DNA of 64,000 bases, taken from NCBI GenBank assembly GCA_026415135.1, contig JAOAHS010000006.1, positions 29,779 to 93,778 of the forward strand, read 5' to 3'. This DNA is from Calditerrivibrio sp. (GTDB taxonomy: Bacteria; Chrysiogenota; Deferribacteres; Deferribacterales; Calditerrivibrionaceae). This document shows, in pieces, positions 1 to 64,000 of this stretch. A program made the position numbers and the translations under genes. The notes under the pieces were generated by a model. The model had not been told where the DNA came from. It saw nothing but the letters and a program-made list of their open reading frames with translations, and searched no databases. How positions within the stretch are numbered: position 1 is the stretch's first letter; every line of letters starts with the position of its first letter.

Positions 1-959
1 CTGTTTTTTTGATTCATAGAGAGCTTTATCTGCGTTGTCGATGATATCAAGTAGGCTATCTCCACTTAACGGGTAATTGCTTATGCCGATACTAACGGTT
101 AGATTAAACTTTTTTTCATCCTTTGTGAAAAAAGATTTTAATTCAAACTGTTTTCTAATGCGCTCTGCTACTTCTTTAGCACCTTCTATTTCTGTTTCTA
201 CTAAACAGATTATAAACTCATCTCCTCCATATCTTGCGGCAAAGTCAGTTCTTCTTATGTTGGATTTTATGACTTCGGCAATTGAAGTAATCACCATGCT
301 TCCGTATTTATGTCCATAGGTGTCGTTTACATGCTTTAAGTTATCTGAGTCCAGCATGAGTACTGAAAATGTTTTGTTGTATCTTTGGGATCTGTAAAAC
401 TCCTCTTCTATCTTTTTCATAAAACCGCTTTGATTGAGTAGCCCTGTTAGATCGTCGGTGGTGGATAACTCGTTTATGATATTGAATGTTATTTTGTTGG
501 TTTTTTCAAAGTTGATGGCTATGATTATGACGAATGGTAATGAAAGGATATAAATAAGGCTATTTGGGTTTTTAGAGATTATTAGTAGGGAGGATATCAC
601 TACGATTACTATGTAATGTATCTTTTTAGTGAAGCTGTCTCTCATTAATACAGTATATATCATTACTCCAAATAAGATGAGAAAGATAAATATCAGCGAT
701 TCTTTGGTATACAGGGATGAAAAAAACAAATTTTGCGATTGTAGTAGAATCATATAGATGATGATCTTGTGGCTTGGATAATTTTCTTCTATTGAAAATT
801 TTACAATGACAAAGATAAAAAGAAATAGAATTATGAAGTAGTTGTAAAATGAGTTGTTCAGTTCTAAAAATTTTAGTGAGACAATTGTTATTGTAAAGCT
901 AAAAAGGTAAAGAACCTCAGCGATCTTTAAGTAGTAGTAGTTTAATTTTTCCTGGTACA
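1..959 (-). CDS. Membrane-anchored GGDEF diguanylate cyclase (partial, C-terminus runs off window start)
   Basis: Minus-strand ORF with ATG (revcomp of cat 957-959); N-terminal multi-TM hydrophobic region then 'RYGGDEFII' GGDEF active-site motif; not in ORF track because it is open at the window edge. Confidence 0.75.
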
Positions 960-1014
960 TCTTAATAAATTATAACAGATAGTAAAAAAAAAGCAAATAA
1001 ATATAATAAAAAAG

Positions 1015-1088
1015 CGCGCCCTGCAGGAGTCGAACCCACAACCTTCTGATCCGTAGTCAGATGCTCTATCCAGTTGAGCTAAGGGCGC
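1015..1088 (-). tRNA. tRNA-Arg (anticodon ACG)
   Basis: Revcomp gcgcccttagctcaactggatagagcatctgactacggatcagaaggttgtgggttcgactcctgcagggcgcg folds as cloverleaf: 7-bp acceptor GCGCCCT/AGGGCGC, D-arm, anticodon stem TCTGA/TCAGA with loop CTACGGA (ACG), T-arm GGTTCGA. Confidence 0.85.
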
Positions 1089-1229
1089 ATAAAGAATTTT
1101 ATCAACGTCTTCAATACTTTATTATCATCCATTGTTTTAATTGTCAAGTATAAAAACGAAAAGGTTTGTTGGGTTTGATCTAAGTAAGATTTCTACTTGA
1201 AAAAGTTATAAAATATTATATAGTTAGCT

Positions 1230-1448
1230 ATGGCTAATAAGACGTTGAATTCCAATGTTACCCACAAAGGTAAAATATACCATGTTCAGACAGAGATTGT
1301 AGGTGATAAGGTGATTACTCAGGTTTTTGTAAAGGGTAGGGTTATATTTTCCTATAAGGATAATTTTATTGATTACGAAACAACAAAAAAACAGCACAGG
1401 ACTGCAGAAGCTGCGATTATTAGGGATAAATTAGTGTCTAATGATTAA
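1230..1448 (+). CDS. Small hypothetical protein (72 aa), stop overlaps ftsE start (ATGATTAA)
   Basis: ORF directly abutting a -10-like TATTAT/TATATA with no SD (possible leaderless); stop overlaps the ftsE ATG in coupling-like fashion; no recognisable family. Confidence 0.35.
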   Translation: MANKTLNSNVTHKGKIYHVQTEIVGDKVITQVFVKGRVIFSYKDNFIDYETTKKQHRTAEAAIIRDKLVSND

Positions 1449-2118
1449 GTTTTTTAATGTTACGGTGAATTTTTTTGGTGAAAAAAGAGCTTTGGACAAT
1501 GTTTCTCTTACAATCGACAAAGGTGAGTTTGTCTACATCACTGGAGAAAGTGGTGCAGGAAAATCTACATTACTCAGACTTATTTACGCAGATCTTTTGC
1601 CTACAAAGGGTGTTGTATTAGTGGCAAACAAAGATATAAGTCATATAAGTAAAAGTAGCATACCATATTTGCGAAGGAATATAGGTGTTGTGTTTCAAGA
1701 TTATAAGCTTCTCGAGGATAGAACTGTTTATGAAAATGTCAAAATAGCTCTCGAAATATTTTATCTTGAAAAGAAATCCATGGAGAATAAGATATTACCT
1801 TTGTTAAGAAGACTAGGGATATACAGTAGAAGGGAAACGTTGGTAAAGAAGCTTTCAGGAGGCGAAAAACAGAGGGTTGCTATTGCTAGAGCCTTGATCA
1901 ATGAACCATCCATAATTTTGGCAGATGAACCTACTGGTAACCTTGATCAGGAAAGAGCAGAAGACATTATATCTCTTTTATATGATACTGTTCAGATGGG
2001 TGCCACCGTTGTGGTTGCTACCCATGATAAGTACCTAATAGAGAAACATAACGGTAGAATAATAGAATTAAAACAGGGACAGATAATAAATGATACCAAA
2101 AAAGTTGAATTGGCATAA
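1441..2118 (+). CDS. ftsE: Cell-division ABC transporter ATP-binding protein FtsE
   Basis: Walker [13 protein letters not shown] signature [15 protein letters not shown], Walker [12 protein letters not shown]; followed by ftsX. Confidence 0.9.
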
Positions 2119-3004
2119 GCTTTGGTTTCTTCTTTTAAAGGGTGTACTTTTATTTAGGAGAAATATCGCTATAAATGTAACTTCTATTATTACGATAATA
2201 ACTGCTTTATATATTTTTTTTATTTTTTTCATTTTGAGTTATTCGGTTGATAATTTTTTTGGAAACCTTGTAAATATTCAGAATATAAGAGCATACCTTA
2301 AAGACACTTCGAAGGATAAAGTAGATAAGCTTATGTTGGAGTTGAAAAAGCTAAGAAGTGTTAAAGAAGTTAAATTTTACTCTTCAGCAGAATCCCATAG
2401 GTATCTAAAAAATTCATATATGGGTGAGAAATACTTAGAACTACTTCCCCAGGAGTTTTTCCCTTCTTTTATTGAAATAGTTTTAAAAGATAGTTTTCAG
2501 GAGTTAAGATATGTAAAGGAGGTTGAGCTTGAACTAAGCAAGTCTGATATTGTAGAGGTCACATCTTTTGGGGAGAAGTGGCTAATAAACTTTTTATCAG
2601 TAAAGGTTGGTTTGAAGATCTTTGTTATGGTATTAACATTCCTATTGTCTGTGTCGATAGGTTCAGTTATATATAATACTATCAATCTAAAGTTGTATAA
2701 GTTTAAGGATGAAATAAAAATATATAATTTAGTTGGAGCCACCAGAAGCTTTATAGTAACGCCATTTGTTTTTGCTTCAATAATAGAGGTTACACTCTCC
2801 TTTTTAGTAGCGTTTATACTCCAGTATATTACATTTTTTTCTATAAAATATTTTTTTCTTGATAAACTGGGGTTAATATTTATTAAAAATCCATCTTTCT
2901 TTTTGTTATTAGCTATTTATACCTCTATATTGGTTATCTCTTTTCTTGCATCTATTCTTTCGGTCTTTTCCTTTTTGGATAAGATGGGGGCTATAGGTGA
3001 GTAG
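2090..3004 (+). CDS. ftsX: Cell-division permease FtsX
   Basis: 304 aa, N-terminal TM, periplasmic loop, 3 C-terminal TMs; overlaps ftsE stop; typical ftsEX pair. Confidence 0.8.
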   Translation: MIPKKLNWHKLWFLLLKGVLLFRRNIAINVTSIITIITALYIFFIFFILSYSVDNFFGNLVNIQNIRAYLKDTSKDKVDKLMLELKKLRSVKEVKFYSSAESHRYLKNSYMGEKYLELLPQEFFPSFIEIVLKDSFQELRYVKEVELELSKSDIVEVTSFGEKWLINFLSVKVGLKIFVMVLTFLLSVSIGSVIYNTINLKLYKFKDEIKIYNLVGATRSFIVTPFVFASIIEVTLSFLVAFILQYITFFSIKYFFLDKLGLIFIKNPSFFLLLAIYTSILVISFLASILSVFSFLDKMGAIGE

Positions 3005-4157
3005 GATTGTTTTACTGGTTTTACTATTGGTTCCGATATTATCCATATCATCTACCTCTAAAAACATTATCATTGAGTCCAATAACGAGCTTATGATATT
3101 AAAAAAAGAACTGGATAAGGAAAAAGATGAGCTAAAAAAGATTGATCAATCAAAAACGTCCTTGGTGATAAAATTAAGAAATATTGAAAAGGAGATCAGA
3201 TTGAATGAAAATGTTCTCCATGAGATAAACCGTAGGTATAATCTTGTTAAGGAGAGTAGGGCTGAGGTAATAGAAAAGATCGATATTTTGAATAATGATA
3301 TAAGTAAGCTAATAAAAGAGATAAAAAAGGGAAATATTTATTTTGTTGATAACAGAGGTGTATTAAATCTAAAGCTTCTTATTTTTTCTAACAGCTATCA
3401 TGAGATGATCAAAAACCTTGAGATATTAGAGAAAGCTAATCTCAATATGAAGCAAAAGGTAAATCAGATTGTAGAAAAAAAACAAGCTATAGATAATCTT
3501 AATAAGATATTGGTAGAAAAAGAGAAAGAGCTCGAAGACCTTAAAAAGCTGAAATGGGATGTAATAAAAGAGCTTCAAAATGAAAAGGTATTGTATCAAC
3601 AAACATTAGCAGTACTGGATGCTGATAAAAGGAACAAGCAGTCATATCTTGATATACTTACTTCAAGGTATGAGGATCTAAATAAGAGATTCCTTGAAGT
3701 GGAGAAAGAAAGTAAAAACCAGCCCCAGAAACCAGTAAGTAATGGTTTTGCCAAACTCAAAGGGGGTCTTGATTGGCCTGTAAAAGGGAAAATAGTTGAA
3801 CACTACGGTGTAAAGTATGTAGAGGCTTTGAAGACAGAAGTCTTTAATAAAGGTATCAAGATTCAAGTGCAGGGTGATGGTTTTGTAAGATCAGTTTATG
3901 ATGGTGTTGTAAAGTATATCGATTGGATCAAAGGATATGGAAACTTAATAATAATCTCCCATGAAGATAACTACTATACTATATATGCCAACATAGATGA
4001 TGTGATGGTACAAAATGGTCAGAAGGTGAAAAAAGGGGATAAAATAGGAATAATTGATGTTGACATTCAAGATGTACAGCATTATCTTTATTTTGAGATA
4101 AGAAAAAACAATAACGCTTTAAACCCTGAAGAATGGCTTAAGAAGGAGGCAGCATGA
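2997..4157 (+). CDS. envC: Coiled-coil + M23 (LytM) peptidase-domain protein, EnvC-like amidase activator
   Basis: Signal peptide, long K/E-rich coiled-coil region, C-terminal M23 motif (GIKIQ..GDGFVRSVYDG..GYGNLIIISHEDNYYTIYANID); ftsEX-envC synteny. Confidence 0.8.
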   Translation: MSRIVLLVLLLVPILSISSTSKNIIIESNNELMILKKELDKEKDELKKIDQSKTSLVIKLRNIEKEIRLNENVLHEINRRYNLVKESRAEVIEKIDILNNDISKLIKEIKKGNIYFVDNRGVLNLKLLIFSNSYHEMIKNLEILEKANLNMKQKVNQIVEKKQAIDNLNKILVEKEKELEDLKKLKWDVIKELQNEKVLYQQTLAVLDADKRNKQSYLDILTSRYEDLNKRFLEVEKESKNQPQKPVSNGFAKLKGGLDWPVKGKIVEHYGVKYVEALKTEVFNKGIKIQVQGDGFVRSVYDGVVKYIDWIKGYGNLIIISHEDNYYTIYANIDDVMVQNGQKVKKGDKIGIIDVDIQDVQHYLYFEIRKNNNALNPEEWLKKEAA

Positions 4158-5485
4158 TAAAAAATAGATTTGGTAAGGTGTTAGTTGTTTTCATAATAGC
4201 TACGGCACTTGTTATGACTATTTTTGCCGTTGCTAAAGTAAAATCTGTTTATGCCCAGAAGGGTATAAGTAAGTTTCAGTACCTCGAGATGTTTTCAGAT
4301 GCTCTTGATATAATAGAGAGAAAGTATGTGGATCAGGTTGATCCCCAAAAGTTGATACAGGGTGCCATAAAAGGGATGTTAAATGAGTTGGATCCCCATT
4401 CTAATTTTATGGATAAACAGGCTTTTGACAATTTTAAAACAGAAATAAAAGGTGAATTTGGTGGGTTAGGGATAACTATCGGTATGAGAGATAAAGTGTT
4501 GACAATAATTGCTCCCATCGAGGACACTCCAGCTCATCGAGCAGGTTTAAAAGCTGGTGATAAAATAATAAAGATTGATGGTAAGTCTACTGCAAATATT
4601 ACAATTGATGAAGCTGTTAATAAATTGAGGGGTACACCAGGTACGTCAGTTACGATAACCATATTGAGAGGATCAGATAGCAAACCGTTTGATGTTACTA
4701 TTGTTAGGGAGGTCATAAAGGTTAAAACTGTGAAGTTTCAGGTTAAAGATGATATAGGGTATCTGAGGCTTACTCAGTTTAATGAGACTGCATCCTCTGA
4801 ATTATCTAAAGCCCTTGAAAAACTCAAACAAAATAGTGTAAAAGGGATCATTTTAGATCTCAGAAATAACCCCGGTGGGTTGCTTGATGAAGCTGTAAAT
4901 GTGACTTCTCTCTTTTTACAGCCGGGTAAAACGGTAGTATTTACCAAAGAGCGTAATGAAAAAAATAGCATGTATCTTAAGTCAAGAAATTTGGGGGTAT
5001 CCGATTATAACACTCCAATGGTGGTACTGATAAATAGTGGAAGTGCTTCTGCTTCTGAGATTGTATCCGGTGCACTTCAGGATCATAAGAGGGCTATAAT
5101 CATAGGTACAACATCTTTTGGGAAAGCATCCGTTCAAACAACCTTTAATTTGAGTGATGGTTCTGCTATAAAGCTTACCACAGCAAAATATTACACCCCA
5201 TCTGGTAGATCTATTCAGGGTGTTGGTATCAGTCCTGATATAGAAGTAAAATCTGGCGAAATCGTTTATAGAGAGAACGATATGGAATTAAGGGAGAAAG
5301 ACTTAGATAAACATATAACAGGTGATGAAGAAAAGAAACAGGATAGTAAAAAGGGTAAAAATAAAGAAAATGATAATATTACTCTCTCTGATCTTGATCG
5401 TATAGACTTTGAAAAGGATCTACAGTTGAAATATGCCTATGATTTTCTGAAGGGTATGATAATATATGGCACGAAGACCAAATAG
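4154..5485 (+). CDS. ctpA: C-terminal processing (tail-specific) S41 protease with PDZ domain
   Basis: N-terminal TM/signal, PDZ (GLGITIGMRDKVLTIIAPIEDTPAHRAGLKAGDKIIKIDG), S41 catalytic region (GIILDLRNNPGG ... INSGSASASEI). Confidence 0.85.
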   Translation: MIKNRFGKVLVVFIIATALVMTIFAVAKVKSVYAQKGISKFQYLEMFSDALDIIERKYVDQVDPQKLIQGAIKGMLNELDPHSNFMDKQAFDNFKTEIKGEFGGLGITIGMRDKVLTIIAPIEDTPAHRAGLKAGDKIIKIDGKSTANITIDEAVNKLRGTPGTSVTITILRGSDSKPFDVTIVREVIKVKTVKFQVKDDIGYLRLTQFNETASSELSKALEKLKQNSVKGIILDLRNNPGGLLDEAVNVTSLFLQPGKTVVFTKERNEKNSMYLKSRNLGVSDYNTPMVVLINSGSASASEIVSGALQDHKRAIIIGTTSFGKASVQTTFNLSDGSAIKLTTAKYYTPSGRSIQGVGISPDIEVKSGEIVYRENDMELREKDLDKHITGDEEKKQDSKKGKNKENDNITLSDLDRIDFEKDLQLKYAYDFLKGMIIYGTKTK

Positions 5486-6680
5486 GAGTAATAAAAAACA
5501 CAATATACCACCTACTTTAATAGTAGGTGGTATATTTTTTTTGCTTGTTTCGATAGTTTTTGTTTTGTTTGTAAATCTAAAGGTCGATGGTATAAAGAAG
5601 GATTTGGAAGCTACTAAAAAAAACAAGAGGGATAGTTTACCTAAGGTTGTTGATCTCAATATCGATGAAAAACTTAAGATATTCTTGTTTGATCATGAGA
5701 TTAGCAAAGAAAGATTAAAGTTAGAAAGATCCCAAAAAGTAGAAGGCGGTTTTTTTCACAGATATAAATTACTCCTTTACGAGAGTGAAAATGAAGCGTT
5801 AAAACCGATATTGATAAGCTTTTTAAGATCATCAGGATTTACTTTCCAGGATTACGGAAACAAACTCGTTTTTGAACACACAAATACAATTGTAGAAATA
5901 GAGATAGATCTAATTGAAGAAAAAGCTTTTAAAAACCATGTAGCTGATTACGATAGTGAGATAAAAAGAGATAATAGTAAACAGGAAAAAGGGTCAACAG
6001 AACATAGGTTTAGAGATAAGCATAGATTTGTTGTGATCCTTGATGATGCCGGTCAGAATATAGAATTAGCAAAAAAAGTAGCAAGTATGAAGTATCCCAT
6101 AGTGATGTCTATTCTTCCATATTCGAAATTTGACAAAGAGACCGCTGAATTAGCCAGAAATAACAAAAAAGAGTATTTACTTCATCAACCTATGGAACCT
6201 AAATCCTATCCTGACACAAACCCTGGAAAAGGTGCTATTTTGCTTAATATGCCAAGATCTGTAATAGAAGCTACAATCAAGGAGAATATAACCAGGCTTG
6301 GGGGAGTATCGGGGGTAAACAATCATATGGGTTCGGCTTTTACAGAAAATAGCGAAAAAATGAAAGAAACTCTTGAAATTATTAAAAGTTATACGGATAT
6401 TTTCGTAGATAGTCATACTACACCTAATACGGTTGCATATGATGTCTGTAAAAGTATCGACGGTCTAAAATGCGGTCAGAGTAAGAGGTTTATCGACAAT
6501 ATGGCAGATTACAACTATATAAAAAACAAGATCTATGAAGCTGTCAGATTTTTGGATAAACAGGATGTGATAGTTATTGGGCATTTGAGAAATATGACTG
6601 TTGAGGTACTGGAGAAGGTTTTACCCGAACTTGAAAAAAATGGTGTCCATATATCCACTATTAGTGAGGTAGTCAAATGA
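5466..6680 (+). CDS. Divergent polysaccharide deacetylase family protein (YibQ-like)
   Basis: N-terminal TM, then VVILDDAGQN ... HQPMEP ... NNHMGS motifs typical of YibQ/DUF610; envC-yibQ adjacency as in E. coli. Confidence 0.7.
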   Translation: MARRPNRSNKKHNIPPTLIVGGIFFLLVSIVFVLFVNLKVDGIKKDLEATKKNKRDSLPKVVDLNIDEKLKIFLFDHEISKERLKLERSQKVEGGFFHRYKLLLYESENEALKPILISFLRSSGFTFQDYGNKLVFEHTNTIVEIEIDLIEEKAFKNHVADYDSEIKRDNSKQEKGSTEHRFRDKHRFVVILDDAGQNIELAKKVASMKYPIVMSILPYSKFDKETAELARNNKKEYLLHQPMEPKSYPDTNPGKGAILLNMPRSVIEATIKENITRLGGVSGVNNHMGSAFTENSEKMKETLEIIKSYTDIFVDSHTTPNTVAYDVCKSIDGLKCGQSKRFIDNMADYNYIKNKIYEAVRFLDKQDVIVIGHLRNMTVEVLEKVLPELEKNGVHISTISEVVK

Positions 6681-7651
6681 TTGTTTGTGGCATTGAAACA
6701 TCCTGCGATGAAACATCTGTAGCCATATACAATTCCCAAAAAAAGATTTTTTTCTCTGTAATATCATCTCAGGCTGATATCCACAACAGGTTTGGGGGTG
6801 TTGTACCTGAGATAGCATCCAGAAACCATGCTCTAAATATTTTACCTGTTTTTGAGAAATGTTTGATGAAAGCTGGTTTGGAGGTTCATAATATAGACCT
6901 TATAGGTGTTACCAAATCTCCCGGTCTCATTGGGGCTCTTTTTGTTGGGATTTCTTTTGCTAAAGGGCTATCTCTTGGGCTAAATAGACCGTTGATTGGG
7001 GTCAATCATCTTTTTGCACATATTTTATCTGCTGAAATAGATAATGATATAACCCCCCCTTATTTGGGTGTTGTTTTATCCGGAGGGCATACGCATATAT
7101 ATGGAGTAGATGAGTGTTACAATGTTAGACTTTATTCCAAAACTTTGGATGATGCTGTTGGGGAAAGTTTTGATAAAATAGCAAAATTTGCTGGGCTACC
7201 TTATCCAGGTGGACCTGAAATAGAAAAACTTGCTTTAAAGGGTGATGAAAATAGGGTAAAACTACCTATAGCTCTTAAAAATGAACCTAATTTTAGTTTT
7301 AGTGGGTTAAAAACCCATGTGATCAATCTGATTGAGGCAAAAACCTTTAGTTTGGAAGATATTGCGGCTTCATTTCAGAGGGTTGTTTGTGATACTGTAG
7401 CACTAAAAGTCAATTATGTACTATCTCTAACCGGTTTAAAAAAGGTAGTTGTCAGTGGTGGGGTGGCTTGTAATAACTATTTAAGAGAGCATTTGCCGTT
7501 ACTAATAAATGGTAAAGTTTTTTTCCCATCAAAAAGACTATGTACTGATAATGGTGATATGATAGCTTATGCTGCATACAAAATTTTTAGAAAAAGAGAT
7601 TTTTTAGGGTTTAGGGAAACAGCAAAAGATAATGATGATTTGATGATATGA
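6677..7651 (+). CDS. tsaD: tRNA N6-adenosine threonylcarbamoyltransferase TsaD
   Basis: GIETSCDETSVAIY N-terminus, HxxxH metal motif region (HLFAHILS), Kae1/TsaD length 324 aa. Confidence 0.9.
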   Translation: MIVCGIETSCDETSVAIYNSQKKIFFSVISSQADIHNRFGGVVPEIASRNHALNILPVFEKCLMKAGLEVHNIDLIGVTKSPGLIGALFVGISFAKGLSLGLNRPLIGVNHLFAHILSAEIDNDITPPYLGVVLSGGHTHIYGVDECYNVRLYSKTLDDAVGESFDKIAKFAGLPYPGGPEIEKLALKGDENRVKLPIALKNEPNFSFSGLKTHVINLIEAKTFSLEDIAASFQRVVCDTVALKVNYVLSLTGLKKVVVSGGVACNNYLREHLPLLINGKVFFPSKRLCTDNGDMIAYAAYKIFRKRDFLGFRETAKDNDDLMI

Positions 7652-8598
7652 TATGTGTTCTTTTAGACAAGGAACCACTGGTAGGTGCTCCCCTTGCTGG
7701 AATTACCAATTTACCTTTTAGAAAAATAGTTAGAAAATATCATAAAGGTTTGATTTTTACCGAAATGATATCGGTGGAAGGGATCAAACGGAACAATAGA
7801 CAAACGTTGAAGTTAATTGATGTTGCTGATGATGAAAACCCCATCGGTATTCAAATATTTGGTGGTAATCCAGAATCATATCCAAGTGCTATTAGAATAA
7901 TCGAAGACCACTTCAACTTTTTCTGTTTTGATATAAATATGGGTTGTCCTGTGAAAAAAGTTATAAAAGCAAAGTCAGGAGCATATCTACTTACGGATCT
8001 TAAGTTAGCAAAAGAGATTGTCTGTGCTGCAAGGAAGGCTACCCATAAGCCACTTTTAGTAAAAACGAGATTGGGATGGAATCAAGAGAACTATGTTTAT
8101 AGGGAAATGTTAAAAATATGTGAAGGGGAAGGGGTAGATGCCATAACTATTCACGGCAGAACAAAGTCACAACTCTATTCAGGTACAGTTAACTACGACG
8201 CAATAGCGGAGATTAAATCAATTGCTAAGATCCCTATTATAGGTAATGGTGATGTTGTGGATCCAGTATCACTTAAAAAGATGCAAGATACTGGAGTGGA
8301 TGGTATTATGATAGGACGGGGGATGATGAAATCCCCCTGGATCTTTGAGGCTTTGAAACATAATAAAAACCCTATAGGGTATTTGTCTTCTAAGGAGATT
8401 GTGGATATCTTGTTTCTTTTGTTGGAGGAGGAAAAAAGATATAGAGAAAATAGATACTTTTTATCATCTTTTAAAAAGTTTGCTGTTTGGTTTTCTAAAG
8501 GATATAAAAACAGTACCTTGTTTAGAGAGAAAATCTATTCCGTGGGGGAAGATGAAAGGGCCATTAGGGATTTGATTATTGAGTTTTATTTGGAATAA
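7648..8598 (+). CDS. dusB: tRNA-dihydrouridine synthase (DusB-like)
   Basis: LAGITNLPFRKI ... INMGCPVKKV ... TIHGRT ... GNGDV motifs of Dus TIM-barrel flavoenzymes. Confidence 0.85.
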   Translation: MICVLLDKEPLVGAPLAGITNLPFRKIVRKYHKGLIFTEMISVEGIKRNNRQTLKLIDVADDENPIGIQIFGGNPESYPSAIRIIEDHFNFFCFDINMGCPVKKVIKAKSGAYLLTDLKLAKEIVCAARKATHKPLLVKTRLGWNQENYVYREMLKICEGEGVDAITIHGRTKSQLYSGTVNYDAIAEIKSIAKIPIIGNGDVVDPVSLKKMQDTGVDGIMIGRGMMKSPWIFEALKHNKNPIGYLSSKEIVDILFLLLEEEKRYRENRYFLSSFKKFAVWFSKGYKNSTLFREKIYSVGEDERAIRDLIIEFYLE

Positions 8599-9341
8599 TG
8601 TTCTAAGATTTTTTTTATAAGACTTTTATCACCTGATTCTTTGCTAAGATAAGCAGTTGCTTTGGCAATTATAAATTTTGCTTCTATTTTTATAGGATAG
8701 AGATTTTCCTTGTCTAAAAATATAAACCATTCTCCGTCTGGTATCAACAAGCCTTTACCTTTAATAAAAGGGGTCACGGAGGTCTTGATGGTATTATATG
8801 ATTTATTGTTTATCTCGACCAGTTCATTACCTAATATCTTGTAAGGGATGTTGTATGTTTTGTTTTTATAGAAAAGTTTTAGGGGTTCTAACTTGTTATT
8901 TTTCACATTTTTATAAAAAACCATAGACAACATAAAAGGCTCAAAATATTCTGTTTCAACGAACTCTTTTATCTCTTCCTCTTTTTTTTGCCAGGATTTG
9001 TCATACTTGATGGTTTTGGATATTATTTTGTTGTGTTGATAAAAGTATTCATTGGTGGCTTTATATGTGCTTTCTTCCTGATCAAATAGGAAATAGATGG
9101 GGGCAAATTTTTTTAAATCTGCTATCCCTTTACCTGTATCGTTTATCCTCTTTATAAAGCTGACAAGTTCGGATGATCTAATATAACTATTAAAGTACAA
9201 TAGTTCATCTTTTTTATCATAAAAGATACATGTTTCACCTATTTTCACAAAAAAAGCTTTTACGTCATAGCATAGTTTTAATTCTTCAGAGAATGTTATA
9301 TATGGAAAAATTAGTATTAGAAGTATTAATAGAAATCTCAT
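8586..9341 (-). CDS. Secreted hypothetical protein (251 aa)
   Basis: Signal peptide MRFLLILLILIFPYITFS; K/Y/F-rich beta-type composition; possibly DUF3108-like; no confident family. Confidence 0.55.
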   Translation of the reverse strand: MRFLLILLILIFPYITFSEELKLCYDVKAFFVKIGETCIFYDKKDELLYFNSYIRSSELVSFIKRINDTGKGIADLKKFAPIYFLFDQEESTYKATNEYFYQHNKIISKTIKYDKSWQKKEEEIKEFVETEYFEPFMLSMVFYKNVKNNKLEPLKLFYKNKTYNIPYKILGNELVEINNKSYNTIKTSVTPFIKGKGLLIPDGEWFIFLDKENLYPIKIEAKFIIAKATAYLSKESGDKSLIKKILEHYSK

Positions 9342-9422
9342 AAAAAAAATATATTTTTTTTCAAAAAAAAAACAATTGAAATTTAATATTTTGGTCGATA
9401 TCTTATTATAAAAGGGGTAAAG

Positions 9423-10043
9423 ATGATACCAGGTCTATTTTATGCACTTTCTGCAATAAATGCTGGAAATAAAAAGTATGGAATAACAGCTAATAATATA
9501 TCCAATATAAATTCCATAGGTTTCAAAGCAAAAATTTCACATCTACAAGAGTTTTCAAAGGGTGGAGTGGAACTCTACTCAGTAACTACAGATGATGGTG
9601 TTGGTTATTTTATAAACTCTGGTAGGCCTTTGGATTTGGCTATCAATGGTAAAGGGTATTTTAGAGTAAGTGATGGGGATAAATTTACTTACACCCGTAC
9701 CGGTATTTTTAGTGCAGATAAAAATGGTGACTTGGTGGATGTTTCTGGAAGAAAACTGGGTGTCAATGTGGGTAAGGATTCCAGTAAGATAGAAATAGAT
9801 AACAAGGGTAATGTGTATGCAGACGGTGAGCTTAAGGGTAAGATTGATCTATATGATCCAAGTGGTATACCTATTCCTGAGTCAAGCTACGAGATTTTAT
9901 CAGGTTTCTTAGAAGCTTCCAATGTCGATTTGGCAAGGGAGATGGTGGACAGTATAACAAACCTCAGGTATATTCAAGTAAATGTGAAGAGCATCAAGAC
10001 GATAGATGAGATGGTGGGGAATATAGTAAACATTGTAGGTTAA
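9423..10043 (+). CDS. Flagellar basal-body rod protein (short FlgF/FlgG-like, 206 aa)
   Basis: N-terminal rod motif GITANNISNINSIGFKA and C-terminal LEASNVDLAREMVDSITNLRYIQ; good SD AAAGGGG; no other flagellar genes nearby. Confidence 0.7.
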   Translation: MIPGLFYALSAINAGNKKYGITANNISNINSIGFKAKISHLQEFSKGGVELYSVTTDDGVGYFINSGRPLDLAINGKGYFRVSDGDKFTYTRTGIFSADKNGDLVDVSGRKLGVNVGKDSSKIEIDNKGNVYADGELKGKIDLYDPSGIPIPESSYEILSGFLEASNVDLAREMVDSITNLRYIQVNVKSIKTIDEMVGNIVNIVG

Positions 10044-10050
10044 ATAAACA

Positions 10051-10080
10051 GGTGGGAGGACCCACCCGGGATTATTTATT
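10051..10080. terminator. Bidirectional intrinsic terminator between flgF-like (+) and secF (-)
   Basis: GGTGGG-agga-CCCACC hairpin flanked by T-rich (plus) / A-rich (minus) runs. Confidence 0.5.
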
Positions 10081-11004
10081 CCTTAAATGCTTTATTGTGA
10101 ATACCAGTGCACTGGCTATACCTATAGATGAATAAGTACCAATAACAATGCCTACAACGAGCGTAAAAGCAAAAGGATTTATCACCTCGCCACCGAAAAT
10201 CATAAGTGATAATACTGTTAAAAATGTTAGAAAAGAGGTGATAATTGTTCTACTCAGTGTTTCATTGATACTTTTATTCATAATATCTTTTATATCTATT
10301 TTGGTGTCTACAGAGTTTCTGATCCTTTCCCTTATTCTGTCAAAAACAACAATTGTATCGTTGAGGGAATAACCGATGAGAGCAAGCAAAGCAGCTACTA
10401 CTGTTAGATTAAACTCTTTGTAGGTTAGGCTTAAAAAACCCAATGTTATAATTACGTCATGTACTAATGCTAAAATGGCACCTATGGCGTAAATAAGCTC
10501 AAATCTGATAGCCACATATATTAAAACACCAATATTTGCATATATGAGAGCCATCATTGCTTTGTACTGCAACTCGGAGCCGACCTGTGGGCCCACCTGT
10601 TCGATTCTTTCAACGATAAACTTATTGTTGGGTTCTACAATAGCTATCTTAGCCTGTATGTTTTTAGATAACTCCTCTAAAGGGATATTTTGAGTTTTAC
10701 CTAATCTTATCAAAATTTCGTTGGGATTGCCAAAGTTTTGTACAGATACATCCCCAATCTTTAATTCATTTAATGCTTTTCTCAAGTTATTGATATCTGG
10801 GGTTTTGTCATATTTTATTTGGATTACTGTTCCTCCAGAAAAATCGATACCATAGTTTAATCCTTTTGTGGTTATTAGAATGATAGATAGCACTATTAAC
10901 AATCCTGATATTATAAAGAATAGTTTGGTTTTTCCTAAAAAATCTATTTTTGAATTGTGTTTTATTAATTCTAAAAACTCTGCCATCATCGACTCCTTAT
11001 ACAC
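10072..11004 (-). CDS. secF: Protein translocase subunit SecF
   Basis: 310 aa, 6 TM, conserved SecF motifs (GIDFSGGT, LSLNDTIVVFDRIRE); overlaps secD. Confidence 0.9.
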   Translation of the reverse strand: MYKESMMAEFLELIKHNSKIDFLGKTKLFFIISGLLIVLSIILITTKGLNYGIDFSGGTVIQIKYDKTPDINNLRKALNELKIGDVSVQNFGNPNEILIRLGKTQNIPLEELSKNIQAKIAIVEPNNKFIVERIEQVGPQVGSELQYKAMMALIYANIGVLIYVAIRFELIYAIGAILALVHDVIITLGFLSLTYKEFNLTVVAALLALIGYSLNDTIVVFDRIRERIRNSVDTKIDIKDIMNKSINETLSRTIITSFLTFLTVLSLMIFGGEVINPFAFTLVVGIVIGTYSSIGIASALVFTIKHLRNK

Positions 11005-12550
11005 TTAGCCTTTTGATCTCTTTATTGCCATAAAGGGTCAGAAAAATAGTTTTGGATAGGGTAACAGCTGTGAAGATTGAGGATAAGATACCGATAGTTA
11101 ACGTAACAGCAAATCCTTTTACTGGACCTGTCCCAAATTGAAACAAAACCAAACCTGCAATAAGGGTAGTTATGTTGGCATCGATGATTGTGGACATGGC
11201 TTTTTCAAACCCAGCTTCAAGGGCATTCATTGGTGTTCTACCGATTCTTAGCTCCTCACGGACACGTTCAAAGATCAGAACATTTGCATCGATGGCCATA
11301 CCCATTGTAAGTATTAACCCTGCAATACCAGGTAATGTCAATGTGGCTTTAAACATCCCCATAGCACCAAGAATCAAGATTGCATTTGTCAAAAGAGCAA
11401 TGCTTGCTATGAGACCAGAAAACTTATAGTAGATTAACATAAATAAAATAACTGCACCAACTCCAATTATACCAGCTATAATACCTTTATTGATCGAATC
11501 TTTACCCAATGATGGCCCTATAGTTCTGTTTTCTAAAATCTTAACAGGTGCGGGCAAACTACCAGCCCTAAGAACAATGGCTAGATCTTTTGCCTCATCA
11601 AGGGTGAAATTACCTGAAATTTGGGCTTCACCACCAGCTATCTTTTCCCTGATAACAGGGGCGGAATAAACATTGTCATCAAGTACTATAGCCATCCTTT
11701 TGTTCACATTTTCCGCGGTAATTTCTTCGAAAAGCTTGCTGCCTGCCGGGTCAAATTTTAGAGATACATAGGGTTCGTTAAATTGGGAGGATATTCTTAC
11801 CTCTGCTTCTACAAGATAGTCACCTGTCAAGACAGCATCTTTTTTCAGAACGTAAGGTATAGTGGAGGTAACCTGTCCTGTGACTTTGTCTATTTTTTTG
11901 CTGTAAAGAACTATAGAATCTGCAGGTATATTACCAGACTTTATTGTCTCTTCATTGTTGGCAGCTTCATCCACAAGATAAAATTTGAGTTGTGCTGTCT
12001 TTCCTATGAGATTTACAGCTCTTTCTGGATCTGTTATGCCTGCAAGTTGCACTAAGATATGATCCGTTCCCTGTCTTTGTATAATTGGCTCGTTTACCCC
12101 AAACTGATCAACTCTGTTTCTTATTACCTGGACGGCCTGTTCTACGGCGTAATTTTTAATTCTCTTGGTTTCATCCGGATCAAGTGATAGTTCTATGATC
12201 TTTTCATCGGTTGTCAAACCGCTTTCTTTGAGGATCGGATAGTTTTTATTTAATAGTTCGATGATCTTCTTTCTTTCATTGGCATCAGGTATACCTATTG
12301 TTATTTTGTTATTTTCATTTTTTTGGACAAATGAAAAGTTTATCTTGGAATTTCTTAACTCCTTTCTTATCTGAGTTGTCAACGTGTCGATTTTAGCTTG
12401 GACTGCTTTATCTGTCTCTACCCCCAATACTAAGTGCATACCACCCTTAAGATCAAGACCTAATTTTATCCTTTTATCCAATGGAAACATAAAAAATAAA
12501 GCCACCGCAAAGACTATTGCGATGGTTATCCATCTTAACTTAAGTTGCAT
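10997..12550 (-). CDS. secD: Protein translocase subunit SecD
   Basis: 517 aa, LGLDLKGG, periplasmic domain, C-terminal TM bundle with DANVLIFERVREE. Confidence 0.9.
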   Translation of the reverse strand: MQLKLRWITIAIVFAVALFFMFPLDKRIKLGLDLKGGMHLVLGVETDKAVQAKIDTLTTQIRKELRNSKINFSFVQKNENNKITIGIPDANERKKIIELLNKNYPILKESGLTTDEKIIELSLDPDETKRIKNYAVEQAVQVIRNRVDQFGVNEPIIQRQGTDHILVQLAGITDPERAVNLIGKTAQLKFYLVDEAANNEETIKSGNIPADSIVLYSKKIDKVTGQVTSTIPYVLKKDAVLTGDYLVEAEVRISSQFNEPYVSLKFDPAGSKLFEEITAENVNKRMAIVLDDNVYSAPVIREKIAGGEAQISGNFTLDEAKDLAIVLRAGSLPAPVKILENRTIGPSLGKDSINKGIIAGIIGVGAVILFMLIYYKFSGLIASIALLTNAILILGAMGMFKATLTLPGIAGLILTMGMAIDANVLIFERVREELRIGRTPMNALEAGFEKAMSTIIDANITTLIAGLVLFQFGTGPVKGFAVTLTIGILSSIFTAVTLSKTIFLTLYGNKEIKRLSV

Positions 12551-12553
12551 CGG

Positions 12554-14003
<1,450 letters not shown>

Positions 14004-15023
14004 CTATAATATAAGCATTGCATCTCCATAACTAAAAAATCTCAATCTGTTTTTTATCGCATAGTTATAGACTTCTTTCATGTAATCTATTCCTGCAAAA
14101 GCACATACAAGCATAAATAGCGTTGATTTTGGTAAATGAAAATTTGTTATAAGATGATCAACAATTTTAAACTGATAACCAGGTTTTATAAATATATCTG
14201 TCACTTGTTCACCATATCTTGTCAATAAACCATCTTCTGACGAAGATTCCAGAGATCTAAGGGATGTTGTCCCAACGGCAATCAACGTGTAACCCTTTAA
14301 CTTTAGATCATTTATCTGATCGAATGATGACTTGGGTATGTAGTATCGTTCTTGGTGCATTTTGTGATCGTTGATATTTTCGGTTTTTATAGGTTTAAAT
14401 GTACCTATGCCTACGTTTAATGTTATTTCTATTAATGGATGATCCTTTCCTATGCTTTGAAGTAACTCCTCGCTGAAATGTAGCCCTGCTGTGGGGGCAG
14501 CTACTGAACCAGGTTTAGATGCATATACCGTTTGATACCTATGTTCATCCAGTTGTTCATCGTTTCTTTTTATATAAGGTGGCAAAGGGATATGACCGTA
14601 TCTTTCTAATAGCTCCAGAGGGTCTGTACCTAAGACTTCTACTATCTTTATGCCATCTCCATCTTCTGAATGAATTTTGACTCCTATATGATTATCAAAT
14701 TTTAATAAATCTCCTTTCTTTAAATTACCTTTTGTTAAAGCTTTAAATCTATTTTTCTCGATTTGTTCTAAAAAAAACAGCTCCACCTTGCCACCGGTAT
14801 CTTTTCTGGTTAAAAGTCTACTTTTTATCACTTTTGTATTGTTTAAAACCAAGAAGCTCTTTTTAGGCAGATAGTCTTTTATATGTTTAAACTCTGTGAT
14901 GAAATATTTTTTGGTATTTCTATCTACTACTAAAAGTCTTGAGTCTTCTCTTTTTTCAAGTGGGTATTGGGCTATGAGTTCCTCTGGTAGATCAAAATCG
15001 AAATCAGAAAGCTTATATGACAT
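14004..15023 (-). CDS. queA: S-adenosylmethionine:tRNA ribosyltransferase-isomerase
   Basis: MSYKLSDFDFDLPEELIAQYPLEKREDSRLL N-terminus diagnostic of QueA; 339 aa. Confidence 0.9.
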   Translation of the reverse strand: MSYKLSDFDFDLPEELIAQYPLEKREDSRLLVVDRNTKKYFITEFKHIKDYLPKKSFLVLNNTKVIKSRLLTRKDTGGKVELFFLEQIEKNRFKALTKGNLKKGDLLKFDNHIGVKIHSEDGDGIKIVEVLGTDPLELLERYGHIPLPPYIKRNDEQLDEHRYQTVYASKPGSVAAPTAGLHFSEELLQSIGKDHPLIEITLNVGIGTFKPIKTENINDHKMHQERYYIPKSSFDQINDLKLKGYTLIAVGTTSLRSLESSSEDGLLTRYGEQVTDIFIKPGYQFKIVDHLITNFHLPKSTLFMLVCAFAGIDYMKEVYNYAIKNRLRFFSYGDAMLIL

Positions 15024-16415
15024 TTAGCTTAACTGCCTCTTAATAAAGTTTTTTACTTCCGCAATGGAGTTAGGCAGTCTTGAGTACCTTTTTTCTTTTG
15101 TCTTTATAGCCTTTATTCTATCTGGTTCTTCTGGTTTTTTACCAATAGCTTTTATAATAGCATCTTCAAACTTGGCTGGATGAGCTGTAGCCAGTGTGAT
15201 GAAATAGCTTGATCCATCATCAATCTTTTTAACAGCGTTTACGCCACAAGCTGTATGGGGATCTAAGATATAACCATGGGTATTGTAAAATGATTTTATT
15301 GTGTTTAGGGTTTCATCGTTGGTTGTGGATATGGAAATGAATGTTTCTTGGATTTTGGTAAGTTCCTCTTTGGAAAAGGTTAGCTTATGATTTTCTTGAA
15401 ATTCAAACATCTTTTTTGTAAGGATTTCTGAGTTTTCATTGTAAAGGAAATAAAGGTACCTTTCTAGATTACTTGCCACTTGAATATCCATAGATGGGCT
15501 GTAGGTTTGGACTACTTCACTGACACTATAATCACCATTTTGTATAAACCTGGTTAGTATATTGTTTTCGTTAGTAGCTAATATCAGTTTTTTTATAGGC
15601 AATCCCATCTTCCAAGCAATAAAACCAGCAAATATATTACCAAAGTTACCTGTGGGTACTGAAAAATATACCTTTGGAAATTCTTCTAAGTTTTCTGTAG
15701 CTCTAAAATAGGTGAAAAAATAGTATACGACCTGAGCTAAGACCCTTGACCAGTTTATCGAATTTATTGCACCTAAAGAATATCTTTTTTTAAAATCAAG
15801 GTCATTAAAAATCGATTTGACGATATGTTGACAATCATCGAATGTTCCATCTATGGCTAGGTTAAATACATTTGGATCTGTTACTGTTGTCATTTGTAGT
15901 TCTTGGACGGGGCTAACTTTTCCGAAAGGGTGAAGGATGAATATGTTTATATCTTTTTTCCCTTTAAAACCATAAATTGCAGCGCTACCGGTATCTCCAC
16001 TGGTGGCACCTAAAATATTTATATTTTTCTGCTGTTTATTTAAAACATGTTCAAAAAGATTACCTAAGAATTGCAATGCTATATCCTTAAAAGCGTAAGT
16101 GGGGCCATGAAAAATCTCACCTATAAAAAGATTGTTCCCAAACTTTTTTACTGGTATAACTTCATCTGTATCAAAAGTGGAGTAACTTTTTTCTATTATG
16201 TTTTTTAGCTCCTCTGCTGGGATATCATCTACAAATTTTGAAATTATGTTAAAAGCAAGCTCTTTATAGGGGAGATTTTTTAATACTGGTAATGCTTCTG
16301 AAATATCTGGGATATGTTCAGGTATTATAAGCCCACCATCATCAGCCAAACCCATAAGAACGGTATCACAAAATGAAATACTTTTTACCTTTCCCCTTGT
16401 ACTTTTGTATCTCAT
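15024..16415 (-). CDS. thrC: Threonine synthase (long form)
   Basis: MRYKSTRG start, PLP lysine motif region FHGPTYAFKD, 463 aa. Confidence 0.85.
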   Translation of the reverse strand: MRYKSTRGKVKSISFCDTVLMGLADDGGLIIPEHIPDISEALPVLKNLPYKELAFNIISKFVDDIPAEELKNIIEKSYSTFDTDEVIPVKKFGNNLFIGEIFHGPTYAFKDIALQFLGNLFEHVLNKQQKNINILGATSGDTGSAAIYGFKGKKDINIFILHPFGKVSPVQELQMTTVTDPNVFNLAIDGTFDDCQHIVKSIFNDLDFKKRYSLGAINSINWSRVLAQVVYYFFTYFRATENLEEFPKVYFSVPTGNFGNIFAGFIAWKMGLPIKKLILATNENNILTRFIQNGDYSVSEVVQTYSPSMDIQVASNLERYLYFLYNENSEILTKKMFEFQENHKLTFSKEELTKIQETFISISTTNDETLNTIKSFYNTHGYILDPHTACGVNAVKKIDDGSSYFITLATAHPAKFEDAIIKAIGKKPEEPDRIKAIKTKEKRYSRLPNSIAEVKNFIKRQLS

Positions 16416-16416
16416 C

Positions 16417-16460
16417 GTTTCACCTCAAAAAATTTAAAAGGAAAAGGGGAGCCCCCCTTT
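16417..16460 (-). terminator. Candidate intrinsic terminator after ndk
   Basis: Minus-strand AAAGGGG-GGCU-CCCCUUU hairpin followed by UCCUUUUAAAUUUUUU. Confidence 0.45.
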
Positions 16461-16461
16461 C

Positions 16462-16878
16462 TCATGAGACTATTTCTATGTCAGCAAAAAAGTATCTTGT
16501 TTCTTGGGCAGCAGTTTCTGGGGCATCAGAGCCATGAACTGCATTGTTATCAATATTTTTACCAAACTCTTTTCTGATTGTTCCTTCTTCAGCGTTAGCT
16601 GGGTTTGTTGCTCCCATAAGTTTTCGCCAGTCTGCTATGGCGTTTTCTTTTTCAAGAATCATAACAATGGATGGTCCACTACTCATAAATGTTGTGAGGG
16701 CATTAAAAAAAGGTTTGTCCTTATGGACGGCATAGAAACCTTCAGCCATCTTTTTGGTCATCCACAATTTTTTCATTGCTACAATCTTAAAGCCTTCTTT
16801 CTCAATGCGATCGATAATTTTTCCAGAATTACCCGCAGCGACAGCATCAGGTTTAATGATAGCAAATGTTCTTTCCAT
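16462..16878 (-). CDS. ndk: Nucleoside diphosphate kinase
   Basis: [13 protein letters not shown], active-site NAVHGSD. Confidence 0.9.
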
Positions 16879-16891
16879 TGATCTATTCCTC

Positions 16892-17248
16892 CTAGTTTAT
16901 AATTTTATCCATTATAATGGCTAAAAAAGTAATAGGTTCTGCTGATTTGTTTTCTATGGAGTGGAATTCTCCAAAATTAGTAATTAACATATCCCCGGGT
17001 TTTAAAATATCGATATTTCCGTTATCATTTACTACTCCAGTGCCATCTAACATAAGATAGATCTCCATATCATTTACATGTTGATGGTAACCTACAGATG
17101 AGTCAGGCTGAAGATTTACTACAGAAAACATTTTGATTTTACCTTTAATACCATGTACCCCTTCATACCCGAAATTGACAAGACTTCCTTGACCCTCTCG
17201 TGGTTTTTCGATTATCTTTCCTTCTAAATTTTCACCTCTTATTATCAT
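16892..17248 (-). CDS. Cupin-domain protein (118 aa)
   Basis: Cupin two-motif pattern G..H.H....E.Y.ML.G ... GD....FGE.H. Confidence 0.6.
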
Positions 17249-17260
17249 GAGCGTTTTCTC

Positions 17261-17758
17261 CTATCTGTAATTAGTAAATTGTATTTCTATGCCAAAATCT
17301 TTTGACTTTATTAGCTTTATTACTTCTTGAAGATCGTCAATCTTTTTACCTTTTACCCTTACTTTATCGTCGTTTATTGAAGCAGTCACTTTTATTTTGG
17401 AGTCTTTTATTGTTTTTACAATCTCCTTTGCTTTATCTTGGGGGATGCCCTGTTGAAAGGTTATTTTCTGCCTGACTGTATTACCAGATGCTTTTTCTAT
17501 GTTGCCAAAGATAAGGGCTTTTACAGATACATTCCTTTTTACAAGTTTTGAAATAAGTATTTCGTGTACACTTTTTAGTTTTCCTTCGTTATCGGAGATG
17601 ATAGTGATCTCCTTTTCACCTTTGTTGAAATCTATTTTACTGGCAGAACCCTTAAAGTCAAACCTTTGCTCGATCTCTTTGTTGGCTTGATTAACAGCAT
17701 TTGATACCTCTTGAAAATCTATTTCACAACCGATGTCGAAGGAATGCTCTTCAGCCAT
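17261..17758 (-). CDS. yajQ: YajQ-family (UPF0234) nucleotide/c-di-GMP-binding protein
   Basis: Start reassigned to internal ATG (MAEEHSFDI...) because perfect SD AAGGAGG lies 5 nt upstream (revcomp of 17761-17770); the track's 20-aa N-extension lacks SD. Confidence 0.8.
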   Translation of the reverse strand: MAEEHSFDIGCEIDFQEVSNAVNQANKEIEQRFDFKGSASKIDFNKGEKEITIISDNEGKLKSVHEILISKLVKRNVSVKALIFGNIEKASGNTVRQKITFQQGIPQDKAKEIVKTIKDSKIKVTASINDDKVRVKGKKIDDLQEVIKLIKSKDFGIEIQFTNYR

Positions 17759-17825
17759 ACTTACCTCCTTTTTAACATCACAAATAGAAAATATGACATA
17801 TTCTAAACTTAAAATCAAGAAAAAT

Positions 17826-17853
17826 CTTGAAAAAAAATATTTTATGATTATAA
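17826..17853 (+). promoter_or_regulatory. Sigma70-like promoter for yebC-ruvC-ruvA (TTGAAA-16-TATAAT), divergent from yajQ
   Basis: TTGAAA 17826-17831, 16-nt spacer, TATAAT 17848-17853, ~30 nt upstream of yebC ATG. Confidence 0.4.
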
Positions 17854-17882
17854 TATCACACCCAAAATTTGTGGAGGTTTTA

Positions 17883-18611
17883 ATGGCTGGACATAGTAAA
17901 TGGGCAAATATAAAACATAGAAAAGCTGCTCAAGATGCAAAAAAGGGGAAGATTTTTACAAAAATAGCCAAAGAACTTACGGTGGCTACTAAAATAGGAC
18001 AAAGTGCAGACCCAGAGTTCAACCCAAGGTTGAGGCTTGCTCTTGATAAGGCTAAAGCCGCTAATATGCCAAAAGAGAATGTGGAAAGGGCTATTAAAAA
18101 GGGTTTAGGAGAAGGTGATGGTGCAAACTATGAGGATGTAATGTATGAGGGTTACGGACCTGGTGGTGTAGCAATACTTGTTCAGGCGTTAACCGATAAC
18201 AAGAATAGAACAGTTGCAGAAGTTAGGTCAACTTTTACAAAAAGGGGAGGTAGTTTGGGGGAAGCAGGTTGTGTTGCGTGGATGTTTGATAAAAAAGGGG
18301 TAATAAATATTCCAAAAGATGCAGTAGATGAGGATACAATAATGATGCTTGCTATAGATTCTGGGGCAGAAGATGTGGTTGGGGACGAAGAAAGTTACGA
18401 AGTAATCACCGATCCATCCAACTATGAAAATGTAAAAAAGGCTATTGAGTCTAACAATATAAAAATAGAGTATGCGGAAATCACAATGAGACCAAAAAAT
18501 ACCATAGAGCTGTCAGGTGAAGAAGCTCAAAAAACAATGGCTCTGCTTGAAGCCCTCGAAGACTTAGACGATGTGCAGGAAGTGTATTCTAATTTTGATA
18601 TGGTAGAGTAA
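17883..18611 (+). CDS. yebC: YebC/PmpR-family transcriptional regulator
   Basis: MAGHSKWANIKHRK canonical N-terminus with GGAGG SD; track ORF start at 17733 is an unsupported extension. Confidence 0.9.
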   Translation: MAGHSKWANIKHRKAAQDAKKGKIFTKIAKELTVATKIGQSADPEFNPRLRLALDKAKAANMPKENVERAIKKGLGEGDGANYEDVMYEGYGPGGVAILVQALTDNKNRTVAEVRSTFTKRGGSLGEAGCVAWMFDKKGVINIPKDAVDEDTIMMLAIDSGAEDVVGDEESYEVITDPSNYENVKKAIESNNIKIEYAEITMRPKNTIELSGEEAQKTMALLEALEDLDDVQEVYSNFDMVE

Positions 18612-18612
18612 T

Positions 18613-19125
18613 TTGATCATATTTGGAATAGATCCGGGTTTAAACAAAACAGGGGTTGGTATACTGCAGCTTGAAGGGAAAAACTTGGGTTATATAAAAC
18701 ACGATGTAATCAAGACTGATCCTAAACAATCATTGGTGAAAAGGTTACAAAGTATTGTTGATGGTGTGCATTCACTGGTAACAGAGTACAGGCCAGCTTA
18801 CGCTGCTGTAGAAGATATATTTTATTCTGTTAATATTAAGAGTGCAATCCTTTTGGGTGAGACAAGGGGTGCTATAATATCTACGCTATTATCCAATAAG
18901 GTGGATCTCTTTGAGTTTAGTGCTTTACAGATAAAAAAAGCTGTTGTTGGTTATGGAAAGGCAGATAAGGAACAGGTTAGAAAGATGGTGGAGATTCTAC
19001 TAAAGATTGATCTTTCTGGGGTTGCATCTGATGCCAGTGATGCTCTGGCTTGTGCTATCTGTTTGGCTTTTCAGTTAACCTGTTATGAAAAAGGTATCGT
19101 TTATGATTGCAAGATTAAAAGGTAA
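18613..19125 (+). CDS. ruvC: Holliday junction resolvase RuvC
   Basis: MIIFGIDPG...GVG, catalytic acidic residues, 170 aa. Confidence 0.9.
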   Translation: MIIFGIDPGLNKTGVGILQLEGKNLGYIKHDVIKTDPKQSLVKRLQSIVDGVHSLVTEYRPAYAAVEDIFYSVNIKSAILLGETRGAIISTLLSNKVDLFEFSALQIKKAVVGYGKADKEQVRKMVEILLKIDLSGVASDASDALACAICLAFQLTCYEKGIVYDCKIKR

Positions 19126-19675
19126 ATTGGTTGAAAAATATCCAGATAGAATTATCTTGGATGTAAACAACATTTATTTTGAGATTTTTATAACCTTAAA
19201 GTGTTATTCAGGTTTGCCAGAGGTAAATTATGAGGTGACCATCCCCACCCAAACTGTTGTCAGGGAAGATGGTATTACGATATATGGTTTTTTAAACGAG
19301 GAGGAAAAAAAGCTTTTTGGATTGCTAAATACTGTATCGAAGATTGGACCTAAAATAGCTCTTTCTATTCTCTCTTCCATTGATGTTGATGTCCTTAAAA
19401 GAGCTATTAAAGAGAGAGATATAGGTTCGATTGCCATTTCCCCTGGTGTTGGTAAAAAAACTGCAGAGAGGATTATATTGGAGCTTAGGGATAAAGTTGA
19501 TGAGGTCGAGGTTTTTTCATCAGATTTATTGGATAACGATTCGGATTTGGTAAGCGCTTTGATAAATTTTGGTTATAAGCGAGGGGATGCTCTGGCTGTA
19601 ATTAAAAAGATAGATCCATCATATAAAACGTTACAGGATCGTTTAAGGGAAGCCTTGAGGCTATTGAATCAGTAA
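19103..19675 (+). CDS. ruvA: Holliday junction DNA helicase subunit RuvA
   Basis: MIARLKGKL canonical start (track start 19085 has 6 extra aa, no SD); HhH motifs (IGPKIALSIL, GVGKKTAERI); no ruvB downstream. Confidence 0.85.
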   Translation: MIARLKGKLVEKYPDRIILDVNNIYFEIFITLKCYSGLPEVNYEVTIPTQTVVREDGITIYGFLNEEEKKLFGLLNTVSKIGPKIALSILSSIDVDVLKRAIKERDIGSIAISPGVGKKTAERIILELRDKVDEVEVFSSDLLDNDSDLVSALINFGYKRGDALAVIKKIDPSYKTLQDRLREALRLLNQ

Positions 19676-19773
19676 TTGGTTACAATTGATCTTTGTATGA
19701 ATCATAAATTTTTGTCACAAAATACTTGTAAAATAGTCTAAATATGTTATAGTATCAAATTCGGAGGTGTGTA

Positions 19774-20043
19774 ATGGCATTAGAAAAAGCATTGAAGCAA
19801 GAACTTATCGAAAAGTTCAAAACGAAGGAGAATGATACAGGTTCTCCAGAAGTCCAGGTTGCCCTTTTAACTGAAAGGATAAACCAGCTTACAGAACATT
19901 TTAAGACCCATGTAAAGGATCATCATTCAAGAAAAGGGCTCTTAATGTTGGTAAGTAAAAGAAGAAAACTGCTTGATTATCTAAAAAGAAAAGATTTCAA
20001 TAGATATCAGCAGTTGATCGAAAGACTTGGTATAAGGAAGTAA
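19774..20043 (+). CDS. rpsO: 30S ribosomal protein S15
   Basis: 89 aa, [35 protein letters not shown] signature. Confidence 0.95.
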
Positions 20044-22166
20044 TGATGGAAAAAGATATTAAGTCTTTTGAAATAAGGCTTGGCAGTGATGCCGAGCCTA
20101 TAATTTTAGAAACCGGTTGGAAGGCAAAGCAGACAAACGGAAGTATATGGGCAAAACAAGGGGATACTGTTGTTCTTGTCACTGCTGTGATGAGTAAGAA
20201 TGTTCCTGATGATATCGATTTTTTCCCACTTACAGTTAATTATATTGAAAAGTTTTATGCTGTTGGTAAGATTCCCGGAGGGTTTATTAAAAGAGAAGGG
20301 AAACCATCTGACAAAGAGACCCTTATATCAAGGCTCATCGATAGACCATTGAGACCTATTTTTCCAGATGGATTTAGAAATGAAGTTCAGATTGTGGTAA
20401 CAGTTGTATCAAGTGATCAAAAGAACTCTCCAGATATTCTGTCCATAAATGCTGCCAGCGCAGCCCTCATGATTTCTGATATCCCCTTTAATGGTCCTGT
20501 TGGTGCTGTGAGGGTTGGCAAGTTAAACGGTGAGTATATTATAAACCCAGATGCAGATCTATTTGATCAGCTTACTATGAATATAGTTTTAGCTGGTACT
20601 GAAGATGCCATTGTAATGGTTGAAGCTGGGATGAAAAATGTATCTGAGGAAGAGGTTGTGGAAGCCTTTGAAAGAGGGCACGAAGCTATTAAAGAGATTG
20701 TAAGAGTACAAAAGGGTATGCGGGAGCAGATTGGATTACCAAAGGCTGAGTTCAAAGATTTTTCTGTTCCTACAGATATTCTTGAAAAGGTGTATGCTGA
20801 CTGTAAACAGGCTCTTTTTGATGCTGTGATGACTAAAGGTAAAAAAGAGAAATATGAGGCGATAGATAGGGTAAAAAATGAATACCTCGAAAAACTTAAG
20901 GACGAATTGGGTGACCAGTTTGAGGAAAACAAGACACTATTTTCTGAAGCATATCATGAAGTGGAAAAGAAGATATTTAGAGAGATCACTCTTGAAAATA
21001 AGATTAGGGTAGATGGCAGAGCGTATGATGAAATCAGACCTATAGATATAGAGGTGGGGCTTCTTCCCAGGGCTCATGGGTCTGCACTTTTTACAAGAGG
21101 TGAGACACAGGCTCTTGTCTCTGCAACTTTGGGTACAAAGATGGATAGCCAGATGGTGGATGATATCGAAGGTAACTCTTCTAAGAGATTTATGCTGCAT
21201 TACAATTTTCCACCTTTTTCTGTAGGTGAAGTTGGTAGAATGGGTGCTCCAGGTAGAAGGGAAGTGGGGCATGGTGCTTTGGCTGAAAGGGCTCTTTCTT
21301 ATGTTATCCCCGATGAATCTGATTTTCCCTATACAATAAGAGTAGTGTCTGAAATATTGGAGTCAAACGGTTCTTCTTCTATGGCATCTGTATGTGGTGG
21401 ATCCTTAGCTCTTATGGATGCTGGTGTGCCTATCAAGGATATAGTGGCTGGTATTGCTATGGGATTAATCTATGAAAAGGGTAGATATGCGATATTAAGT
21501 GATATTATGGGGATTGAAGACCATCTCGGTGATATGGATTTTAAAGTGGCTGGTACAAAAGATGGCATCACTGCTCTTCAGATGGATATAAAGATAGAAG
21601 GTTTAAAAATGGATCTGGTGAGGGAGGCCCTTGCTGCAGCAAAAGTTGGTAGATTATATATATTGGAGAAAATGAAAGCTGTTTTATCTGCTCCAAGAAG
21701 TGATCTTTCACCTTATGCACCCCGCTTTGTTACGATGAATGTTGATCCTGAAAAGGTTGGGCTTATAATTGGCCCGGCTGGTAAAAATATAAAAGCGATT
21801 ATTGAGGAAACTGGTGTTTCCATTGATATCCTTGATGGTGGTGTTGTCAATATATTTGCAAGCTCTAAGGATGCTATCGATAGTGCAATAGGTATGATAG
21901 AGGCCATCATAGGAGACCTTACCATTGATAAAACCTACAAAGGTAAAGTGAAAAAGATTATGGATTATGGTGCCTTTGTTGAGATAGCTCCGGGATTAGA
22001 AGCTCTTTTACATGTTTCCCAGTACAGTCATGAAAAGATAGACGATATTTCAAAATACCTAAAGGTAGGAGATATTGTTCAAGTTAAATACATGGGGAAA
22101 GATGAAAGAGGACGCCACAAAATATCGAGAAAAGCAATTTTAGAAAAGATACAGCACACTGATTAA
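20043..22166 (+). CDS. pnp: Polyribonucleotide nucleotidyltransferase (PNPase)
   Basis: 707 aa; two RNase PH domains, KH (GKNIKAIIEETG) and S1 (GKVKKIMDYGAFVEI) domains; overlaps rpsO stop. Confidence 0.95.
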   Translation: MMEKDIKSFEIRLGSDAEPIILETGWKAKQTNGSIWAKQGDTVVLVTAVMSKNVPDDIDFFPLTVNYIEKFYAVGKIPGGFIKREGKPSDKETLISRLIDRPLRPIFPDGFRNEVQIVVTVVSSDQKNSPDILSINAASAALMISDIPFNGPVGAVRVGKLNGEYIINPDADLFDQLTMNIVLAGTEDAIVMVEAGMKNVSEEEVVEAFERGHEAIKEIVRVQKGMREQIGLPKAEFKDFSVPTDILEKVYADCKQALFDAVMTKGKKEKYEAIDRVKNEYLEKLKDELGDQFEENKTLFSEAYHEVEKKIFREITLENKIRVDGRAYDEIRPIDIEVGLLPRAHGSALFTRGETQALVSATLGTKMDSQMVDDIEGNSSKRFMLHYNFPPFSVGEVGRMGAPGRREVGHGALAERALSYVIPDESDFPYTIRVVSEILESNGSSSMASVCGGSLALMDAGVPIKDIVAGIAMGLIYEKGRYAILSDIMGIEDHLGDMDFKVAGTKDGITALQMDIKIEGLKMDLVREALAAAKVGRLYILEKMKAVLSAPRSDLSPYAPRFVTMNVDPEKVGLIIGPAGKNIKAIIEETGVSIDILDGGVVNIFASSKDAIDSAIGMIEAIIGDLTIDKTYKGKVKKIMDYGAFVEIAPGLEALLHVSQYSHEKIDDISKYLKVGDIVQVKYMGKDERGRHKISRKAILEKIQHTD

Positions 22167-22182
22167 AAATGATTATATAAAT

Positions 22183-22220
22183 CACAGGTGGATAATATTT
22201 CCACTTGTGTTTTTATATTC
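22183..22220 (+). terminator. Intrinsic terminator after pnp
   Basis: CACAGGUGGA / UCCACUUGUG 10-bp stem (one G-U) with 7-nt loop followed by UUUUUAUAUU. Confidence 0.5.
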
Positions 22221-22257
22221 TTCTTGACTTATTTTAAAATAAAATTTAAGCTATTTC

Positions 22258-22830
22258 ATGCTGGAGAAAGTTAACACCCTTTCAGGTCTAATTAAATATC
22301 CTAACCCAGATTCTGAGCAACTTATTTTATTAGACATTTTAGGTTATACTGTGAATATAATGGATAAAGACTTAAATATTTTATACTGTAATTGGAAGGA
22401 TCTTGATTTTATACCTATAGGAAGACGTCTTTTGGGGGAAAAGTGTTATAGGGTTATTAGGGGACGTGATACAATTTGTGAAGATTGTTTTGTTAGTAAA
22501 TATCATAGGTATCAGTCTATTATAAAATTTATTAAGAAGAGTCCAGTTGATGGAAAGTACAGGGAGTTTAATATTTTAATAATAAGGGATAGGGAAGATA
22601 TTTTGGGTTATATTCAGCTTATAAAAGTTTGTACAGAATTTATAGAATATCAAAAATTAAATTTGAAGCCAATTTCCATCTGCTCCAAATGCAAAAAAAT
22701 AAGGGATAATGAGAATTGGATGTATTTTGAAAATTATTTTCAAAAAGTAGGTATCATGTTTAGCCACGGGATCTGTTCAGATTGTTTTAAGGATTTATAT
22801 CCTCAATATGTTGATAAGATTAAGAGATAA
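22258..22830 (+). CDS. Cysteine-motif PAS-like sensor domain protein with C-terminal CxxC-x27-CxxC zinc-ribbon-like tail (190 aa)
   Basis: PAS-like core with KCYRVIRGRDTICEDC (same motif as PAS domains at 47.6 and 48.6 kb); C-terminal ICSKCKKIRDNENW...FSHGICSDC. Confidence 0.5.
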   Translation: MLEKVNTLSGLIKYPNPDSEQLILLDILGYTVNIMDKDLNILYCNWKDLDFIPIGRRLLGEKCYRVIRGRDTICEDCFVSKYHRYQSIIKFIKKSPVDGKYREFNILIIRDREDILGYIQLIKVCTEFIEYQKLNLKPISICSKCKKIRDNENWMYFENYFQKVGIMFSHGICSDCFKDLYPQYVDKIKR

Positions 22831-22854
22831 TATTTAAAAATTTGTAAACTTTAT

Positions 22855-22882
22855 TTGACATATCACAAATACCTTTTACAAT
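22855..22882 (+). promoter_or_regulatory. Strong sigma70-like promoter (TTGACA-16-TACAAT) for the 939-aa secreted protein gene
   Basis: TTGACA 22855-22860, 16-nt spacer, TACAAT 22877-22882; leaves a ~115-nt leader. Confidence 0.45.
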
Positions 22883-23002
22883 TAAATTAGAGGAGATAAT
22901 TTTATAGCCCTAACATCATGTCATGCTACATAATGTCCCGGACTATTTTAATCCTCCTTAAAAGCTTTTCGAACTGATATTTAAACAGTAAAGGAGGTTT
23001 GT

Positions 23003-25822
23003 ATGTTTATACTTTATAGGCTGTTAGTATCAGTGGTTTTTTTGTTTATTTTGATTAATTCAGATTTTTCAATGGCAAAAACATTGGACATTTCTCCAAA
23101 TTTTAATCCCATAGCCATAAAGACGCTAAAAAACATAGGGCCAACAGACTTACCTGAGATCTCCCTAAGGGCAAGAGAGAGTGGCATAAAGCCAGTCTCA
23201 CTAAAAAATGTTAATCTAAAATTAAAAGAAAAAGTTAATTGGCTCACAGACGATCAAACCAAGATTATAAGGGAGAATACAGAAAATGGTAAAATTAATG
23301 GAAGATTGGTACCTTTTGTTCAGCCTGGAGAGATTTATGCAGATCCCTATTCTTTATTGGCAATGAAGTTCATCGTTGGTGATGATGGTTATTATATTGT
23401 TATGGAAGCCGATGATGATATTGTGGAAGATATAACAATAGCCGAGCAAAAACTGTTTCTCAACGACGCAAATATTGTAAAGCTTGCTCCTGGAATAAAA
23501 GCTGTTTCTTTGGGGAAAAAATCAACTACATTTCAAGGGACAGGTTTTGCTTTTTATTTTGATGAACAGAAAAAACTTCCAGGTTATGATAAAGAAGGAA
23601 AGCTTGTGGAAGTGGCTCTTAAAGGATTTATTATAGTTGATGCACCTTCCGTTGAAGTAAAATATTCTAAAAACAGTGGCTATAAATTTATATTCATTAC
23701 ATCCCAAAATGCACAGGTAGATGTTAAATTTCATGCTGACTTAGAAAAAGATGTTAAAATACCACTATATGAATACAGTATTCCTGCTGATGGGTGTAAG
23801 GTTGGGATTGGGTTTTATCTTGTTATTGGTGTTGATGGTTCGATTACCTTTGCCTATGCCATAACTCAAAATGCTTCTTTAAAGGCTGGTTTATATGGGG
23901 ATACAGCATATTTTATCCCAACAAGTTTTAATACAGTAAAAGATTTTGATTTCAAGGTGAATGCTGATAATGTTTCCTTATCTGCTAATCTAAAAGGTGA
24001 GGCGAGTATCTTGGCTGAGGTGATTTTTGAAGTGATAAACAAAGGTAAAATAGTTTTAGATAATAAGATAGGGCTATTGTTAGATGTTAAATCCAATGTT
24101 AAAGGAGCAACAGGTGATTTTTTAAGCATAAAAGGGGATGGTTTCATGAAAGTTACTGGCAAAGTCAAAATAAAATCTTTCGATAAAAGCAAGGATCTGT
24201 ATGAATATAAATATCCTCTTTTTAGTTACATAAAAGAAAGAACCAGTCGATATAGTATTTCCCTTACTGATGTATGCGCTTACACTGATACTATAAAAGG
24301 GCAGATAATAGAAGGTTTACATCCATACGCAGATAAAGATGTAAGTATCAAAATTACTACTAGTGCTGGTGAAGAACGTTTGATAAATGGAAAAACTGAT
24401 AAAAATGGTAATTTTAGATTTTCGTTTGATCTAAGAAAAGGTGATTATGTTAGTGTAAAGATTCCTGGTACTACCAATAATTTCTCCGAATCTAAAGAAG
24501 CAACATTTCCATATGATCAAGTATTTATAGAAAAGGTGGATTTTATCCAAAATGTTGTTAAGGGTTATGTGAATGCAGCTGACGGAGTTCCAAAGTATAA
24601 TGGATCTATTTCTGTTGTTGTAGAAAGAACAAATAATATCCCTATCCATGCAACAGAAAATGTATCCATCCCTATTTCGTATCCTATAAAATTTCAGGCT
24701 CAAGTGATCAATGGGGTATTTCTTTTTTCTAATTATGATATAAGACCTTTTGATAAAGTATATGCAATTTTAGAAAAAGAGGGGTTTGTTGTATCCAGCA
24801 ATAAAAAAGAATCTGAAGGTATTGATGTGGCGATAGATGGTAGGTATTTACAAGAAGATGACAAGCTCAGTTCCCAAAACAGTTCAGTTATATTTAGCTA
24901 TGAAGGAACATCTGCACCTTCTATAATTAGTCCTTATTACTTTGTTATAATAGATCATCCTTATGGGAAAAAATCAACTGAAACCAAACAAATAAAAGAA
25001 TTTAGACTGAATACTAAACCTGTTCAGGGTTTTAAACAAATAGTATCTGATACTGGACCCTGGGAGATGGAGATAGGTGGTTATGTGGAACAACTAACCA
25101 CTTCTTTTGAAAAATTCAAAGGGAACTTTTCAAATACATCTGGTAATATAGATTATAGAGTAATAGAGTCGGTTACCTTTTTCACCGAAGGGAAAAAGTT
25201 TGAACATACTAACATAGCTAAGCTGTCTGACGAAGACCGGAAAAAGAGTATATCGGGATATATTAATAAAGATAATCTTTTTTACGATAAAAAAGTTTTT
25301 GTTCACAAAGAAAATATTAATACAAAAGAGCCTTTTGTTAATGTGGCTCCAGTCTCTATCAAAAACTTTACAGCAGATGTTAGTGTAAACTACTACAATC
25401 CAGCCACAAATACTAAACCTACATATAGTAGAGCTTTTAAGGTTTCAATCTACAATGATATGCAGAAATTGGATGCAGGTGGTATGGATCCTGTCATAAT
25501 ATGGGATAAAAAAAATAAGCTTAAGACTGTAAAGTACATAGAATTTAAAAGGGATGAGATTGATAGGTATGATCTTGATGATTTTATTCATGAACTGAAA
25601 GATGTCAAGTTCGATCTAAAGTCCAACCTGGTAGCTGTAAATGGTGTATTGTGTTATACTTGGGAAAAGTCCCTGAAAACAAACCAACCAACTAATAGCA
25701 AGTTAGAGGTTTTCGTAGCTAAAGAAACCAATTTACCAGTAAAAGTTATCTTCTACGATGGTAATTTGCAGAGGATAGAGTTAAACTTTTCTAACTGGCA
25801 AAGGGTTGTTGAAAAAATATAA
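23003..25822 (+). CDS. Large secreted beta-rich protein of unknown function (939 aa)
   Basis: Signal peptide MFILYRLLVSVVFLFILINSDFSMA; strong SD AAGGAGG; internal transthyretin/CarboxypepD_reg-like segment (KTDKNGNFRFSFDLRKGDYVSVKIPG); no catalytic motifs recognised. Confidence 0.7.
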   Translation: MFILYRLLVSVVFLFILINSDFSMAKTLDISPNFNPIAIKTLKNIGPTDLPEISLRARESGIKPVSLKNVNLKLKEKVNWLTDDQTKIIRENTENGKINGRLVPFVQPGEIYADPYSLLAMKFIVGDDGYYIVMEADDDIVEDITIAEQKLFLNDANIVKLAPGIKAVSLGKKSTTFQGTGFAFYFDEQKKLPGYDKEGKLVEVALKGFIIVDAPSVEVKYSKNSGYKFIFITSQNAQVDVKFHADLEKDVKIPLYEYSIPADGCKVGIGFYLVIGVDGSITFAYAITQNASLKAGLYGDTAYFIPTSFNTVKDFDFKVNADNVSLSANLKGEASILAEVIFEVINKGKIVLDNKIGLLLDVKSNVKGATGDFLSIKGDGFMKVTGKVKIKSFDKSKDLYEYKYPLFSYIKERTSRYSISLTDVCAYTDTIKGQIIEGLHPYADKDVSIKITTSAGEERLINGKTDKNGNFRFSFDLRKGDYVSVKIPGTTNNFSESKEATFPYDQVFIEKVDFIQNVVKGYVNAADGVPKYNGSISVVVERTNNIPIHATENVSIPISYPIKFQAQVINGVFLFSNYDIRPFDKVYAILEKEGFVVSSNKKESEGIDVAIDGRYLQEDDKLSSQNSSVIFSYEGTSAPSIISPYYFVIIDHPYGKKSTETKQIKEFRLNTKPVQGFKQIVSDTGPWEMEIGGYVEQLTTSFEKFKGNFSNTSGNIDYRVIESVTFFTEGKKFEHTNIAKLSDEDRKKSISGYINKDNLFYDKKVFVHKENINTKEPFVNVAPVSIKNFTADVSVNYYNPATNTKPTYSRAFKVSIYNDMQKLDAGGMDPVIIWDKKNKLKTVKYIEFKRDEIDRYDLDDFIHELKDVKFDLKSNLVAVNGVLCYTWEKSLKTNQPTNSKLEVFVAKETNLPVKVIFYDGNLQRIELNFSNWQRVVEKI

Positions 25823-25866
25823 AAATGTTAATATATTTATGCTGAGAAAATTTTTACTTAAGAGGT

Positions 25867-26322
25867 ATGAAAATGAAAGTACTAAACATCAAATGGCAGC
25901 GCCTATTATCTGAAGGAGAGACATGTCCCAGATGTGCATTAACAGAACAAGAAATAAAGGAAGCTATTTCCGTACTCAAGGAATCTCTTTTGCCATTGGG
26001 TGTAGATGTTGTTCTGCAAAAGGGTGAAATCTCTTTAGAGGATTTCGAAAGGGATCCGCTAAGATCTAATCAAATTTGGCTCAACGAGAGACTCTTAGAG
26101 GATTGGCTTGGAGGAACATTCGGACAAAGTCCATGTTGTGATGTATGTGGACCTGCTGAGTGTAGAACCGTTGAAATAGATGGTTATGTTTATGAGTCGA
26201 TACCAGCAGAACTTATAATTAAAGCTGGGCTTTTTGCAGCTTCACACATAATAGCTAAAGGAGAAAAGGGACAATGTTGTGAAATAAATGTTCCTAAAAG
26301 ACCAAATAGAAGTTGCTGTTAA
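25867..26322 (+). CDS. Small cytoplasmic cysteine-rich protein (151 aa; possibly DUF2703-like), putative metal/redox binding
   Basis: 12 Cys: CPRC, CCDVCGPAEC, QCCE, RSCC-end (three vicinal CC pairs); SD AAGAGGT. Confidence 0.6.
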   Translation: MKMKVLNIKWQRLLSEGETCPRCALTEQEIKEAISVLKESLLPLGVDVVLQKGEISLEDFERDPLRSNQIWLNERLLEDWLGGTFGQSPCCDVCGPAECRTVEIDGYVYESIPAELIIKAGLFAASHIIAKGEKGQCCEINVPKRPNRSCC

Positions 26323-26340
26323 TAGAGATATTTAAAAGTA

Positions 26341-26414
26341 TCGGGGCGGAGGGATTTGAACCCCCGACCCTCGGTTCCCAAGACCGATGCGCTACCAAGC
26401 TGCGCTACGCCCCG
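26341..26414 (-). tRNA. tRNA-Pro (anticodon TGG)
   Basis: Revcomp CGGGGCG-TA-GCGC-AGCTTGGTA-GCGC-A-TCGGT-CTTGGGA-ACCGA-GGGTC-GGGGG-TTCAAAT-CCCTC-CGCCCCG-A; loop CUUGGGA gives anticodon UGG with G37. Confidence 0.85.
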
Positions 26415-26425
26415 AAGGAAGCAAA

Positions 26426-26454
26426 CTTATATTATAATTTCCATTTTATGTCAA
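26426..26454 (-). promoter_or_regulatory. Sigma70-like promoter for tRNA-Pro(TGG): TTGACA-17-TATAAG
   Basis: On minus strand TTGACA (revcomp 26449-26454), 17-nt spacer, TATAAG (revcomp 26426-26431), 11 nt before mature tRNA 5' end. Confidence 0.4.
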
Positions 26455-26503
26455 CTAAAATTTTACTTTTTGAATTTTATTAAAACTACATGGTAGATAT
26501 GTA

Positions 26504-27184
26504 TTATTTATGAAAAATTGTGCCTTTTTGGAAACTATCTGGTAGATTTTCTATCTCTAAATACTTAAACCCAATATTTCTGAATTCTTCCCTTATTTTT
26601 TTACTACAGGCATAAGTTGTTATAACACCATCATCCTTTAAAATATCATAAAGCTTATTTATGACATCTCTGCTCCACATTTCTGAGTTTTTATTTTTGC
26701 TAAAGGGATCGAAATATATAACATCATATGAATCTGTTTCTTTTAAAATTTCTGTCACTGCATCACCATATCTTAGGTCAAAGTAATATTTATCGTATTC
26801 ACCATTTTTAATTAACTTTTTTAAGATTTTAAATCCATTGACTGGCCACAGAATCTCAAGATTATAAACGATATTTATTAGTTCTTTATCTTTTTCAAGG
26901 GAGACAATATGGAGTCTGTTTTTGAGATCAAGAGTTTTCTCTATAGTTACTGCGATATTATAACCTAACCCAAATCCTATGTCTAAGAGTTTTATCGATT
27001 TTTTTAACAATTTCTCCCTGATTCCAGAGGCTAATACATATTTGTACAGACTTTCTGTGTAAGCTCCTATCGATTTTGCATGGTAAGCTTCCTCATAGGT
27101 GAGGTTGTAAAAGGATATGGATCCATCAGCAGTAGCAAAAAGTTTTTTATCATTTAATAATGGGACTAAATTGGGCATTTTCAA
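26504..27184 (-). CDS. mnmC: Standalone MnmC2-like tRNA (mnm5s2U34) methyltransferase domain protein
   Basis: Alignable by eye to E. coli MnmC N-terminal domain: LLDIGFGLGYN (cf. ESGFGTGLNFL) and DVIYFDPFSKNKNSEMWSRDV...DGVITTYACS (cf. [22 protein letters not shown]...GGTLATFTSAG). Confidence 0.7.
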   Translation of the reverse strand: MKMPNLVPLLNDKKLFATADGSISFYNLTYEEAYHAKSIGAYTESLYKYVLASGIREKLLKKSIKLLDIGFGLGYNIAVTIEKTLDLKNRLHIVSLEKDKELINIVYNLEILWPVNGFKILKKLIKNGEYDKYYFDLRYGDAVTEILKETDSYDVIYFDPFSKNKNSEMWSRDVINKLYDILKDDGVITTYACSKKIREEFRNIGFKYLEIENLPDSFQKGTIFHK

Positions 27185-28709
27185 AGATTATGTGCCAGCT
27201 TTCTCCAATCTTCTCTGGGTAATCATCCCTGTAATGGGCTCCCTTGCAACCTTTTCTTTCAAGTGCAGCAGTAGTTAACAAAATAGAAACAGTGATAATG
27301 TTTTTGAGCTCACCACATTTCCTTGATAAGGGGGTCTTATTTTCTATATCTTTTAAAACAGAGGTTAAATATTCTAAGCAGGTTTTTAATGATTTTTCAT
27401 TTCTCACGATACTTGCATTTTTCCACATGATTTCCTGTACATTTTCGTATATTAGTTCTACATCTTTAGGATCGATGTAACTATTTACTTTATAATCCAC
27501 TTTTATAATATCACATGATTTGGTATCGATAATTGCAGCTTTTGCACTTCTTCCACCAAATACCACACCTTCAAGAAGGGAGTTACTTGCTAGTCTATTA
27601 GCACCATGAACGCCTGTACAGGCAACCTCACCGCAAGCGTATAGATTTTCTATATTAGTTCTACCCCAAATATCTGTACTTACTCCACCCATATAATAAT
27701 GGGCTGCAGGGCTAACTGGTACCAGCTCTTTTGTTATATCAATACCATAATTGAGGCATGTATTATATATCTTGGGAAATCTATTTATAACGAATTCTTT
27801 GTCAAGGTGGGTCAAATCCATATAAACGAATTCTGAGTCTGTTTTCATCATTTCAAAAAATATACTTCTACTCACTATGTCCCTTGGTGCCAGTTCTGCC
27901 ATAGGGTGATAATTGTGACAAAACCTTTTCCCATGAATGTTTCTTAAAACAGCCCCTTCACCCCTCATCGATTCGCTTAACAAGAAAGCTGGAGTATTTT
28001 TTAGATGAAGCGCAGTGGGATGAAACTGGAAGAACTCCATATCTTTTATAGTCGCTCTTGCTCTAAAAGCTATAGCTATACCATCACCTGTGGACACTTC
28101 GGGATTTGTTGTCCTCTTGAAGATTCTACCTGCACCACCAGTGGCTAGTATTATTGCTTTAGAGTAGTAAAACTCCTGTTCGTTATTAAGCTCATTAATG
28201 ACAAAAACGCCGTAGACCTTATTGTTTTGAGTTATAAGGTCTACAGCGAAATGATTATCAAGTTTGTCTATATTACCTACCTTTGAAACAGCCTCTTTTA
28301 GAGCTCTTACGATCTCATGCCCTGTGGCATCACCTCTGGCATGAATGATTCTATTTACACTATGGGCTGCTTCACGGGTGAAGTCAAAATGATCACCATG
28401 CATGTCAAACTTTGCTCCGTATGCTATAAGCTCTCTTATGTACTTAGGTCCTTCTTCTACAAGGGTTAACACGGCGTTTTTATCACACAACCCATCTCCA
28501 GCATTTATAGTGTCTTCATAATGAAGAAAGATATCATCATCATCTGAGAGAACCACAGCAACACCACCTTGTGCATACTCTGTGCTACCTTCACCAAGAA
28601 TAGACTTTGTAATTATTGCTACAGTTCCATGTTTCGATAGCTCCAGTGCAGCCCTAAGTCCAGCTACTCCAGAACCTAAGACTATATAGTCATAGGAGTC
28701 TATTTTCAT
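27150..28709 (-). CDS. nadB: L-aspartate oxidase-like FAD flavoprotein (NadB/SdhA family)
   Basis: YDYIVLGSGVAGLRAAL FAD fold, RGEGAVLRN, FQFHPTAL, HYYMGGV; 519 aa fits NadB better than SdhA; 3' end overlaps mnmC2-like start by 35 nt. Confidence 0.7.
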   Translation of the reverse strand: MKIDSYDYIVLGSGVAGLRAALELSKHGTVAIITKSILGEGSTEYAQGGVAVVLSDDDDIFLHYEDTINAGDGLCDKNAVLTLVEEGPKYIRELIAYGAKFDMHGDHFDFTREAAHSVNRIIHARGDATGHEIVRALKEAVSKVGNIDKLDNHFAVDLITQNNKVYGVFVINELNNEQEFYYSKAIILATGGAGRIFKRTTNPEVSTGDGIAIAFRARATIKDMEFFQFHPTALHLKNTPAFLLSESMRGEGAVLRNIHGKRFCHNYHPMAELAPRDIVSRSIFFEMMKTDSEFVYMDLTHLDKEFVINRFPKIYNTCLNYGIDITKELVPVSPAAHYYMGGVSTDIWGRTNIENLYACGEVACTGVHGANRLASNSLLEGVVFGGRSAKAAIIDTKSCDIIKVDYKVNSYIDPKDVELIYENVQEIMWKNASIVRNEKSLKTCLEYLTSVLKDIENKTPLSRKCGELKNIITVSILLTTAALERKGCKGAHYRDDYPEKIGESWHIIFENAQFSPIIK

Positions 28710-28710
28710 C

Positions 28711-29436
28711 CTACCACCTAATACCGAATTTCAAACCTAATTGATTAGCATGTCCAACACTGCCTTCGACAGTAAAATTCAAGAATGGAAATGGTGTAAT
28801 AGAAACCCCTGCAAAAGCTCTGTAGATCATTTCATGCACATCATCTAAAGCGACATACTTTGAGCTTTCAGAAGCATTCACCCTAAGGGCAGTTACTCCT
28901 GCATAGGGTGTCAAAAAAAGTATACCTTTGCTGATTGATATATCAAGCTGTTGTGTATTTATATCAAGTTCATCCACACCTTCAAGTTTTGAAAAGGCAC
29001 CTCTTATGGCAAGAGCAGGGGTTAATGGTGTTCCACTTAGAATAGCATATTTAAGTTCAATACCCCAAAGCTGTATATCTGAACCTGGTACCTTTGAGTA
29101 CATAGCTCCTATATCAAAACCCATAGGCAAACCTTTCATGGCGTGTAATCTTGGAACAGGTATCACAGGGAATACATCTTCGTTTTTAAAAGCTTTTTTC
29201 CAATAGTCTTTATTGTCATCGATTTTTGTAAAAGTGATCTCTGCGCTAATATCAAAGCCTGTGATGCCAAGTGGTTCTGCTGGTGCCATAGGATTAAAAG
29301 CCAATGCTACACCAAAGTCTTTGGCCAGATCCTTAAACATCTGATTGGTATAACCTGGTTGAAATTCAATCTCTTTTGCTACCAGTGGAATTGAGAAAAG
29401 TGTGAAAAGTAAAAGTGTGAAAACTATTTTCTTCAT
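28711..29436 (-). CDS. Outer-membrane beta-barrel protein (241 aa)
   Basis: Signal peptide MKKIVFTLLLFTLFSIPLVA, alternating amphipathic strands, C-terminal ...GLKFGIRW aromatic terminus typical of OMP barrels. Confidence 0.6.
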   Translation of the reverse strand: MKKIVFTLLLFTLFSIPLVAKEIEFQPGYTNQMFKDLAKDFGVALAFNPMAPAEPLGITGFDISAEITFTKIDDNKDYWKKAFKNEDVFPVIPVPRLHAMKGLPMGFDIGAMYSKVPGSDIQLWGIELKYAILSGTPLTPALAIRGAFSKLEGVDELDINTQQLDISISKGILFLTPYAGVTALRVNASESSKYVALDDVHEMIYRAFAGVSITPFPFLNFTVEGSVGHANQLGLKFGIRW

Positions 29437-29446
29437 AGCTACCCCC

Positions 29447-30550
29447 TTATTTTATTTTAAAAGAGTCAGGGAGATGGAATTCATTTTTTGTTCTGCTGAA
29501 ATACCCCATTTTGACCCTTTTATTCTTCTTTTTAATATATTTGAGCATATTTTTCAATCCAAATATTTCTGTATTTTCTATCTTGTTTTCAGCAAAAAAG
29601 ATATCCTGATTTGTTTTAAGTTCCCTTAATTTGATATAATCTATTTTAAAAGTTGATATAAATTCTAGAGTTTTCTCATATTCTTTTACAGTATCTGTAA
29701 AACCAGGCAATGTTAATAAGTTTACGGATATGTATAAATTCTGTTTTTCAGCGAATTCAAATAGTTTGGTGAATATTTCAAAAGATATCCCCTTTTTGGC
29801 GAGGTAATCTGGGTTAAAAGAATCGACATCAAAGCTTATGGAGTCTATATATTCACTTAAAGAGCTTTTGAATTTTTCCATAGAAAAGGTTTTTATGTTC
29901 AAATTTAATGTTATGGTATCATTTTTTTCCTGTTTTATCATTTCAATGGTTTTGCTGTCTAAATCATATTTCAATGTGATTACAAAAGATAATTGTAAGT
30001 CCGATATGGTTCTAATAAAGTGAAACGTTGCTTCAAGCTCTTTATGGTTTTTGACAATTATTTCGCAATTTGTTAGATAATCTAACATATACTGTTTGTT
30101 TAAGAATGAATATATATTCTCATGTTGAATAATACTAAAAATCTTCTTTTTGTTCTTTTCGTTTATGATATTTTTCTTTTCAATCAATATTGCAGGAACA
30201 ACAAACCTATCATCCATCCAACCAACAGGAGTCAAGTGTGATGAGATGAGGTTGTTATCATTAGTATTTTTTTTGTAGGCTGGCAGTAATGTCCTGAGGT
30301 ATCCTTTGGGTAATTCAACAGACACAGGAAAACCGCCGGAAAATTCAATGATTTTTGCTTGCATCTGATCGTAAGAGTAGGGGATGGCGTCTGGTATTGC
30401 TATTAATTTGCAGTTTTCTGGTAATGGTATCATCTCTAACTCATAGGGAACAATATTATAACTACCTGTTCTGAATACAGATTTAAGCACAGGGTGTTCG
30501 TAGACTACACCATTTTTATCAGAAAATACTAAATTTGGTATATTGTACAT
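29447..30550 (-). CDS. Hypothetical protein (367 aa), no recognisable family
   Basis: First gene of the 30550->26504 minus-strand operon; no signal peptide, only 2 Cys, no known motifs. Confidence 0.5.
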   Translation of the reverse strand: MYNIPNLVFSDKNGVVYEHPVLKSVFRTGSYNIVPYELEMIPLPENCKLIAIPDAIPYSYDQMQAKIIEFSGGFPVSVELPKGYLRTLLPAYKKNTNDNNLISSHLTPVGWMDDRFVVPAILIEKKNIINEKNKKKIFSIIQHENIYSFLNKQYMLDYLTNCEIIVKNHKELEATFHFIRTISDLQLSFVITLKYDLDSKTIEMIKQEKNDTITLNLNIKTFSMEKFKSSLSEYIDSISFDVDSFNPDYLAKKGISFEIFTKLFEFAEKQNLYISVNLLTLPGFTDTVKEYEKTLEFISTFKIDYIKLRELKTNQDIFFAENKIENTEIFGLKNMLKYIKKKNKRVKMGYFSRTKNEFHLPDSFKIK

Positions 30551-30597
30551 GTCGCTTCCTTAATATTTTGATCAGATTTTATATTGTGTTTTTTTAA

Positions 30598-31929
<1,332 letters not shown>

Positions 31930-31962
31930 AAAGGGAGCGAATCTCCCTTTTCTTCTTATTTG
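31930..31962 (+). terminator. Intrinsic terminator after eno
   Basis: AAAGGGAG-cgaau-CUCCCUUU hairpin followed by UCUUCUUAUUUG. Confidence 0.5.
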
Positions 31963-32477
31963 TCTAACTCAAGGTATATATCTTTGTATTGAACGTATCT
32001 TTCAGCGTAGTCCCTAATACTTTTTATATCATCATCTAAAAGACTTTTGATAACTTTACCTGGATTACCCATGATTAAGGAGTTTGGTGGAAAAGTTTTG
32101 TTTGGAGGGATGAGTGTTCCAGCTGCAATAATAGTATTTTCAGAGATAACAGAATTATCAAGAACAATAGCTCCTATCCCCACCAAGACATTATCTTTTA
32201 TAGTACATCCATGTAGTGTGGCATTGTGACCTATTGTAACATAGTTGCCTATGACGGTTGGATATTTATCCTTAGTAACATGGATTACAGTTCCATCCTG
32301 CACATTTGATCTTTTTCCTATGATTACCTTTTCTACATCAGCTCTAATAGTCACGTTATACCAAATACTAACATCATCTTCTAAAATGACTTCTCCAAAA
32401 ACTGTGGCGTTTTTGGCAATAAAGACACGCTTGCCTTTTACAACTTCAGTTAGGATCCTCTTCCTTACATTAATCAT
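31956..32477 (-). CDS. Gamma-class carbonic anhydrase-like hexapeptide-repeat protein
   Basis: Left-handed beta-helix repeats with HG motif (TIGHNATLHGCTIKDNVLVGIGAIVLDNSVI). Confidence 0.75.
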   Translation of the reverse strand: MINVRKRILTEVVKGKRVFIAKNATVFGEVILEDDVSIWYNVTIRADVEKVIIGKRSNVQDGTVIHVTKDKYPTVIGNYVTIGHNATLHGCTIKDNVLVGIGAIVLDNSVISENTIIAAGTLIPPNKTFPPNSLIMGNPGKVIKSLLDDDIKSIRDYAERYVQYKDIYLELDK

Positions 32478-33516
32478 TCTTTTTTTCCTTTTTTAAAACA
32501 ATTTTTACAGTGGTACCATAATCTTTTTTGGATGTAACAATAAGATCGCCAGACATTTTTTCCATTAGGTATTTTGAGATGGGCATACCTATCCCCACAC
32601 CTTCTGATAAAGATAAAGGCTGATCCTGCATAATTAGTTTTGTAAAAGGTTCGAAAACCCTTTTCAACTCATCCTCCGTCATCCCAATACCTGTATCTGA
32701 GATTATCACGTATAGATGATTTTCATCTTCTTCAGTGTATATCGTAATTTCACCTTTTTTGGTGTATTTTGTGGCATTCTCTAAAATATGGGTTAGAACC
32801 TTATTCAGGGCTTTTTCATCAGCGTATACATGAGGATAATAATTTTTTAGTCTTATGTTGAGTATAATGGACCTACTGTCTTTTAAAAGACCTTTAGCTG
32901 TTGATGCCAAAGCTTCAAGGGTAGGAGCAACATCTATATATTTTGGTGAAGGTTCGAGGATATCTTGTTTAAGATCGCTTAAGTCGAGTATGTTATTTAT
33001 GATGTTAAGTAGTTTTTTGCCAGAATTGTGAATTGTTTTTATTAGGTTTTGCTTCTCTTCCTCTGTAATAGTAAATTCAGATTCCAATAATACGTGCGAA
33101 AAGCCTATGATGGCGTTAAGGGGGGTTCTAAGCTCATGGGACATGTTCGCAATAAAACGTCCCCTGTAGTTGGATAACTCCTCTAATTTGTTTTTTGTTT
33201 TGATAAGCTCAATATTTAGGATCTTTAGTTCGTTATTGGAGGTGTTTACTTCTAAAATCTGTTCCTCTAATTTATTTCTAACCATATTGAAATTGTTCTC
33301 TATTTCTAAAAATTCTTGAGTAAGATTCTTTAGGTGACTCTTCAATCCAAAAGCAATAAGTGTATATAACATAAAGCTAATTATAGAAAAAAATATAGCA
33401 AAAAAAATTAATTGATTATATATTAAAACTATAGATGTTAGTGATAGTGTAACTGCAATTGTGATAAAGAAAAAAAACTTTTTGTTAATTAACTTTATAC
33501 CTTGACTTAAATTCAT
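32470..33516 (-). CDS. Sensor histidine kinase (2 TM, HisKA + HATPase_c), orphan
   Basis: H box FIANMSHELRTPLNAI, N/G boxes (ILENATKYT, DTGIGM); overlaps the gamma-CA gene by 8 nt; no adjacent response regulator. Confidence 0.8.
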   Translation of the reverse strand: MNLSQGIKLINKKFFFFITIAVTLSLTSIVLIYNQLIFFAIFFSIISFMLYTLIAFGLKSHLKNLTQEFLEIENNFNMVRNKLEEQILEVNTSNNELKILNIELIKTKNKLEELSNYRGRFIANMSHELRTPLNAIIGFSHVLLESEFTITEEEKQNLIKTIHNSGKKLLNIINNILDLSDLKQDILEPSPKYIDVAPTLEALASTAKGLLKDSRSIILNIRLKNYYPHVYADEKALNKVLTHILENATKYTKKGEITIYTEEDENHLYVIISDTGIGMTEDELKRVFEPFTKLIMQDQPLSLSEGVGIGMPISKYLMEKMSGDLIVTSKKDYGTTVKIVLKKEKKND

Positions 33517-33562
33517 AATTGAATTATATATTATAAAAATTACAATAAATCAAGGAGTAAAG

Positions 33563-34099
33563 ATGGGTTACGGAGAAAAAATTAGAGATATAAGAAAAAG
33601 ATTAGGTATGACGCTTGAAGATGTATCTATCAAGACTGGCTTTACAAAAAGCTTTATTAGTCAAATAGAAAATGGTAAAAATTCACCATCTATAGCATCT
33701 TTAAAGAAGATCTGTTTTGCTCTGGGTATATCTATAAGTGAGCTTTTTGAGGATGAAAGAAATATTGTTTTTAAGTTTGAGAAAGAGGATTATAAAGTGT
33801 TGAAAAACAAGAGTATGGATATATACTTTCTGGCTTCTAAATATGCAAACAGAAAGATTGAACCTCTTATTTTGGAATTGGAGCCACATTCTGAGACAGG
33901 TACTGAGTTTTATCACCATACTGGTGAGGAATTTGGTTATGTTTTAGAAGGTACTGTGAATGTGGTAATTGGTACTGAAGAGTATAATCTCAAGGCTGGT
34001 GAATCTATATATTTCAGTTCCAATTTACCCCATAAGATCAGAAATAAAACAGATAAGAAAGCAAGAGCCTTTTGGGTAGGTACACCACCAAGTTTTTAG
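33563..34099 (+). CDS. XRE-family HTH + cupin-domain transcriptional regulator
   Basis: HTH_3 (IRKRLGMTLEDVSIKTGFTKSFISQIENGK) plus C-terminal cupin (GEEFGYVLEGT...GESIYFSSNLPHKIRN). Confidence 0.8.
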   Translation: MGYGEKIRDIRKRLGMTLEDVSIKTGFTKSFISQIENGKNSPSIASLKKICFALGISISELFEDERNIVFKFEKEDYKVLKNKSMDIYFLASKYANRKIEPLILELEPHSETGTEFYHHTGEEFGYVLEGTVNVVIGTEEYNLKAGESIYFSSNLPHKIRNKTDKKARAFWVGTPPSF

Positions 34100-34101
34100 T
34101 A

Positions 34102-34130
34102 TTGAAATTTTTTAAAATATAGTTTATATT
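34102..34130 (+). promoter_or_regulatory. Sigma70-like promoter for panBCD leader (TTGAAA-17-TATATT)
   Basis: TTGAAA 34102-34107, 17-nt spacer, TATATT 34125-34130, immediately after the XRE-cupin stop. Confidence 0.4.
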
Positions 34131-34137
34131 AAAACAG

Positions 34138-34233
34138 TTGCTTGGATCCCTGCTGGGACTGAGACGGCTAACAGGATAGAATAAGGTGAGTACTATGGGC
34201 CTTTCGGTTAGCCGGAAGGCCTTTTTGTTTAGC
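34138..34233 (+). ncRNA. Structured 5' leader of panB with intrinsic terminator (candidate riboswitch/attenuator; possibly pan-motif-like)
   Basis: 10-bp stem GGCCUUUCGG/CCGGAAGGCC (34198-34221, one U-G) + UUUUUGUUU, ending 15 nt before panB SD; upstream ACGGCUAAC (34164-34172) can pair with GUUAGCC of the terminator as an antiterminator. Confidence 0.4.
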
Positions 34234-34248
34234 TGGATAGGAGAAAAT

Positions 34249-35061
34249 ATGAGCAAATATGCTGAAATAAAAAAGCTTACTGTGAACCACTTAAAAGGTA
34301 TGAAAAATGTAGATAAAATTGTATGCCTTACTGCCTACGATTATACTTCTGCTAAAATTCTGGACGAAGCTGGGGTTGATCTTATTCTTGTGGGTGATTC
34401 ACTTGGTATGGTGGTAGCAGGGTATGAAAATACTCTACCAGTTACGCTTGATCAGCTTATACTTCATTGTAAATATGTTAAGAATGGTTCAAAAAGAGCT
34501 TTTCTTGTTGCAGATATGCCCTTTGGTTCCTATCAAGTTTCAGAAGAAGAAGCTTTGAAGAATTGTATAAGAGTGATAAAGGAGACAGGTTTTGATGCAG
34601 TAAAGATTGAAGGTGGGGTCGATATAGCTTCAATAATTAGAAAACTCAACAAGACAGGTATCAATGTAATGGGCCATATAGGATTGATGCCCCAACTGGT
34701 TAATACAATGGGAGGGTACAAAATTCAGGGTAGATACAATGAAGATCGGTTGTTGGAGGATGCTTTGGCACTGGAAGAAGCAGGTGTTTTTGCTATAGTC
34801 TTAGAAGGGATAATCGAAAAAGTATCTCAAAAGATCACAGAACGTGTCAAAGTGCCAACGATAGGTATAGGTTCTGGGAGATATTGTGATGGACAGATAT
34901 TGGTATTCCATGATATATTTGGGTTGTATGATGATAAAACACCTAAGTTTGTTAAAAAGTATTTAAACGGTAGAGATCTCTTTTTTGAAGCTACAAAAAA
35001 ATATATTAAAGAAACAAAAGAAAATATTTTTCCAGCTATAGAAAATGTTTTTCTGGAGTAG
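34249..35061 (+). CDS. panB: 3-methyl-2-oxobutanoate hydroxymethyltransferase
   Basis: Start reassigned to MSKYAEIKKL (SD GGAGAA); LTAYDY, VGDSLGMV, ADMPFGSY motifs; the track's upstream extension reads through the terminator hairpin. Confidence 0.9.
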   Translation: MSKYAEIKKLTVNHLKGMKNVDKIVCLTAYDYTSAKILDEAGVDLILVGDSLGMVVAGYENTLPVTLDQLILHCKYVKNGSKRAFLVADMPFGSYQVSEEEALKNCIRVIKETGFDAVKIEGGVDIASIIRKLNKTGINVMGHIGLMPQLVNTMGGYKIQGRYNEDRLLEDALALEEAGVFAIVLEGIIEKVSQKITERVKVPTIGIGSGRYCDGQILVFHDIFGLYDDKTPKFVKKYLNGRDLFFEATKKYIKETKENIFPAIENVFLE

Positions 35062-35067
35062 GTTTTT

Positions 35068-35922
35068 ATGGATATTATTAGAGAGATAGTGGATATAAAA
35101 AACTGTATTTCAACCTTGAAAAAAACAGGCAAAAGTATAGGTTTTGTTCCAACAATGGGTTACCTTCATGAAGGGCATATAAGTCTCGTTCGTGCTTCAA
35201 AAAAGGAAAATAATATAACTGTGGTAAGTATTTTTGTAAATCCTACTCAGTTCGGTCCTAATGAAGATCTTGAAAGATATCCGAGGGATTTTGAAAGGGA
35301 TGAATATTTGTTGAGAAAGGAAGGTGTGGATATAGTTTTTTATCCATCTGTAGAAGAGATATACCCTAAAGGTTATAGTACCTATATAGATGTTGAAAGA
35401 ATAACTGGGCATCTTTGTGGACCCAAAAGACCTGGACATTTCAGGGGTGTAGCAACCGTAGTATGTAAACTTTTTAATATTGTAAAACCAGATAGGGCAT
35501 ATTTTGGTCTTAAAGATTATCAGCAGGTTTTGGTTATTAAAAGAATGGTTGCAGATCTTAATATGGATGTACAGATCATTGCTATGCCCATCATACGTGA
35601 GGTAGATGGTCTTGCTATGAGTTCAAGAAATGTTTATTTGAGTGGTGAAGAGAGAGAGTCTGCGTTATCATTATTTAGGTCTTTTACAATCGTAGATAAG
35701 GCGATAACAGAGGGTATTAGAGATTCTAAGATCATTAAAAAAATGGTTTCCGATTTCATCCTCTCACACCCTTTCACTAAGATCGATTATGTTGAAATTG
35801 TAGATCCAAACACATTGGAGCATATAGATATAATTGATAGAGATTTTTTAGTCGCTTTAGCAGTTTTTGTTAATAAAACAAGATTAATAGATAATAAAAT
35901 ATTTGAGGTGAAGCATGTTTAG
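35068..35922 (+). CDS. panC: Pantoate--beta-alanine ligase
   Basis: [20 protein letters not shown]-type motif, [13 protein letters not shown], 284 aa. Confidence 0.9.
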
Positions 35923-36274
35923 ATCCATGTTCAAAGCTAAAATCCATAGAGCTACTGTTACAGATGCAGATTTAAATTATGAAGGAAGTATAACTATTGA
36001 CGAAGACCTTCTGGATGCCTCTGGGATACTACCTTTTGAAAAAGTAGATATATACAATATTACCAATGGGGCAAGGTTTTCTACTTATACCATTGTGGGT
36101 AAAAGAGGTTCAGGGGAGATATGTTTGAATGGTGCAGCAGCCAGGCTGGTGCAAAAAGGTGACTTAGTGATAATTGTCTCTTATGGACTCTATAGTGAAG
36201 AGGAGTTAAGAAACCATAAGCCTGTTGTTGTGCATGTAGATAGTAATAATAAAATTATAAAAGTAACAGAATAA
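35915..36274 (+). CDS. panD: Aspartate 1-decarboxylase
   Basis: [29 protein letters not shown] pyruvoyl-processing site (G-S); 119 aa. Confidence 0.9.
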
Positions 36275-36292
36275 ATTATAGAGATTTGTGTT

Positions 36293-37168
36293 TTGGCATA
36301 TCTATTCTTGATTGGAGCTGCACTATTTTGGTCAGGGAACTTTGTTTTAAGTAGAGGCATAAATAATATTATACCGCCTGTAAGTCTTGGTTTTTGGAGA
36401 TGGGTTTTAGCTGGTGTGATTCTTTTACCTTTTTCCTATAAATATTTGATCAGGGATTGTGAAATAATAAAAAGTAACTTTAGATATTTAAATCTCTTGG
36501 CGTTTTTGGGAGTGACATGTTTTAATCCTCTTATATATGTTGCAGTTCATTATACCACAGCGATAAACGCAGTATTAGTAAATTCCTTTGTACCTATATT
36601 AATCCTCGTTATTTCCCTTTTCATGTACAAGGAAGCGCCGCATTTAAATCAGATCTTTGGGATTATTTTTTCGATGGTAGGTATTACTGTTATAATGTTA
36701 AAGGGTGATTTAAACAGTATCTATAGTTTTAAGTTTAACATTGGTGATATTTTGGTTTTTTTAGCTGCCTTTACGTGGGCTTTGTATACTGTTTTGTTAA
36801 AAAAGCTACCTAAGGATATTCATCCCATTGCTTTTCTTCAAATAATCATTTTCTTAGGGCTTTTATATATGTTTCCTTTTTATATTTTGGAGTATATTAC
36901 TAAAGGGGGGTTTGTACTTGAGGTAAAAACTGCACTGAGTATCCTTTATGTTGCACTTTTTGCTTCAGTTTTCGCTTTTATAATGTGGAATCGAGCTGTA
37001 AAAGAGATTGGAGCGAATAGAGCAGGACCCTTTGTTCATCTTATGCCAGTTTTTGGAACTATTCTTGCAATTGTTTTTTTAGGGGAAAAACTCTATATTT
37101 ACCACATTGTTGGAATTTTTTTGGTGTTTGTTGGTATATTTTTAGCTAATAAAGTTCCTGGTAAATAA
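36293..37168 (+). CDS. DMT-superfamily (EamA-type) transporter, 10 TM
   Basis: Two EamA-like halves, 291 aa, uniformly hydrophobic with short loops. Confidence 0.7.
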   Translation: MAYLFLIGAALFWSGNFVLSRGINNIIPPVSLGFWRWVLAGVILLPFSYKYLIRDCEIIKSNFRYLNLLAFLGVTCFNPLIYVAVHYTTAINAVLVNSFVPILILVISLFMYKEAPHLNQIFGIIFSMVGITVIMLKGDLNSIYSFKFNIGDILVFLAAFTWALYTVLLKKLPKDIHPIAFLQIIIFLGLLYMFPFYILEYITKGGFVLEVKTALSILYVALFASVFAFIMWNRAVKEIGANRAGPFVHLMPVFGTILAIVFLGEKLYIYHIVGIFLVFVGIFLANKVPGK

Positions 37169-38834
37169 TAACTTTTTGCATCTTTTTACCTTTAAGAGAT
37201 TTTTCCACATATATCTCCTCTAATGTCCAAGGATTTTTTTCAGTCCAATACATTACAGCAGAATAGGTGGATGGTAAAGGGGTAAATATCTGTGTCTGGT
37301 CTGGGGATATACAGTTCTTTTTAAGTAGATCTTTTAATTTTTTCATCTTTTCTAAGTTACATCCTGGATGAGCTGCTATGAAATAGTAGGTGAGGTAGTA
37401 ATTTAATTTGTTTTTTTTACATGTATTATAAAATATGTTTACAAAATTTTTAAAGGGTGGTTTAGATGGTTTGCCCATCAAATCTAAAACATATTCGTCT
37501 ATATGTTCTGGAGCTATTTTCATTTGTCCAGATGTATGATATTTGATGATCTCTTCAAGGTAGCGTAAGCCATATTTTTTGTCTTTTAGCACGAGATCAT
37601 ATCTTATGCCGGATGCGACAAAAAGTTTCTTTACACCAGGGATTTTTCTCAAATCTTCAAAAAGTTTTAGTAGTAAGTTGTGTTTTATGTTTATACTTTT
37701 ACATACCTCAGGGAAGATACATCTCTTATTAATACATTTACCTTTGGTCATCTTTTTGTAACATTCCATATTATACATATTTGCAGTAGGACCTCCAACA
37801 TCTCTAATTATGCCATCGAAATGTTTTAGTTTTGTAATGTTACTAATCTCTCTGATTATGGAGTCTCTGCTTCTGCTTATTACTCTTGTACCCTGATGTA
37901 CAGTTATTGCACAAAAGTTACATTCTCCATAACATCCTCGATTGATGGTAACTGAAAACTTAACTGTATCGAGAGCTTTTACTTTACCGAGTTTTCTTAT
38001 CTCTGGATGAATATTGTGTTCAAACTCCATTTCATAAAGTTCATCGAGTTCTTTTTGGGTCAATAATCTTTGTGGTGGGTTGTGAATGAGGTATCTATCA
38101 CCATGTTTCTGGTAAAGTCCTTTTGCTGTAAGAGGATCGTTGTTTTGATAAAATGTGTGAAACATCTCTATAAATTTAGTTTTGTCATTTGCTACCTCTT
38201 CATATGCTGGAAGTGGGATGTAGTCAAAAATAGGTTCTTTATTTATGTAACATATCCCTTTTGTATCTAAGAATGTTTTACCTTCAGATATTTTTTTAGC
38301 TATTTCCAATAGAGTTAACTCTGCCATGCCATAAATGAGTATATCTGCTTTTGCATCAAAAAGGATCGATCTTCTTATTTTATTATCCCAGTAATCGTAA
38401 TGAGCAATCCGTCTTAGACTTGCTTCAATACCACCAATTATAATTGGTTTTTTTAGTTTATCGTATTTTTTTATCAAGTTTGTGTATACGATGGTTGCTC
38501 TGTCTGGTCTCTTGTTGTTAACCCCTCCGGGGGTAAAATCATCAGATCGTCTTTTCTTTAATAAAGGGGTATAGTTGGCTACCATGGAATCAACACAGCC
38601 TGCAGTAACTCCCCAAAATAGCTTAGGTGTACCTAACGAGATTATATCTTTTTCAGAGTTGATATCTGGTTGGGAAATTATTCCAACTTTAAAGCCATTT
38701 TGCAATAACCACTTACCAAGTAAAGCAACACCACAGTAAGGGGAATCTATGTAGGTATCTCCACTAACAAATATGATATCAAGCTCATTCCATCCGAGTT
38801 TTTTCATATCTGATCTATTTATTGGAAGAAACAT
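37146..38834 (-). CDS. ygiQ: YgiQ-family (UPF0313) radical SAM protein
   Basis: FLPINRSDMKKLGWNELDIIFVSGDTYIDSPY matches YgiQ N-domain; radical SAM CxxxCxxC (CYGECNFCAI); start at MFLP (upstream ATG 38891 would add hydrophobic junk and overlap pgsA). Confidence 0.75.
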   Translation of the reverse strand: MFLPINRSDMKKLGWNELDIIFVSGDTYIDSPYCGVALLGKWLLQNGFKVGIISQPDINSEKDIISLGTPKLFWGVTAGCVDSMVANYTPLLKKRRSDDFTPGGVNNKRPDRATIVYTNLIKKYDKLKKPIIIGGIEASLRRIAHYDYWDNKIRRSILFDAKADILIYGMAELTLLEIAKKISEGKTFLDTKGICYINKEPIFDYIPLPAYEEVANDKTKFIEMFHTFYQNNDPLTAKGLYQKHGDRYLIHNPPQRLLTQKELDELYEMEFEHNIHPEIRKLGKVKALDTVKFSVTINRGCYGECNFCAITVHQGTRVISRSRDSIIREISNITKLKHFDGIIRDVGGPTANMYNMECYKKMTKGKCINKRCIFPEVCKSINIKHNLLLKLFEDLRKIPGVKKLFVASGIRYDLVLKDKKYGLRYLEEIIKYHTSGQMKIAPEHIDEYVLDLMGKPSKPPFKNFVNIFYNTCKKNKLNYYLTYYFIAAHPGCNLEKMKKLKDLLKKNCISPDQTQIFTPLPSTYSAVMYWTEKNPWTLEEIYVEKSLKGKKMQKVIIYQELY

Positions 38835-38856
38835 GATAATAGTGTATAATATAAGT

Positions 38857-39396
38857 ATGCAGATAGTCAAAGAAAATTTTACAATACCCAATTGTCTTAC
38901 AATAAGTAGGATAGTGTTGATACCATTTTTTGGTTACTTTATTTTTGAAGGTGAAGTAAAAAAAGCTTCTCTTCTTTTTGTGGCGATGGCTATCTCTGAC
39001 TTTTTAGATGGTTTTATAGCAAGAAAATTTAATCAGATATCTCGTTTAGGAAAGTTTTTGGATCCACTTGCAGACAAGATGGTCATTCTTACGAGTATAT
39101 TTGTTGCTGGCTTTTTTTCTGTAAATTATTCCATACCTTTTTATTTTGCAACAATCATATTTATAAAAGAGTTATATATATTGGTAGGTATAGTGGTTAT
39201 TTATATGTTCAGGGGTAGGTTCAATATGAAAACACTTTTTATAGGAAAAATTACTATGTTTTTCGAGTATCTTACTGTTGTATTGTTCTTTATTGCTTTC
39301 TACTGGTCTTCTGTGCATTCGATTTTAATTGTATTTTATTTTATTACTGGTTTACTGGCTATCTTGTCTATGGTTTTGTACACGATTAGAAATTAA
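38857..39396 (+). CDS. pgsA: CDP-alcohol phosphatidyltransferase (PgsA-like)
   Basis: PNCLTISRIVLIP ... DFLDGFIARKFNQISRLGKFLDPLADK (D-G-x2-AR...G...D-x3-D motif); start taken at MQIVKEN; overlaps divergent ygiQ start, so one start may differ. Confidence 0.7.
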   Translation: MQIVKENFTIPNCLTISRIVLIPFFGYFIFEGEVKKASLLFVAMAISDFLDGFIARKFNQISRLGKFLDPLADKMVILTSIFVAGFFSVNYSIPFYFATIIFIKELYILVGIVVIYMFRGRFNMKTLFIGKITMFFEYLTVVLFFIAFYWSSVHSILIVFYFITGLLAILSMVLYTIRN

Positions 39397-39485
39397 AATA
39401 ATCTTGTTGCTATTTTCAGGAAAAAGTATATACTAATAAAGTTTGACGATTTTAAAAGTTGTCGCAATAAAGGAGAAAAGAAATA

Positions 39486-41072
39486 ATGAACGAATTAACA
39501 AAATTTAAAGAATTAGGTTTGTCTGAAAACACCCTCAAAGCTCTCTCAAAGAAAGGTTTCGAAGAACCAACACCAATTCAGGAATTGGTTATACCCAAGC
39601 TTTTAAAAGGGGATAGAGATATAGTTGGACAAGCCCAAACAGGTACAGGCAAGACTGCAGCGTTTGGTCTTCCACTTATTGAATTACTCGATGATAAATC
39701 TCATTTTGTAGAGGCAATAGTTCTTACACCAACAAGGGAATTAGCTTTACAAGTGGCAGAGGAGATGAACTCCCTGAAAGGGAAAAAGAAGTTAAACATT
39801 GTCCCGATTTATGGTGGACAATCTATGGAGCTACAGCTAAGAAGATTGGAAAACAATGCCCATATTGTAGTGGGAACACCGGGTAGAGTGATAGATCATA
39901 TAAATAGGAAGACCTTGAGACTTAATAAATTAAAATTTATGGTCCTTGATGAAGCTGATGAGATGTTAAACATGGGTTTTATTGATGATATTGAAGAGAT
40001 CATAAAACATACAAACGAAGACAAAAGAATGTTACTCTTTTCTGCAACTATGCCTAAAGAGATACTAAATATAGCTAAAAAGTATATGAAAGATTATGAA
40101 GTCTTGGCTGTAAAAACAAAGCAACTGACCACTGAGCTAACAGAACAAATATATTTTCAGGTCAGAGAAGAGGATAAATTTGAGGCATTGTGCAGAATAA
40201 GGGATATGGAAAAAGAGTTTTATGGCCTCATTTTTTGTAGGACTAAAGTGGATGTGGACAATGTCTGTAATAGACTTATAGATAGAGGTTACAATGCAGA
40301 AGCTCTTCATGGTGATATATCCCAGTATCAAAGGGAGAGAATATTAAAGCGTTTTAAGGCAAAACAGATCAATATGCTTGTTGCAACAGATGTGGCTGCT
40401 AGAGGTATAGATATCAGTGACTTAACACACGTTATAAATTATTCTTTACCCCAGGATCCTGAATCATATGTTCACAGAATTGGTAGGACTGGTAGAGCCG
40501 GAAAAGAAGGTACAGCGATAACCTTTGTCACTCCTGAAGAGTATAGAAGACTTCTTTATATTATGAAAATAGCTAAAGCTGAAATAAAAAAGAAAAAAGT
40601 CCCTACCGTCCAAGAGGTGATTCAGGCTAAAAAAGAGAGGATTAAGGATGAAATAGGGGAGATCCTCTCCGATGATATCTCAAAAGATTATTTCGCACTA
40701 GCGGAGAAATTGATAGAGGAGTATGATCCGAAAGAGCTTGTTGCTTCCCTTTTAAAAATGAACTATAAAGACGACTTTGAAGAGGAAAGTTATTCTGAGA
40801 TATCAGAAGTATATGATGTTGATAAAAAAGGTAAGGCTAGACTTTTTATTGCAATGGGTAAAATGGATAATATGACACCTAAAAAGATAGTGGATTTCAT
40901 CGTTGATAAAACAGGAGTAAAAGCTACTGATATAAAAGAGGTAAAGGTTTTTGATAAGTTTTCGTTTATCAGTGTACCTTATGAAGATGCTACGTATATT
41001 GTAAACATCTTTAAAAAGCAGAATAGAGGAAAAAGACCATTGGTGGAGATTGCAAAAGAGGGTAAAAAATAA
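39486..41072 (+). CDS. deaD: DEAD-box ATP-dependent RNA helicase with C-terminal DbpA-type RNA-binding domain
   Basis: Q motif, AQTGTGKT, PTRELA, DEAD, SAT, HRIGRTGRAG; C-terminal extension ~150 aa. Confidence 0.85.
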   Translation: MNELTKFKELGLSENTLKALSKKGFEEPTPIQELVIPKLLKGDRDIVGQAQTGTGKTAAFGLPLIELLDDKSHFVEAIVLTPTRELALQVAEEMNSLKGKKKLNIVPIYGGQSMELQLRRLENNAHIVVGTPGRVIDHINRKTLRLNKLKFMVLDEADEMLNMGFIDDIEEIIKHTNEDKRMLLFSATMPKEILNIAKKYMKDYEVLAVKTKQLTTELTEQIYFQVREEDKFEALCRIRDMEKEFYGLIFCRTKVDVDNVCNRLIDRGYNAEALHGDISQYQRERILKRFKAKQINMLVATDVAARGIDISDLTHVINYSLPQDPESYVHRIGRTGRAGKEGTAITFVTPEEYRRLLYIMKIAKAEIKKKKVPTVQEVIQAKKERIKDEIGEILSDDISKDYFALAEKLIEEYDPKELVASLLKMNYKDDFEEESYSEISEVYDVDKKGKARLFIAMGKMDNMTPKKIVDFIVDKTGVKATDIKEVKVFDKFSFISVPYEDATYIVNIFKKQNRGKRPLVEIAKEGKK

Positions 41073-41079
41073 AGAATTT

Positions 41080-41742
41080 ATGAAAGGCGCGTTGCTTTTT
41101 ATATTTTTGATAATTCCATTTTTTGGTCAATCAATAATTATAAACCATATCAATACAAACGAGAAGATTGTAGCCTTTACCTTCGATGCCTGTGAAACTA
41201 AAACACCAGCAACATTTGACAAAGGGATTTTAAACTTTATTTTGAGTAAAAAGTTACCTGTTACTATTTTTGTAAACGGAAAATTTGCAATTAGAAATAG
41301 GGATTCTATAAAGGAGCTTTCCTCTCATCCTTTCATATCAATACAGAATCATTCTTTTCATCACTATCTCCATATGGAAAAAATGAAAGAAAAGGATATA
41401 AAGGATGATTTGAGGATGGCGTCAGAGATAATTTTTAATCTTACAGGAAAAAAAGATAGGTTTTTTCGCTTTCCAGGTGGCAATTATGATAATAATTCAC
41501 TTACTGTTGTTGAAAAGGAAGGATATAAGGTTGTTCATTGGAGCTTTGAATCAGGCGATCCTGATAAAAACATGACCAAAGAGAAACTTATCAGCCGAGT
41601 AAAAGGTAAAGTAAAACCAGGTTCTATTTTAATTTTTCATATAAATGGTAGGGGTTTGCATACAGCTAAGGCTCTTCCAGAAATAATAAACTTTTTGGAT
41701 GAAAAAGGCTACAGGTTTGTTTTGTTAGAGGATATTTTATAG
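41080..41742 (+). CDS. Polysaccharide deacetylase (NodB-homology) protein, secreted
   Basis: Signal-like N-terminus, TFDACET (cf. TFDDG) and HSFHH motifs of carbohydrate esterase family 4. Confidence 0.7.
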   Translation: MKGALLFIFLIIPFFGQSIIINHINTNEKIVAFTFDACETKTPATFDKGILNFILSKKLPVTIFVNGKFAIRNRDSIKELSSHPFISIQNHSFHHYLHMEKMKEKDIKDDLRMASEIIFNLTGKKDRFFRFPGGNYDNNSLTVVEKEGYKVVHWSFESGDPDKNMTKEKLISRVKGKVKPGSILIFHINGRGLHTAKALPEIINFLDEKGYRFVLLEDIL

Positions 41743-41816
41743 GAAAAAATCGATTGAAGTTTTTTGAAATAGAATTTATAATGAATTATAAATAACAAAA
41801 AAAGGAGGATAAGCCA

Positions 41817-42362
41817 ATGCAGCTGTTCAAATTGACCGAAGATCAACTAAGAAACAGTGCAACCACTTTGATTATCCAGAGAGCAGAAAACTATATAGGT
41901 AAATTTTCCAATTGTAAGATAGAAGGACCCATTTTGAAAGGTTCTATAAAAGGTAATCATGGCATATACAATGTAGAGCTTAGAATAGATACAGATCCTA
42001 TATTATATAAATGTGATTGTGATACTTCTAAGACATCTTTTTGCAAACACGCGGCTGCACTTGGCCTTACATACATATACACCCCTTGGGTTTTTGAATT
42101 AGATCATATACCTGATAGAAGTAAAATTTCCTCTTTTGAAGAACTTCAATATTATGTAAAAACCGTTAAGCTTAAAGATCTTTTGGATGAAATCAGAACA
42201 TGCTGTATCACCGTTGCACAACTCTCAGAACTTTTAGGTATCTCTGCACAACAGCTACTTGCCATAATAAAAGATGATCAGAACAACAAACATCATATTT
42301 TGACAGATCCGATAAAGTTATCATGCATGTACATTCTGGAGAAAAGGCTACAGTTCAAATAA
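41817..42362 (+). CDS. SWIM zinc-finger protein with C-terminal HTH-like segment (181 aa)
   Basis: CxC-x(n)-CxH: YKCDCDTSKTSFCKHAAAL; C-terminal ITVAQLSELLGISAQQLLAIIKD helix-turn-helix-like; own promoter-like TTGAAA-17-TATAAA and terminator. Confidence 0.55.
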   Translation: MQLFKLTEDQLRNSATTLIIQRAENYIGKFSNCKIEGPILKGSIKGNHGIYNVELRIDTDPILYKCDCDTSKTSFCKHAAALGLTYIYTPWVFELDHIPDRSKISSFEELQYYVKTVKLKDLLDEIRTCCITVAQLSELLGISAQQLLAIIKDDQNNKHHILTDPIKLSCMYILEKRLQFK

Positions 42363-42395
42363 AAAAGCGGGGATAACAACCCGCTTTTTTATTGT
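42363..42395 (+). terminator. Intrinsic terminator after the SWIM gene
   Basis: AAAAAAGCGGGG-auaacaa-CCCGC-UUUUUUAUU. Confidence 0.7.
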
Positions 42396-42439
42396 ATTTT
42401 AGTTATGATATTAAGTATAAAAATGTCTGGAGGAATGAA

Positions 42440-45400
42440 GTGCCAAAAAGAACAGATATAAAAAAGATTATGATCATTGGTTCAGGCCCTATAATAATAG
42501 GTCAAGCTTGCGAATTTGATTATTCAGGGACTCAGGCTTTAAAAGCGCTGAAAGAAGAAGGTTATGAGGTTATTCTTATAAACTCTAATCCTGCTACAAT
42601 TATGACTGATCCTGAGTTTGCTGATGCCACATATATAGAGCCTCTTACTGTGGAAGCAGCTGAAAAGATAATAGAAAGGGAGAAACCTGATGCAATCCTT
42701 CCTACAGTTGGTGGGCAAACAGCGTTAAATTTAGCTTTATCATTACATAAAGCAGGTATTTTAGATAAACACAAGGTAGAACTGATTGGTGCTAAAGTTG
42801 ATGCGATCAAAAAGGCTGAAGATAGAGAGCTTTTCAAAGCAGCTATGTTAAAAATAGGACTTGAGATGCCCAAAAGCTCTTATGTAAAATCTTTTGATGA
42901 AGGGATGGAAGCAATAAACAGGATAGGATTCCCGGCTATTATTAGACCATCTTTCACATTAGGTGGTACCGGTGGAAATGTAGCGTATAATATGGAAGAG
43001 TACAGGCGTTATCTTGAATGGGGCTTGGAAGCTTCACCAGTTGGTGAGGTTTTGGTGGAGGAGTCTATTTTGGGATGGAAAGAGTTTGAGTTGGAAGTGA
43101 TGAGGGATCTTAAAGATAATGTTGTGATAATCTGTTCTATAGAAAACTTTGATCCTATGGGTGTTCATACAGGAGACAGCATTACTGTAGCACCAGCCCA
43201 AACATTAACAGATAAAGAATATCAAATCATGCGTGATGCTGCTATAAAGATTATGAGGGAGATAGGTGTAGATACTGGTGGTTCAAATGTTCAGTTTGCG
43301 GTGGATCCCAAAACCGGTAGACAGGTGGTTATCGAGATGAATCCGAGGGTTTCCAGAAGCTCTGCTTTAGCATCTAAGGCTACTGGATTTCCTATTGCCA
43401 AGATAGCTGCAAAGCTTGCCATTGGATATACATTGGATGAGATTGCAAACGATATCACAAAAAAGACACCAGCATCCTTTGAACCTACCATAGACTATTG
43501 TGTAGTAAAATTCCCGAGGTTTACTTTCGAAAAGTTTCCTGGTACAGATGATACACTTACCACACAGATGAAGTCTGTGGGAGAAGTAATGGCGATAGGA
43601 AGAACTTTTAAAGAGGCTTTACAAAAGGCTATAAACTCTCTCGAAATAGGAAAGACAGGTTTTGATGAAATTTTTGATTCTAAGGATTTTACTAAACCAG
43701 AAGTTATAGATGAGATTATATCTTACCTGAAAAGGCCCACTGATAAAAGAATGTGGTATATAGGTGAGGCTATAAGAGCTGGGTTGTCAATAGATGAGAT
43801 ATACAACTACTCCCATATAGATAAGTGGTTTCTTCATAACATCAAACAGATTATCGATACAGAATCTGAGATCAAAAATAAAAGAATAGATGATTTAACT
43901 GCTGAGGATATGTTAAAATACAAGGAGTTAGGTTTTTCGGATAGAAGACTTGCAAAACTTTTAAACACAGATGAGGATACAGTAGCCAAAAGACGCAAAG
44001 GAATGGGTGTAGTACCTGTATACAAAAGGGTTGATACCTGTGCTGCAGAGTTTGAATCTTATACACCTTATTTATATTCTACTTACGAAAAAGAATGTGA
44101 AGCAGATACAACAAATAGAAAAAAGGTTGTTATATTAGGCGGTGGCCCAAATAGGATAGGGCAGGGGATTGAGTTTGACTATTGTTGTGTTCATGCTTGT
44201 TACGCTCTATCTGAGATAGGTTATGAAACTATCATGATCAACTGTAATCCCGAGACTGTCTCTACAGATTACGATACATCTGATAGACTGTATTTTGAAC
44301 CACTCACCAAAGAACATGTGTTAAACATTATAGATAAGGAAAAACCTGAAGGGATTATTGTCCAGTTTGGGGGGCAAACACCTTTAAAATTATCCGTACC
44401 ACTTGAAAAAGCTGGAGTGAGGATACTTGGTACATCTTCAGACAGTATAGATATTGCAGAAGATAGGGAGAGATTCAAACTTTTAGTAGAAAAATTAGGC
44501 ATTTTACAACCGGATAATGGTATAGCTAGAAATCCTTCTGAAGCTTTTAAAATTGCAGAGGAGATAGGTTATCCTGTGGTTGTTAGACCATCGTATGTTT
44601 TAGGCGGCAGGGCTATGGAGATAGTTTATGATAAAGAAGCTTTAGAAAATTATATGAGATTTGCTGTAGAAGCCAGTGAGAAACACCCGGTATTGATCGA
44701 TAAATTTTTAGACAATGCCATCGAATTGGATGTTGATGTTATATCCGATGGAGAAGCAGTTGTTGTTGCAGGCATTATGCAACATATTGAAGAGGCTGGG
44801 ATACATTCGGGTGATTCTGCATGTTCTATTCCACCACGAACAATATCGGCGGAAATAAAATATAAAATAATCGATATATCAAAAAGATTGGCTTATGAAC
44901 TTAAAGTAACAGGTCTGATGAATATTCAGTTTGCTATAAAAAATAATGATATTTATATATTAGAGGTAAATCCTAGAGCATCCAGGACAGTGCCTTTTGT
45001 GAGTAAATCTATAGGTGTACCGTTGGCAAAGTTGGCAGCAAAAGTAATGTTGGGTAAGAAATTAACCGAACTTGGATTTACAAACGAGATAGATATCCCC
45101 TTTTATACTGTGAAAGAGTCTGTTTTCCCATTTGTTAAATTCCCTAATACAGATCCTATTTTAGGGCCGGAGATGAAATCTACAGGTGAAGTTATGGGCA
45201 TTGATGTAAGTTTTGGTAAGGCTTATTATAAAGCTCAGATGGCAGCAGGTAATAAACTTCCGAAGTCAGGGAAGATTTTTATCAGTGTAAAAGATTCCGT
45301 TAAAGAGGATATTGTACCTATAGCTAAAGAGTTTGATAAATTAGGCTTTAAAATAATAGCTACTGCCGGAACATATAGTCTACTCAAGGAAAATGGTATA

Positions 45401-45673
45401 AATGTGGAGTTTGTTAAAAAGGTACAGGAGGGAAGACCAAACATTGTTGATCTTATAAAAAATAGAGAGATAAGCTTTGTGATAAACATTCCCCATGGGA
45501 AGAAATCAAGGCTCGATTCTACATCTATTAGAAGGGCTATATTGAGTTATAGTGTTCCTTATGTAACCACTATAGAGGCTGCTGAAGCATCTTTGCTGGG
45601 TATCAAGGAATATCTAAACGAAGGTTTAAAAGTAATGTCTATTCAGGAATATTATAAAACTATTAAAGGCTAA
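42440..45673 (+). CDS. carB: Carbamoyl-phosphate synthase large subunit
   Basis: GTG start with GGAGG SD 7 nt upstream gives canonical [18 protein letters not shown]; two ATP-grasp halves and MGS-like domain; track ATG 42392 lies inside the upstream terminator; no carA adjacent. Confidence 0.9.
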
Positions 45674-45676
45674 CAT

Positions 45677-46468
45677 ATGATTGGGAAAATTATAGAAAAT
45701 AGAAAGCTTAATGAAAAATATTACTATATGGTTATAGAAAATGAAGATTTTGCTAAAGAAGCAAAAGTAGGTCAGTTTTTGATGGTACAATCAAAGGAGT
45801 ATGACTATATAAACGATCCTATTCTAAGAAGACCTTTTGGTGTTTGTGATGTGGATGAAGCAAGAGGGGTTTTTAGTATTCTATATATGATTGTGGGAAA
45901 GGGTACTATGCTGATGACTACTTTTAGGAGTGGTTCTAAGATACATTTTTCTACTCCTTTAGGCAATTCATTTACTATAAAAAAGCATGAAAAGGTTGCA
46001 TTGGTTGGTGGTGGTATCGGTATAGCTCCTTTGTACTTTTTAGCTAAGACACTGAAAAAAAATTGTTGTGAAGTTGATCTATACTATGGTGGACAATCAT
46101 TTAGCGATATAGTTTTTCTGGAAGAGTTTGAAAAGATCACTGATAACATTTTTATCACAACCAACGATGGAACTCTCGGTGTAAAAGGGCTGGTTACTGA
46201 ACCTTTCGAGCAATATATTGATAAGTATAACATGGTGTATGCATGTGGCCCAAAAAAGATGTTAGAAGCTACAGCAAATATCTCAATAAAAAATAATAAA
46301 ACTATTGAAGTCTCTCTTGATGAAAGGATGGCTTGTGGCCTTGGCGCATGTTTGGGTTGTATGGTGTATCTAAAGGATGAAATGGGTAACGAGATACAAA
46401 AGAGATGTTGTGTGGAGGGTCCGGTGTTTGATGGTGCAAAAGTAGTTTGGGAATCTGTTTGTAGGTGA
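45677..46468 (+). CDS. pyrK: Dihydroorotate dehydrogenase electron-transfer subunit (FAD/[2Fe-2S])
   Basis: FNR-like fold, C-terminal CGLGACLGC...C cluster. Confidence 0.85.
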   Translation: MIGKIIENRKLNEKYYYMVIENEDFAKEAKVGQFLMVQSKEYDYINDPILRRPFGVCDVDEARGVFSILYMIVGKGTMLMTTFRSGSKIHFSTPLGNSFTIKKHEKVALVGGGIGIAPLYFLAKTLKKNCCEVDLYYGGQSFSDIVFLEEFEKITDNIFITTNDGTLGVKGLVTEPFEQYIDKYNMVYACGPKKMLEATANISIKNNKTIEVSLDERMACGLGACLGCMVYLKDEMGNEIQKRCCVEGPVFDGAKVVWESVCR

Positions 46469-46471
46469 TCT

Positions 46472-47386
46472 ATGGACAGGCTAAGTGTAAGTATTTGTGG
46501 AATAAAGTTTAAGAATCCAATCATTACCGCAAGTGGTACTTTTGGATATGGATTAGAATATGCAAAATATATAGACCTAAATAGGTTAGGGGGGATAGCA
46601 GTAAAAGGTATTTCCCTGAAAGAGGTAAAAGGTAATCCGATGCCAAGGATTATAGAGACATCTGCTGGTATGCTAAATGCTATTGGTCTACAAAATGTCG
46701 GTGTTGAAAAGTTTTTGAAAGAAAAATTGCCACTACTAAGAAGGTATGATACAAGAATAATTGTAAACTTTTGGGGCAAAACGCTGGAGGAGTATGTAGA
46801 ATTGGCGAATATCCTTGACAATGAGGATGTGGATTTACTTGAAATGAATATATCATGTCCAAATATTAAGGAAGGTGGTATAGCTTTTGGTACAGATCCC
46901 AAGATGACTTATGATGTGGTGTATAATTGCAAAAAGGTCATGAAAAATAAACCTTTGCTGGTAAAATTATCACCAAATGTGACCAACATCAAAATATTCG
47001 GTAAGATTGCTGAAGATGCTGGGGCTGATGGTATATCGGCGATCAATACCTTACTTGGTATGGCAATCAATATCAATACACGAAAACCATTTTTATCCAA
47101 TATTACAGGTGGTCTTAGTGGACCAGCAATAAAGCCTGTGGCTGTAAGAATGGTATACGAGCTCTATCATACTATAAAAATACCAATAGTTGGTATCGGT
47201 GGTATTATGAATTATAAAGATGTTGTTGAATTTTATTTGGCTGGAGCAACAGCTGTTCAAGTAGGTACTGCAAATTTTGTTGATCCTGAAATTCCAATTA
47301 AGATTATAGATGACCTTGAAAACTATCTTGTTGATCAAAATATAGAAAGTATAAAAGATCTCACTGGTAAGGTGATAAAAAGTTAA
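46472..47386 (+). CDS. pyrD: Dihydroorotate dehydrogenase 1B catalytic subunit
   Basis: GIKFKNPIITASGTFGYG, NISCPN, GGI...GA TIM-barrel motifs. Confidence 0.9.
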   Translation: MDRLSVSICGIKFKNPIITASGTFGYGLEYAKYIDLNRLGGIAVKGISLKEVKGNPMPRIIETSAGMLNAIGLQNVGVEKFLKEKLPLLRRYDTRIIVNFWGKTLEEYVELANILDNEDVDLLEMNISCPNIKEGGIAFGTDPKMTYDVVYNCKKVMKNKPLLVKLSPNVTNIKIFGKIAEDAGADGISAINTLLGMAININTRKPFLSNITGGLSGPAIKPVAVRMVYELYHTIKIPIVGIGGIMNYKDVVEFYLAGATAVQVGTANFVDPEIPIKIIDDLENYLVDQNIESIKDLTGKVIKS

Positions 47387-47572
47387 TGTGTCAAATTTTA
47401 AAACAAAAAAACTATTTATAGTAAATCTATCGCATACCTAAATTTTTACAGACAGGAGCTATCAATTATATCACCAATAACGTCCGATAAGATATATTAT
47501 GTTAAGTTGCTGGGGCCAAGAAATAGTGTCGGTAAATGAGATTGGGAAAATAAGGGCTAACTAGAGAATGTT

Positions 47573-48526
47573 TTAGATTATTGCAAGTCTATTTCTACCT
47601 TCTTTTTTGGAGATATAAAGAGCATGATCGGCTGCATTTAAGTTGTGATCAATGCTTATGGGTTTTAATTTCGTGGCACCAATTGATATTGTATAACTGA
47701 TAAATCGATTATCGTTTATTTCGACAATAGATCTTTCGATATTTTTTCTAAAGTTTTCAAATATTTTTCTTGCATCATTTTCATTGACATTTATTAGGAT
47801 AATGGCAAACTCTTCACCACCTATTCTACCGACAATATCACTTTTCCTGAGTTCTGTTGTTAGTTTGCCAGCCAAGTGTTTGAGTATTATGTCTCCATTT
47901 ATGTGACCATAAGTGTCGTTTATAGCTTTAAAATGATCTATGTCAATTATACCTAAAAAACAGTCTGTTTCATACCTATTGATCTGATCAATAATTTTTT
48001 GGCCAATCTCATAGAAAAATCTTCTATTATATAGACCTGTGAGATAATCCTTTTCCGCAATATCCTTCATTTTTGCGTACATCTCTTGTAATTCTTTGTT
48101 TTTACTTTCAAGCTCTTTTGATTGTAAATAAAGATTAGCATGGGCTTCTGCAAGTTCGTTTTGAATCTTTTTGGCTTCAGTGATATCTATTCCAATTGTA
48201 TATTTTACCAATCTACCATCTGGCCAATACATCATACATTCATCAAGTCTATACCATTTATCTTTTAGTTCACTGAAGCATTCGTGACTAATTCTTTCGT
48301 TTATCTTTTTATTTTCTATTAGATATTTTATCTTACAATGTGGACATACATTCTGAAAACCAAAAATCTTTTCGTAACACTTGACATTGTTATTATAAGA
48401 AAACTCTTCCCAGAATAATTGGTTACCATATATAACTTGATACTCATTGACATCAATAACATAGACTACAAAGGGTATCATATCAAACAGTCTTTCAAAT
48501 ATACTGTTTTCAACTATAGTACTCAT
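47573..48526 (-). CDS. PAS (Cys-motif) + GGDEF diguanylate cyclase
   Basis: N-terminal PAS with KCYEKIFGFQNVCPHCK; coiled linker; GGDEF domain with RIGGEEFAI active site. Confidence 0.8.
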   Translation of the reverse strand: MSTIVENSIFERLFDMIPFVVYVIDVNEYQVIYGNQLFWEEFSYNNNVKCYEKIFGFQNVCPHCKIKYLIENKKINERISHECFSELKDKWYRLDECMMYWPDGRLVKYTIGIDITEAKKIQNELAEAHANLYLQSKELESKNKELQEMYAKMKDIAEKDYLTGLYNRRFFYEIGQKIIDQINRYETDCFLGIIDIDHFKAINDTYGHINGDIILKHLAGKLTTELRKSDIVGRIGGEEFAIILINVNENDARKIFENFRKNIERSIVEINDNRFISYTISIGATKLKPISIDHNLNAADHALYISKKEGRNRLAII

Positions 48527-49689
48527 TTAAAGCTCCTTTTTATTGGCAAAAATAAATCTACAGTAGTTCCAATATCCAATTGGGAGCTGATCTCTATAAA
48601 GCCATCATGTTGGCTAATTATGCCAAAAGATTCTGAAAGTCCAAGTCCAAAAGCATTTCTATAATCTTTAGTTGTAAAAAAAGGATCTTGAACTTTATCA
48701 ACATATTCATCTTTTATACCAAAGCCATGATCTGTAATAGATATTTTTATAAAATCAGAGTCTTTTACCTTTACATGTTTACATGTGATCTCAATATCAC
48801 CACCGTTTGGCATCGATTCCATAGAATTTTTTACTATATTATCTAAACATGAACTAAATAGTTCCAAATCCAATGATAATTTTATATTTAAGACAGAATC
48901 GATGTTAAGATGAAAGTTGTATATTTTGTCTGATGTGGCCTGTTTTGTTTTTACATAATTAGTAAGAAAGCGGGAGATGTCAATGTCATGTAGGTTCAAT
49001 ATAGCTTTTTGGCTAAACTTAATGATTCCCTGAATAATCTTTGTGGCTTTTGATACGGAATCTTTTATTATTTCCATTTCTTTTTTAAGTTCTGGATAGA
49101 TCTGATTTTTACTTAACTTATCTGAAATTATTAATAGTGGAGTATTAATATTGTTTAAGTGATGAGCCAAACCGCTTGAAAGGTTAACCAAAGATCGTAG
49201 CTTTTCCAAAGCTATATCTTTCTTTTTTGATTCTTCAAGTTGAAATAAAAGATTTTTTAATTCTTTATTATTTTCTTCTATCTTTTTACTTTTCAATAAA
49301 AGTTCTGCATGTGATTCAGAGAGCTTATTTTGTGTAAATTTTAACTCCGTGATATCCACGCATATACTATATTTTACAAGTTTACCATTGGGCCAGAAAA
49401 TAGATTTTTCTTCTATTCTATACCATTTATCTTCAAGTTCATTAAAATTATCAAAAATAACCGTATTCCCTTTAGGTTTTCTATTCTCAATCAATTCGGT
49501 GATTTTACAAAATATACATGGAGAATCATTGCCATAAATGATATTGTAACATTTTTTTCCTTCATAGTTTTCAAATCTTTTTTTGAAATAGTCGTTCATG
49601 TAGATGATATCCAGCGTATCAACATCAGTGACATAAACCCCAAAGGGTAGCATATCAAAAAGTGTTTCAAATATCCTCATCTCATTCAT
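48523..49689 (-). CDS. PAS (Cys-motif) + histidine kinase (HisKA-like + HATPase_c)
   Basis: PAS with KCYNIIYGNDSPCIFCK (paralogous to the PAS at 47573-48526); H box GLAHHLNNINTPL; HATPase G boxes (DHGFGI, GLGLS). Confidence 0.8.
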   Translation of the reverse strand: MNEMRIFETLFDMLPFGVYVTDVDTLDIIYMNDYFKKRFENYEGKKCYNIIYGNDSPCIFCKITELIENRKPKGNTVIFDNFNELEDKWYRIEEKSIFWPNGKLVKYSICVDITELKFTQNKLSESHAELLLKSKKIEENNKELKNLLFQLEESKKKDIALEKLRSLVNLSSGLAHHLNNINTPLLIISDKLSKNQIYPELKKEMEIIKDSVSKATKIIQGIIKFSQKAILNLHDIDISRFLTNYVKTKQATSDKIYNFHLNIDSVLNIKLSLDLELFSSCLDNIVKNSMESMPNGGDIEITCKHVKVKDSDFIKISITDHGFGIKDEYVDKVQDPFFTTKDYRNAFGLGLSESFGIISQHDGFIEISSQLDIGTTVDLFLPIKRSFK

Positions 49690-50071
49690 ATACTTTATTT
49701 GAAGTATTTGATAGAATTTTACTTATTGATTTAGCAATTTTTTCCTCATCAAAAGGTTTTAAAACATATCCAGATGCTCCGGCTTCAATAGCTTTTACGA
49801 TCATCTGTTCTTGACCATGAGATGTTATCATCAAAATAGGCACCGTAGGTGATTTTTCCCTAATCTTTATAGTTGCTTCTATGCCGTCTATATCAGGCAT
49901 TGTAATATCCATGCTTACAAAATCTATCTCCTCAGGATTAAATTTTTCTATTGCTTCTTTTCCTGTCCTTGCAGTTGCTACTACTGTGTGACCCAATGAT
50001 TCAAATATTTGAGTCAGTTTTTTGATGATAATCAGGGAATCATCTGCAATCAATACCCTTAAATTACTCAT
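49682..50071 (-). CDS. CheY-like single-domain response regulator
   Basis: LIADDS acidic pocket, phospho-acceptor D in VSMDITMPDIDG, T/K (YVLKPF). Confidence 0.85.
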   Translation of the reverse strand: MSNLRVLIADDSLIIIKKLTQIFESLGHTVVATARTGKEAIEKFNPEEIDFVSMDITMPDIDGIEATIKIREKSPTVPILMITSHGQEQMIVKAIEAGASGYVLKPFDEEKIAKSISKILSNTSNKVYE

Positions 50072-50561
50072 TTATTCCTCCGTTTTGTTTATCTTGGATT
50101 ATTAGATATATGTTTATGTTACCATCTGTTGTGGAGATCATAGAATGATAATACTTTGAATCTTTCTTGTTTAGAATACTTTTGGCTTCATTGACTATCA
50201 ATGGAGGCGAAAAAGATAGAAGTGAATCGTTAATTTCTAAAGATTTTGTAGAGTTCCCCAAAACTATATTCATGACTTCACATGCAGATTCTGCATAAAG
50301 CTCATCTTTTTCATCATCTTTCACATCTAACTCTTTGGTAAATTGATAAAATATCTTATCAAGAATTGCTTTCTCGTAACTAAAAACAACTATTGCTGTT
50401 ATATGACCTTTGATAGACATTATAGATGTTAGATAGTTTAAATTAATTTTTGGAACATCTTTTAGATATATTTTTTTGCTTATAGGATTTAATGAAAGAT
50501 CTTTTTCAATGAAATCAATACATTTTTCCGTTATAATATCAATGATTTTCTTATACTCCAT
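50064..50561 (-). CDS. CheX/CheC-family-like phosphatase
   Basis: SACEVMNIVLGN matches the S/D-x-x-E-x-x-N-x-x-x-G CheC/X active-site pattern; 165 aa; sits between kinase and CheY. Confidence 0.5.
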   Translation of the reverse strand: MEYKKIIDIITEKCIDFIEKDLSLNPISKKIYLKDVPKINLNYLTSIMSIKGHITAIVVFSYEKAILDKIFYQFTKELDVKDDEKDELYAESACEVMNIVLGNSTKSLEINDSLLSFSPPLIVNEAKSILNKKDSKYYHSMISTTDGNINIYLIIQDKQNGGINE

Positions 50562-50564
50562 ATT

Positions 50565-53048
50565 TTACTCCTCATAAGGTATTTTAACCAAAACCTCTGT
50601 ACCTAAATCTTTTTCAGATATAACTTCTATTTTTCCACCTATCTTTTCAATTTCAAACTTAACTGCTGATAAACCAACTCCCCTACCCTTATAAATATCA
50701 GCTTCTTTAATTGAAGTATAACCTTCTAAAAATATTTTTTCAAGTTCTTCTTGGTCTATTCCTTTGCCATCATCTGTTATCTTAATAATCAAATAATTCT
50801 CTGATTTTGAAATTCTTACAGTCACATTACCTACCTCACTCTTGCCTTTCGCTTCTCTAACTTGAGGTGTTTCTATCCCATGTATGACTGCATTGGTGAA
50901 AATGTGATATAAAGAGCTAAGGCATTTGAAGTAATCAGGTATATATATTTGTATATTATCCTTACATTCTATATCAAAACGCACTAATTTCCCTTCCCTT
51001 TCAGATACCCTTTCCACTAATTTTCTGAAATTATCAAAATAGGACAGTAAATTTATTTTAAGAAAGTTTTTAATCTCTTTGTGTAAGGGGTTATGCTCTA
51101 TTTTTAACCTATTAGCTAAAATAGTAAGTCTCTCTTCAGATATTCGAACAAAATTCTCATCAACAAAATCTTTTTCTAAATATTTTCGTAGAATATCCAT
51201 GTCTTTTTTTAGTGAAGCAAAAAGTGAATCCACAAACTTTTCTCTATTGCTTAATGCATATTCTAAGTTTTCTTCAAAAATATGGATTAGCTCTGGTAGA
51301 TTTATAAAACCTTTTTGCAAAAAATTGCCTTTAAAAGTGTGCAACTCTTTTTTAATGATGTTTAAAGGATACAGATGGATGTTTAAAATGAAATCTTTAA
51401 ATTCTTTTATCAATTCTTTTGTTACATATTCATCTTTTACATATTCTACAACAAATTTTAACATTTTTCTTTCATTTTCAAGCTGTTTTTCTAACATCTT
51501 TTCATCTGTTATATCCTTCATTATTAAGATAATGTTTTTGTCCTTTGAAAGTTTATAGGTTAACTGATAGGTTTTATCTAAGATATCTACCTGTGGAGGC
51601 AAAAGTTCCAACATTGTTTCTTTTAAGAAGGTATTTTCTTGTTGAAATACTGATTTTAAGAGATTTCTAATGTTTTGTTGTTTTGTTTTATCTTCAGGAA
51701 ACAGAAGTTCTACTATATCAACACCGGCTATATCTTTCCCAAATATCTCTTTACATACGGATGAGTATTCTTTATCTATTTTATAATCACTACCGAATTT
51801 CAAAAACCCCTCTCCTGAACTATCAAGAAGTGTAGATATTTTATCTTTACTTATTGCTAATTCTTTTGTTCTGTCAGCTACTTTGATCTCAAGGTCCTCC
51901 ACATGCTCTTTAATTTTCGCTGACATTAAATTAAAAATATTTGTCAACTCACCAATTTCATCATTTTGATTGTATTCTATTTTTGTATCGTAATTACCCT
52001 CTTTTATTCTATTAGCTGAAACAGCAATGGTTTTAATGGGGTTTATAAGCATCCTCTGAACAATATAACCAAAAGCCACAATCAATATAACCATTAATAA
52101 AAAGACAGAAATGATTGGTAATAATAACTGTTGTATATTCAATATCTTATCTATGTTTATTGCTGTTAGAATTACCCATTTCAACTCAGGGATATGACTT
52201 ATTGCCACCATATATTCGTTACCTAAAAGATTGACCTTAAATATATCCACAAGGTTGTTTGATTGTAATAGGTTTGAAATTCTGTTTTTGAGGATTTCTT
52301 TGCCTTTTTCGTTAGATATGTCAAATATTGTTGTTTGCTTTTTACTTTTATCAACTATTCTCAGATTCATGAGGGACTTATCCTTCGAAGCAAAAATGGT
52401 TCCATCCTCCTGTAATATAAATTGAATAGTACCCTCTTCAGTTTTTTCTATAAATTCATTTACAAAATCAGTTATTTCTATTCCTGTACCGATAACCCCT
52501 CTTAAAATACCATCATCTATCATGACAACATTTATCCACAAATTTGTTTTTCCGACTTCTTTATCGAAATCGACATTTAGGGTGTATAGAGTAGGCTGCT
52601 TAATTGTTATAAAATACCAAATATCATCTTTGTTTTCAGGGTTTAGTGTTTTAATAATTTTAGCCACTCCACCAGATTTTTCATCGGAGTAGTAATAATT
52701 CAAACTATTATTTATTACAAAAAAAGCCGATTTCGATGTAAAATGTTTTCTAAAGTTTTCAAATTCTTGAAGAGCAAGATCTTTGTATAGTATATTTTCT
52801 TCGTGTTTTCCCCAAAGAGTTAGTATTTTAGAGTTACTCATCAATCTTGATATGGTAAGTTCCTTGTTTAATATACCACTGATCCGTTCTTTTTGATATA
52901 AAACTGAAGTTTTAGCATATTTTTCTGCTAAATTTTCTACAACTATTGTATAGATCTTTTTCCAGAACATGTACGCAGATGTAAGAATGATAATGATACC
53001 TATTATTAGCGCCATCTTCATTTTAAAGCTTATAGAGTTAAATGTCAT
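50565..53048 (-). CDS. Transmembrane sensor kinase with HPt-type phosphorylation site (CheA-like, no HisKA/DHp): TM-Cache-like-TM-HAMP-PAS-like-HPt-HATPase_c
   Basis: Two TMs flank a ~285-aa periplasmic domain; HAMP after TM2; HPt-like KELHTFKGNF; C-terminal HATPase (HIFTNAVIHG, ITDDGKGI, GRGVGLS); no H-box of HisKA type found by eye. Confidence 0.65.
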   Translation of the reverse strand: MTFNSISFKMKMALIIGIIIILTSAYMFWKKIYTIVVENLAEKYAKTSVLYQKERISGILNKELTISRLMSNSKILTLWGKHEENILYKDLALQEFENFRKHFTSKSAFFVINNSLNYYYSDEKSGGVAKIIKTLNPENKDDIWYFITIKQPTLYTLNVDFDKEVGKTNLWINVVMIDDGILRGVIGTGIEITDFVNEFIEKTEEGTIQFILQEDGTIFASKDKSLMNLRIVDKSKKQTTIFDISNEKGKEILKNRISNLLQSNNLVDIFKVNLLGNEYMVAISHIPELKWVILTAINIDKILNIQQLLLPIISVFLLMVILIVAFGYIVQRMLINPIKTIAVSANRIKEGNYDTKIEYNQNDEIGELTNIFNLMSAKIKEHVEDLEIKVADRTKELAISKDKISTLLDSSGEGFLKFGSDYKIDKEYSSVCKEIFGKDIAGVDIVELLFPEDKTKQQNIRNLLKSVFQQENTFLKETMLELLPPQVDILDKTYQLTYKLSKDKNIILIMKDITDEKMLEKQLENERKMLKFVVEYVKDEYVTKELIKEFKDFILNIHLYPLNIIKKELHTFKGNFLQKGFINLPELIHIFEENLEYALSNREKFVDSLFASLKKDMDILRKYLEKDFVDENFVRISEERLTILANRLKIEHNPLHKEIKNFLKINLLSYFDNFRKLVERVSEREGKLVRFDIECKDNIQIYIPDYFKCLSSLYHIFTNAVIHGIETPQVREAKGKSEVGNVTVRISKSENYLIIKITDDGKGIDQEELEKIFLEGYTSIKEADIYKGRGVGLSAVKFEIEKIGGKIEVISEKDLGTEVLVKIPYEE

Positions 53049-53065
53049 ATTTATCCTATAATCAA

Positions 53066-53671
53066 CTATTTTATTATGATCTCTACCCTTCTGTTTTTGG
53101 GTTCGGAAGTTTCATCTGGTAGGGGTATTAATGGATCATCTTCTCCATGGGATAAGATTTCTATAGGTGTTGTTTCCAAAACACCAGAGCTTAAAATAAT
53201 ATGTTTTACAGACTCAGCTCTTTTTAGGCCTAAATTATAGTTTACCTCTTTAGAACCTAAACTATCGGTGTGACCTATTATCAGAATTTCTGGATCTTTT
53301 CTTGATTTAATCTCTTTCAAAAGATCTTGAACATTGGCAAGGCTTTCTTCAGTAAGATTGTCACTGCCTGCAAGAAAATATAAAAGGAAGGATTTTGGTT
53401 TGAGAGGCTCCATATTTAGCAGATTTGAATATCTTTTTGAAAACTCTTCATCAGACATTAAGGTAGGTTCAGATATTTTATCTTTATCTATTGTTACAAA
53501 ATATTTATTTTTATCTATGACAACTTCACCTTTTTCCGTTTTAACATATACCTTTCCTACCTTTCCATCTTCATCTGCCATAAGGCATACAAGATCTTTT
53601 TTTTCGATCTTAAAAGAGCCGATAGCCAAAACAACAGCAGTTGTCAAAACAAAAAGTGTAAAGGGTGTCAT
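53066..53671 (-). CDS. OmpA C-terminal-domain (peptidoglycan-associating) protein with N-terminal TM anchor
   Basis: IIGHTDSLGSKEVNYNLGLKRAESVKHIIL...NRRVEIII OmpA/MotB-like motif. Confidence 0.7.
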   Translation of the reverse strand: MTPFTLFVLTTAVVLAIGSFKIEKKDLVCLMADEDGKVGKVYVKTEKGEVVIDKNKYFVTIDKDKISEPTLMSDEEFSKRYSNLLNMEPLKPKSFLLYFLAGSDNLTEESLANVQDLLKEIKSRKDPEILIIGHTDSLGSKEVNYNLGLKRAESVKHIILSSGVLETTPIEILSHGEDDPLIPLPDETSEPKNRRVEIIIK

Positions 53672-54099
53672 TGGCTTGCCTCCACAATAAACTTAGTTCC
53701 TTTTACTCCAACTACAGCTGAAGATGTTTTTATTCCTACATTATTGGCTGCTATCTTTGGTATTTTCCCAGAGTTAAAAAGTATTTTTCCAGTTTTAAGC
53801 TCCCCTTTTAATTCATAGGTAGATTTCTTAGGATCATATTGATAAGCTTGGACAATATAATGAGTGTTTTCGTCAAGAGTTATCATTGTGTTATCTTTAA
53901 AAACTATACCACAACCTGATTTGTTTTTTGTAATTATTTGATCTTTGTTTAGAATATTAAAACCTAACTTGACATCGAGTTCTTTGTTATCCCTTAAAAC
54001 AATGACATTGCCATTAATGTTCCTAACTTTTCCAATTGTTTCTGAAAAAGATGGGATAGTAAAGACTAAGAAGAGAAAAAGAGTTATAAATATTCTCAT
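53668..54099 (-). CDS. Secreted FecR-domain-like protein (143 aa)
   Basis: Signal peptide; beta-rich G/V/K pattern reminiscent of FecR/anti-sigma sensor domain; SD AAAGGGGTG; begins 19 nt after tRNA-Pro 3' end. Confidence 0.45.
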   Translation of the reverse strand: MRIFITLFLFLVFTIPSFSETIGKVRNINGNVIVLRDNKELDVKLGFNILNKDQIITKNKSGCGIVFKDNTMITLDENTHYIVQAYQYDPKKSTYELKGELKTGKILFNSGKIPKIAANNVGIKTSSAVVGVKGTKFIVEASQ

Positions 54100-54118
54100 A
54101 AGGCACCCCTTTTAAAAA

Positions 54119-54192
54119 TCGGGGCGACTGGATTTGAACCAGCGACCACACCCACCCCAAAGGTGTACGCTACCAGGCTGCGCCACGCCCCG
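54119..54192 (-). tRNA. tRNA-Pro (anticodon GGG)
   Basis: Revcomp CGGGGCG-TG-GCGC-AGCCTGGTA-GCGT-A-CACCT-TTGGGGT-GGGTG-TGGTC-GCTGG-TTCAAAT-CCAGT-CGCCCCG-A; anticodon loop UUGGGGU gives GGG with G37. Confidence 0.8.
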
Positions 54193-54200
54193 ATAACAAA

Positions 54201-54229
54201 TTTATAATACAAAAATTCAGATTTGGCAA
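54201..54229 (-). promoter_or_regulatory. Sigma70-like promoter for tRNA-Pro(GGG): TTGCCA-17-TATAAA
   Basis: Minus-strand TTGCCA (revcomp 54224-54229), 17-nt spacer, TATAAA (revcomp 54201-54206), 8 nt before tRNA 5' end. Confidence 0.4.
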
Positions 54230-54254
54230 GACTAAATGAGTTTTTTATAAAAGC

Positions 54255-54282
54255 CAGGGTTCTTATTTATAAAGAACCCTGA
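54255..54282 (-). terminator. Perfect 12-13-bp palindromic hairpin after the lipoprotein gene stop (putative terminator)
   Basis: CAGGGTTCTTTAT-tt-ATAAAGAACCCTG immediately 3' of the stop at 54289; followed on minus strand by GCUUUUAUAAAAAA. Confidence 0.4.
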
Positions 54283-54288
54283 CAGTAT

Positions 54289-55398
54289 TTATCTTAGTTT
54301 TTCTATCACTATCCTGAAGTTATCAAACTTTTTAAGTTCATATTTATTTAAGTTTTTTATGGCATTTGCAAGGTAAATAGTTTTTTCCGGATATTCTACA
54401 ACAACTTTGTCAACACCCCTGTCATTAACGTTTAAAACCCAGCTTATATACTGGAGATCATTTTTTAACTCTAAAAGTTTATTTAAATCGTTATTACCTG
54501 CTAAAACTATTTCTACAGTTCTTTTGTTTTGTCCTTTGATCTTTTCAACCACAGTGGAGATAAGCTCGTTGGAAACATTTGATGCTAAATTTTCCAGCAT
54601 ATTGTGAGTAGCGTCTTCAGGGGTTGGTCCCTGCCCTCTTCCAGAAACATATCCACTTGCTACAACTATTTTTTGGCCATTTTTATCACCGATAAGTCTG
54701 TAGGTCAATCTACCTGTAACCACATTGAAAGGTAAGGAAACACCATAACCTATGTTTTTACCCTGTTGTGCCGATAATGTTGTTTCTACTTTTCCTATCA
54801 GGATAGCGCCCGACATAAACTGATAAGCCACATTTCTAAATGCGCTATAGTTATTGTTTTTTAATGCACTATCAATCTCCATAAGGGAATATTTACTACC
54901 TAAAGAAGCTATATCCACTACATCAAGCCCTTGAGCAGATAGCTCATTTATCACCTTTTCTGACAATGCAGTGGTTTCATCGACTTTGTTATTGGGAAAA
55001 ATAACAGGTATATAGACTGCTACAGATGTATTTTTAGCAAAGATACTTACAGCTTTTGCTGCTTCTGCTGGTGAAATATCTGCTGATATCTTGACCCAGT
55101 AAAGGTCTTTATCTTTACCTTCATCAATGATTTTATATTTGTCTACAACTCCTTTAACCTCTGACTTGATTGCTTCGTCCACCAACTGGGCATTTTGAAC
55201 TATTGTCTCCACTTTTACCTGAACACCTGCAGCAGCTTCCAAAGCAGCCCATTTTGCTCTTGCAATAGCTTGAAATTTTGCTGCAGCTATGTCACCATTG
55301 ACAATATTTGCTTCGCCAGTAGCTGTAACAGTTTTGGCAAAAGCAGAAAAGCCTAAAGATAGCACCATTAAAAACACTAGCAAATATCTTTTCATCAT
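54289..55398 (-). CDS. Secreted/lipoprotein-like protein (putative CsgG-partner; LPP20/FlgP-like Ala-rich N-domain)
   Basis: Start at MMKRY (SD GAGAGGTG); signal peptide; N-domain KTVTATGEA...AAAKFQAIARAKWAALEAAAGVQV; no confident family. Confidence 0.5.
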   Translation of the reverse strand: MMKRYLLVFLMVLSLGFSAFAKTVTATGEANIVNGDIAAAKFQAIARAKWAALEAAAGVQVKVETIVQNAQLVDEAIKSEVKGVVDKYKIIDEGKDKDLYWVKISADISPAEAAKAVSIFAKNTSVAVYIPVIFPNNKVDETTALSEKVINELSAQGLDVVDIASLGSKYSLMEIDSALKNNNYSAFRNVAYQFMSGAILIGKVETTLSAQQGKNIGYGVSLPFNVVTGRLTYRLIGDKNGQKIVVASGYVSGRGQGPTPEDATHNMLENLASNVSNELISTVVEKIKGQNKRTVEIVLAGNNDLNKLLELKNDLQYISWVLNVNDRGVDKVVVEYPEKTIYLANAIKNLNKYELKKFDNFRIVIEKLR

Positions 55399-55410
55399 AC
55401 ACCTCTCAAA

Positions 55411-55440
55411 CAAAAAAGGGGGATACCCCCCTTATATTTT
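55411..55440 (-). terminator. Intrinsic terminator after the CsgG-like gene
   Basis: Minus-strand GGGGGG-uau-CCCCCC hairpin followed by UUUUUUGUUUG. Confidence 0.6.
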
Positions 55441-56642
55441 TAAAACAGTTTTTTCATGAACCCTTGCCCTTCAAGAGGAGCTCTTTTAACTAATGTACCG
55501 ACTTTTAATCTTTTAATGTTTTCAGGTTTACCTTCTATCTTTACCCATGCAGAATTTTCATCCACTTGGTTTGAGACGATTATATCAACATCTATTTTTG
55601 TTTTTTGACAATTCATCTTTTTTGTCATGAAATCCTGTATTTCCATAAATTCATATGCTTCAATTTTGTTACCAGGTTGAATTCCATCGGCTTTACCCAA
55701 ACTTACAAGAGCAACCTGCTTGCCACCACGAAGTTGATTTATATATGCTTTCGCTCCAAAAAGATCAGAAAACTCTGGTTTAATATCATCTACAGACTCA
55801 CCAAATGCTTTTTTAGCAGCGTTAACAACCAATTCTGGATTAAACGCAGGTTGTTCACCTGCAAGCTCCCTACCTTTTACCTTTTTACTCAATACAAGCT
55901 GTCCAGTAGAGGCATCGATCAACTGAACAGTCATCTCGGTATTAACATTCCAACCAACTGTTGCTGCATCAACAGCTGCTTTTGTGGCAGCTAAAGCTAA
56001 ATTGACCCATACATTACCGGTGTTTGTATCATTTTTGGTTCTCTGAACATAATGAGCTTTTATTAGGTCAACAGTACCTGTTATTATGTAATCAACACCT
56101 GAAATCTTACCAAATTTAGTAACTGTGTTAGGATCTGCCATGTTCATCTGAAAACCTTGTTCCTGAAGAACTTTCCCCACCTGTTGTCTAGTGAAGACCT
56201 GTACACCACCTATTTTCATTATGGCATCTTCAACTGCTGACTGGGCATATTGCCCTAAATTAGGAGCTATTTCACGGTAAAATGTATTGATATCTGCTGA
56301 GTATTTGTGATCCTTTTGGGTAACTCCTGCATAGCCCACACCAGCTGCACCAGGCCCAACAACAACTCCTGCAACACCAGCAGATTTTGTAGTAGTCTGA
56401 GATTGGCCTTGAATTTGAGTATTTACAGCCTTCATATCACCATAGCCTGTGTTATTTGCAAAATCAACTACTGCAACTTTGTACTTTTTCCCTTGATATT
56501 GTGCTTCACATATCTTAGGAACCTGAACCTGCTCCTGATCAGCTGGAGTAATTTGCATTGCACCAGGATCCAATTTTGGTGGTTGTGCACAAGCAAAGAG
56601 AAATACTACAGCTAAGACACTTAGATATTTAAAAAACCTCAT
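55440..56642 (-). CDS. CsgG/HfaB-family outer-membrane lipoprotein (secretion-pore family)
   Basis: Start at MRFFKY (SD GGAGGGA 5 nt upstream); lipobox LFAC; KVAVVDFANNTGYGDM, FTRQQVGKVLQEQGF, VDYIITGTVDLIKA parallel E. coli CsgG motifs (KIFVSVYNIQDETG, LERQGLQNLLNE, IMVEGSIIGYE). Confidence 0.65.
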   Translation of the reverse strand: MRFFKYLSVLAVVFLFACAQPPKLDPGAMQITPADQEQVQVPKICEAQYQGKKYKVAVVDFANNTGYGDMKAVNTQIQGQSQTTTKSAGVAGVVVGPGAAGVGYAGVTQKDHKYSADINTFYREIAPNLGQYAQSAVEDAIMKIGGVQVFTRQQVGKVLQEQGFQMNMADPNTVTKFGKISGVDYIITGTVDLIKAHYVQRTKNDTNTGNVWVNLALAATKAAVDAATVGWNVNTEMTVQLIDASTGQLVLSKKVKGRELAGEQPAFNPELVVNAAKKAFGESVDDIKPEFSDLFGAKAYINQLRGGKQVALVSLGKADGIQPGNKIEAYEFMEIQDFMTKKMNCQKTKIDVDIIVSNQVDENSAWVKIEGKPENIKRLKVGTLVKRAPLEGQGFMKKLF

Positions 56643-56718
56643 AAATCCCTCCATAGTTTTTTGTATTTTAATTATAACAGGTAAATATGAAAAATCAAAT
56701 AAATTTTAAAAAAATTTT

Positions 56719-57375
56719 TTATTTTTTTAATTTAGCCATTACCTTTTTCAAATCTTCCCAGGCAGGTTTTTTCATTGCAGGATTTCTCAAAAGATATGAG
56801 GGATGGAAAGTTGGCATAACCAAAATCCCATTATAGTCTTGGAACTCACCTCTAATCAAACTTATCCTTTTATCAATATTTAAAAGATATTTTGTGGCAG
56901 TGCTCCCCAAGCATACAATAATTTTTGGGCATACTATATCTATCTGTCTTTTTAAAAAATTTATACATGCAAAAGCTTCTTCATCAAAGGGTGCCCTATT
57001 GTTTGGTGGTCTACATTTTACAATATTAGCAATATACACTTCATCCCTTTTATACCCCATTGCCTCTATCATCTTGGTTAACAATTGACCTGCTTTACCC
57101 ACGAAAGGTCTACCCTGTTCATCTTCATCTGCCCCTGGACCTTCTCCAACAAACATCAATACAGCATTCAGATTACCTTCACCAGGAACAGTATTTTTCC
57201 TACTTTTACCAAGAATGCACTTATGGCAAGAAGATATCTCTTGTTCTATTTCTAACATTGCTTGAGTTTTTTGATCTTTTATAATAGTATTATCTGGTGA
57301 TGATAGAAAAGAATCTATACCAACGATATCCTTATAAAAATTAAGATCTTTTATACCGCACATATTCGCAAACAT
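56719..57375 (-). CDS. Uracil-DNA glycosylase family 4
   Basis: [23 protein letters not shown] motif, Cys cluster of family-4 UDG [4Fe-4S]; HPSYLLRNP. Confidence 0.85.
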
Positions 57376-58549
57376 AGTTGATTATTTTTGATGCTATACT
57401 TTGTTTACTCATTTTATCTATGGTTTCTTCTTTACCATTTATAAAATAAATATGTACTTCATTATCATTAGAATCAAAACCAATATCTTTTCTTGAGATA
57501 TCATTAGCAACTATAATATCCAACTTTTTATTTTTAAGCTTTTCCAGTGCATTAAGCCTAAGGTTCTCACTTTCTGCAGCAAATCCAATAAAGATCTGAT
57601 CATCTCTCTTATATCTTGATAATTCTTTTAAAATATCTATATTCTGTTTAAGCTCCAATACTAAATTTTCTGACTTTTTCTTAATTTTATGTTGGCTTTT
57701 GTTAATAACAGAAAAATCAGCAACTGCTGCTGACATTATCAAAATATCGTAATCTGATATTACAGATATAGTTGCGTTAAACATCTGTTCTGCCGATTCG
57801 ACGTTTATCACAGGCACAAAACTTTTCAGATTGGTAGGACCAGAAATAAGGAGCACATCTGCACCATTTTCATAAGCAGCTTCTGCCAAAGCATAACCCA
57901 TTTTACCGCTGGATCTATTGGAAATATATCTGACAGGGTCGATATACTCAACCGTTGGTCCTGCTGTAACTAAAACTTTTTTTCCTCTTAAAAGATCATT
58001 CTTTCTTATAAATAACCTACAGTATCTGTAGATATCTTCAGGTTCCACCATTTTACCTACTCCTTCATCTTTACAAGCCAAGACACCTGTGGTAGGCTCT
58101 AAAATGTGGAAACCAAAATCCTTTAGGGTGTTAAGATTTTTCTGAAAAATAGGATTTACATACATTTTACTATTCATAGCTGGAGCAACAACTATAGGTT
58201 TGCTCTCATCCCGAGCTAAAACTGTCGAGGTTAAAAGATTATCGGCAATACCATTTGCAATCTTACCTATTGTATTTGCAGTAGCTGGAGCGATCACAAA
58301 TAGATCTGACCAATCTATTAGGCTTATATGTTTTATAGAATTTGGTTCTATATATACTTCAAAATCATCTATATATACCCTGTTGCCTGTTATAGCCTCA
58401 AATGTAAGTGGTGTGACAAATTTAGTGGCATTCTCCGTCATAATAACTTTTACATTGTGACCCCCAAGTATAAAAAACCTACACAGTTGGGGAATCTTAT
58501 AGGCAGCTATGCCACCAGTAACACCAATTAAAACATTGTATGATTTCAT
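57341..58549 (-). CDS. coaBC: Bifunctional phosphopantothenoylcysteine decarboxylase / phosphopantothenate-cysteine ligase
   Basis: N-terminal flavoprotein (GVTGGIAAYK, PAMN) and C-terminal CoaB ligase domain, 402 aa. Confidence 0.9.
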   Translation of the reverse strand: MKSYNVLIGVTGGIAAYKIPQLCRFFILGGHNVKVIMTENATKFVTPLTFEAITGNRVYIDDFEVYIEPNSIKHISLIDWSDLFVIAPATANTIGKIANGIADNLLTSTVLARDESKPIVVAPAMNSKMYVNPIFQKNLNTLKDFGFHILEPTTGVLACKDEGVGKMVEPEDIYRYCRLFIRKNDLLRGKKVLVTAGPTVEYIDPVRYISNRSSGKMGYALAEAAYENGADVLLISGPTNLKSFVPVINVESAEQMFNATISVISDYDILIMSAAVADFSVINKSQHKIKKKSENLVLELKQNIDILKELSRYKRDDQIFIGFAAESENLRLNALEKLKNKKLDIIVANDISRKDIGFDSNDNEVHIYFINGKEETIDKMSKQSIASKIINYVCEYVRYKRS

Positions 58550-58552
58550 TAA

Positions 58553-58765
58553 TTATTCTTTTATCAATACAGGTTTTATTTTTTGTTCAACTATTTCTGA
58601 CAACGCAATTGTAGTTGGCTTAAGATACTTTTTTTCCTGGGGTGGCAGGGTATTTTCCTTAGAACTGATCAATTCTCTAGCCCTTTGGCTTGATATTAAT
58701 ACCAATCTGAAACGGCTACCAATAAGCTCGTTTGTAATACCTTTTTCAATATCTACTACTGACAT
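58553..58765 (-). CDS. rpoZ: DNA-directed RNA polymerase subunit omega
   Basis: 70 aa, ...SRFRLVLISSQRAREL..., between gmk and coaBC. Confidence 0.85.
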   Translation of the reverse strand: MSVVDIEKGITNELIGSRFRLVLISSQRARELISSKENTLPPQEKKYLKPTTIALSEIVEQKIKPVLIKE

Positions 58766-59377
58766 CTATTCCTCCATATCAAAAATTTCATCTATACTTT
58801 CTAAATCTGTAGTTCTTAAATGTTCTGCAATGTAAATACTCTCTAATTCTTTATAGGAACTTATTATGTCTCTATTAACAATTATATAGTCGTAGTCTTT
58901 ATAGTATGCAATCTCTTTTTTTGCATTTTCAAGTCTTAAATTAATTTTTTCCTCTGTTTCTGTTCTTCTGTTCTTTAATCTTTCCCTAAGATCCTTCATG
59001 GAAGGTGCAATAATAAAGATATATATTCCAAAACCAAGCTTTTCTCTAAGCTGTCTTGCACCTTGTGGATCTATATCTAATATAATATTCTTTCCATTAG
59101 CAAGATTTTCTTCAACAAATTTTTTTGATGTACCATAATAGTTACCATGAACTTCTGCCCATTCCAAAAACTCATCCCTATCTATCATCTGTTTAAAAGT
59201 GTTAATATCTACAAAGAAATAATCTTTCCCTTCTACTTCATCAAATCGTGGTTTTCTGGTTGTATAAGAAACAGAAAAGATAAGGTCAGTGTAGTTTTGA
59301 AGTAGCTTATTGCATAATGTTGTTTTTCCTGCACCACTTGGAGCACTAATTATGAAAAGTTTACCTTTTTTAAACAT
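58766..59377 (-). CDS. gmk: Guanylate kinase
   Basis: P-loop ISAPSGAGKTTL, GMP-binding SVSYTTRKPR...E..G.DY. Confidence 0.9.
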   Translation of the reverse strand: MFKKGKLFIISAPSGAGKTTLCNKLLQNYTDLIFSVSYTTRKPRFDEVEGKDYFFVDINTFKQMIDRDEFLEWAEVHGNYYGTSKKFVEENLANGKNIILDIDPQGARQLREKLGFGIYIFIIAPSMKDLRERLKNRRTETEEKINLRLENAKKEIAYYKDYDYIIVNRDIISSYKELESIYIAEHLRTTDLESIDEIFDMEE

Positions 59378-59386
59378 AACCAGATC

Positions 59387-60259
59387 CTAAACAATATTTT
59401 GAACCTGTTCCCTTAGTTTGTCAACTATATTCTTACCTTCCACTACTGCTTCAATCACCTCAGTATTACCAGTTTTGCTTCCAATTGTATTTAGCTCCCT
59501 GAACAACTCCTGACACATAAAATCCAATTTCTTACCCACAGGAAATTCATGTTCTATTATATTAAGGAAATGTGTAATATGGGATTTCAACCTTGTTACC
59601 TCTTCTTCTATATCCATTTTTTCAGCATTTATTGCAGCCTCCTGATACAACCTTTCATGATCAATAGTATTTGTCATGAGGGATTGAATTTTGGTTTTAA
59701 TTTTTTCATAGTTTTCAATTAATACAGCGTCTTTTTTCAAATCTATCGATTTTACTAATTGCTTCAATTTATCCAGTTTCTCCAACAGATCATTTTTCAA
59801 CATATCTCCCTCGAATATCCGCATTTGGTCCAATTTGGATATTGATAACATAAAAGTTTTAAGAATATAATTAGAAATTGTTTCCTCTAATTCTTCATTC
59901 TCTTCAAAAAATAAAACATCATCAAATTTTAATAAATGCTCTATTTTTATATCATCGTTTATTCCATGCCTATTTTTCAGATCGTTTAGGATGGTCACAA
60001 TCTCATTAACCATTAAATTATTTATTTTTGGTATTTTAGGAGTTTTGTTATATGTGATATCGACATATACATCTACTTTGCCTCTTACAAGCTTCTCCCT
60101 TAACATGGATAAGATTTTTATCTCCAAATGATTAAAAAGTTTTGGTAATTTTATTTTAGCATCTAAAAATTTACTATTCAGTGACTTTATTTCTATCTTT
60201 ATTGAACAGTCTTCATAATTTTCAATTATCTTAGAATAGCCTGTCATGCTTTTGATCAT
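59387..60259 (-). CDS. yicC: YicC-family stress-induced protein
   Basis: MIKSMTGYS N-terminus (YicC_N) and C-terminal DUF1732-like region; 290 aa. Confidence 0.85.
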   Translation of the reverse strand: MIKSMTGYSKIIENYEDCSIKIEIKSLNSKFLDAKIKLPKLFNHLEIKILSMLREKLVRGKVDVYVDITYNKTPKIPKINNLMVNEIVTILNDLKNRHGINDDIKIEHLLKFDDVLFFEENEELEETISNYILKTFMLSISKLDQMRIFEGDMLKNDLLEKLDKLKQLVKSIDLKKDAVLIENYEKIKTKIQSLMTNTIDHERLYQEAAINAEKMDIEEEVTRLKSHITHFLNIIEHEFPVGKKLDFMCQELFRELNTIGSKTGNTEVIEAVVEGKNIVDKLREQVQNIV

Positions 60260-60323
60260 GTTATATTTCCTTTATTGATATTGTTTTTTATAAAACATCT
60301 GTTATAATGTAATATAAATAACT

Positions 60324-61094
60324 ATGGAGGTCAATATGTTTCCATCTTCATTAATATTACTTATATTAATAATCATTACATTGGCTAATATTTTCAAAAT
60401 ACTCCGGGAGTATGAAAGGGGTGTAGTTTTTAGGTTAGGTCGTTTTGTGGGAGTAAGAGGTCCAGGGCTTACAATTTTAATACCTTATTTAGAGAAGATG
60501 GTAAAGGTCAATCTAAGAACTGTGGTGATGGATGTACCTCCACAAGATGTTATAACTAAAGATAATATATCTATAAAGGTTAACGCTGTTGTTTACTTTA
60601 GGGTCATAAATCCAGCAAAAGCTGTACTTGAAGTGGAAGACTATTACTATGCCACTAGTCAAATATCCCAGACTACTTTACGAAGCGTTGTTGGACAATT
60701 TGAGCTGGATGAGATATTATCTCATAGGGAAAAGATCAATCAAGAACTTCAAGATGTTATAGATAAACAGACCGATCCATGGGGTGTAAAAGTGAGTGCT
60801 GTTGAGATAAAACATATAGATTTACCAATAGAGATGCAAAGGGCTATGGCAAAACAAGCTGAAGCTGAAAGGGAGAGAAGGGCCAAAATCATACATGCGG
60901 ATGGTGAGCTTCAATCCTCAGAAAAACTATCTCAAGCCAGCAAGATCATGTCTGAAAACCCGCTTACTATACAATTAAGATATCTACAAACATTAACAGA
61001 GATTGCTTCAGAAAAGAACTCCACCATCGTTTTCCCTTTACCCATAGAACTTCTAAAAGTTTTCGGGGTCAAAGTAGAAAAGGAAGAGAAATAG
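60324..61094 (+). CDS. SPFH/band-7 (stomatin/slipin-like) membrane protein
   Basis: N-terminal TM, SPFH core, C-terminal coiled [15 protein letters not shown]; no NfeD partner adjacent. Confidence 0.8.
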
Positions 61095-61119
61095 AGACAC
61101 ATGGGCTACTTTTGTAGCC

Positions 61120-61542
61120 CTACTCCATTTTTTTAACAATTATATCAAGCTTTTTGTTTTTTAGTATTAATTTAATAACCAAAAAATAGATAGCAATGGT
61201 AAAAAGAGACGTAATTGCAATATAAATATCTTCAAGACCCATTTTTTGCATTATTAAAGAAACAATAACTACTATTAAAATAGGTAGTAGATAAGCAATA
61301 AAAGCAGATTTTTTCAGTTTACTATCATCAATGGTAACATTGATATTATCACCATCTTTTAGTAGCAAATCTGTGTAGATCTCAAATACCCTTTCATTAT
61401 CCTTACCTGCAAAGGCGCATGATTCACTACAGTGGCTACAGGTTTTGGGTTGTTTAACCTGTATTGTTACTTTTCCATCTTCTTCAACCTTGAGAACTTT
61501 CCCAACATTTTCAAAGCGATTTGACATATATCTTTTCTCCAA
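61120..61542 (-). CDS. RseC/MucC-family-like membrane protein with N-terminal Cys cluster
   Basis: G.V..V......V......CSHCSESCAF then two TMs; overlaps feoA 3' end; downstream of feoB-feoA. Confidence 0.5.
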   Translation of the reverse strand: MEKRYMSNRFENVGKVLKVEEDGKVTIQVKQPKTCSHCSESCAFAGKDNERVFEIYTDLLLKDGDNINVTIDDSKLKKSAFIAYLLPILIVVIVSLIMQKMGLEDIYIAITSLFTIAIYFLVIKLILKNKKLDIIVKKME

Positions 61543-61729
61543 GATAATTATCTATGGCAAACCTACTGTTATATACTTTAAATATCAATATAGGTTTTTT
61601 TTGTATCAATATCAATTCTGTACCAGGCAGTAGGCCCATTGAACTTATCTTATTTAATGCTTCCTTATCCTGCTGATCTATAGATTCTACAATATAAATA
61701 TTGTTTATTTTACCATCTGTTAGTTTCAT
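61511..61729 (-). CDS. feoA: Ferrous iron transport protein A (FeoA, SH3-like)
   Basis: 72 aa, L..GE...I....S.D......L..MGL.PG (FeoA motif). Confidence 0.75.
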   Translation of the reverse strand: MKLTDGKINNIYIVESIDQQDKEALNKISSMGLLPGTELILIQKKPILIFKVYNSRFAIDNYLGEKIYVKSL

Positions 61730-63669
61730 TGTAACCCTCCAAAATGAAGTATTAAATTAAGGATGATACCTGTAACAAAGGCAAAAGGTATAACAAAAAT
61801 GAAGATCAATATAGCATCCTTAAAACCTCTCTCCTTTATCATTACTGAAAACTGAGCTACACATGGAACAAATAATGTCAAAATCACTACTGCAACAACT
61901 GTTTGAACAGGTGTTAACATATGTTGGATATCAAAAAGCCCCGCTGCGCCAAAATCCCTTCTAAAAAATCCATAAAGAAATATCTCACCCATTTTTTCAG
62001 GTAAACCAGCCCATTTTGCTGGGAATGAGAGCAGGTATGTTAAAAGATCAAATATTTTTGTAACCTTTCCGACCCAGATTAGAGCGCTAATATAAATAAA
62101 TATAGGTATCACTTCGAATGCATACCATTTAAGCCTACTAAAAGTTTTTAGAAATACGTTGCCGATAATTGGCATCCTTAAAGGGGGGATCTCCATAAAA
62201 AAGGTAGCTGGAGAACCTTTTACTATTTTATTTAATACAAATCCCGAAATCAAAAATATTATCAAAATTGTAACAAACCAGATCAACATGTAATTGAAAT
62301 TTTGCCCCAAAAGACCTAATATGACACCTAATTGAGCAGCACAAGGGATTGTTAAAGCCAAAAGGAACGTTGCAATATATCTTTCCCGCACAGTTTCCAG
62401 TGTTCTTGTAACTACAGTAGCCATAGTACCACAACCTAAGCCTAAAACCAATGGTATCACGGAACGACCAGATAAACCGATCTTTTTTAAAAAGTTATCA
62501 AGTACCATGGATAACCTGACTAAATACCCCGAATCCTCCAACATTGAAAACATTAAGAAAAAAGAGAATACAACTGGAAGAACTATGGCAACAGCATACC
62601 TTATACCAAGCGTAAAAATACCATATTCACCAGCAAAAAGATCAAAAAAAATACTTTCACCCAGGATAGTTTTAAAAAAATTATTGATATGTGGGTTTAA
62701 AATGGCTTCAAAAATATCTCCTTCTATAAAATCAACCAATACACCAGCTCCAAAACCTCCAACAAACTCATAAAAACCTAAATATAGAATCAATAAAACT
62801 CCTATTAAACCACCAATTGGGTGTAAAGTAATCTTATCGATGAGTCTACTAAACTGACCCTCACCGTAGAACTCTTTGTTTGTGATATTTTCATTAACAA
62901 TATTGGTAGCAATATCATAGATAGTTTTTGAATAATCAATTCTAAAATTATTGTGATCGATTGTTTTTAATATTCTTGATATAAGATCATAATTTTTTTC
63001 TTTCTTTATCATATCAACAGAGTCTTCATCACCTTGAAGTAGTAATATGGAAAGCATTTTTTTTGAGATTTTGTAATTATCGGTAAGCAGTTCCTCCAGT
63101 TTAGTTATCTTTTCTAAAATATCCTCTGTATATTCAAGTGTAATTCTTTGAAAATTATACCTCTTCTCACAAACGCTCACAATCCTTGAAACCAGATTTT
63201 CCGTACCTATACCTTTTGTAGCTACTGTGGCAACAACCGGTATACCCAGATCATGTTCCAGATGTGGTACATTTATCTCAATACCCCTTGAACTCAATTC
63301 ATCAAACATATTTAAAACCAGAATTACAGGTAAACCTGCTTCTATCAGCTGAAGAGTAAGTGGCAACATTCTCTGAATATTTTTTGCATCTATAACGTGC
63401 AAAATAACATCAGGAGATTCTTCCAATATAAGCTTTTTGGTTACCTTTTCCTCTTCAGTAATTGTTATTAAATTATAAAATCCTGGGGTATCTATAAACT
63501 CTATTTCGTGGTGTTCTCCAACTTTGCTTTTTCCCCTGATTATATCAACAGTTGTTCCTGGATAGTTAGATACAGAGACATATTTACCAGAAAGTCTATA
63601 AAACAATGCACTTTTACCCACATTTGGATTACCAATTAAAATAACTTTGTAATGTTTTAAACCTGTCAT
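61726..63669 (-). CDS. feoB: Ferrous iron transporter FeoB
   Basis: Start at MTGLKHYKVILIGNPNVGKS (SD AGAGGGA; the track's upstream ATG lacks SD); G1-G5 GTPase motifs then polytopic membrane domain. Confidence 0.9.
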   Translation of the reverse strand: MTGLKHYKVILIGNPNVGKSALFYRLSGKYVSVSNYPGTTVDIIRGKSKVGEHHEIEFIDTPGFYNLITITEEEKVTKKLILEESPDVILHVIDAKNIQRMLPLTLQLIEAGLPVILVLNMFDELSSRGIEINVPHLEHDLGIPVVATVATKGIGTENLVSRIVSVCEKRYNFQRITLEYTEDILEKITKLEELLTDNYKISKKMLSILLLQGDEDSVDMIKKEKNYDLISRILKTIDHNNFRIDYSKTIYDIATNIVNENITNKEFYGEGQFSRLIDKITLHPIGGLIGVLLILYLGFYEFVGGFGAGVLVDFIEGDIFEAILNPHINNFFKTILGESIFFDLFAGEYGIFTLGIRYAVAIVLPVVFSFFLMFSMLEDSGYLVRLSMVLDNFLKKIGLSGRSVIPLVLGLGCGTMATVVTRTLETVRERYIATFLLALTIPCAAQLGVILGLLGQNFNYMLIWFVTILIIFLISGFVLNKIVKGSPATFFMEIPPLRMPIIGNVFLKTFSRLKWYAFEVIPIFIYISALIWVGKVTKIFDLLTYLLSFPAKWAGLPEKMGEIFLYGFFRRDFGAAGLFDIQHMLTPVQTVVAVVILTLFVPCVAQFSVMIKERGFKDAILIFIFVIPFAFVTGIILNLILHFGGLQ

Positions 63670-63688
63670 AGATCCCTCTTTTGTATTT

Positions 63689-63724
63689 TTGAATATCATT
63701 AAACCATAAAGGAGATGTTGTCAA
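63689..63724 (-). promoter_or_regulatory. feoB promoter (TTGACA-17-TAATGA) overlapped by a Fur-box-like TTAATGATATTCA
   Basis: Minus-strand TTGACA (revcomp 63719-63724), 17-nt spacer, TAATGA; GGTTTAATGATATTCA resembles Fur consensus GATAATGATAATCATTATC. Confidence 0.35.
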
Positions 63725-63757
63725 GAAAAAATTAAGCTAATTTAACTTTTTAGGTTT

Positions 63758-63783
63758 AAAAAAAAAGCGGGGGATACCCCGCT
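63758..63783 (-). terminator. Intrinsic terminator after pta
   Basis: Minus-strand GCGGGG-uauc-CCCCGC hairpin followed by U9. Confidence 0.65.
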
Positions 63784-63787
63784 TGTA

Positions 63788-64000
63788 TTATTTTTGTTTT
63801 AATGAGGCATCTACTACTGCGTATGCTGCTAAGTAAACGATTTCATGGACATCGCTACCCCTCTGTAAAACATGTACAGAATCTCTGAAACCTTGAAGGA
63901 TAGGTCCTATTGCTGTACCACCACCTACTCTGTAAAGCAGTTTGTAGGCAATGTTACCGGCTTCAAGATTCGGAAATATCAATACATTCGCATCACCTTT
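63788..64000 (-). CDS. pta: Phosphate acetyl/butyryltransferase C-terminal fragment (gene continues beyond window end)
   Basis: ...IFPNLEAGNIAYKLLYRVGGGTAIGPILQGF...SRGSDVHEIVYLAAYAVVDA matches Pta C-terminus; reading frame open to position 64000. Confidence 0.7.
   Translation of the reverse strand, partial: KGDANVLIFPNLEAGNIAYKLLYRVGGGTAIGPILQGFRDSVHVLQRGSDVHEIVYLAAYAVVDASLKQK

Follow-up and report, generated by a model that had tools for sequence, protein, structure and literature searches.

The leader of panB in the 64-kb stretch of Calditerrivibrio DNA analysed here (the window) opens with a single hairpin of the pan motif (RF01749) and ends in an intrinsic terminator whose 5' arm is complementary to the 3' strand of that hairpin. 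We consider it probable that both parts form a transcription attenuator, in which the pan hairpin would serve as an anti-antiterminator in an end-product-type repression. The element itself is an ordinary member of the known pan family, and what is added here is a family-wide model of the expression platform, with the comparison of the panB leader with over 100 other leaders suggesting how pan hairpin and terminator compete. Pantothenate (vitamin B5) is the precursor of coenzyme A (CoA), and the control of its synthesis by gene expression in bacteria is largely unexplained. The pan motif has remained an orphan since its description in 2010, and an account of its expression platform or effector was not found in the open-access literature. 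With these results, what pan RNAs sense can be tested more directly.

Leaders of relatives came from a protein database with contig look-ups and from metagenomes scanned for a DNA pattern. The comparison of the window PanB with genome contigs yielded only Rhizobiales (46-47% identity) and was of no use for the leader comparison.

Locus and identity of the hairpin

A sequence-only reading of this DNA had proposed conditional termination ahead of panBCD, and every sequence feature it described was found in its place (Table 1). The promoter assigned to the end of the upstream gene begins 3 nt past the stop codon of the latter. Such a match alone is not above chance (16 sites of this type in 4 kb vs. 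18.1 expected from shuffles). In every Deferribacterota relative read, however, a -35/-10 pair is found at this place, 7-10 nt 5' of the first hairpin; its distance from the hairpin is the same in L026, L028, L030, L031, L034, L035, L037, and L159. Transcription is predicted to start at about 34136-34137. The leader, for which about 110 nt had been claimed, comprises ~112 nt and folds better than shuffles (z = -2.9). Between the U-tract of the terminator and the panB ribosome binding site (RBS) there are 9 nt, which, as had been argued, leaves no space for another promoter.

Table 1. Features of the panB leader and the adjacent genes (positions in the window).
Feature	Position	Strand	Details and basis
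Upstream HTH_3 + Cupin_2 regulator gene	33563..34099	+	Pfam and NCBIfam; context only, membership of the element not claimed
Sigma-70-like promoter	34102..34130	+	-35 TTGAAA 34102-34107, 17-nt spacer, -10 TATATT 34125-34130; consensus scan
Pan-motif hairpin, single copy	34137..34168	+	Second hairpin of Rfam RF01749; model R1; conserved core
Pan hairpin, basal helix	G34137-C34168, U34138-G34167, U34139-G34166, G34140-C34165	+	
Pan hairpin, middle stem	34141-34145 with 34159-34163	+	
Pan hairpin, bulged adenosines	A34146 (5' side), A34164 (3' side)	+	
Pan hairpin, inner stem and loop	34147-34150 with 34155-34158; loop 34151-34154	+	
Proposed antiterminator, upstream strand	34157..34169	+	GACUGAGA[C]GGCU, i.e., pan 3' strand + 4-nt 'box' GGCU; RNAduplex, conservation
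Variable linker	34170..34196	+	Unconserved in alignment
Intrinsic terminator	34197..34230	+	11-bp stem 34197-34207 with 34212-34222, loop UUAG 34208-34211, U-tract UUUUUGUUU 34222-34230
Proposed antiterminator, downstream strand	34198-34209	+	Terminator 5' arm + first loop bases
panB RBS and start codon	34240..34251	+	GGAG 34240-34243, ATG 34249-34251; sequence
Controlled operon, four genes	34249..37168	+	Pfam Pantoate_transf, Pantoate_ligase, Asp_decarbox, EamA
panB	34249-35061	+	Pfam Pantoate_transf
panC	35068-35922	+	Pfam Pantoate_ligase
panD	35915-36274	+	Pfam Asp_decarbox
EamA-family transporter gene	36293-37168	+	Pfam EamA

No terminator was found between the HTH-cupin gene and the pan leader, so that transcripts of this gene would meet the terminator of the panB leader. 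The HTH-cupin gene is kept as a neighbour in most Deferribacterota loci and missing from all other pan loci, for which reason it was rejected as a general pan effector. PanB comprises 270 aa with a Pfam match from residue 9, and longer PanB calls in L027 and L161 begin within the leader. An N-terminal extension or leader peptide from GTG 34186 or ATG 34195 would be in frame; it was rejected, being unconserved (L026 has no such ATG) and crossing the terminator.

The sequence-only reading had pointed to the pan motif of Weinberg et al. and suggested a scan with its covariance model. RF01749 was indeed the best Rfam match on the leader, with 28.6 bits and thus below the gathering threshold of 36.2 bits, an operational cut-off of a two-hairpin model and no biological definition. 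The threshold is missed because the model expects two hairpins. The orthologous tandem leaders L031, L032, and L034 exceed it with 45.6-49 bits, and it is reached by 2 of 20 other loci bearing the same hairpin 5' of pan genes. Single-hairpin pan elements are accordingly widespread and mostly missed by the curated threshold of Rfam.

A single-hairpin model (R1), independent of the two-hairpin model, was built solely from 28 published seed hairpins, in which 92.8% of the cells pair and 8 of 11 pairs feature double changes. Its top match at 34138-34171 (19.2 bits, E about 0.016) ranks first in 128 kb, followed by a match of 12.3 bits. R1 detects the orthologous hairpin in every relative, in the same syntenic position and with 20.9-32.8 bits, the score of the window being the lowest among them. 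All 11 modelled pairs form in the window, including two basal U-G pairs, and A34146 and A34164 align to both bulge positions of RF01749 and R1. The hairpin ends 80 nt before the start codon of panB, which is followed by panC and panD. In 96 of 107 metagenome contigs, the pan core GCUUGGAUCC...GGACYGAGAC precedes panB, panC or panD in the same orientation; it is invariant in 10 relatives. Judged by its sequence, the 5' hairpin of the leader is a single-copy pan motif, here in Deferribacterota.

A tandem second hairpin was not found, as R1 matches the window once; with the -10 box 7 nt 5' of the hairpin, another one has no space within the transcript. The first hairpin of RF01749 can be forced onto 34073-34087. 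This placement was rejected, as the segment encodes the C-terminus of the upstream gene product (FWVGTPPSF*) and lies 5' of the promoter, while the presumed hairpin has a 2-nt loop and its synonymous sites vary without keeping the pairs. Further Rfam matches on the leader (PyrR, DLEU2, WsnRNA46, and U7) were discarded as far under their thresholds, PyrR reaching 20.9 bits vs. a gathering score of 54 with an E value of 0.79, mostly on the terminator and not significant.

The terminator and its pairing with the hairpin

The strong terminator described earlier at the end of the leader, with its UUAG loop and U-tract, is present between the promoter and the first gene. Its core arms GGCCUUUCGG (34198-34207) and CCGGAAGGCC (34212-34221) belong to a stem with 7 G-C among 11 pairs, which folds alone with -18.6 kcal/mol. 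The stem sequence GCCUUYCGG...CCGGAAGGC recurs 3' of pan hairpins in distant lineages. GCCUUYCGG is kept across genera as well as across these lineages and has one occurrence in the window, namely the panB leader. A terminator is present in 88 of 126 unique leaders. The motif CCUU[CU] was found in the 5' arm of 45 of 55 pan-leader terminators vs. 2 ordinary ones from the same contigs (p = 1.4e-9), the latter being a small control set (n = 23). The possibility that GCCUUCCGG-type stems are the usual terminators of these genomes was rejected on both the single occurrence in 64 kb and this comparison (45/55 vs. 2/23). On the strength of this conservation, the terminator is to be counted as part of the pan element as well.

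Aligned with the panB leaders of relatives, as the sequence-only reading had suggested, hairpin and terminator turned out to be nearly invariant (10 leaders, several genera), while linker and loops drift. The loop of the pan hairpin is variable, and it is the bulged adenosines and flanking pairs of the folded hairpin that are kept across phyla. In the linker, AAGGU (34183-34187) can pair weakly with GCCUU (34199-34203), as seen in the nascent fold at 37°C.

The 3' strand of the pan hairpin together with the box can pair with the terminator 5' arm, in the window over 12 bp between 34157-34169 and 34198-34209 (-15.5 kcal/mol, RNAduplex). This register is kept in the 10 Deferribacterota leaders, with 90.4% of the cells pairable vs. 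23-62% if the partner is slid. The covariation that had been sought did not appear for the antiterminator, which is conserved within these 10 leaders without compensatory changes. In the wider set, the pan 3' strand and box bind their own terminator 5' arm with a median of -15.0 kcal/mol vs. -7.1 for ordinary terminators (p = 2e-10). Each box pairs with its own arm at -9.70 kcal/mol vs. -8.23 +/- 0.23 with the arms of other leaders (0/5000 permutations), in a test that ignores relatedness and lineage base composition. In 41 of 55 leaders, the nascent transcript folds with the 5' arm paired to the box, and 35 of these folds leave the pan core intact. The same pattern was met in the unselected leaders of B. 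subtilis, G. kaustophilus, D. hafniense, G. metallireducens, and G. uraniireducens; P. propionicus fits the rule poorly (-9.6 kcal/mol). The window has GGCU instead of the GGAAGG-type box common in many other leaders.

The nascent transcript of B. subtilis folds into the antiterminator, and its full-length leader into pan hairpin and terminator. The window gives this pair of minimum-free-energy folds at 55°C. At 37°C its pan-hairpin state is ~4.5 kcal/mol more stable than the antiterminator, the balance tipping only at higher temperature; thermophily is assumed for this MAG on the basis of its genus. L027, L030, and L037 show both folds already at 37°C. An antiterminator state defined with the entire 5' strand of pan blocked overstated the cost, since most leaders need only the basal pairs open; this definition was dropped in favour of the unconstrained nascent fold.

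Proposed switching and competing explanations

With a transcription start at ~34137, the pan hairpin (34137-34168) would be the first structure made. The switching that follows, its direction and the existence of an effector are inferred. If the antiterminator forms, the terminator would be blocked and RNA polymerase would read into panBCD. A putative effector, about equally likely a protein or a metabolite, would hold the pan hairpin closed and thereby leave the terminator 5' arm free, so that the terminator could form and halt transcription 18 nt 5' of panB. Such an effector would probably touch the basal helix and both conserved bulged adenosines. Acting as an anti-antiterminator in this way, the pan hairpin would mediate end-product-type repression of pantothenate synthesis. 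The model of anti-antiterminator, antiterminator and terminator is concrete and testable and holds for the tractable B. subtilis, too.

Concerning the effector, none of the three obvious ligands pantothenate, CoA, and beta-alanine gave a signal when a Geobacter pan RNA was examined by in-line probing, according to Additional file 1 of the original description (PMC2864571). The RNA used there ended within the terminator 5' arm. Folding predicts invasion of the hairpin by this arm (-32.9 vs. -26.5 kcal/mol), and the boundaries of the construct may thus have spoiled the published test. A tentative option is that pan senses a metabolite directly, as an OFF riboswitch, and that the tests of 2010 missed its ligand. 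Candidate ligands would then be intermediates of the pantothenate and CoA pathway, e.g., pantoate, ketopantoate, or 4'-phosphopantetheine. The rule of box and terminator would also set the end of the aptamer and thus tell which constructs and termination assays would reveal a ligand.

The same architecture could instead use the antiterminator named by the sequence-only reading, in which ACGGCUAAC (34164-34172) pairs with GUUAGCC(G) (34207-34214), i.e., the loop and the start of the 3' arm; this we regard as quite improbable. In the window this pairing reaches -13.1 kcal/mol, L026 and L028 have it unchanged, a part of it (UAAC with GUUA) is found in the 37°C nascent fold of the window, and L037 features a loosely analogous GCAAA/UUUGC complementarity. 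Nevertheless, the pairing is confined to the window, L026, and L028 among the relatives. It is missing in L027, L159, and L161, which are as close as L026 and L028 (72-74% PanB identity), as well as in L030, L031, and L034. Five distal pairs are broken in about half of the leaders, with counts indistinguishable from shuffles. Moreover, it depends on the terminator 3' arm, and by the time this arm emerges the competing 5' arm is already free and adjacent. It also departs from the pairing of box and 5' arm that holds across the family. The pairing of the pan 3' strand and GGCU with the terminator 5' arm was retained in its place. It is likewise unlikely that the logic is reversed, with termination as the default owing to the intrinsic stability of both pan hairpin and terminator, and an effector that opens the hairpin or stabilises the antiterminator at scarcity of pantothenate or CoA, resulting in readthrough. 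Since conservation across phyla falls on the bulged adenosines and flanking pairs of the folded hairpin, it is presumably the folded form that is recognised, and the observed design is usual for OFF switches of biosynthetic operons. The energies at 37°C would fit such an ON switch, as the pan state beats the full antiterminator in 53 of 55 leaders (whole 5' strand blocked; median +7.2 kcal/mol) and the full-length minimum-free-energy fold is always that of pan and terminator. Still, opening the 2-3 basal pairs is enough for the antiterminator in most leaders, and 41/55 already adopt it when the nascent transcript is folded without constraints.

Little probability is also given to the absence of any switch. 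A constitutive, leaky terminator would then keep the vitamin pathway low and also end the HTH-cupin transcripts, with the pan hairpin acting independently, e.g., by stabilising the 5' end or by offering a binding site that influences translation or decay. This would agree with the lack of a known effector, with the hairpin being right at the predicted 5' terminus of the transcript and with a terminator that would also serve the upstream gene, as none lies between this gene and the leader. A generic terminator, however, needs neither a stem sequence constrained across phyla nor its complementarity to the pan 3' strand and box. L030 keeps the terminator despite a divergent upstream gene, and L035 and L165 keep the pan hairpin and swap the terminator for a hairpin covering the RBS, such interchangeable platforms being typical of regulated leaders. 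Finally, the adjacent HTH-cupin transcription factor might bind the inverted repeat as DNA, which would make the repeat an operator and no RNA element. We see hardly any chance for this, although a helix-turn-helix regulator gene is located directly upstream in most Deferribacterota loci and the hairpin DNA includes the palindrome GGATCC. The hairpin is kept without an HTH-cupin gene in all 120 metagenome pan loci and in L030. Conserved G-U pairs and two asymmetric bulges in the stems fit RNA only, and the element is strand-specific relative to the pan genes and situated inside the transcript, 3' of the -10 box.

Relation to known regulatory leaders

The original pan motif reportedly stems from Firmicutes, Chloroflexi, and delta-proteobacteria, whereas the window element belongs to Deferribacterota. 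With the published motif (RF01749; Weinberg et al., 2010; PMC2864571) it shares the stem with two conserved bulged adenosines, the core GGAUC...GAC.G.GAC and the location in the 5' UTR of a panB-panC-panD operon. It differs by its single instead of tandem hairpin (28.6 vs. 36.2 bits) and by carrying GGCU in place of the GAAGG-like trailing box of the consensus. Single-copy pan hairpins were already known from delta-proteobacteria; most pan RNAs are tandem, which is not required, and the authors considered their searches biased to tandem ones (PMC2864571). In the available text of that study, terminator and antiterminator are not discussed, and terminators are marked in the alignment file.

Small-hairpin riboswitches, e.g., guanidine-II, resemble pan in their very small, highly conserved and often tandem hairpins, followed by a terminator or an RBS-covering hairpin. 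Guanidine-II (mini-ykkC), which likewise occurs as tandem small hairpins, was at first suspected to bind a protein. Unlike guanidine-II, pan has no known ligand, and recognition appears to occur at the bulged adenosines, the loop being variable. The PyrR-dependent attenuators of pyr operons (RF00515) rely on a protein of which no counterpart is known for pan. They nevertheless share the three tiers of a small binding hairpin as anti-antiterminator, an antiterminator and a terminator, and in both cases it is the effector-bound form that is, or for pan would be, stabilised to repress a biosynthetic operon.

The panBCD leader and its 5' hairpin

The window derives from a metagenome-assembled genome of Calditerrivibrio sp. 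(phylum Deferribacterota), a database PanB listed under this name matching that of the window at 100% identity, and the 149-nt spacer between an HTH_3 + Cupin_2 regulator gene and panB contains all elements named by the sequence-only reading, including the promoter and the terminator with its UUAG loop. The promoter match alone is not significant (16 sites observed vs 18.1 expected); its position is kept in every Deferribacterota relative read, and we infer a transcription start at ~34137. The panB reading frame extends upstream across the terminator (34186-34248; GTG 34186, ATG 34195), and at two related loci PanB starts are called inside the leader (L027 at 2501, L161 at 1501; products of 300 and 304 aa), which are probably mis-annotated N-termini.

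Features of the panBCD locus in the window
Feature	Position	Remark
HTH_3 + Cupin_2 regulator gene	33563-34099	directly upstream of panB spacer
Promoter-like site	34102-34130	TTGAAA-17-TATATT
Terminator hairpin	34197-34222	G+C-rich, loop UUAG, then UUUUUGUUU
Ribosome-binding site	34240	GGAG
panB start	34249	ATG
panB	34249-35061	
panC	35068-35922	
panD	35915-36274	
EamA-family gene	36293-37168	

No Rfam family reached its gathering score near the leader; the window contains just three matches that pass curated thresholds, all of them tRNA genes (1015-1088, 26341-26414 and 54119-54192, minus strand). The best match in a permissive scan of the leader was the pan motif RF01749 (28.6 bits, E 0.003 for this search; gathering score 36.2). 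This model comprises two hairpins, and its second fits 34139-34168 well, the bulged adenosines A34146 and A34164 both falling at the expected positions. The first was forced onto 34073-34087, an alignment that was rejected because this stretch precedes the promoter and is coding. Among panB loci from graded Deferribacterota relatives, GCTTGGATCC...GGACYGAGAC occurs at the same place in all those fetched except Mucispirillum, and the loci L031, L032 and L034 possess an additional upstream hairpin and score 45.6-49 bits, above the Rfam curated threshold.

An independent model was built from 28 distinct "second hairpin" sequences of the seed alignment published in Additional file 5 of PMC2864571, which were aligned and confirmed the published pan structure by 92.8% paired cells vs 33-48% with the partner slid, 8 of the 11 pairs having changed on both sides. 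Conservation is highest at the two bulged A's and the pairs next to them, and the loop is variable. With filters off and both strands searched, this single-hairpin covariance model ranked 34138-34171 first in the whole window (19.2 bits, E ~0.016; next match 12.3 bits), and the orthologous hairpin was the top match in each relative (20.9-32.8 bits). Because of these matches, and because delta-proteobacterial pan RNAs are typically single while searches favour tandem ones (Weinberg et al., PMC2864571), the window hairpin is classed as a single-copy pan motif. The pan-motif suggestion of the sequence-only reading is thus upheld by the single-hairpin model at an Rfam score below gathering, and the finding amounts to the correct recognition of an already known type of element. 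To our knowledge, Deferribacterota is not among the three phyla originally listed in the Rfam pan entry.

Distribution of the hairpin and its gene neighbourhood

When metagenome contigs were searched for exact matches to the invariant core, at least 120 contained it. Among the matches listed, panB, panC or panD follows on the same strand in 96 of the 107 contigs with at least 400 nt downstream, their PanB being only 42-57% identical to that of the window, and in most remaining contigs the hairpin precedes genes for Rossmann-like/DUF2520, HxlB-like SIS or substrate-binding proteins. The Rfam pan threshold is reached by only 2 of the 20 loci examined that carry the hairpin. HxlB-like SIS-domain genes (6-phospho-3-hexuloisomerase family, TIGR03127, 184 bits) replace panB/C/D in contigs L041, L052, L081 and L126; two of these (L052, L081) have the ribosome-binding site AAGGAGG immediately adjoining the hairpin. 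Rossmann-like + DUF2520 genes stand behind it in L042, L063, L102, L111, L140 and L149, DUF2520 proteins being candidate ketopantoate reductases, and the gene in L121 encodes a Phosphonate-bd periplasmic binding protein, which might be part of a transporter of pantothenate or a precursor. Besides, a deoxynucleoside-kinase-like ORF, running in from ~700 nt upstream, ends inside the hairpin in soil-type contigs (L043, L054, L061, L075, L127); its conserved C-terminal ...PLGS is encoded by CCGCTTGGATCC, so that in these contigs the 5' strand of the hairpin doubles as protein-coding sequence.

The HTH_3 + Cupin_2 (PuuR-like) regulator of 178 aa lies directly upstream of panB in most Deferribacterota genera (the window and the related loci L026-L028, L031-L037, L159-L162 and L165). 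Deferribacter desulfuricans (L030) and Mucispirillum lack it, as do all 120 metagenome pan loci among the matches listed. As a lineage-specific neighbour it was ruled out as general pan effector, and it may constitute a second, lineage-specific layer of panBCD control. The panB-panC genes of Mucispirillum schaedleri (L163/L164), likewise standing apart from any HTH-cupin gene, have neither pan hairpin nor terminator, and no panD is called beside panC; thus, the element is not universal in the phylum.

Terminator and proposed antiterminator

A terminator follows the pan hairpin in 88 of 126 unique leaders, and lineage after lineage, the window included, its stem reads GCCUUC(C/U)...GAAGGC or a close variant. 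When one detector was applied to all terminators alike, CCUU[CU] was found in the 5' arm (the upstream strand) of 45 of 55 pan-leader terminators vs 2 of 23 other terminators from these contigs (small control set; Fisher p = 1.4e-9). The stem occurs once in the 64-kb window, where eight other terminator-like hairpins are unrelated in sequence, and in an alignment of ten Deferribacterota leaders pan stem and terminator stem are almost invariant, with a variable ~35-nt linker and variable loops. Terminators are also marked in the 2010 alignment file (Weinberg et al., PMC2864571). In L030, a terminator and ribosome-binding site (2189-2260, minus strand) precede a divergent pyrR-pyrB-pyrC operon; its stem (AGCCUUCUGG...CCGGAAGGCU) resembles that of the pan leader, probably by coincidence.

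Many leaders feature GAGAC-GGAAGG directly 3' of the hairpin, the GGAAGG box being the complement of the 5' arm CCUUCC, repeated in the 3' arm. Its first two G's also take part in the basal pairing of the pan hairpin, where pair 1 is formed in 40 of 45 unique contexts (C-G, U-G, A-U, U-A and G-U are all seen). The pan 3' strand with the ten next bases pairs with the 5' arm and loop of its own terminator at a median of -15.0 kcal/mol vs -7.1 kcal/mol for ordinary terminators (small set; Mann-Whitney p = 2e-10), and the box of each leader is calculated to pair with its own arm at -9.70 vs -8.23 +/- 0.23 kcal/mol for the arms of other pan leaders (0 of 5000 permutations, relatedness ignored). Before the 3' arm exists, the unconstrained minimum-free-energy fold joins 5' arm and box in 41 of 55 leaders, in 35 of which just the basal pairs open, leaving the pan core folded. 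The terminator stem would accordingly be constrained in sequence because its 5' arm also pairs in the antiterminator. Sequences not selected in this analysis, namely the flanks of six genomes looked up in Weinberg's annotated alignment, agree with the predicted antiterminator: box-to-arm complementarity amounts to -12.3 to -15.9 kcal/mol in five (B. subtilis, G. kaustophilus, D. hafniense, G. metallireducens, G. uraniireducens) and is weaker in P. propionicus (-9.6 kcal/mol), and the B. subtilis leader is predicted to fold as antiterminator when nascent and as pan hairpin plus terminator when complete.

The window has GGCU in place of the GGAAGG box. Its best pairing joins GACUGAGA[C]GGCU (34157-34169) with GGCCUUUCGGUU (34198-34209) over 12 bp at -15.5 kcal/mol, and this register is kept in L026, L027, L028, L159, L161, L030 and L037; in the alignment of ten leaders pairing is possible in 90.4% of cells vs 23-62% with the partner slid, which reflects conservation only, with no compensatory changes. 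A different antiterminator, 34164-34172 with GUUAGCC(G) at 34207-34214, had been proposed in the sequence-only reading; it is intact only in the window (-13.1 kcal/mol), L026 and L028, and is lost in the equally close L027, L159 and L161, and as a conserved pairing it is no different from shuffles. At 37 °C the pan state of the window is favoured over the antiterminator state by ~4.5 kcal/mol. At 55 °C, a temperature at which Calditerrivibrio may plausibly grow, the nascent minimum-free-energy fold is the antiterminator (-8.9 kcal/mol) and the full-length fold is pan hairpin plus terminator; in L027, L030 and L037 the antiterminator is the nascent fold already at 37 °C. In Denitrovibrio (L035/L036) and L165 the pan hairpin is kept, and in place of the terminator stands a hairpin over the ribosome-binding site (CCUC...GGAGG, or UCCGUA...UACGGAGG), suggesting a switch of the same kind that acts on translation. 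Exchange of expression platforms in this manner is typical of regulated leaders.

Proposed switching and comparison with known systems

Switching, its direction and an effector are what we infer, and the pan hairpin would act as an anti-antiterminator. An effector recognising the folded hairpin, possibly through the two bulged A's and flanking pairs, would sequester 3' strand and box, so that the terminator could form and shut panBCD off; without it, box and 3' strand would capture the terminator 5' arm and polymerase would read through. A dimeric protein was suggested as effector, and a Geobacter pan RNA gave no in-line-probing response to 1 mM pantothenate, CoA or beta-alanine (Weinberg et al., PMC2864571). 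This negative does not appear strong, because the G. metallireducens construct of 2010 (PMC2864571, Additional file 1) ends with GCGCCUCCGGAA, inside the terminator 5' arm, and this arm is predicted to invade the hairpin (-32.9 kcal/mol, vs -26.5 kcal/mol when it is blocked).

No description of a pan expression platform or effector was found in the open-access literature searched. What the finding adds is an antiterminator model for the whole family, together with practical leads to what pan RNAs sense. The window element is a member of the pan motif family, in a single-copy form that scores below the operational Rfam threshold, and its proposed design is like that of a PyrR-type attenuator and, likewise, of an OFF-riboswitch attenuator.

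Follow-up and report, generated by a model that had tools for sequence, protein, structure and literature searches.

Three Calditerrivibrio proteins share a cysteine-triad PAS domain of a very large family, a possible Fe-S sensor

PAS domains are the commonest intracellular sensor domains, and most of them have no known ligand. In the stretch of Calditerrivibrio DNA analysed here, 64,000 nucleotides that we will call the window, three open reading frames, encoding a kinase, a GGDEF cyclase and a 190-aa protein, carry the motif C-x10-C-x2-C inside an N-terminal PAS domain. This locus raises the question of what such a cysteine triad could be doing in a PAS fold, and of how widely this type of domain is used.

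The motif was found where the original prediction had put it. The strings KCYNIIYGNDSPCIFCK (kinase), KCYEKIFGFQNVCPHCK (GGDEF protein) and KCYRVIRGRDTICEDC (190-aa protein) are all present, and a six-frame scan of the whole window with the pattern C[YFW]xx[ILVM]xGx(3-5)CxxC returns the three of them, at 49507-49551, 48335-48379 and 22444-22488, and no fourth copy elsewhere in the window. The N-termini of the kinase and the cyclase are 47% identical over 156 aa, a length that includes the linker helix (E = 7e-48); the 190-aa protein matches the module over 59 aa with 36% identity (BLASTP, E = 4e-5). A family HMM from which all window proteins were left out gives 150.5 bits to the kinase, 124.6 bits to the cyclase and 40.1 bits to the 190-aa protein. 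From these E-values, together with the scores of an HMM that had seen none of the three, it follows that the similarity of the window proteins is far beyond chance. They had been called obvious paralogues, which is right for the kinase and the cyclase, but the 190-aa protein is only a distant member of the family. By profile score, and with their cysteines in register, all three belong to an unnamed C-x10/11-C-x2-C PAS subfamily.

The kinase (48523-49689, reverse strand) is a cytoplasmic sensor histidine kinase of 388 aa. Its Cys-triad PAS domain covers aa 1-125 (49315-49689, reverse strand), with Cys47, Cys58 and Cys61 within 49507-49551, and is followed by a coiled-coil linker (about aa 116-160), a DHp region and a HATPase_c domain (aa 279-384, 56 bits). 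Pfam sees the PAS domain as PAS_8 (22 bits) and PAS_9 (20.6 bits), and an AtoS/CckA-like NCBIfam model matches aa 161-385, which comprise the DHp and catalytic regions. The Pfam HisKA model gave no match to the kinase; judging from the AHHLNN H-box, His176 is the probable phospho-acceptor of the DHp, and the protein combines the DHp His and the HATPase_c domain of a two-component histidine kinase. The diguanylate cyclase (47573-48526, reverse strand, 317 aa) is built in the same manner from a Cys-triad PAS domain (aa 1-127, with Cys50, Cys61 and Cys64 located by the motif scan within 48335-48379), a coiled coil and a GGDEF domain (aa 159-313; PF00990, 127 bits; TIGR00254, 152 bits), in which an intact GGEEF and an RKSD (RxxD) I-site can be read (RKSDIVGRIGGEEF). 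The ATG of the cyclase overlaps the TGA of the kinase (ATGA), and AAGGAG is found upstream of the cyclase start. The same input module had been proposed to feed both a kinase and a cyclase, and this is borne out: both output domains were found, and both gene products look functional from their sequence.

The kinase start is itself overlapped, by 8 nt according to the coordinates, by the stop of a single-domain CheY-like response regulator of 129 aa (49682-50071, reverse strand; Response_reg, 113 bits), which is likely to be the phospho-acceptor of the Cys-PAS kinase. Further upstream on the reverse strand are a CheX-type CheY-P phosphatase (50064-50561; CheX 33 bits, above cut-off) and a membrane sensor fused to a CheA-type kinase (50565-53048; HAMP 41.5 bits, HATPase_c 63 bits), in which a Cache-like region, a HAMP domain, an Hpt(P1)-like region and a CheA P4-type ATPase succeed one another. 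In a phmmer search of the PDB, the latter protein matched CheA P4 domains (E = 3e-20) and a CheA P1 domain (2ld6, E = 0.008). A scan of the operon for promoters and terminators gave no signal above the shuffled expectation. The neighbours of the Cys-PAS genes are Che-like signalling genes and envelope genes, and no resistance genes lie near them.

The 190-aa protein (22258-22830, forward strand) consists of a Cys-triad PAS domain (aa ~20-130), with Cys63, Cys74 and Cys77 located by the motif scan within 22444-22488, and of a C-terminal Cys4 module (aa ~140-186, nt ~22675-22815, forward strand; CSKCKKIRDNENW...SHGICSDC). This module, which was absent from the original prediction, is common to REC-, PAS- and membrane-linked proteins, and no description of a CKKIRD...HGICxxC module was found in the literature searched by motif text and keywords.

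Beyond the window, the family is very large, and so far unnamed. A word-indexed homologue search returned three close relatives, and the wider family was seen by the exhaustive profile search. At E<=1e-3 this search collects 8,763 representative proteins, of which 2,637 also pass E<=1e-10. The original prediction had made its case depend on the cysteines being conserved among homologues, and they are: the three columns are 99/93/99% Cys in the best matches of the profile search (278 aligned domain hits), and C-x(8-14)-C-xx-C occurs in 238 of 252 domains. In 37 diverse domains with a mean column identity of 35%, no column other than those of the three Cys is invariant; in 85 full-length proteins, Asn32 is the one addition. 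No fourth conserved Cys or His appears in the family columns; Asp/Glu reaches about 50% three residues before the second Cys, Gly and Pro are conserved within the 10-residue spacer, and conserved aromatics (W/F) at profile positions 83, 93, 94 and 103 line the sheet. The outputs of the family include HK, hybrid HK, GGDEF, HD-GYP, SpoIIE, STAS and PilZ, often with tandem copies of the domain and with up to six profile domain matches in one protein. Thus, the Cys-triad PAS domain is a true input module. Sigma54_activat is not among the 25 families listed of the 28 found in the 85 top family members. In the same protein set, sister PAS copies carry a Cys2His2 pattern, C-x4-H-x8-C-P-H. Members are now filed as generic PAS_4/PAS_9. 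A description of the C-x10-C-x2-C triad in a PAS domain was found neither among solved structures nor in the Pfam and NCBIfam models nor in the literature searched.

The distribution of the family is biased towards anaerobes. Species-representative genomes were scanned with a back-translated DNA motif, which gave at least 120 loci, and all 120 matches listed fall inside the Cys-triad PAS type. About 110 of these 120 belong to obligately anaerobic lineages, a bias that rests on one strict sub-motif and on matches listed in an unspecified genome order. Among the matches listed, the lineages include Clostridia, Desulfovibrionaceae, Methanolobus, Bathyarchaeia, Treponema, Cloacimonadota, Caldatribacterium and Deferribacterales; the window itself is from Calditerrivibrio, an anaerobic bacterium. 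Many of the Clostridia members come from gut assemblies. The NCBIfam kinase family LIC_12097, from the aerobe Leptospira, is similar across the Cys-PAS region.

Regarding the fold, the domain has the five-stranded antiparallel sheet, the C, D, E and F helices and the similarity to solved domains that are expected of a PAS. In the AF2 model of the kinase domain (pLDDT 95.8), the strands are formed by residues 17-22, 27-31, 76-83, 88-98 and 104-112 and the helices by residues 33-38, 47-50 and 63-66, so that F-alpha is 4 residues long, and the loop at 51-62 has a pLDDT of 96-97. All PAS strands are present in the model of the 190-aa protein (pLDDT 75), where helices at 63-68 and 78-81 lie on either side of the cysteines. 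In both models, E-alpha begins with the first Cys, and the CxxC comes 1-4 residues before F-alpha. By these secondary-structure positions, the predicted place of the triad is in the part of PAS domains that contacts cofactors.

A phmmer search of the PDB with a single sequence matched nothing relevant. LOV domains (YtvA, PpSB1-LOV and others) are the best sequence match (E = 4e-7) and also the best Foldseek matches, with TM-scores of 0.64-0.67. Their G-x-x-C-x-x-L-Q-G stretch aligns with the family, and the HMM alignment puts the first Cys on the flavin-reactive photo-cysteine of YtvA-LOV. However, the family does not conserve the residues that bind flavin, its F-alpha is far shorter, and it has two additional invariant Cys. 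Compared with the LOV signature GXNCRFLQG, the kinase reads GKKCYNIIYG, sharing the Gly, the Cys and in part the Gln/Gly. A flavin of the LOV type was rejected in view of the Asn/Arg flanking the Cys, the Arg of F-alpha and the Asn of the sheet, none of which is conserved, and a FixL/DOS-type haem in view of profile columns 60-70 (F-alpha), which contain no conserved His. A c-type haem is excluded because the CxxC of the window proteins is followed by Lys or Phe and not by His, and because the domains are N-terminal, without a visible signal peptide. The idea that the triad marks a metal, Fe-S or redox sensor rather than a flavin or haem PAS is supported in part.

To our knowledge, Cys-ligated Fe-S PAS domains are represented by a few narrow examples only, NreB, AirS and OrpR. 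These are the closest precedents of the triad, having three or four cysteines in the same segment with another order and spacing. In the NreB PAS of Bacillus licheniformis, CX2CX11C binds a [2Fe-2S]-Cys3 cluster (PDB 9WEX) whose fourth ligand is exogenous and labile, and in that of S. carnosus, CX2CX11CX2C binds a [4Fe-4S] cluster (PMC13478379). As in the window kinase, the domain is an N-terminal cytoplasmic kinase PAS, with the Cys ligands, by secondary-structure register, between B-beta and a short F-alpha; the kinase here is AtoS/CckA-like, whereas a HisKA_3 (DesK-like) type is implied for NreB (PMC13478379). The NreB-type motif CX2CX11C(X2C) is not found in the window domains, in which the order is reversed, a single Cys preceding the CxxC, with a spacing of x10/x11 and then x2. 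Furthermore, 9WEX was reached (E = 7.6e-4, rank 7) with the whole-domain family profile only. It was lost at E<=1 once the profile started at residue 32, and a profile of the motif region retrieved no PAS chain, 9WEX included, at E<=10. Because this match needs the N-terminal part of the profile, it does not amount to NreB-type homology of the Cys segment. The Cys-triad family is also orders of magnitude larger than the NreB type, and centred on anaerobes.

In OrpR (DVU2106), C52, C61 and C65 of the PAS domain are the proposed ligands of a [4Fe-4S] cluster. Redox sensing, which was demonstrated genetically and spectroscopically, depends on them, and the protein is reported only from Orp-containing Deltaproteobacteria (PMC8359166). 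The resemblance lies in three Cys of near-equal numbering (47/58/61 in the kinase), a possible Asp/Glu fourth ligand and an anaerobic host; the published description sets OrpR apart by its C-x8-C-x3-C motif and sigma54 enhancer-binding ATPase output (PMC8359166). The window proteins differ from the OrpR type in both spacing and output. By comparison with such motifs, that of AirS, reportedly C-x7-CxxC-x17-C, does have the order of a single Cys and then CxxC. Judged by this motif, AirS differs by a fourth conserved Cys, by its spacing and by its host, a facultative aerobe. In S. aureus, the [2Fe-2S] cluster in the sensor domain at the N-terminus of AirS (YhcS) controls kinase activity (PMC8774646). 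The FhuF protein of E. coli ligates a [2Fe-2S] cluster with C-C-x10-C-x2-C.

We infer metal binding, and our tentative best explanation of the invariant triad is an Fe-S cluster that is ligated by the three Cys and whose fourth ligand can be exchanged; it would sense redox, O2 or small molecules. The near-invariance of the triad in so large a family, its predicted place in the fold, the Fe-S precedents, the anaerobic distribution and the use of the domain as an input module speak for this reading. A family without a fourth conserved Cys or His is in keeping with such a Cys3 site, in which one position would be open or exchangeable. Several observations count against a cluster: the Cys segment has no sequence homology to NreB, neither NreB nor OrpR nor AirS shares the order and spacing of the motif, the Cys2His2 pattern of the sister copies is more typical of zinc, proteins with up to six domains would need many clusters, and the LIC_12097-family similarity occurs in an aerobe. 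Alternatively, the triad and a variable fourth ligand (Asp/Glu, His or water) could bind Zn(II), which would either clamp the E-alpha/F-alpha lid structurally or act as a "redox zinc switch" from which oxidants release the metal. The arrangement, with a CxxC knuckle in front of a helix and a third Cys further away, is a classic one for zinc, the 51-62 loop is modelled very confidently, weak Pfam zinc-ribbon and RING matches fall on the motif (E = 0.06-0.1), the sister copies point the same way, and tandem repeats are easier to fill with Zn than with Fe-S clusters. WalK is a precedent for a zinc-regulated cytoplasmic PAS, as cited in PMC10468136. We still regard zinc as doubtful, and a purely structural Zn would leave the strong anaerobe bias unexplained. 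Structural zinc sites usually have four conserved protein ligands, and only three are conserved here; the WalK site is said to be made of His, Asp and Glu ligands rather than Cys.

The anaerobe bias also fits oxidant sensing by the thiols themselves, with the CxxC acting as a thioredoxin-like redox pair and the remaining Cys serving to resolve or relay in an oxidant or thiol/disulfide switch. A CxxC before a helix is the thioredoxin/DsbA arrangement, the cyclase has C-P-H-C, and cysteine redox switches exist in the PAS proteins ArcB and PpsR. We find such a switch unlikely: the thiol-switch PAS domains that we know of rely on one or two poorly conserved Cys, whereas the near-absolute invariance of three Cys over thousands of diverged domains, with the Gly and Pro of the spacer, is more typical of metal ligation. 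Exactly three invariant thiolates without a fourth ligand could also form a trigonal S3 site, the hallmark of ArsR/ArsD, MerR and PbrR, which would make the domain a direct sensor of soft metals or metalloids such as As(III), Cu(I), Hg(II), Pb(II) or Cd(II). For a toxic-metal sensor, the family has too many members, too many copies per genome and too frequent tandem repeats, and the neighbours are signalling and envelope genes instead of resistance genes, which makes this the most improbable of the readings. Hardly more probable is an organic cofactor that the cysteines would ligate or tether, be it haem b, with Cys as its axial ligand, or a chromophore, flavin or another, that forms an adduct at the LOV-equivalent Cys. 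It has on its side the alignment of the first Cys with the LOV adduct Cys, the LOV matches in sequence and structure and the conserved aromatics of the sheet, but the LOV flavin ligands are not conserved, the 4-residue F-alpha of the model has no conserved His, and c-type haem is excluded.

If an Fe-S cluster is what the triad binds, we propose the following cofactor, signal and route of transmission. The lid of the PAS pocket would contain a cofactor site with the three Cys thiolates as ligands, one of them at the N-terminus of E-alpha and the other two in the CxxC knuckle just before F-alpha, and the fourth cluster ligand would be non-conserved or exogenous, comparable to the [2Fe-2S]-Cys3 of B. 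licheniformis NreB or the [4Fe-4S] of OrpR. Oxidation or loss of the cluster, or ligand exchange (O2, redox potential, NO, sulfide), would alter the E-alpha/F-alpha lid, and the effect would reach the coiled-coil linker by way of the last strand, through its conserved DITE.K end. In the kinase, it would switch autophosphorylation and phosphotransfer to the adjacent CheY-like regulator, whose gene lies just upstream; the cyclase would be switched in its synthesis of c-di-GMP, and in the 190-aa protein, the signal would act on the C-terminal Cys4 module.

At this locus, a Che-like phosphorelay and a diguanylate cyclase, which are translationally coupled, would both receive a putative redox input through the triad. 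The family is spread over Clostridia, sulfate reducers, methanogens, Bathyarchaeia, spirochaetes and Deferribacteres, where its outputs are kinases, c-di-GMP enzymes and phosphatases. For a large group of signalling proteins that now count as "orphans", it would supply a ligand hypothesis that can be tested, and it could also explain how redox and oxygen enter the biofilm and motility decisions of strict anaerobes. A far bolder reading, which we think rather improbable, is that the Cys-triad PAS domain is the dominant cytoplasmic open-site Fe-S sensor of anaerobic bacteria and archaea, and the nearest sequence relative of LOV. If this were true, thousands of diverged PAS domains would link two-component and c-di-GMP signalling to the chemistry of O2, redox, NO or sulfide at an exchangeable cluster ligand, and the first metal-ligating Cys would be homologous to the LOV photo-cysteine, suggesting that the reactive cysteine of LOV was inherited from a metal-binding ancestor.

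The motif C-x10-C-x2-C, embedded in K-C-Y-x2-[IV]-x-G-x4-C-x2-C, is present in three proteins identified by ORF listing: a histidine kinase of 388 aa (48523-49689, minus strand), a GGDEF protein, hereafter the cyclase, of 317 aa (47573-48526, minus strand) and a 190-aa protein (22258-22830, plus strand). A six-frame regular-expression search of the 64-kb window (33.8% GC) finds the pattern at those three sites only. A family profile made from other family members only, every window protein being left out, scores the three at 150.5, 124.6 and 40.1 bits, respectively, which confirms the shared motif of the original prediction. The N-terminal PAS domains of the adjacent kinase and cyclase had also been described as obvious paralogues, and this stands: the two N-termini share 47% identity across 156 residues, helical linker included (E = 7e-48). 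The 190-aa protein is a family member by its profile score, but a more distant relative (E = 4e-5) rather than a close copy.

The cysteines proposed to be invariant are indeed retained among homologues: when 278 domain matches are aligned to the profile, the three columns are 99%, 93% and 99% Cys. The pattern C-x(8-14)-C-xx-C is found in 238 of the 252 domains of the 150 best proteins, the spacer being most often x10 (184 domains), then x11 (48). Invariance in 37 diverse domains (mean column identity 35%) is restricted to the three Cys columns, which in 85 full-length proteins are joined by Asn32 only. Also conserved are an aromatic residue (Tyr, Trp or His) after the first Cys, a Gly at +6 from it, a Pro ahead of the second Cys, an aromatic ahead of the third, several Trp/Tyr of the sheet and D-I-T-E-x-K at the domain end. 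The Cys triad is thus a real and strongly conserved feature. No fourth conserved Cys or His appears in the alignment of the 278 matches; an Asp/Glu (about 50%) three residues ahead of the second Cys would be the leading candidate as fourth ligand.

This subfamily is very large and has no name in Pfam or NCBIfam. Searched exhaustively with an HMM, 1.84 billion representative proteins yielded 8,763 matches at E<=1e-3, of which 2,637 reach E<=1e-10; in many matches, the domain is present two to six times. On the module itself, Pfam gives only weak, generic PAS matches (PAS_8, 22 bits; PAS_9, 20.6 bits), no specific NCBIfam model was found, and we found no description of the triad in the literature. 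The outputs carried by 85 top family proteins are diverse (46 HATPase_c, 35 HisKA, 20 REC, 14 GGDEF, 6 Hpt, and one case each of HD-GYP, SpoIIE, STAS, GerE and PilZ); the Cys-triad PAS is a general input module. In multi-PAS proteins (representative matches P0032, P0110, P0113, P0148, P0106, P0108 and P0118), sister PAS copies keep the first Cys while C-x4-H-x8-C-P-H or related Cys/His patterns replace P-C-x-x-C. The replacement resembles a Cys2His2 version of the triad site, and it bears on the choice between zinc and an Fe-S cluster.

AlphaFold2, run on kinase residues 1-125 with a 37-sequence alignment, predicts a confident PAS fold (pLDDT 95.8), with strands at 17-22, 27-31, 76-83, 88-98 and 104-112 and helices at 33-38, 47-50 and 63-66. 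In this model, Cys47 lies at the start of E-alpha, and the short F-alpha begins 5 residues after Cys58 and 2 after Cys61. The model of the 190-aa protein (pLDDT 75) agrees with this picture: helix 63-68 starts at Cys63, and Cys74 and Cys77 stand ahead of helix 78-81. The three thiolates would therefore sit in the cofactor-contacting lid of the PAS pocket.

When the whole-domain profile is compared with all PDB sequences, the best match is YtvA-LOV (E = 4e-7), in which the photo-cysteine aligns with the first Cys (GKNC-RFLQG vs G.KCY..LQG). The original prediction had set aside flavin and haem, and we agree that both are unlikely: the Asn, Arg and Gln contacts of LOV-type flavin binding are not conserved, F-alpha has no conserved His, and c-type haem is disfavored by the lack of a His after CxxC and of an export signal. 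The same search matched 9WEX (E = 7.6e-4), the 1.52-A structure of the NreB PAS domain from Bacillus licheniformis, which binds a [2Fe-2S] cluster through Cys63, Cys66 and Cys78 (CX2CX11C) plus a labile non-protein sulfur, while S. carnosus NreB holds a [4Fe-4S] cluster in CX2CX11CX2C (PMC13478379). This match is lost once the N-terminal 31 residues are dropped from the profile, and a profile of the motif region retrieves no PAS chain of the PDB at E<=10, so the Cys segment has no detectable homology to NreB. The order is also reversed, as CxxC precedes the single Cys in NreB and follows it here. The NreB ligands lie 16, 13 and 1 residues ahead of the short alpha2 (79-82), and the kinase cysteines 16, 5 and 2 ahead of the modelled helix 63-66; by predicted register, the two sites correspond.

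OrpR of Desulfovibrio vulgaris likewise has three conserved PAS cysteines (C52, C61, C65), likely binding a redox-sensitive [4Fe-4S] cluster, and its triple Cys-to-Ser mutant is blind to redox (PMC8359166); in a comparison of published motif and output, its spacing (x8, x3) and sigma54 output differ from those of the family. E. coli FhuF binds [2Fe-2S] through C-C-x10-C-x2-C in an unrelated fold. Xing et al., in classifying PAS domains, mention cysteine motifs for LOV and PYP and for nine NreB-like domains only (PMC10468136). The Cys-triad PAS is best grouped, as a variant, with the known cysteine-ligated metallo-PAS sensors.

The distribution of the family was scanned in species-representative genomes with a DNA pattern back-translated from K-C-Y-x4-G-x3-P-C-x-F-C. 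At least 120 loci match, and all 120 listed fall inside PAS domains that match the family profile. Judged by record title, about 110 of these 120 come from obligately anaerobic lineages and about 10 are of uncertain physiology, a raw share for a strict sub-motif, uncorrected for the scan order or for how common anaerobes are among the genomes scanned. The matches listed include many Clostridia and Negativicutes, Desulfovibrionaceae and other Thermodesulfobacteriota, Methanolobus, Bathyarchaeia, Treponema, Sphaerochaeta, Cloacimonadota, Caldatribacterium, Deferribacterales and Gordonibacter, and no classic aerobe genus is among them. The 190-aa protein is identical to NCBI protein N3C60_01400 of a Calditerrivibrio sp. 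MAG, which places the window in the Deferribacteres, a group of anaerobes. The Leptospira-specific LIC_12097 kinase family (NCBIfam NF047497) resembles the whole Cys-PAS kinase architecture below threshold (kinase aa 36-370; 82 bits, cut-off 500) and also matches aa 24-96 of the 190-aa protein. If LIC_12097 keeps the triad, the family would have a member in an aerobic spirochaete, and the anaerobe-only argument would be weakened.

As for the cofactor, we tentatively favor an Fe-S cluster whose fourth ligand is exchangeable, on account of the lid thiolates, the lack of a conserved fourth ligand, the anaerobe bias and two independent Cys3 Fe-S PAS precedents. Zinc at the triad would fit the knuckle geometry, the Cys/His variants of the sister copies and the tandem domain repeats, and we hold it to be possible but rather unlikely. 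The C-P-H-C of the cyclase motif speaks for a CxxC thiol-disulfide switch, which we consider improbable overall; an organic cofactor seems highly improbable, and a soft-metal S3 site slightly more so.

The 190-aa protein ends in a Cys4 module of about 45 aa (22675-22815, plus strand; aa ~140-186; ICSKCKKIRDNENW...FSHGICSDCFKDLY), with the consensus LPICSKCKKIRDDKGxW..xExY..HS..F[ST]HGICxxC..LY. The same module ends proteins with other inputs, namely REC (P0175, P0177), an ordinary PAS (P0176), a domain probably of membrane type by its sequence (P0174), and an input domain without assignment (P0173). The module is covered by neither Pfam nor NCBIfam, and searching the literature by motif text found nothing; it appears to be a zinc-ribbon-like output domain, as yet unnamed, of signalling proteins.

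The kinase and cyclase genes close a head-to-tail series on the minus strand. It starts with an envelope block, the genes for a CsgG-like lipoprotein and FlgT_N-domain, FecR-domain and OmpA-family proteins (53066-56654), followed by an 827-aa membrane sensor (50565-53048) with a Cache-like region, HAMP, an Hpt/P1-like segment (HTFKGN) and a CheA P4-type ATPase (E = 3e-20 against CheA P4), then by CheX, a 129-aa CheY-like regulator, the kinase and the cyclase. No MCP or CheW is found among the cluster genes checked; the sensor, CheX and the regulator are a receptor-CheA fusion pathway. Stop and start codons overlap at the three junctions joining the last four genes (48523-48526, 49682-49689 and 50064-50071), the kinase/cyclase overlap being ATGA with an AAGGAG ribosome-binding site ahead, and this arrangement indicates translational coupling in one operon. 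The gene order is also that of a related genome, GCA_964519265.1, in which a 164-aa protein with Cys-PAS and coiled coil only takes the kinase position. The envelope block as well (locus L001, 1-2620) keeps its synteny with the signalling genes in a related genome, which makes all nine genes of the cluster conserved. Across related genomes (L001 6001-6495; also L002-L004), proteins of 164-166 aa (P0001-P0003) with these two parts only, about 70% identical to the kinase N-terminus, stand at that position; kinase domains were thus gained or lost between close relatives.

As is general for PAS signalling, the signal would leave the last strand at its DITE.K end and enter the coiled coil (linker LSESHAELLLKSKKIEENNKEL in the kinase, LAEAHANLYLQSKELESKNKEL in the cyclase). 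The kinase-less homologue suggests, speculatively, that the PAS-coiled-coil unit may also act by pairing with its paralogous counterpart in the cyclase. The Cys-PAS kinase would bring a redox or metal signal from inside the cell to the CheY-like regulator, which the CheA-like sensor otherwise serves, and the cyclase would turn the same input into c-di-GMP.

Follow-up and report, generated by a model that had tools for sequence, protein, structure and literature searches.

Two neighboring genes on the minus strand of the 64-kb Calditerrivibrio (Deferribacterota) window (the whole stretch of DNA analyzed here) have, in our judgment, about an even chance of encoding a pair of subunits for a periplasmic scaffold anchored to the outer membrane, built from the domain kit of FlgT and FlgP, proteins of the flagellar outer rings, and containing no membrane-spanning CsgG-type channel. 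The scaffold would probably take the form of a ring or lattice. The first protein (gene 1) lacks the pore parts of CsgG and bears its closest likeness to FlgT, which makes a scaffold under the outer membrane likelier than the secretion channel or pore proposed in the original prediction. Hundreds of family proteins are publicly labelled "CsgG/HfaB" or "curli secretion channel" and can therefore be taken for amyloid exporters. Our evidence says that the "CsgG" label on the gene 1 family describes a shared core fold alone.

Both of the predicted open reading frames were present on the minus strand, and both are real genes given that their closest homologues matched with E-values of 1e-260 (gene 1) and 1e-229 (gene 2). 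The open reading frame of gene 1 spans 55440..56654, and its likely start is at 56642 because a ribosome binding site (GGAGGG) sits between two candidate ATGs. From this start it encodes the expected 400-residue lipoprotein (55440..56642, minus strand, beginning MRFFKYL), with a lipobox (L-F-A-C18) whose cysteine is invariant across 49 aligned family sequences. The open reading frame of gene 2 spans 54289..55413 (minus strand). From its likely start at 55395 it encodes a periplasmic protein (54289..55395, minus strand, beginning MKRY) that is identical to public protein P0055 and has 368 residues rather than the 369 originally given. Sec signal peptides could be read from the sequences of both proteins, as had been proposed for gene 2, but a lipobox was found in gene 1 only. 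The leader of gene 2 is of the signal-peptidase-I type, ending in GFSAFA before KTV and containing no cysteine, which contradicts the earlier description of this partner as a lipoprotein. We infer that Cys18 of gene 1 carries the lipid and that the protein is attached to the inner surface of the outer membrane.

A sigma-70-type promoter-like site lies 5' of gene 1 (56671..56698, minus strand; TTGATT, 16 nt, TG-n-TATAAT) and is a 10/12 match with an extended -10, judged by consensus match only. Comparable TGnTATAAT elements were read upstream of gene 1 orthologues in four related loci (L001, L006, L007, and L011). The terminator predicted between the two genes was recovered as a terminator- or attenuator-like hairpin (55415..55433, minus strand) composed of GC-rich GGGGGGTATCCCCC followed by T6. 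Its position is kept with differing sequences in L001, L006, and L015-L017, and it is missing from two loci in which the genes abut (L007 and L011). By reducing read-through, this hairpin would cause gene 1 to be made in excess over gene 2. A second terminator-like hairpin with a 12 bp stem and a T-run lies 3' of gene 2 (54253..54283, minus strand), and a GC-rich hairpin with a T-run was also present 3' of gene 2 in L006, L007, L011, and L015-L017. In total, the region contained 10 terminator-like sites versus 2.7 ± 1.7 in shuffles.

We considered how far the likeness of gene 1 to CsgG extends. Gene 1 passed the Pfam CsgG model (PF03783; 27.7 bits, cut-off 20.8), as the original prediction anticipated, and its public annotation is "CsgG/HfaB family". 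The model was likewise matched by 49/49 relatives of gene 1. Passing this threshold counts against the scaffold, although the alignment extends over no more than positions 31-156 of the 210 in the profile. All three strings previously quoted as diagnostic of CsgG (KVAVVDFANNTGYGDM, FTRQQVGKVLQEQGF, and DYIITGTVDLIKA) occur in the gene 1 translation. Rather than being diagnostic, they correspond to strands and helices in the alpha/beta core that CsgG has in common with LpoB, TolB-N, PelC, and FlgT-M. Gene 1 resembles CsgG and HfaB in being a lipoprotein with the same core, but it differs in having an extra 116-residue C-terminal region and in what is missing from the core's pore-forming elements.

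Each CsgG subunit contributes two transmembrane beta-hairpins to a 36-stranded barrel in the nonamer, and the constriction loop forms stacked rings of Phe, Asn, and Tyr (PMC4594475). At the position of the second hairpin (TM2), anchored spacing left 14 residues in gene 1 versus 34 in E. coli CsgG, so the hairpin is missing. The TM1 position holds a 41-residue variable and mostly polar insert, which is partly helical in a low-confidence prediction and only ~14 residues long in some family members. A 62-residue Gly/Ala-rich insert stands in gene 1 where CsgG has its 15-residue constriction loop, and no conserved Phe/Asn/Tyr constriction was found in the 49-sequence family alignment. Both inserts shrink or vanish among some family members. 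The Gly/Ala/Val-rich insert at the constriction-loop position (residues 66-117; 56293..56448, minus strand; core SAGVAGVVVGPGAAGVGYAGV) is kept in Deferribacterota, missing from several distant members of the alignment, and has pLDDT < 50 in the AlphaFold2 model. A SlyB-type glycine-zipper membrane hairpin was considered for this insert and rejected, as it had no Pfam support and the insert was disordered in the model. The Gly-rich hairpin or an Ala-rich segment (residues 211-228) may insert into the membrane in a non-canonical manner, which we counted against the scaffold.

Profile searches did not reach CsgG. The gene 1 family profile had no match at E ≤ 10 among all PDB sequences, CsgG included, and hhalign aligned the family with E. 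coli CsgG over just 16 columns, at 10% probability. Searching the window with E. coli CsgG by tblastn gave no match near gene 1. The earlier statement that curli genes are absent nearby held, with no relatives of csgA/B/C/E/F in the 64-kb window (tblastn with E. coli CsgA-G, E < 0.2) and none of csgE/F/A/B at E < 0.2 in three related loci screened (L001, L003, and L004). No conserved cargo candidate gene was found beside the pair among the loci analyzed. It is therefore improbable that gene 1 forms a non-curli outer-membrane secretion channel of the CsgG type with gene 2 as its periplasmic adaptor, given the missing hairpin and constriction, the variable polar insert at TM1, and the equal or better matches to FlgT and PelC.

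The best structural matches to gene 1 by Foldseek were to FlgT (8z5n, E = 1.3e-14; 3w1e, E = 1.5e-14), with alignments of ~351-355 columns that cover nearly the whole FlgT chain. Matches to CsgG (E = 6e-5) and PelC (E = 8e-5) were weaker. A Pfam scan of the 49 family members found CsgG in 49, LpoB in 46, FlgT_C in 29, and FlgT_M in 9, where the FlgT domains were counted at E ≤ 0.01. Gene 1 itself scored below the FlgT cut-offs (FlgT_M, 13.5 vs. 31.2 bits; FlgT_C, 14.2 vs. 27 bits), and FlgT_N was not found in it with Pfam. The predicted layout of gene 1 consists of an N-terminal tether, which is conserved and contains Cys45, an alpha/beta domain with the two inserts, and a C-terminal beta-barrel domain. 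The alpha/beta domain is predicted to have the CsgG/TolB-N/PelC/FlgT-M fold and the C-terminal domain, which contains Cys345, is predicted to be a beta-barrel of the FlgT-C / F1-ATPase N-terminal type. Mean pLDDT was 68.6, indicating moderate confidence, and both inserts were poorly predicted, which we counted against the scaffold reading.

PelC is also a lipoprotein with an alpha/beta fold like that of gene 1, which raises the question of whether gene 1 forms a periplasmic funnel. A lipoprotein ring of this kind, beneath the outer membrane, would guide exopolysaccharide or another polymer to a separate porin in that membrane under cyclic-nucleotide control. However, PelC has a single domain (132-158 residues for the PelC chains in the PDB) and belongs to the pel operon. 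Gene 1, by contrast, carries inserts and a further domain like FlgT-C, has a conserved partner resembling FlgP, and lies near ung, coaBC, and a FecR operon. The annotated neighbors included no Pel-type, glycosyltransferase, TPR-porin, or polysaccharide export genes, and we give the funnel a low probability.

We consider it very improbable that gene 1 is an LpoB- or TolB-like regulator that extends from the outer membrane toward a peptidoglycan synthase or Tol-Pal and modulates wall synthesis. The fold of gene 1 does match LpoB and TolB-N, the LpoB matches within the family reached E = 6.6e-8, and OmpA-like and SLH neighbors bind peptidoglycan. Yet, the LpoB scores of gene 1 fell under their cut-offs (PF13036, 20.1 vs. 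22.3 bits, matching residues 139-201 of the 404-residue open reading frame translation; TIGR02722, 22.7 vs. 110.6), gene 1 lacks a long disordered linker like that of LpoB, and no PBP or tol genes adjoin the pair.

Gene 2 extends the likeness to the flagellar proteins. Its N-terminal domain matched Pfam FlgT_N (PF16548) with 39.5 bits against a cut-off of 28.8, as did 22/25 of its relatives, and is predicted to be an SHS2 domain like those of FlgT-N, FlgP, and LPP20. The gene 2 family profile aligned with C. jejuni FlgP (9hmf_C) without gaps at E = 6e-6, and the aligned region appears to include the presumed ring-forming hairpin of FlgP, going by its description in PMC12222027. The LPP20/FlgP-like N-terminal domain of the original prediction agrees with the FlgT_N and FlgP matches, but the match to Pfam LPP20 (PF02169) was weak (16.1 vs. 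25.9 bits) and fell outside the N-terminal domain at residues 254-299. The middle of gene 2 is predicted to form an alpha/beta domain that resembles TolB-N, PelC, and FlgT-M and bears a long beta-hairpin, and a ferredoxin-like domain is predicted at the C-terminus. Relative to FlgP and LPP20 proteins (the Campylobacter and Vibrio basal disk and H. pylori Lpp20), gene 2 has three times the length and two further domains, and it is not itself a lipoprotein. Gene 1 and gene 2 share a common fold without being close paralogues. Close paralogy was rejected since hhalign of the two family profiles gave 2% probability and aligned only the strand-helix after the hairpin.

Collectively, the domains of FlgT appear to be split over two proteins. 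In the Vibrio H-ring protein (PDB 3W1E and 8Z5N) the N, M, and C domains are in one polypeptide, whereas here gene 1 would supply M and C, and gene 2 would supply N and M plus the ferredoxin-like domain, which takes the place of FlgT-C. Gene 1 further differs from FlgT in its predicted lipidation and two large inserts, and the pair stands outside flagellar clusters. Gene 2 also matched the model for Leptospira LipL46 (NCBIfam NF033164) along residues 27-340 (E = 1.6e-12; 46.8 bits against a cut-off of 400), which implies a common domain order, although of the two only LipL46 is lipidated. In the literature, LipL46 is an outer-membrane lipoprotein described as an adhesin or antigen without an established mechanism.

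Adjacency of the pair was analyzed in 83 loci, drawn from a metagenome scan and reference loci. Members of the two families were at most three genes apart in 66 of these loci. They were adjacent in all complete Deferribacterota loci, as well as in Geomesophilobacter and one Nitrospiraceae MAG, and an Arcobacter locus had a gene 1 homologue beside an LPP20-domain protein. Housekeeping genes were common neighbors (gmk-rpoZ-coaBC-ung in Deferribacterota and yidC-jag-mnmE elsewhere), together with SLH, transglutaminase-like, cNMP-signalling, and FecR/CHASE2-type genes. Companions of the pair in 21 loci were an SLH-domain lipoprotein together with a second LPP20-like protein. A ~250-residue outer-membrane beta-barrel-like protein was encoded beside gene 2 in 13 loci of other lineages, which counts against the scaffold because it would also fit a transport complex. 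We looked for the SLH-lipoprotein, second LPP20-like, and small barrel-like genes in the window and none were present; the missing SLH and LPP20-like genes count against the scaffold.

The immediate neighbors in the window were as originally described. A tRNA-Pro(ggg) (54118..54193, minus strand) stands between the pair and a FecR operon, and occupies the same place in other Calditerrivibrio loci (L001 and L006). Next are genes for a FecR-domain protein (143 residues) and an OmpA-like peptidoglycan-binding protein (201 residues) that overlap by 4 nt (53066..54099, minus strand). These two genes adjoin the pair in all Calditerrivibrio loci, and a functional tie to it is possible. The FecR neighbor resembles LipL45, and the OmpA-like neighbor has a weak MotY match, consistent with the OmpA-like C-terminal domain of MotY. 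The pair's context also includes the predicted signalling operon (47573..53048, minus strand), which encodes a Cache/HAMP sensor with a CheA-like kinase-type ATPase domain (827 residues), CheX, a CheY-like receiver, a PAS histidine kinase, and a PAS-GGDEF cyclase. It was not found downstream of the pair in C. nitroreducens.

We asked whether these genes could instead be accessories of a flagellar motor, forming an outer ring like the H-ring or basal disk around the LP ring of a polar flagellum, with the pair acting like FlgT and FlgP and the OmpA-like neighbor like MotY. The likeness of gene 1 to FlgT and of gene 2 to FlgT_N and FlgP agrees with such a role. The window encodes an FlgE/F/G-like rod protein, which indicates that flagellar-type genes exist in the source genome. 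Polar flagella are also common in Deferribacterota, Arcobacter, Aquificaceae, Geobacter relatives, and Nitrospirota, lineages in which the pair occurs. However, a tblastn search of 99 loci (1.31 Mb) and the window, using 35 flagellar and chemotaxis proteins of E. coli as queries, revealed no flagellar structural gene near the pair except in the symbiont locus L020, where FliN and CheA are 5-8 kb away. The recurrent neighbors were housekeeping, SLH, transglutaminase-like, and cNMP-signalling genes, and the gene 1 promoters in five loci looked sigma-70-like on a consensus reading. Moreover, the literature places LipL46, the homologue of gene 2, in the outer membrane rather than in a motor. Scattered accessory genes are known for other flagellar motors, so gene position alone is not decisive against this role, which we nonetheless regard as unlikely.

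In the proposed scaffold, gene 1 would be held beneath the outer membrane by its lipid and would oligomerize with gene 2, as do CsgG (9-mer), FlgT (26-mer), FlgP (concentric rings), and PelC (crystallized as a dodecamer). A partner would tie the scaffold to peptidoglycan, as suggested by gene adjacency. This partner would be the SLH-domain lipoprotein in other lineages and possibly the adjacent OmpA-like protein in the Calditerrivibrio window. The scaffold would serve envelope architecture by connecting or spacing the outer membrane and wall, perhaps monitored by sensors of the FecR or CHASE2 type, which are recurrent neighbors of the pair. It may stand free or encircle the polar flagellar motor. 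The Vibrio LPHT ring follows the same logic, as it combines FlgT and FlgP with MotX/MotY in the T ring, and lipid anchoring of its L-ring to the outer membrane has been proposed.

A more specific proposal, which we hold only tentatively, is that the pair and its SLH-lipoprotein and LPP20-like companions form a free-standing, non-flagellar ring or lattice that lies beneath the outer membrane and connects it with the wall. Such an envelope module, not described before, would belong to Deferribacterota, Nitrospirota, Desulfuromonadales-type bacteria, and some Campylobacterota and Aquificota, and would represent the sort of ancestral stock from which FlgT (H-ring) and FlgP (basal disk) were recruited. 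If the pair does form a periplasmic ring, it would be a candidate for a relative of H-ring and basal-disk proteins that works outside flagella and bears on the origin of the outer rings of flagellar motors or, alternatively, for a novel accessory of motors in phyla that have been little studied. The companions (SLH lipoprotein, second LPP20-like protein, small barrel-like protein, transglutaminase-like protein, and FecR/CHASE2/cNMP signalling genes) offer a set of genes through which envelope architecture can be tested in organisms that are poorly understood in this respect.

In the searchable literature, we found no description of the gene pair, no co-mention of "CsgG-like" with FlgT or of Lpp20 with CsgG, and nothing relevant on SLH and transglutaminase together with CsgG. 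An E-ring review and a FapH paper were set aside since their subject matter was other than the two families. Scanning the genome collection with the gene 1 family alignment gave 14 loci, and a third protein search, made with a diverse family alignment, recovered the same Deferribacterota set.

Both open reading frames of the pair lie on the minus strand of the window, which derives from a Calditerrivibrio sp. MAG (Deferribacterota). Gene 1 (55440..56642), the CsgG-family member, encodes a 400-aa lipoprotein with lipobox LFAC18 that is 100% identical to public protein P0001. Its start is most likely at 56642, judging from the sequence, because the ribosome-binding site GGAGGG falls between two in-frame ATGs. 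Gene 2, the partner (54289..55395, minus strand), starts at 55395 and encodes 368 aa, 100% identical to public protein P0055. The two-gene arrangement of the original prediction was confirmed with corrections: the reading frames, the intergenic terminator-like hairpin, tRNA-Pro and the signalling operon are all in place. The partner had been called a lipoprotein, which was not borne out. The gene 2 leader, which ends SAFA|K, lacks a cysteine; gene 2 therefore encodes a secreted protein, not a lipoprotein. The claimed lack of curli genes at the locus was upheld, as E. coli Csg proteins used as queries had no match at E < 0.2 in the 64-kb window.

As anticipated, gene 1 passed the Pfam CsgG model, scoring 27.7 bits (cut-off 20.8) over only profile positions 31-156 of 210. 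CsgG spans the membrane by a composite 36-stranded barrel, and its constriction is lined by rings of Phe, Asn and Tyr (PMC4594475). Using six common strands and helices as anchors, we compared spacer lengths between gene 1 and E. coli CsgG. The constriction loop spacer was 62 aa in gene 1 versus 15 aa in CsgG, the TM1 hairpin 41 versus 25 aa, the TM2 hairpin 14 versus 34 aa, and the C-terminal tail 116 versus 37 aa. The 14 residues at the TM2 position are too few for a membrane-spanning hairpin. In a 49-sequence alignment of the family, the insert at the TM1 position was variable and mostly polar, with ~14 aa in one member (P0198), and there was no conserved Phe/Asn/Tyr motif. The family profile matched no PDB sequence at E ≤ 10, and hhalign aligned the family with CsgG over 16 columns. 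Given these spacers, the absent motif, the variable inserts and the failed profile matches, gene 1 has the CsgG core fold but lacks what lets CsgG act as a channel, and the proposed secretion pore was not supported. At the constriction-loop position, residues 66-117 (56293-56448, minus strand) form a conserved Gly/Ala/Val-rich segment with a central Pro-Gly, SAGVAGVVVGPGAAGVGYAGV, which is absent from several distant family members.

Structural comparison placed gene 1 closest to FlgT. Foldseek ranked FlgT far first (E 1.3e-14 and 1.5e-14, ~351-355 alignment columns), with CsgG at 6e-5 and PelC at 8e-5. The AlphaFold model (mean pLDDT 68.6) was good in the C-terminal third, fair in the middle domain and disordered at residues 66-117, and its C-terminal beta-barrel resembled the barrels at the N-terminus of F1/V1 ATPase subunits. 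Pfam matches to LpoB, FlgT_M and FlgT_C were weaker in gene 1 than that to CsgG. Across 49 diverse relatives, CsgG matched 49/49, LpoB 46/49, FlgT_C 29/49 and FlgT_M 9/49. An LpoB-like regulatory role is the least supported of the readings weighed here, and we consider it highly improbable.

Two cysteines additional to that of the lipobox, Cys45 in the N-terminal tether (56508-56510, minus strand) and Cys345 in the C-terminal barrel (55608-55610, minus strand), were invariant or nearly so in 49 family members and may form a disulfide pinning the tether to the C-domain. The C-terminus (55443-55478, minus strand) carries a tail, ...GQ(G/S)xxKK(L/M)(F/W/Y), that Deferribacterota relatives conserve but many more distant relatives lack. 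Vibrio FlgP inserts its C-terminal tail into a groove of the FlgT ring, and by this analogy the gene 1 tail could be a docking peptide.

Gene 2 matched Pfam FlgT_N at 39.5 bits (threshold 28.8), and its residues 27-340 aligned with NCBIfam LipL46 at a score far under the cut-off. The predicted FlgP-like N-domain was supported by a gap-free alignment of the family profile to chain 9hmf_C (E 6e-6). Entry 9HMF is a model of the C. jejuni periplasmic scaffold that includes a 171-residue lipoprotein in three copies, which fits the FlgP trimer of the corresponding paper (PMC12222027). In FlgP, the stretch that joins the SHS2 helix to the second strand is a ring-building hairpin (PMC12222027). The gene 2 alignment takes in this stretch, whose boundaries we placed by eye following the description in the paper. 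The gene 2 model (pLDDT 78.6) had three domains, the middle one sharing gene 1's alpha/beta fold (HpaA 9.8, TolB 9.6, FlgT 9.4, PelC 9.3, CsgG 8.5) and the C-terminal one ferredoxin-like. Comparison of the two families rejected gene 1 and gene 2 as close paralogues.

The solved structures on which we rely show the component folds of gene 1 and gene 2 assembled into rings, either at the outer membrane or beneath it. CsgG is a nonamer (PMC4594475), PelC crystallised as a dodecamer (PDB entry titles), the Vibrio H ring has 26 subunits each of FlgT and FlgP, and in the Campylobacter basal disk the concentric rings are made of FlgP (PMC12222027). The most economical reading, in which we place roughly even confidence, is that lipoprotein gene 1 and soluble FlgP-like gene 2 form an outer-membrane-anchored periplasmic ring or lattice. 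In many lineages, this ring or lattice would be tied to the wall via an SLH-domain lipoprotein. We take the pair to be ring proteins of the FlgT/FlgP type, split, lipid-anchored and outside flagellar loci. Already known are the family names annotated on both genes; we found no description of the pair in the searchable literature. This analysis corrects the 'curli channel' label on the gene 1 family and makes the pair a lead on the origin of flagellar outer rings.

We regard a flagellar role for the pair as unlikely, and gene position, although not decisive, lent it no support. In a tblastn search with 35 flagellar and chemotaxis proteins of E. coli, which covered 1.31 Mb in 99 loci as well as the window, a single symbiont locus had flagellar genes close to the pair (FliN and CheA, 5-8 kb off), and a sigma factor matched in one locus. 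Separately, the window carries an orphan FlgE/F/G-like rod/hook gene (9423-10043, plus strand; Pfam LlgE_F_G_D1 and Flg_bbr_C) 45 kb from the pair, neighboured by DUF3108, secDF, yajC, tgt and queA. No other flagellar gene was near it in the window, and its 206-aa product would make an unusually short rod protein.

Every complete Deferribacterota locus recovered had gene 1 and gene 2 side by side. The order is gene 1, SLH-domain lipoprotein, ~330-aa protein, gene 2 in Deferribacter; gene 1, ~330-aa protein, gene 2 in Denitrovibrio; and gene 1, gene 2 in Calditerrivibrio and others. Geomesophilobacter, a Nitrospiraceae MAG and a 1.2-Mb metagenome contig have gene 2, gene 1, SLH protein, ~330-aa protein; in an Arcobacter genome, a Pfam LPP20 protein comes after a gene 1 homologue. 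The ~330-aa protein combines a signal peptide with an LPP20-like core, and gene 2 relatives were weak matches to its HMM. Scanning metagenomes with the gene 2 alignment gave 80 loci, or 83 counted with a few reference loci. A gene 1 relative lay three or fewer genes from gene 2 in 66 of the 83, and SLH and LPP20-like genes were near the pair in 21.

A ~250-aa signal-peptide protein adjoined gene 2 relatives in 13 loci (L004 7218-7976, L023 7611-8369, L040 8477-9235 and 10 others), sometimes as two tandem copies, and in none of the Deferribacterota loci nor the window. It matched nothing in Pfam, shows an alternating hydrophobic pattern and ends in Phe or Trp. Such a pattern and terminal residue are typical of outer-membrane beta-barrels, and the protein appears barrel-like from its sequence. 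Because it joins the module (the pair with the SLH and ~330-aa proteins) in some lineages, and the gene 1 inserts are unexplained, we leave a small chance to a CsgG-type channel and an equally small one to a PelC-like funnel.

Other neighbours also recurred: a yidC-jag-mnmE block in 26 loci, BrkB with a cNMP-binding protein in 12 metagenome loci, and CHASE2 adenylate/guanylate cyclases in five loci plus six Deferribacterota loci. A ~560-aa transglutaminase-core protein (L003 1-624, L004 13564-15228, L021 6047-7816 and L079 9908-11585) recurred no more than a few genes from the four-gene form of the module, in 13 metagenome loci. In one Nitrospiraceae locus, the genes after it encode a GNA1162-like/TPR/NosD protein and another CsgG-like lipoprotein. 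Second-messenger-making sensors recurred directly beside the pair in unrelated lineages (window 47573-54099, minus strand; L013 13534-15618; L021 13103-16252; L019 8104-9852). Denitrovibrio-type loci have a CHASE2 cyclase there, a distant contig FecR and a CHASE2 cyclase, and Arcobacter CHASE4-PAS-GGDEF. This recurrence, in which we count the window's FecR operon and the BrkB/cNMP-binding loci, may mean that the module is regulated or sensed.

Upstream of gene 1, we read a sigma-70-like promoter, its -10 extended, in the window and four orthologous loci (a consensus match only, by eye in the related loci). The intergenic GC-rich hairpin and T-run (55433..55415, minus strand) were kept, with differing sequences, in three Calditerrivibrio versions and Seleniivibrio-type loci and were missing where the genes abut, which suggests a partial terminator setting the ratio of gene 1 to gene 2 product. 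A second terminator-like hairpin lies 3' of gene 2, followed by tRNA-Pro(ggg). Beyond it are FecR, an OmpA-like protein, a Cache/HAMP sensor with a kinase-type ATPase domain, CheX, a CheY-like receiver, a PAS kinase and a PAS-GGDEF cyclase. The tRNA and strong terminator speak for transcription of the FecR operon as a unit of its own. Even so, FecR and OmpA lay 3' of the pair in every Calditerrivibrio locus, including those lacking the sensor. A periplasmic FecR with a wall-binding domain beside a sensor kinase is a known layout, as in the Burkholderia pairing of LysM-FecR and a CHASE2 kinase (PMC5192318). In the C. nitroreducens locus (L001), the called 190-aa FecR gene (12445-13017) overlaps tRNA-Pro(ggg) (12486-12561) on the same strand. 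The public gene call therefore looks too long: translation probably begins further downstream, which would leave ~143 aa, the length in the window.
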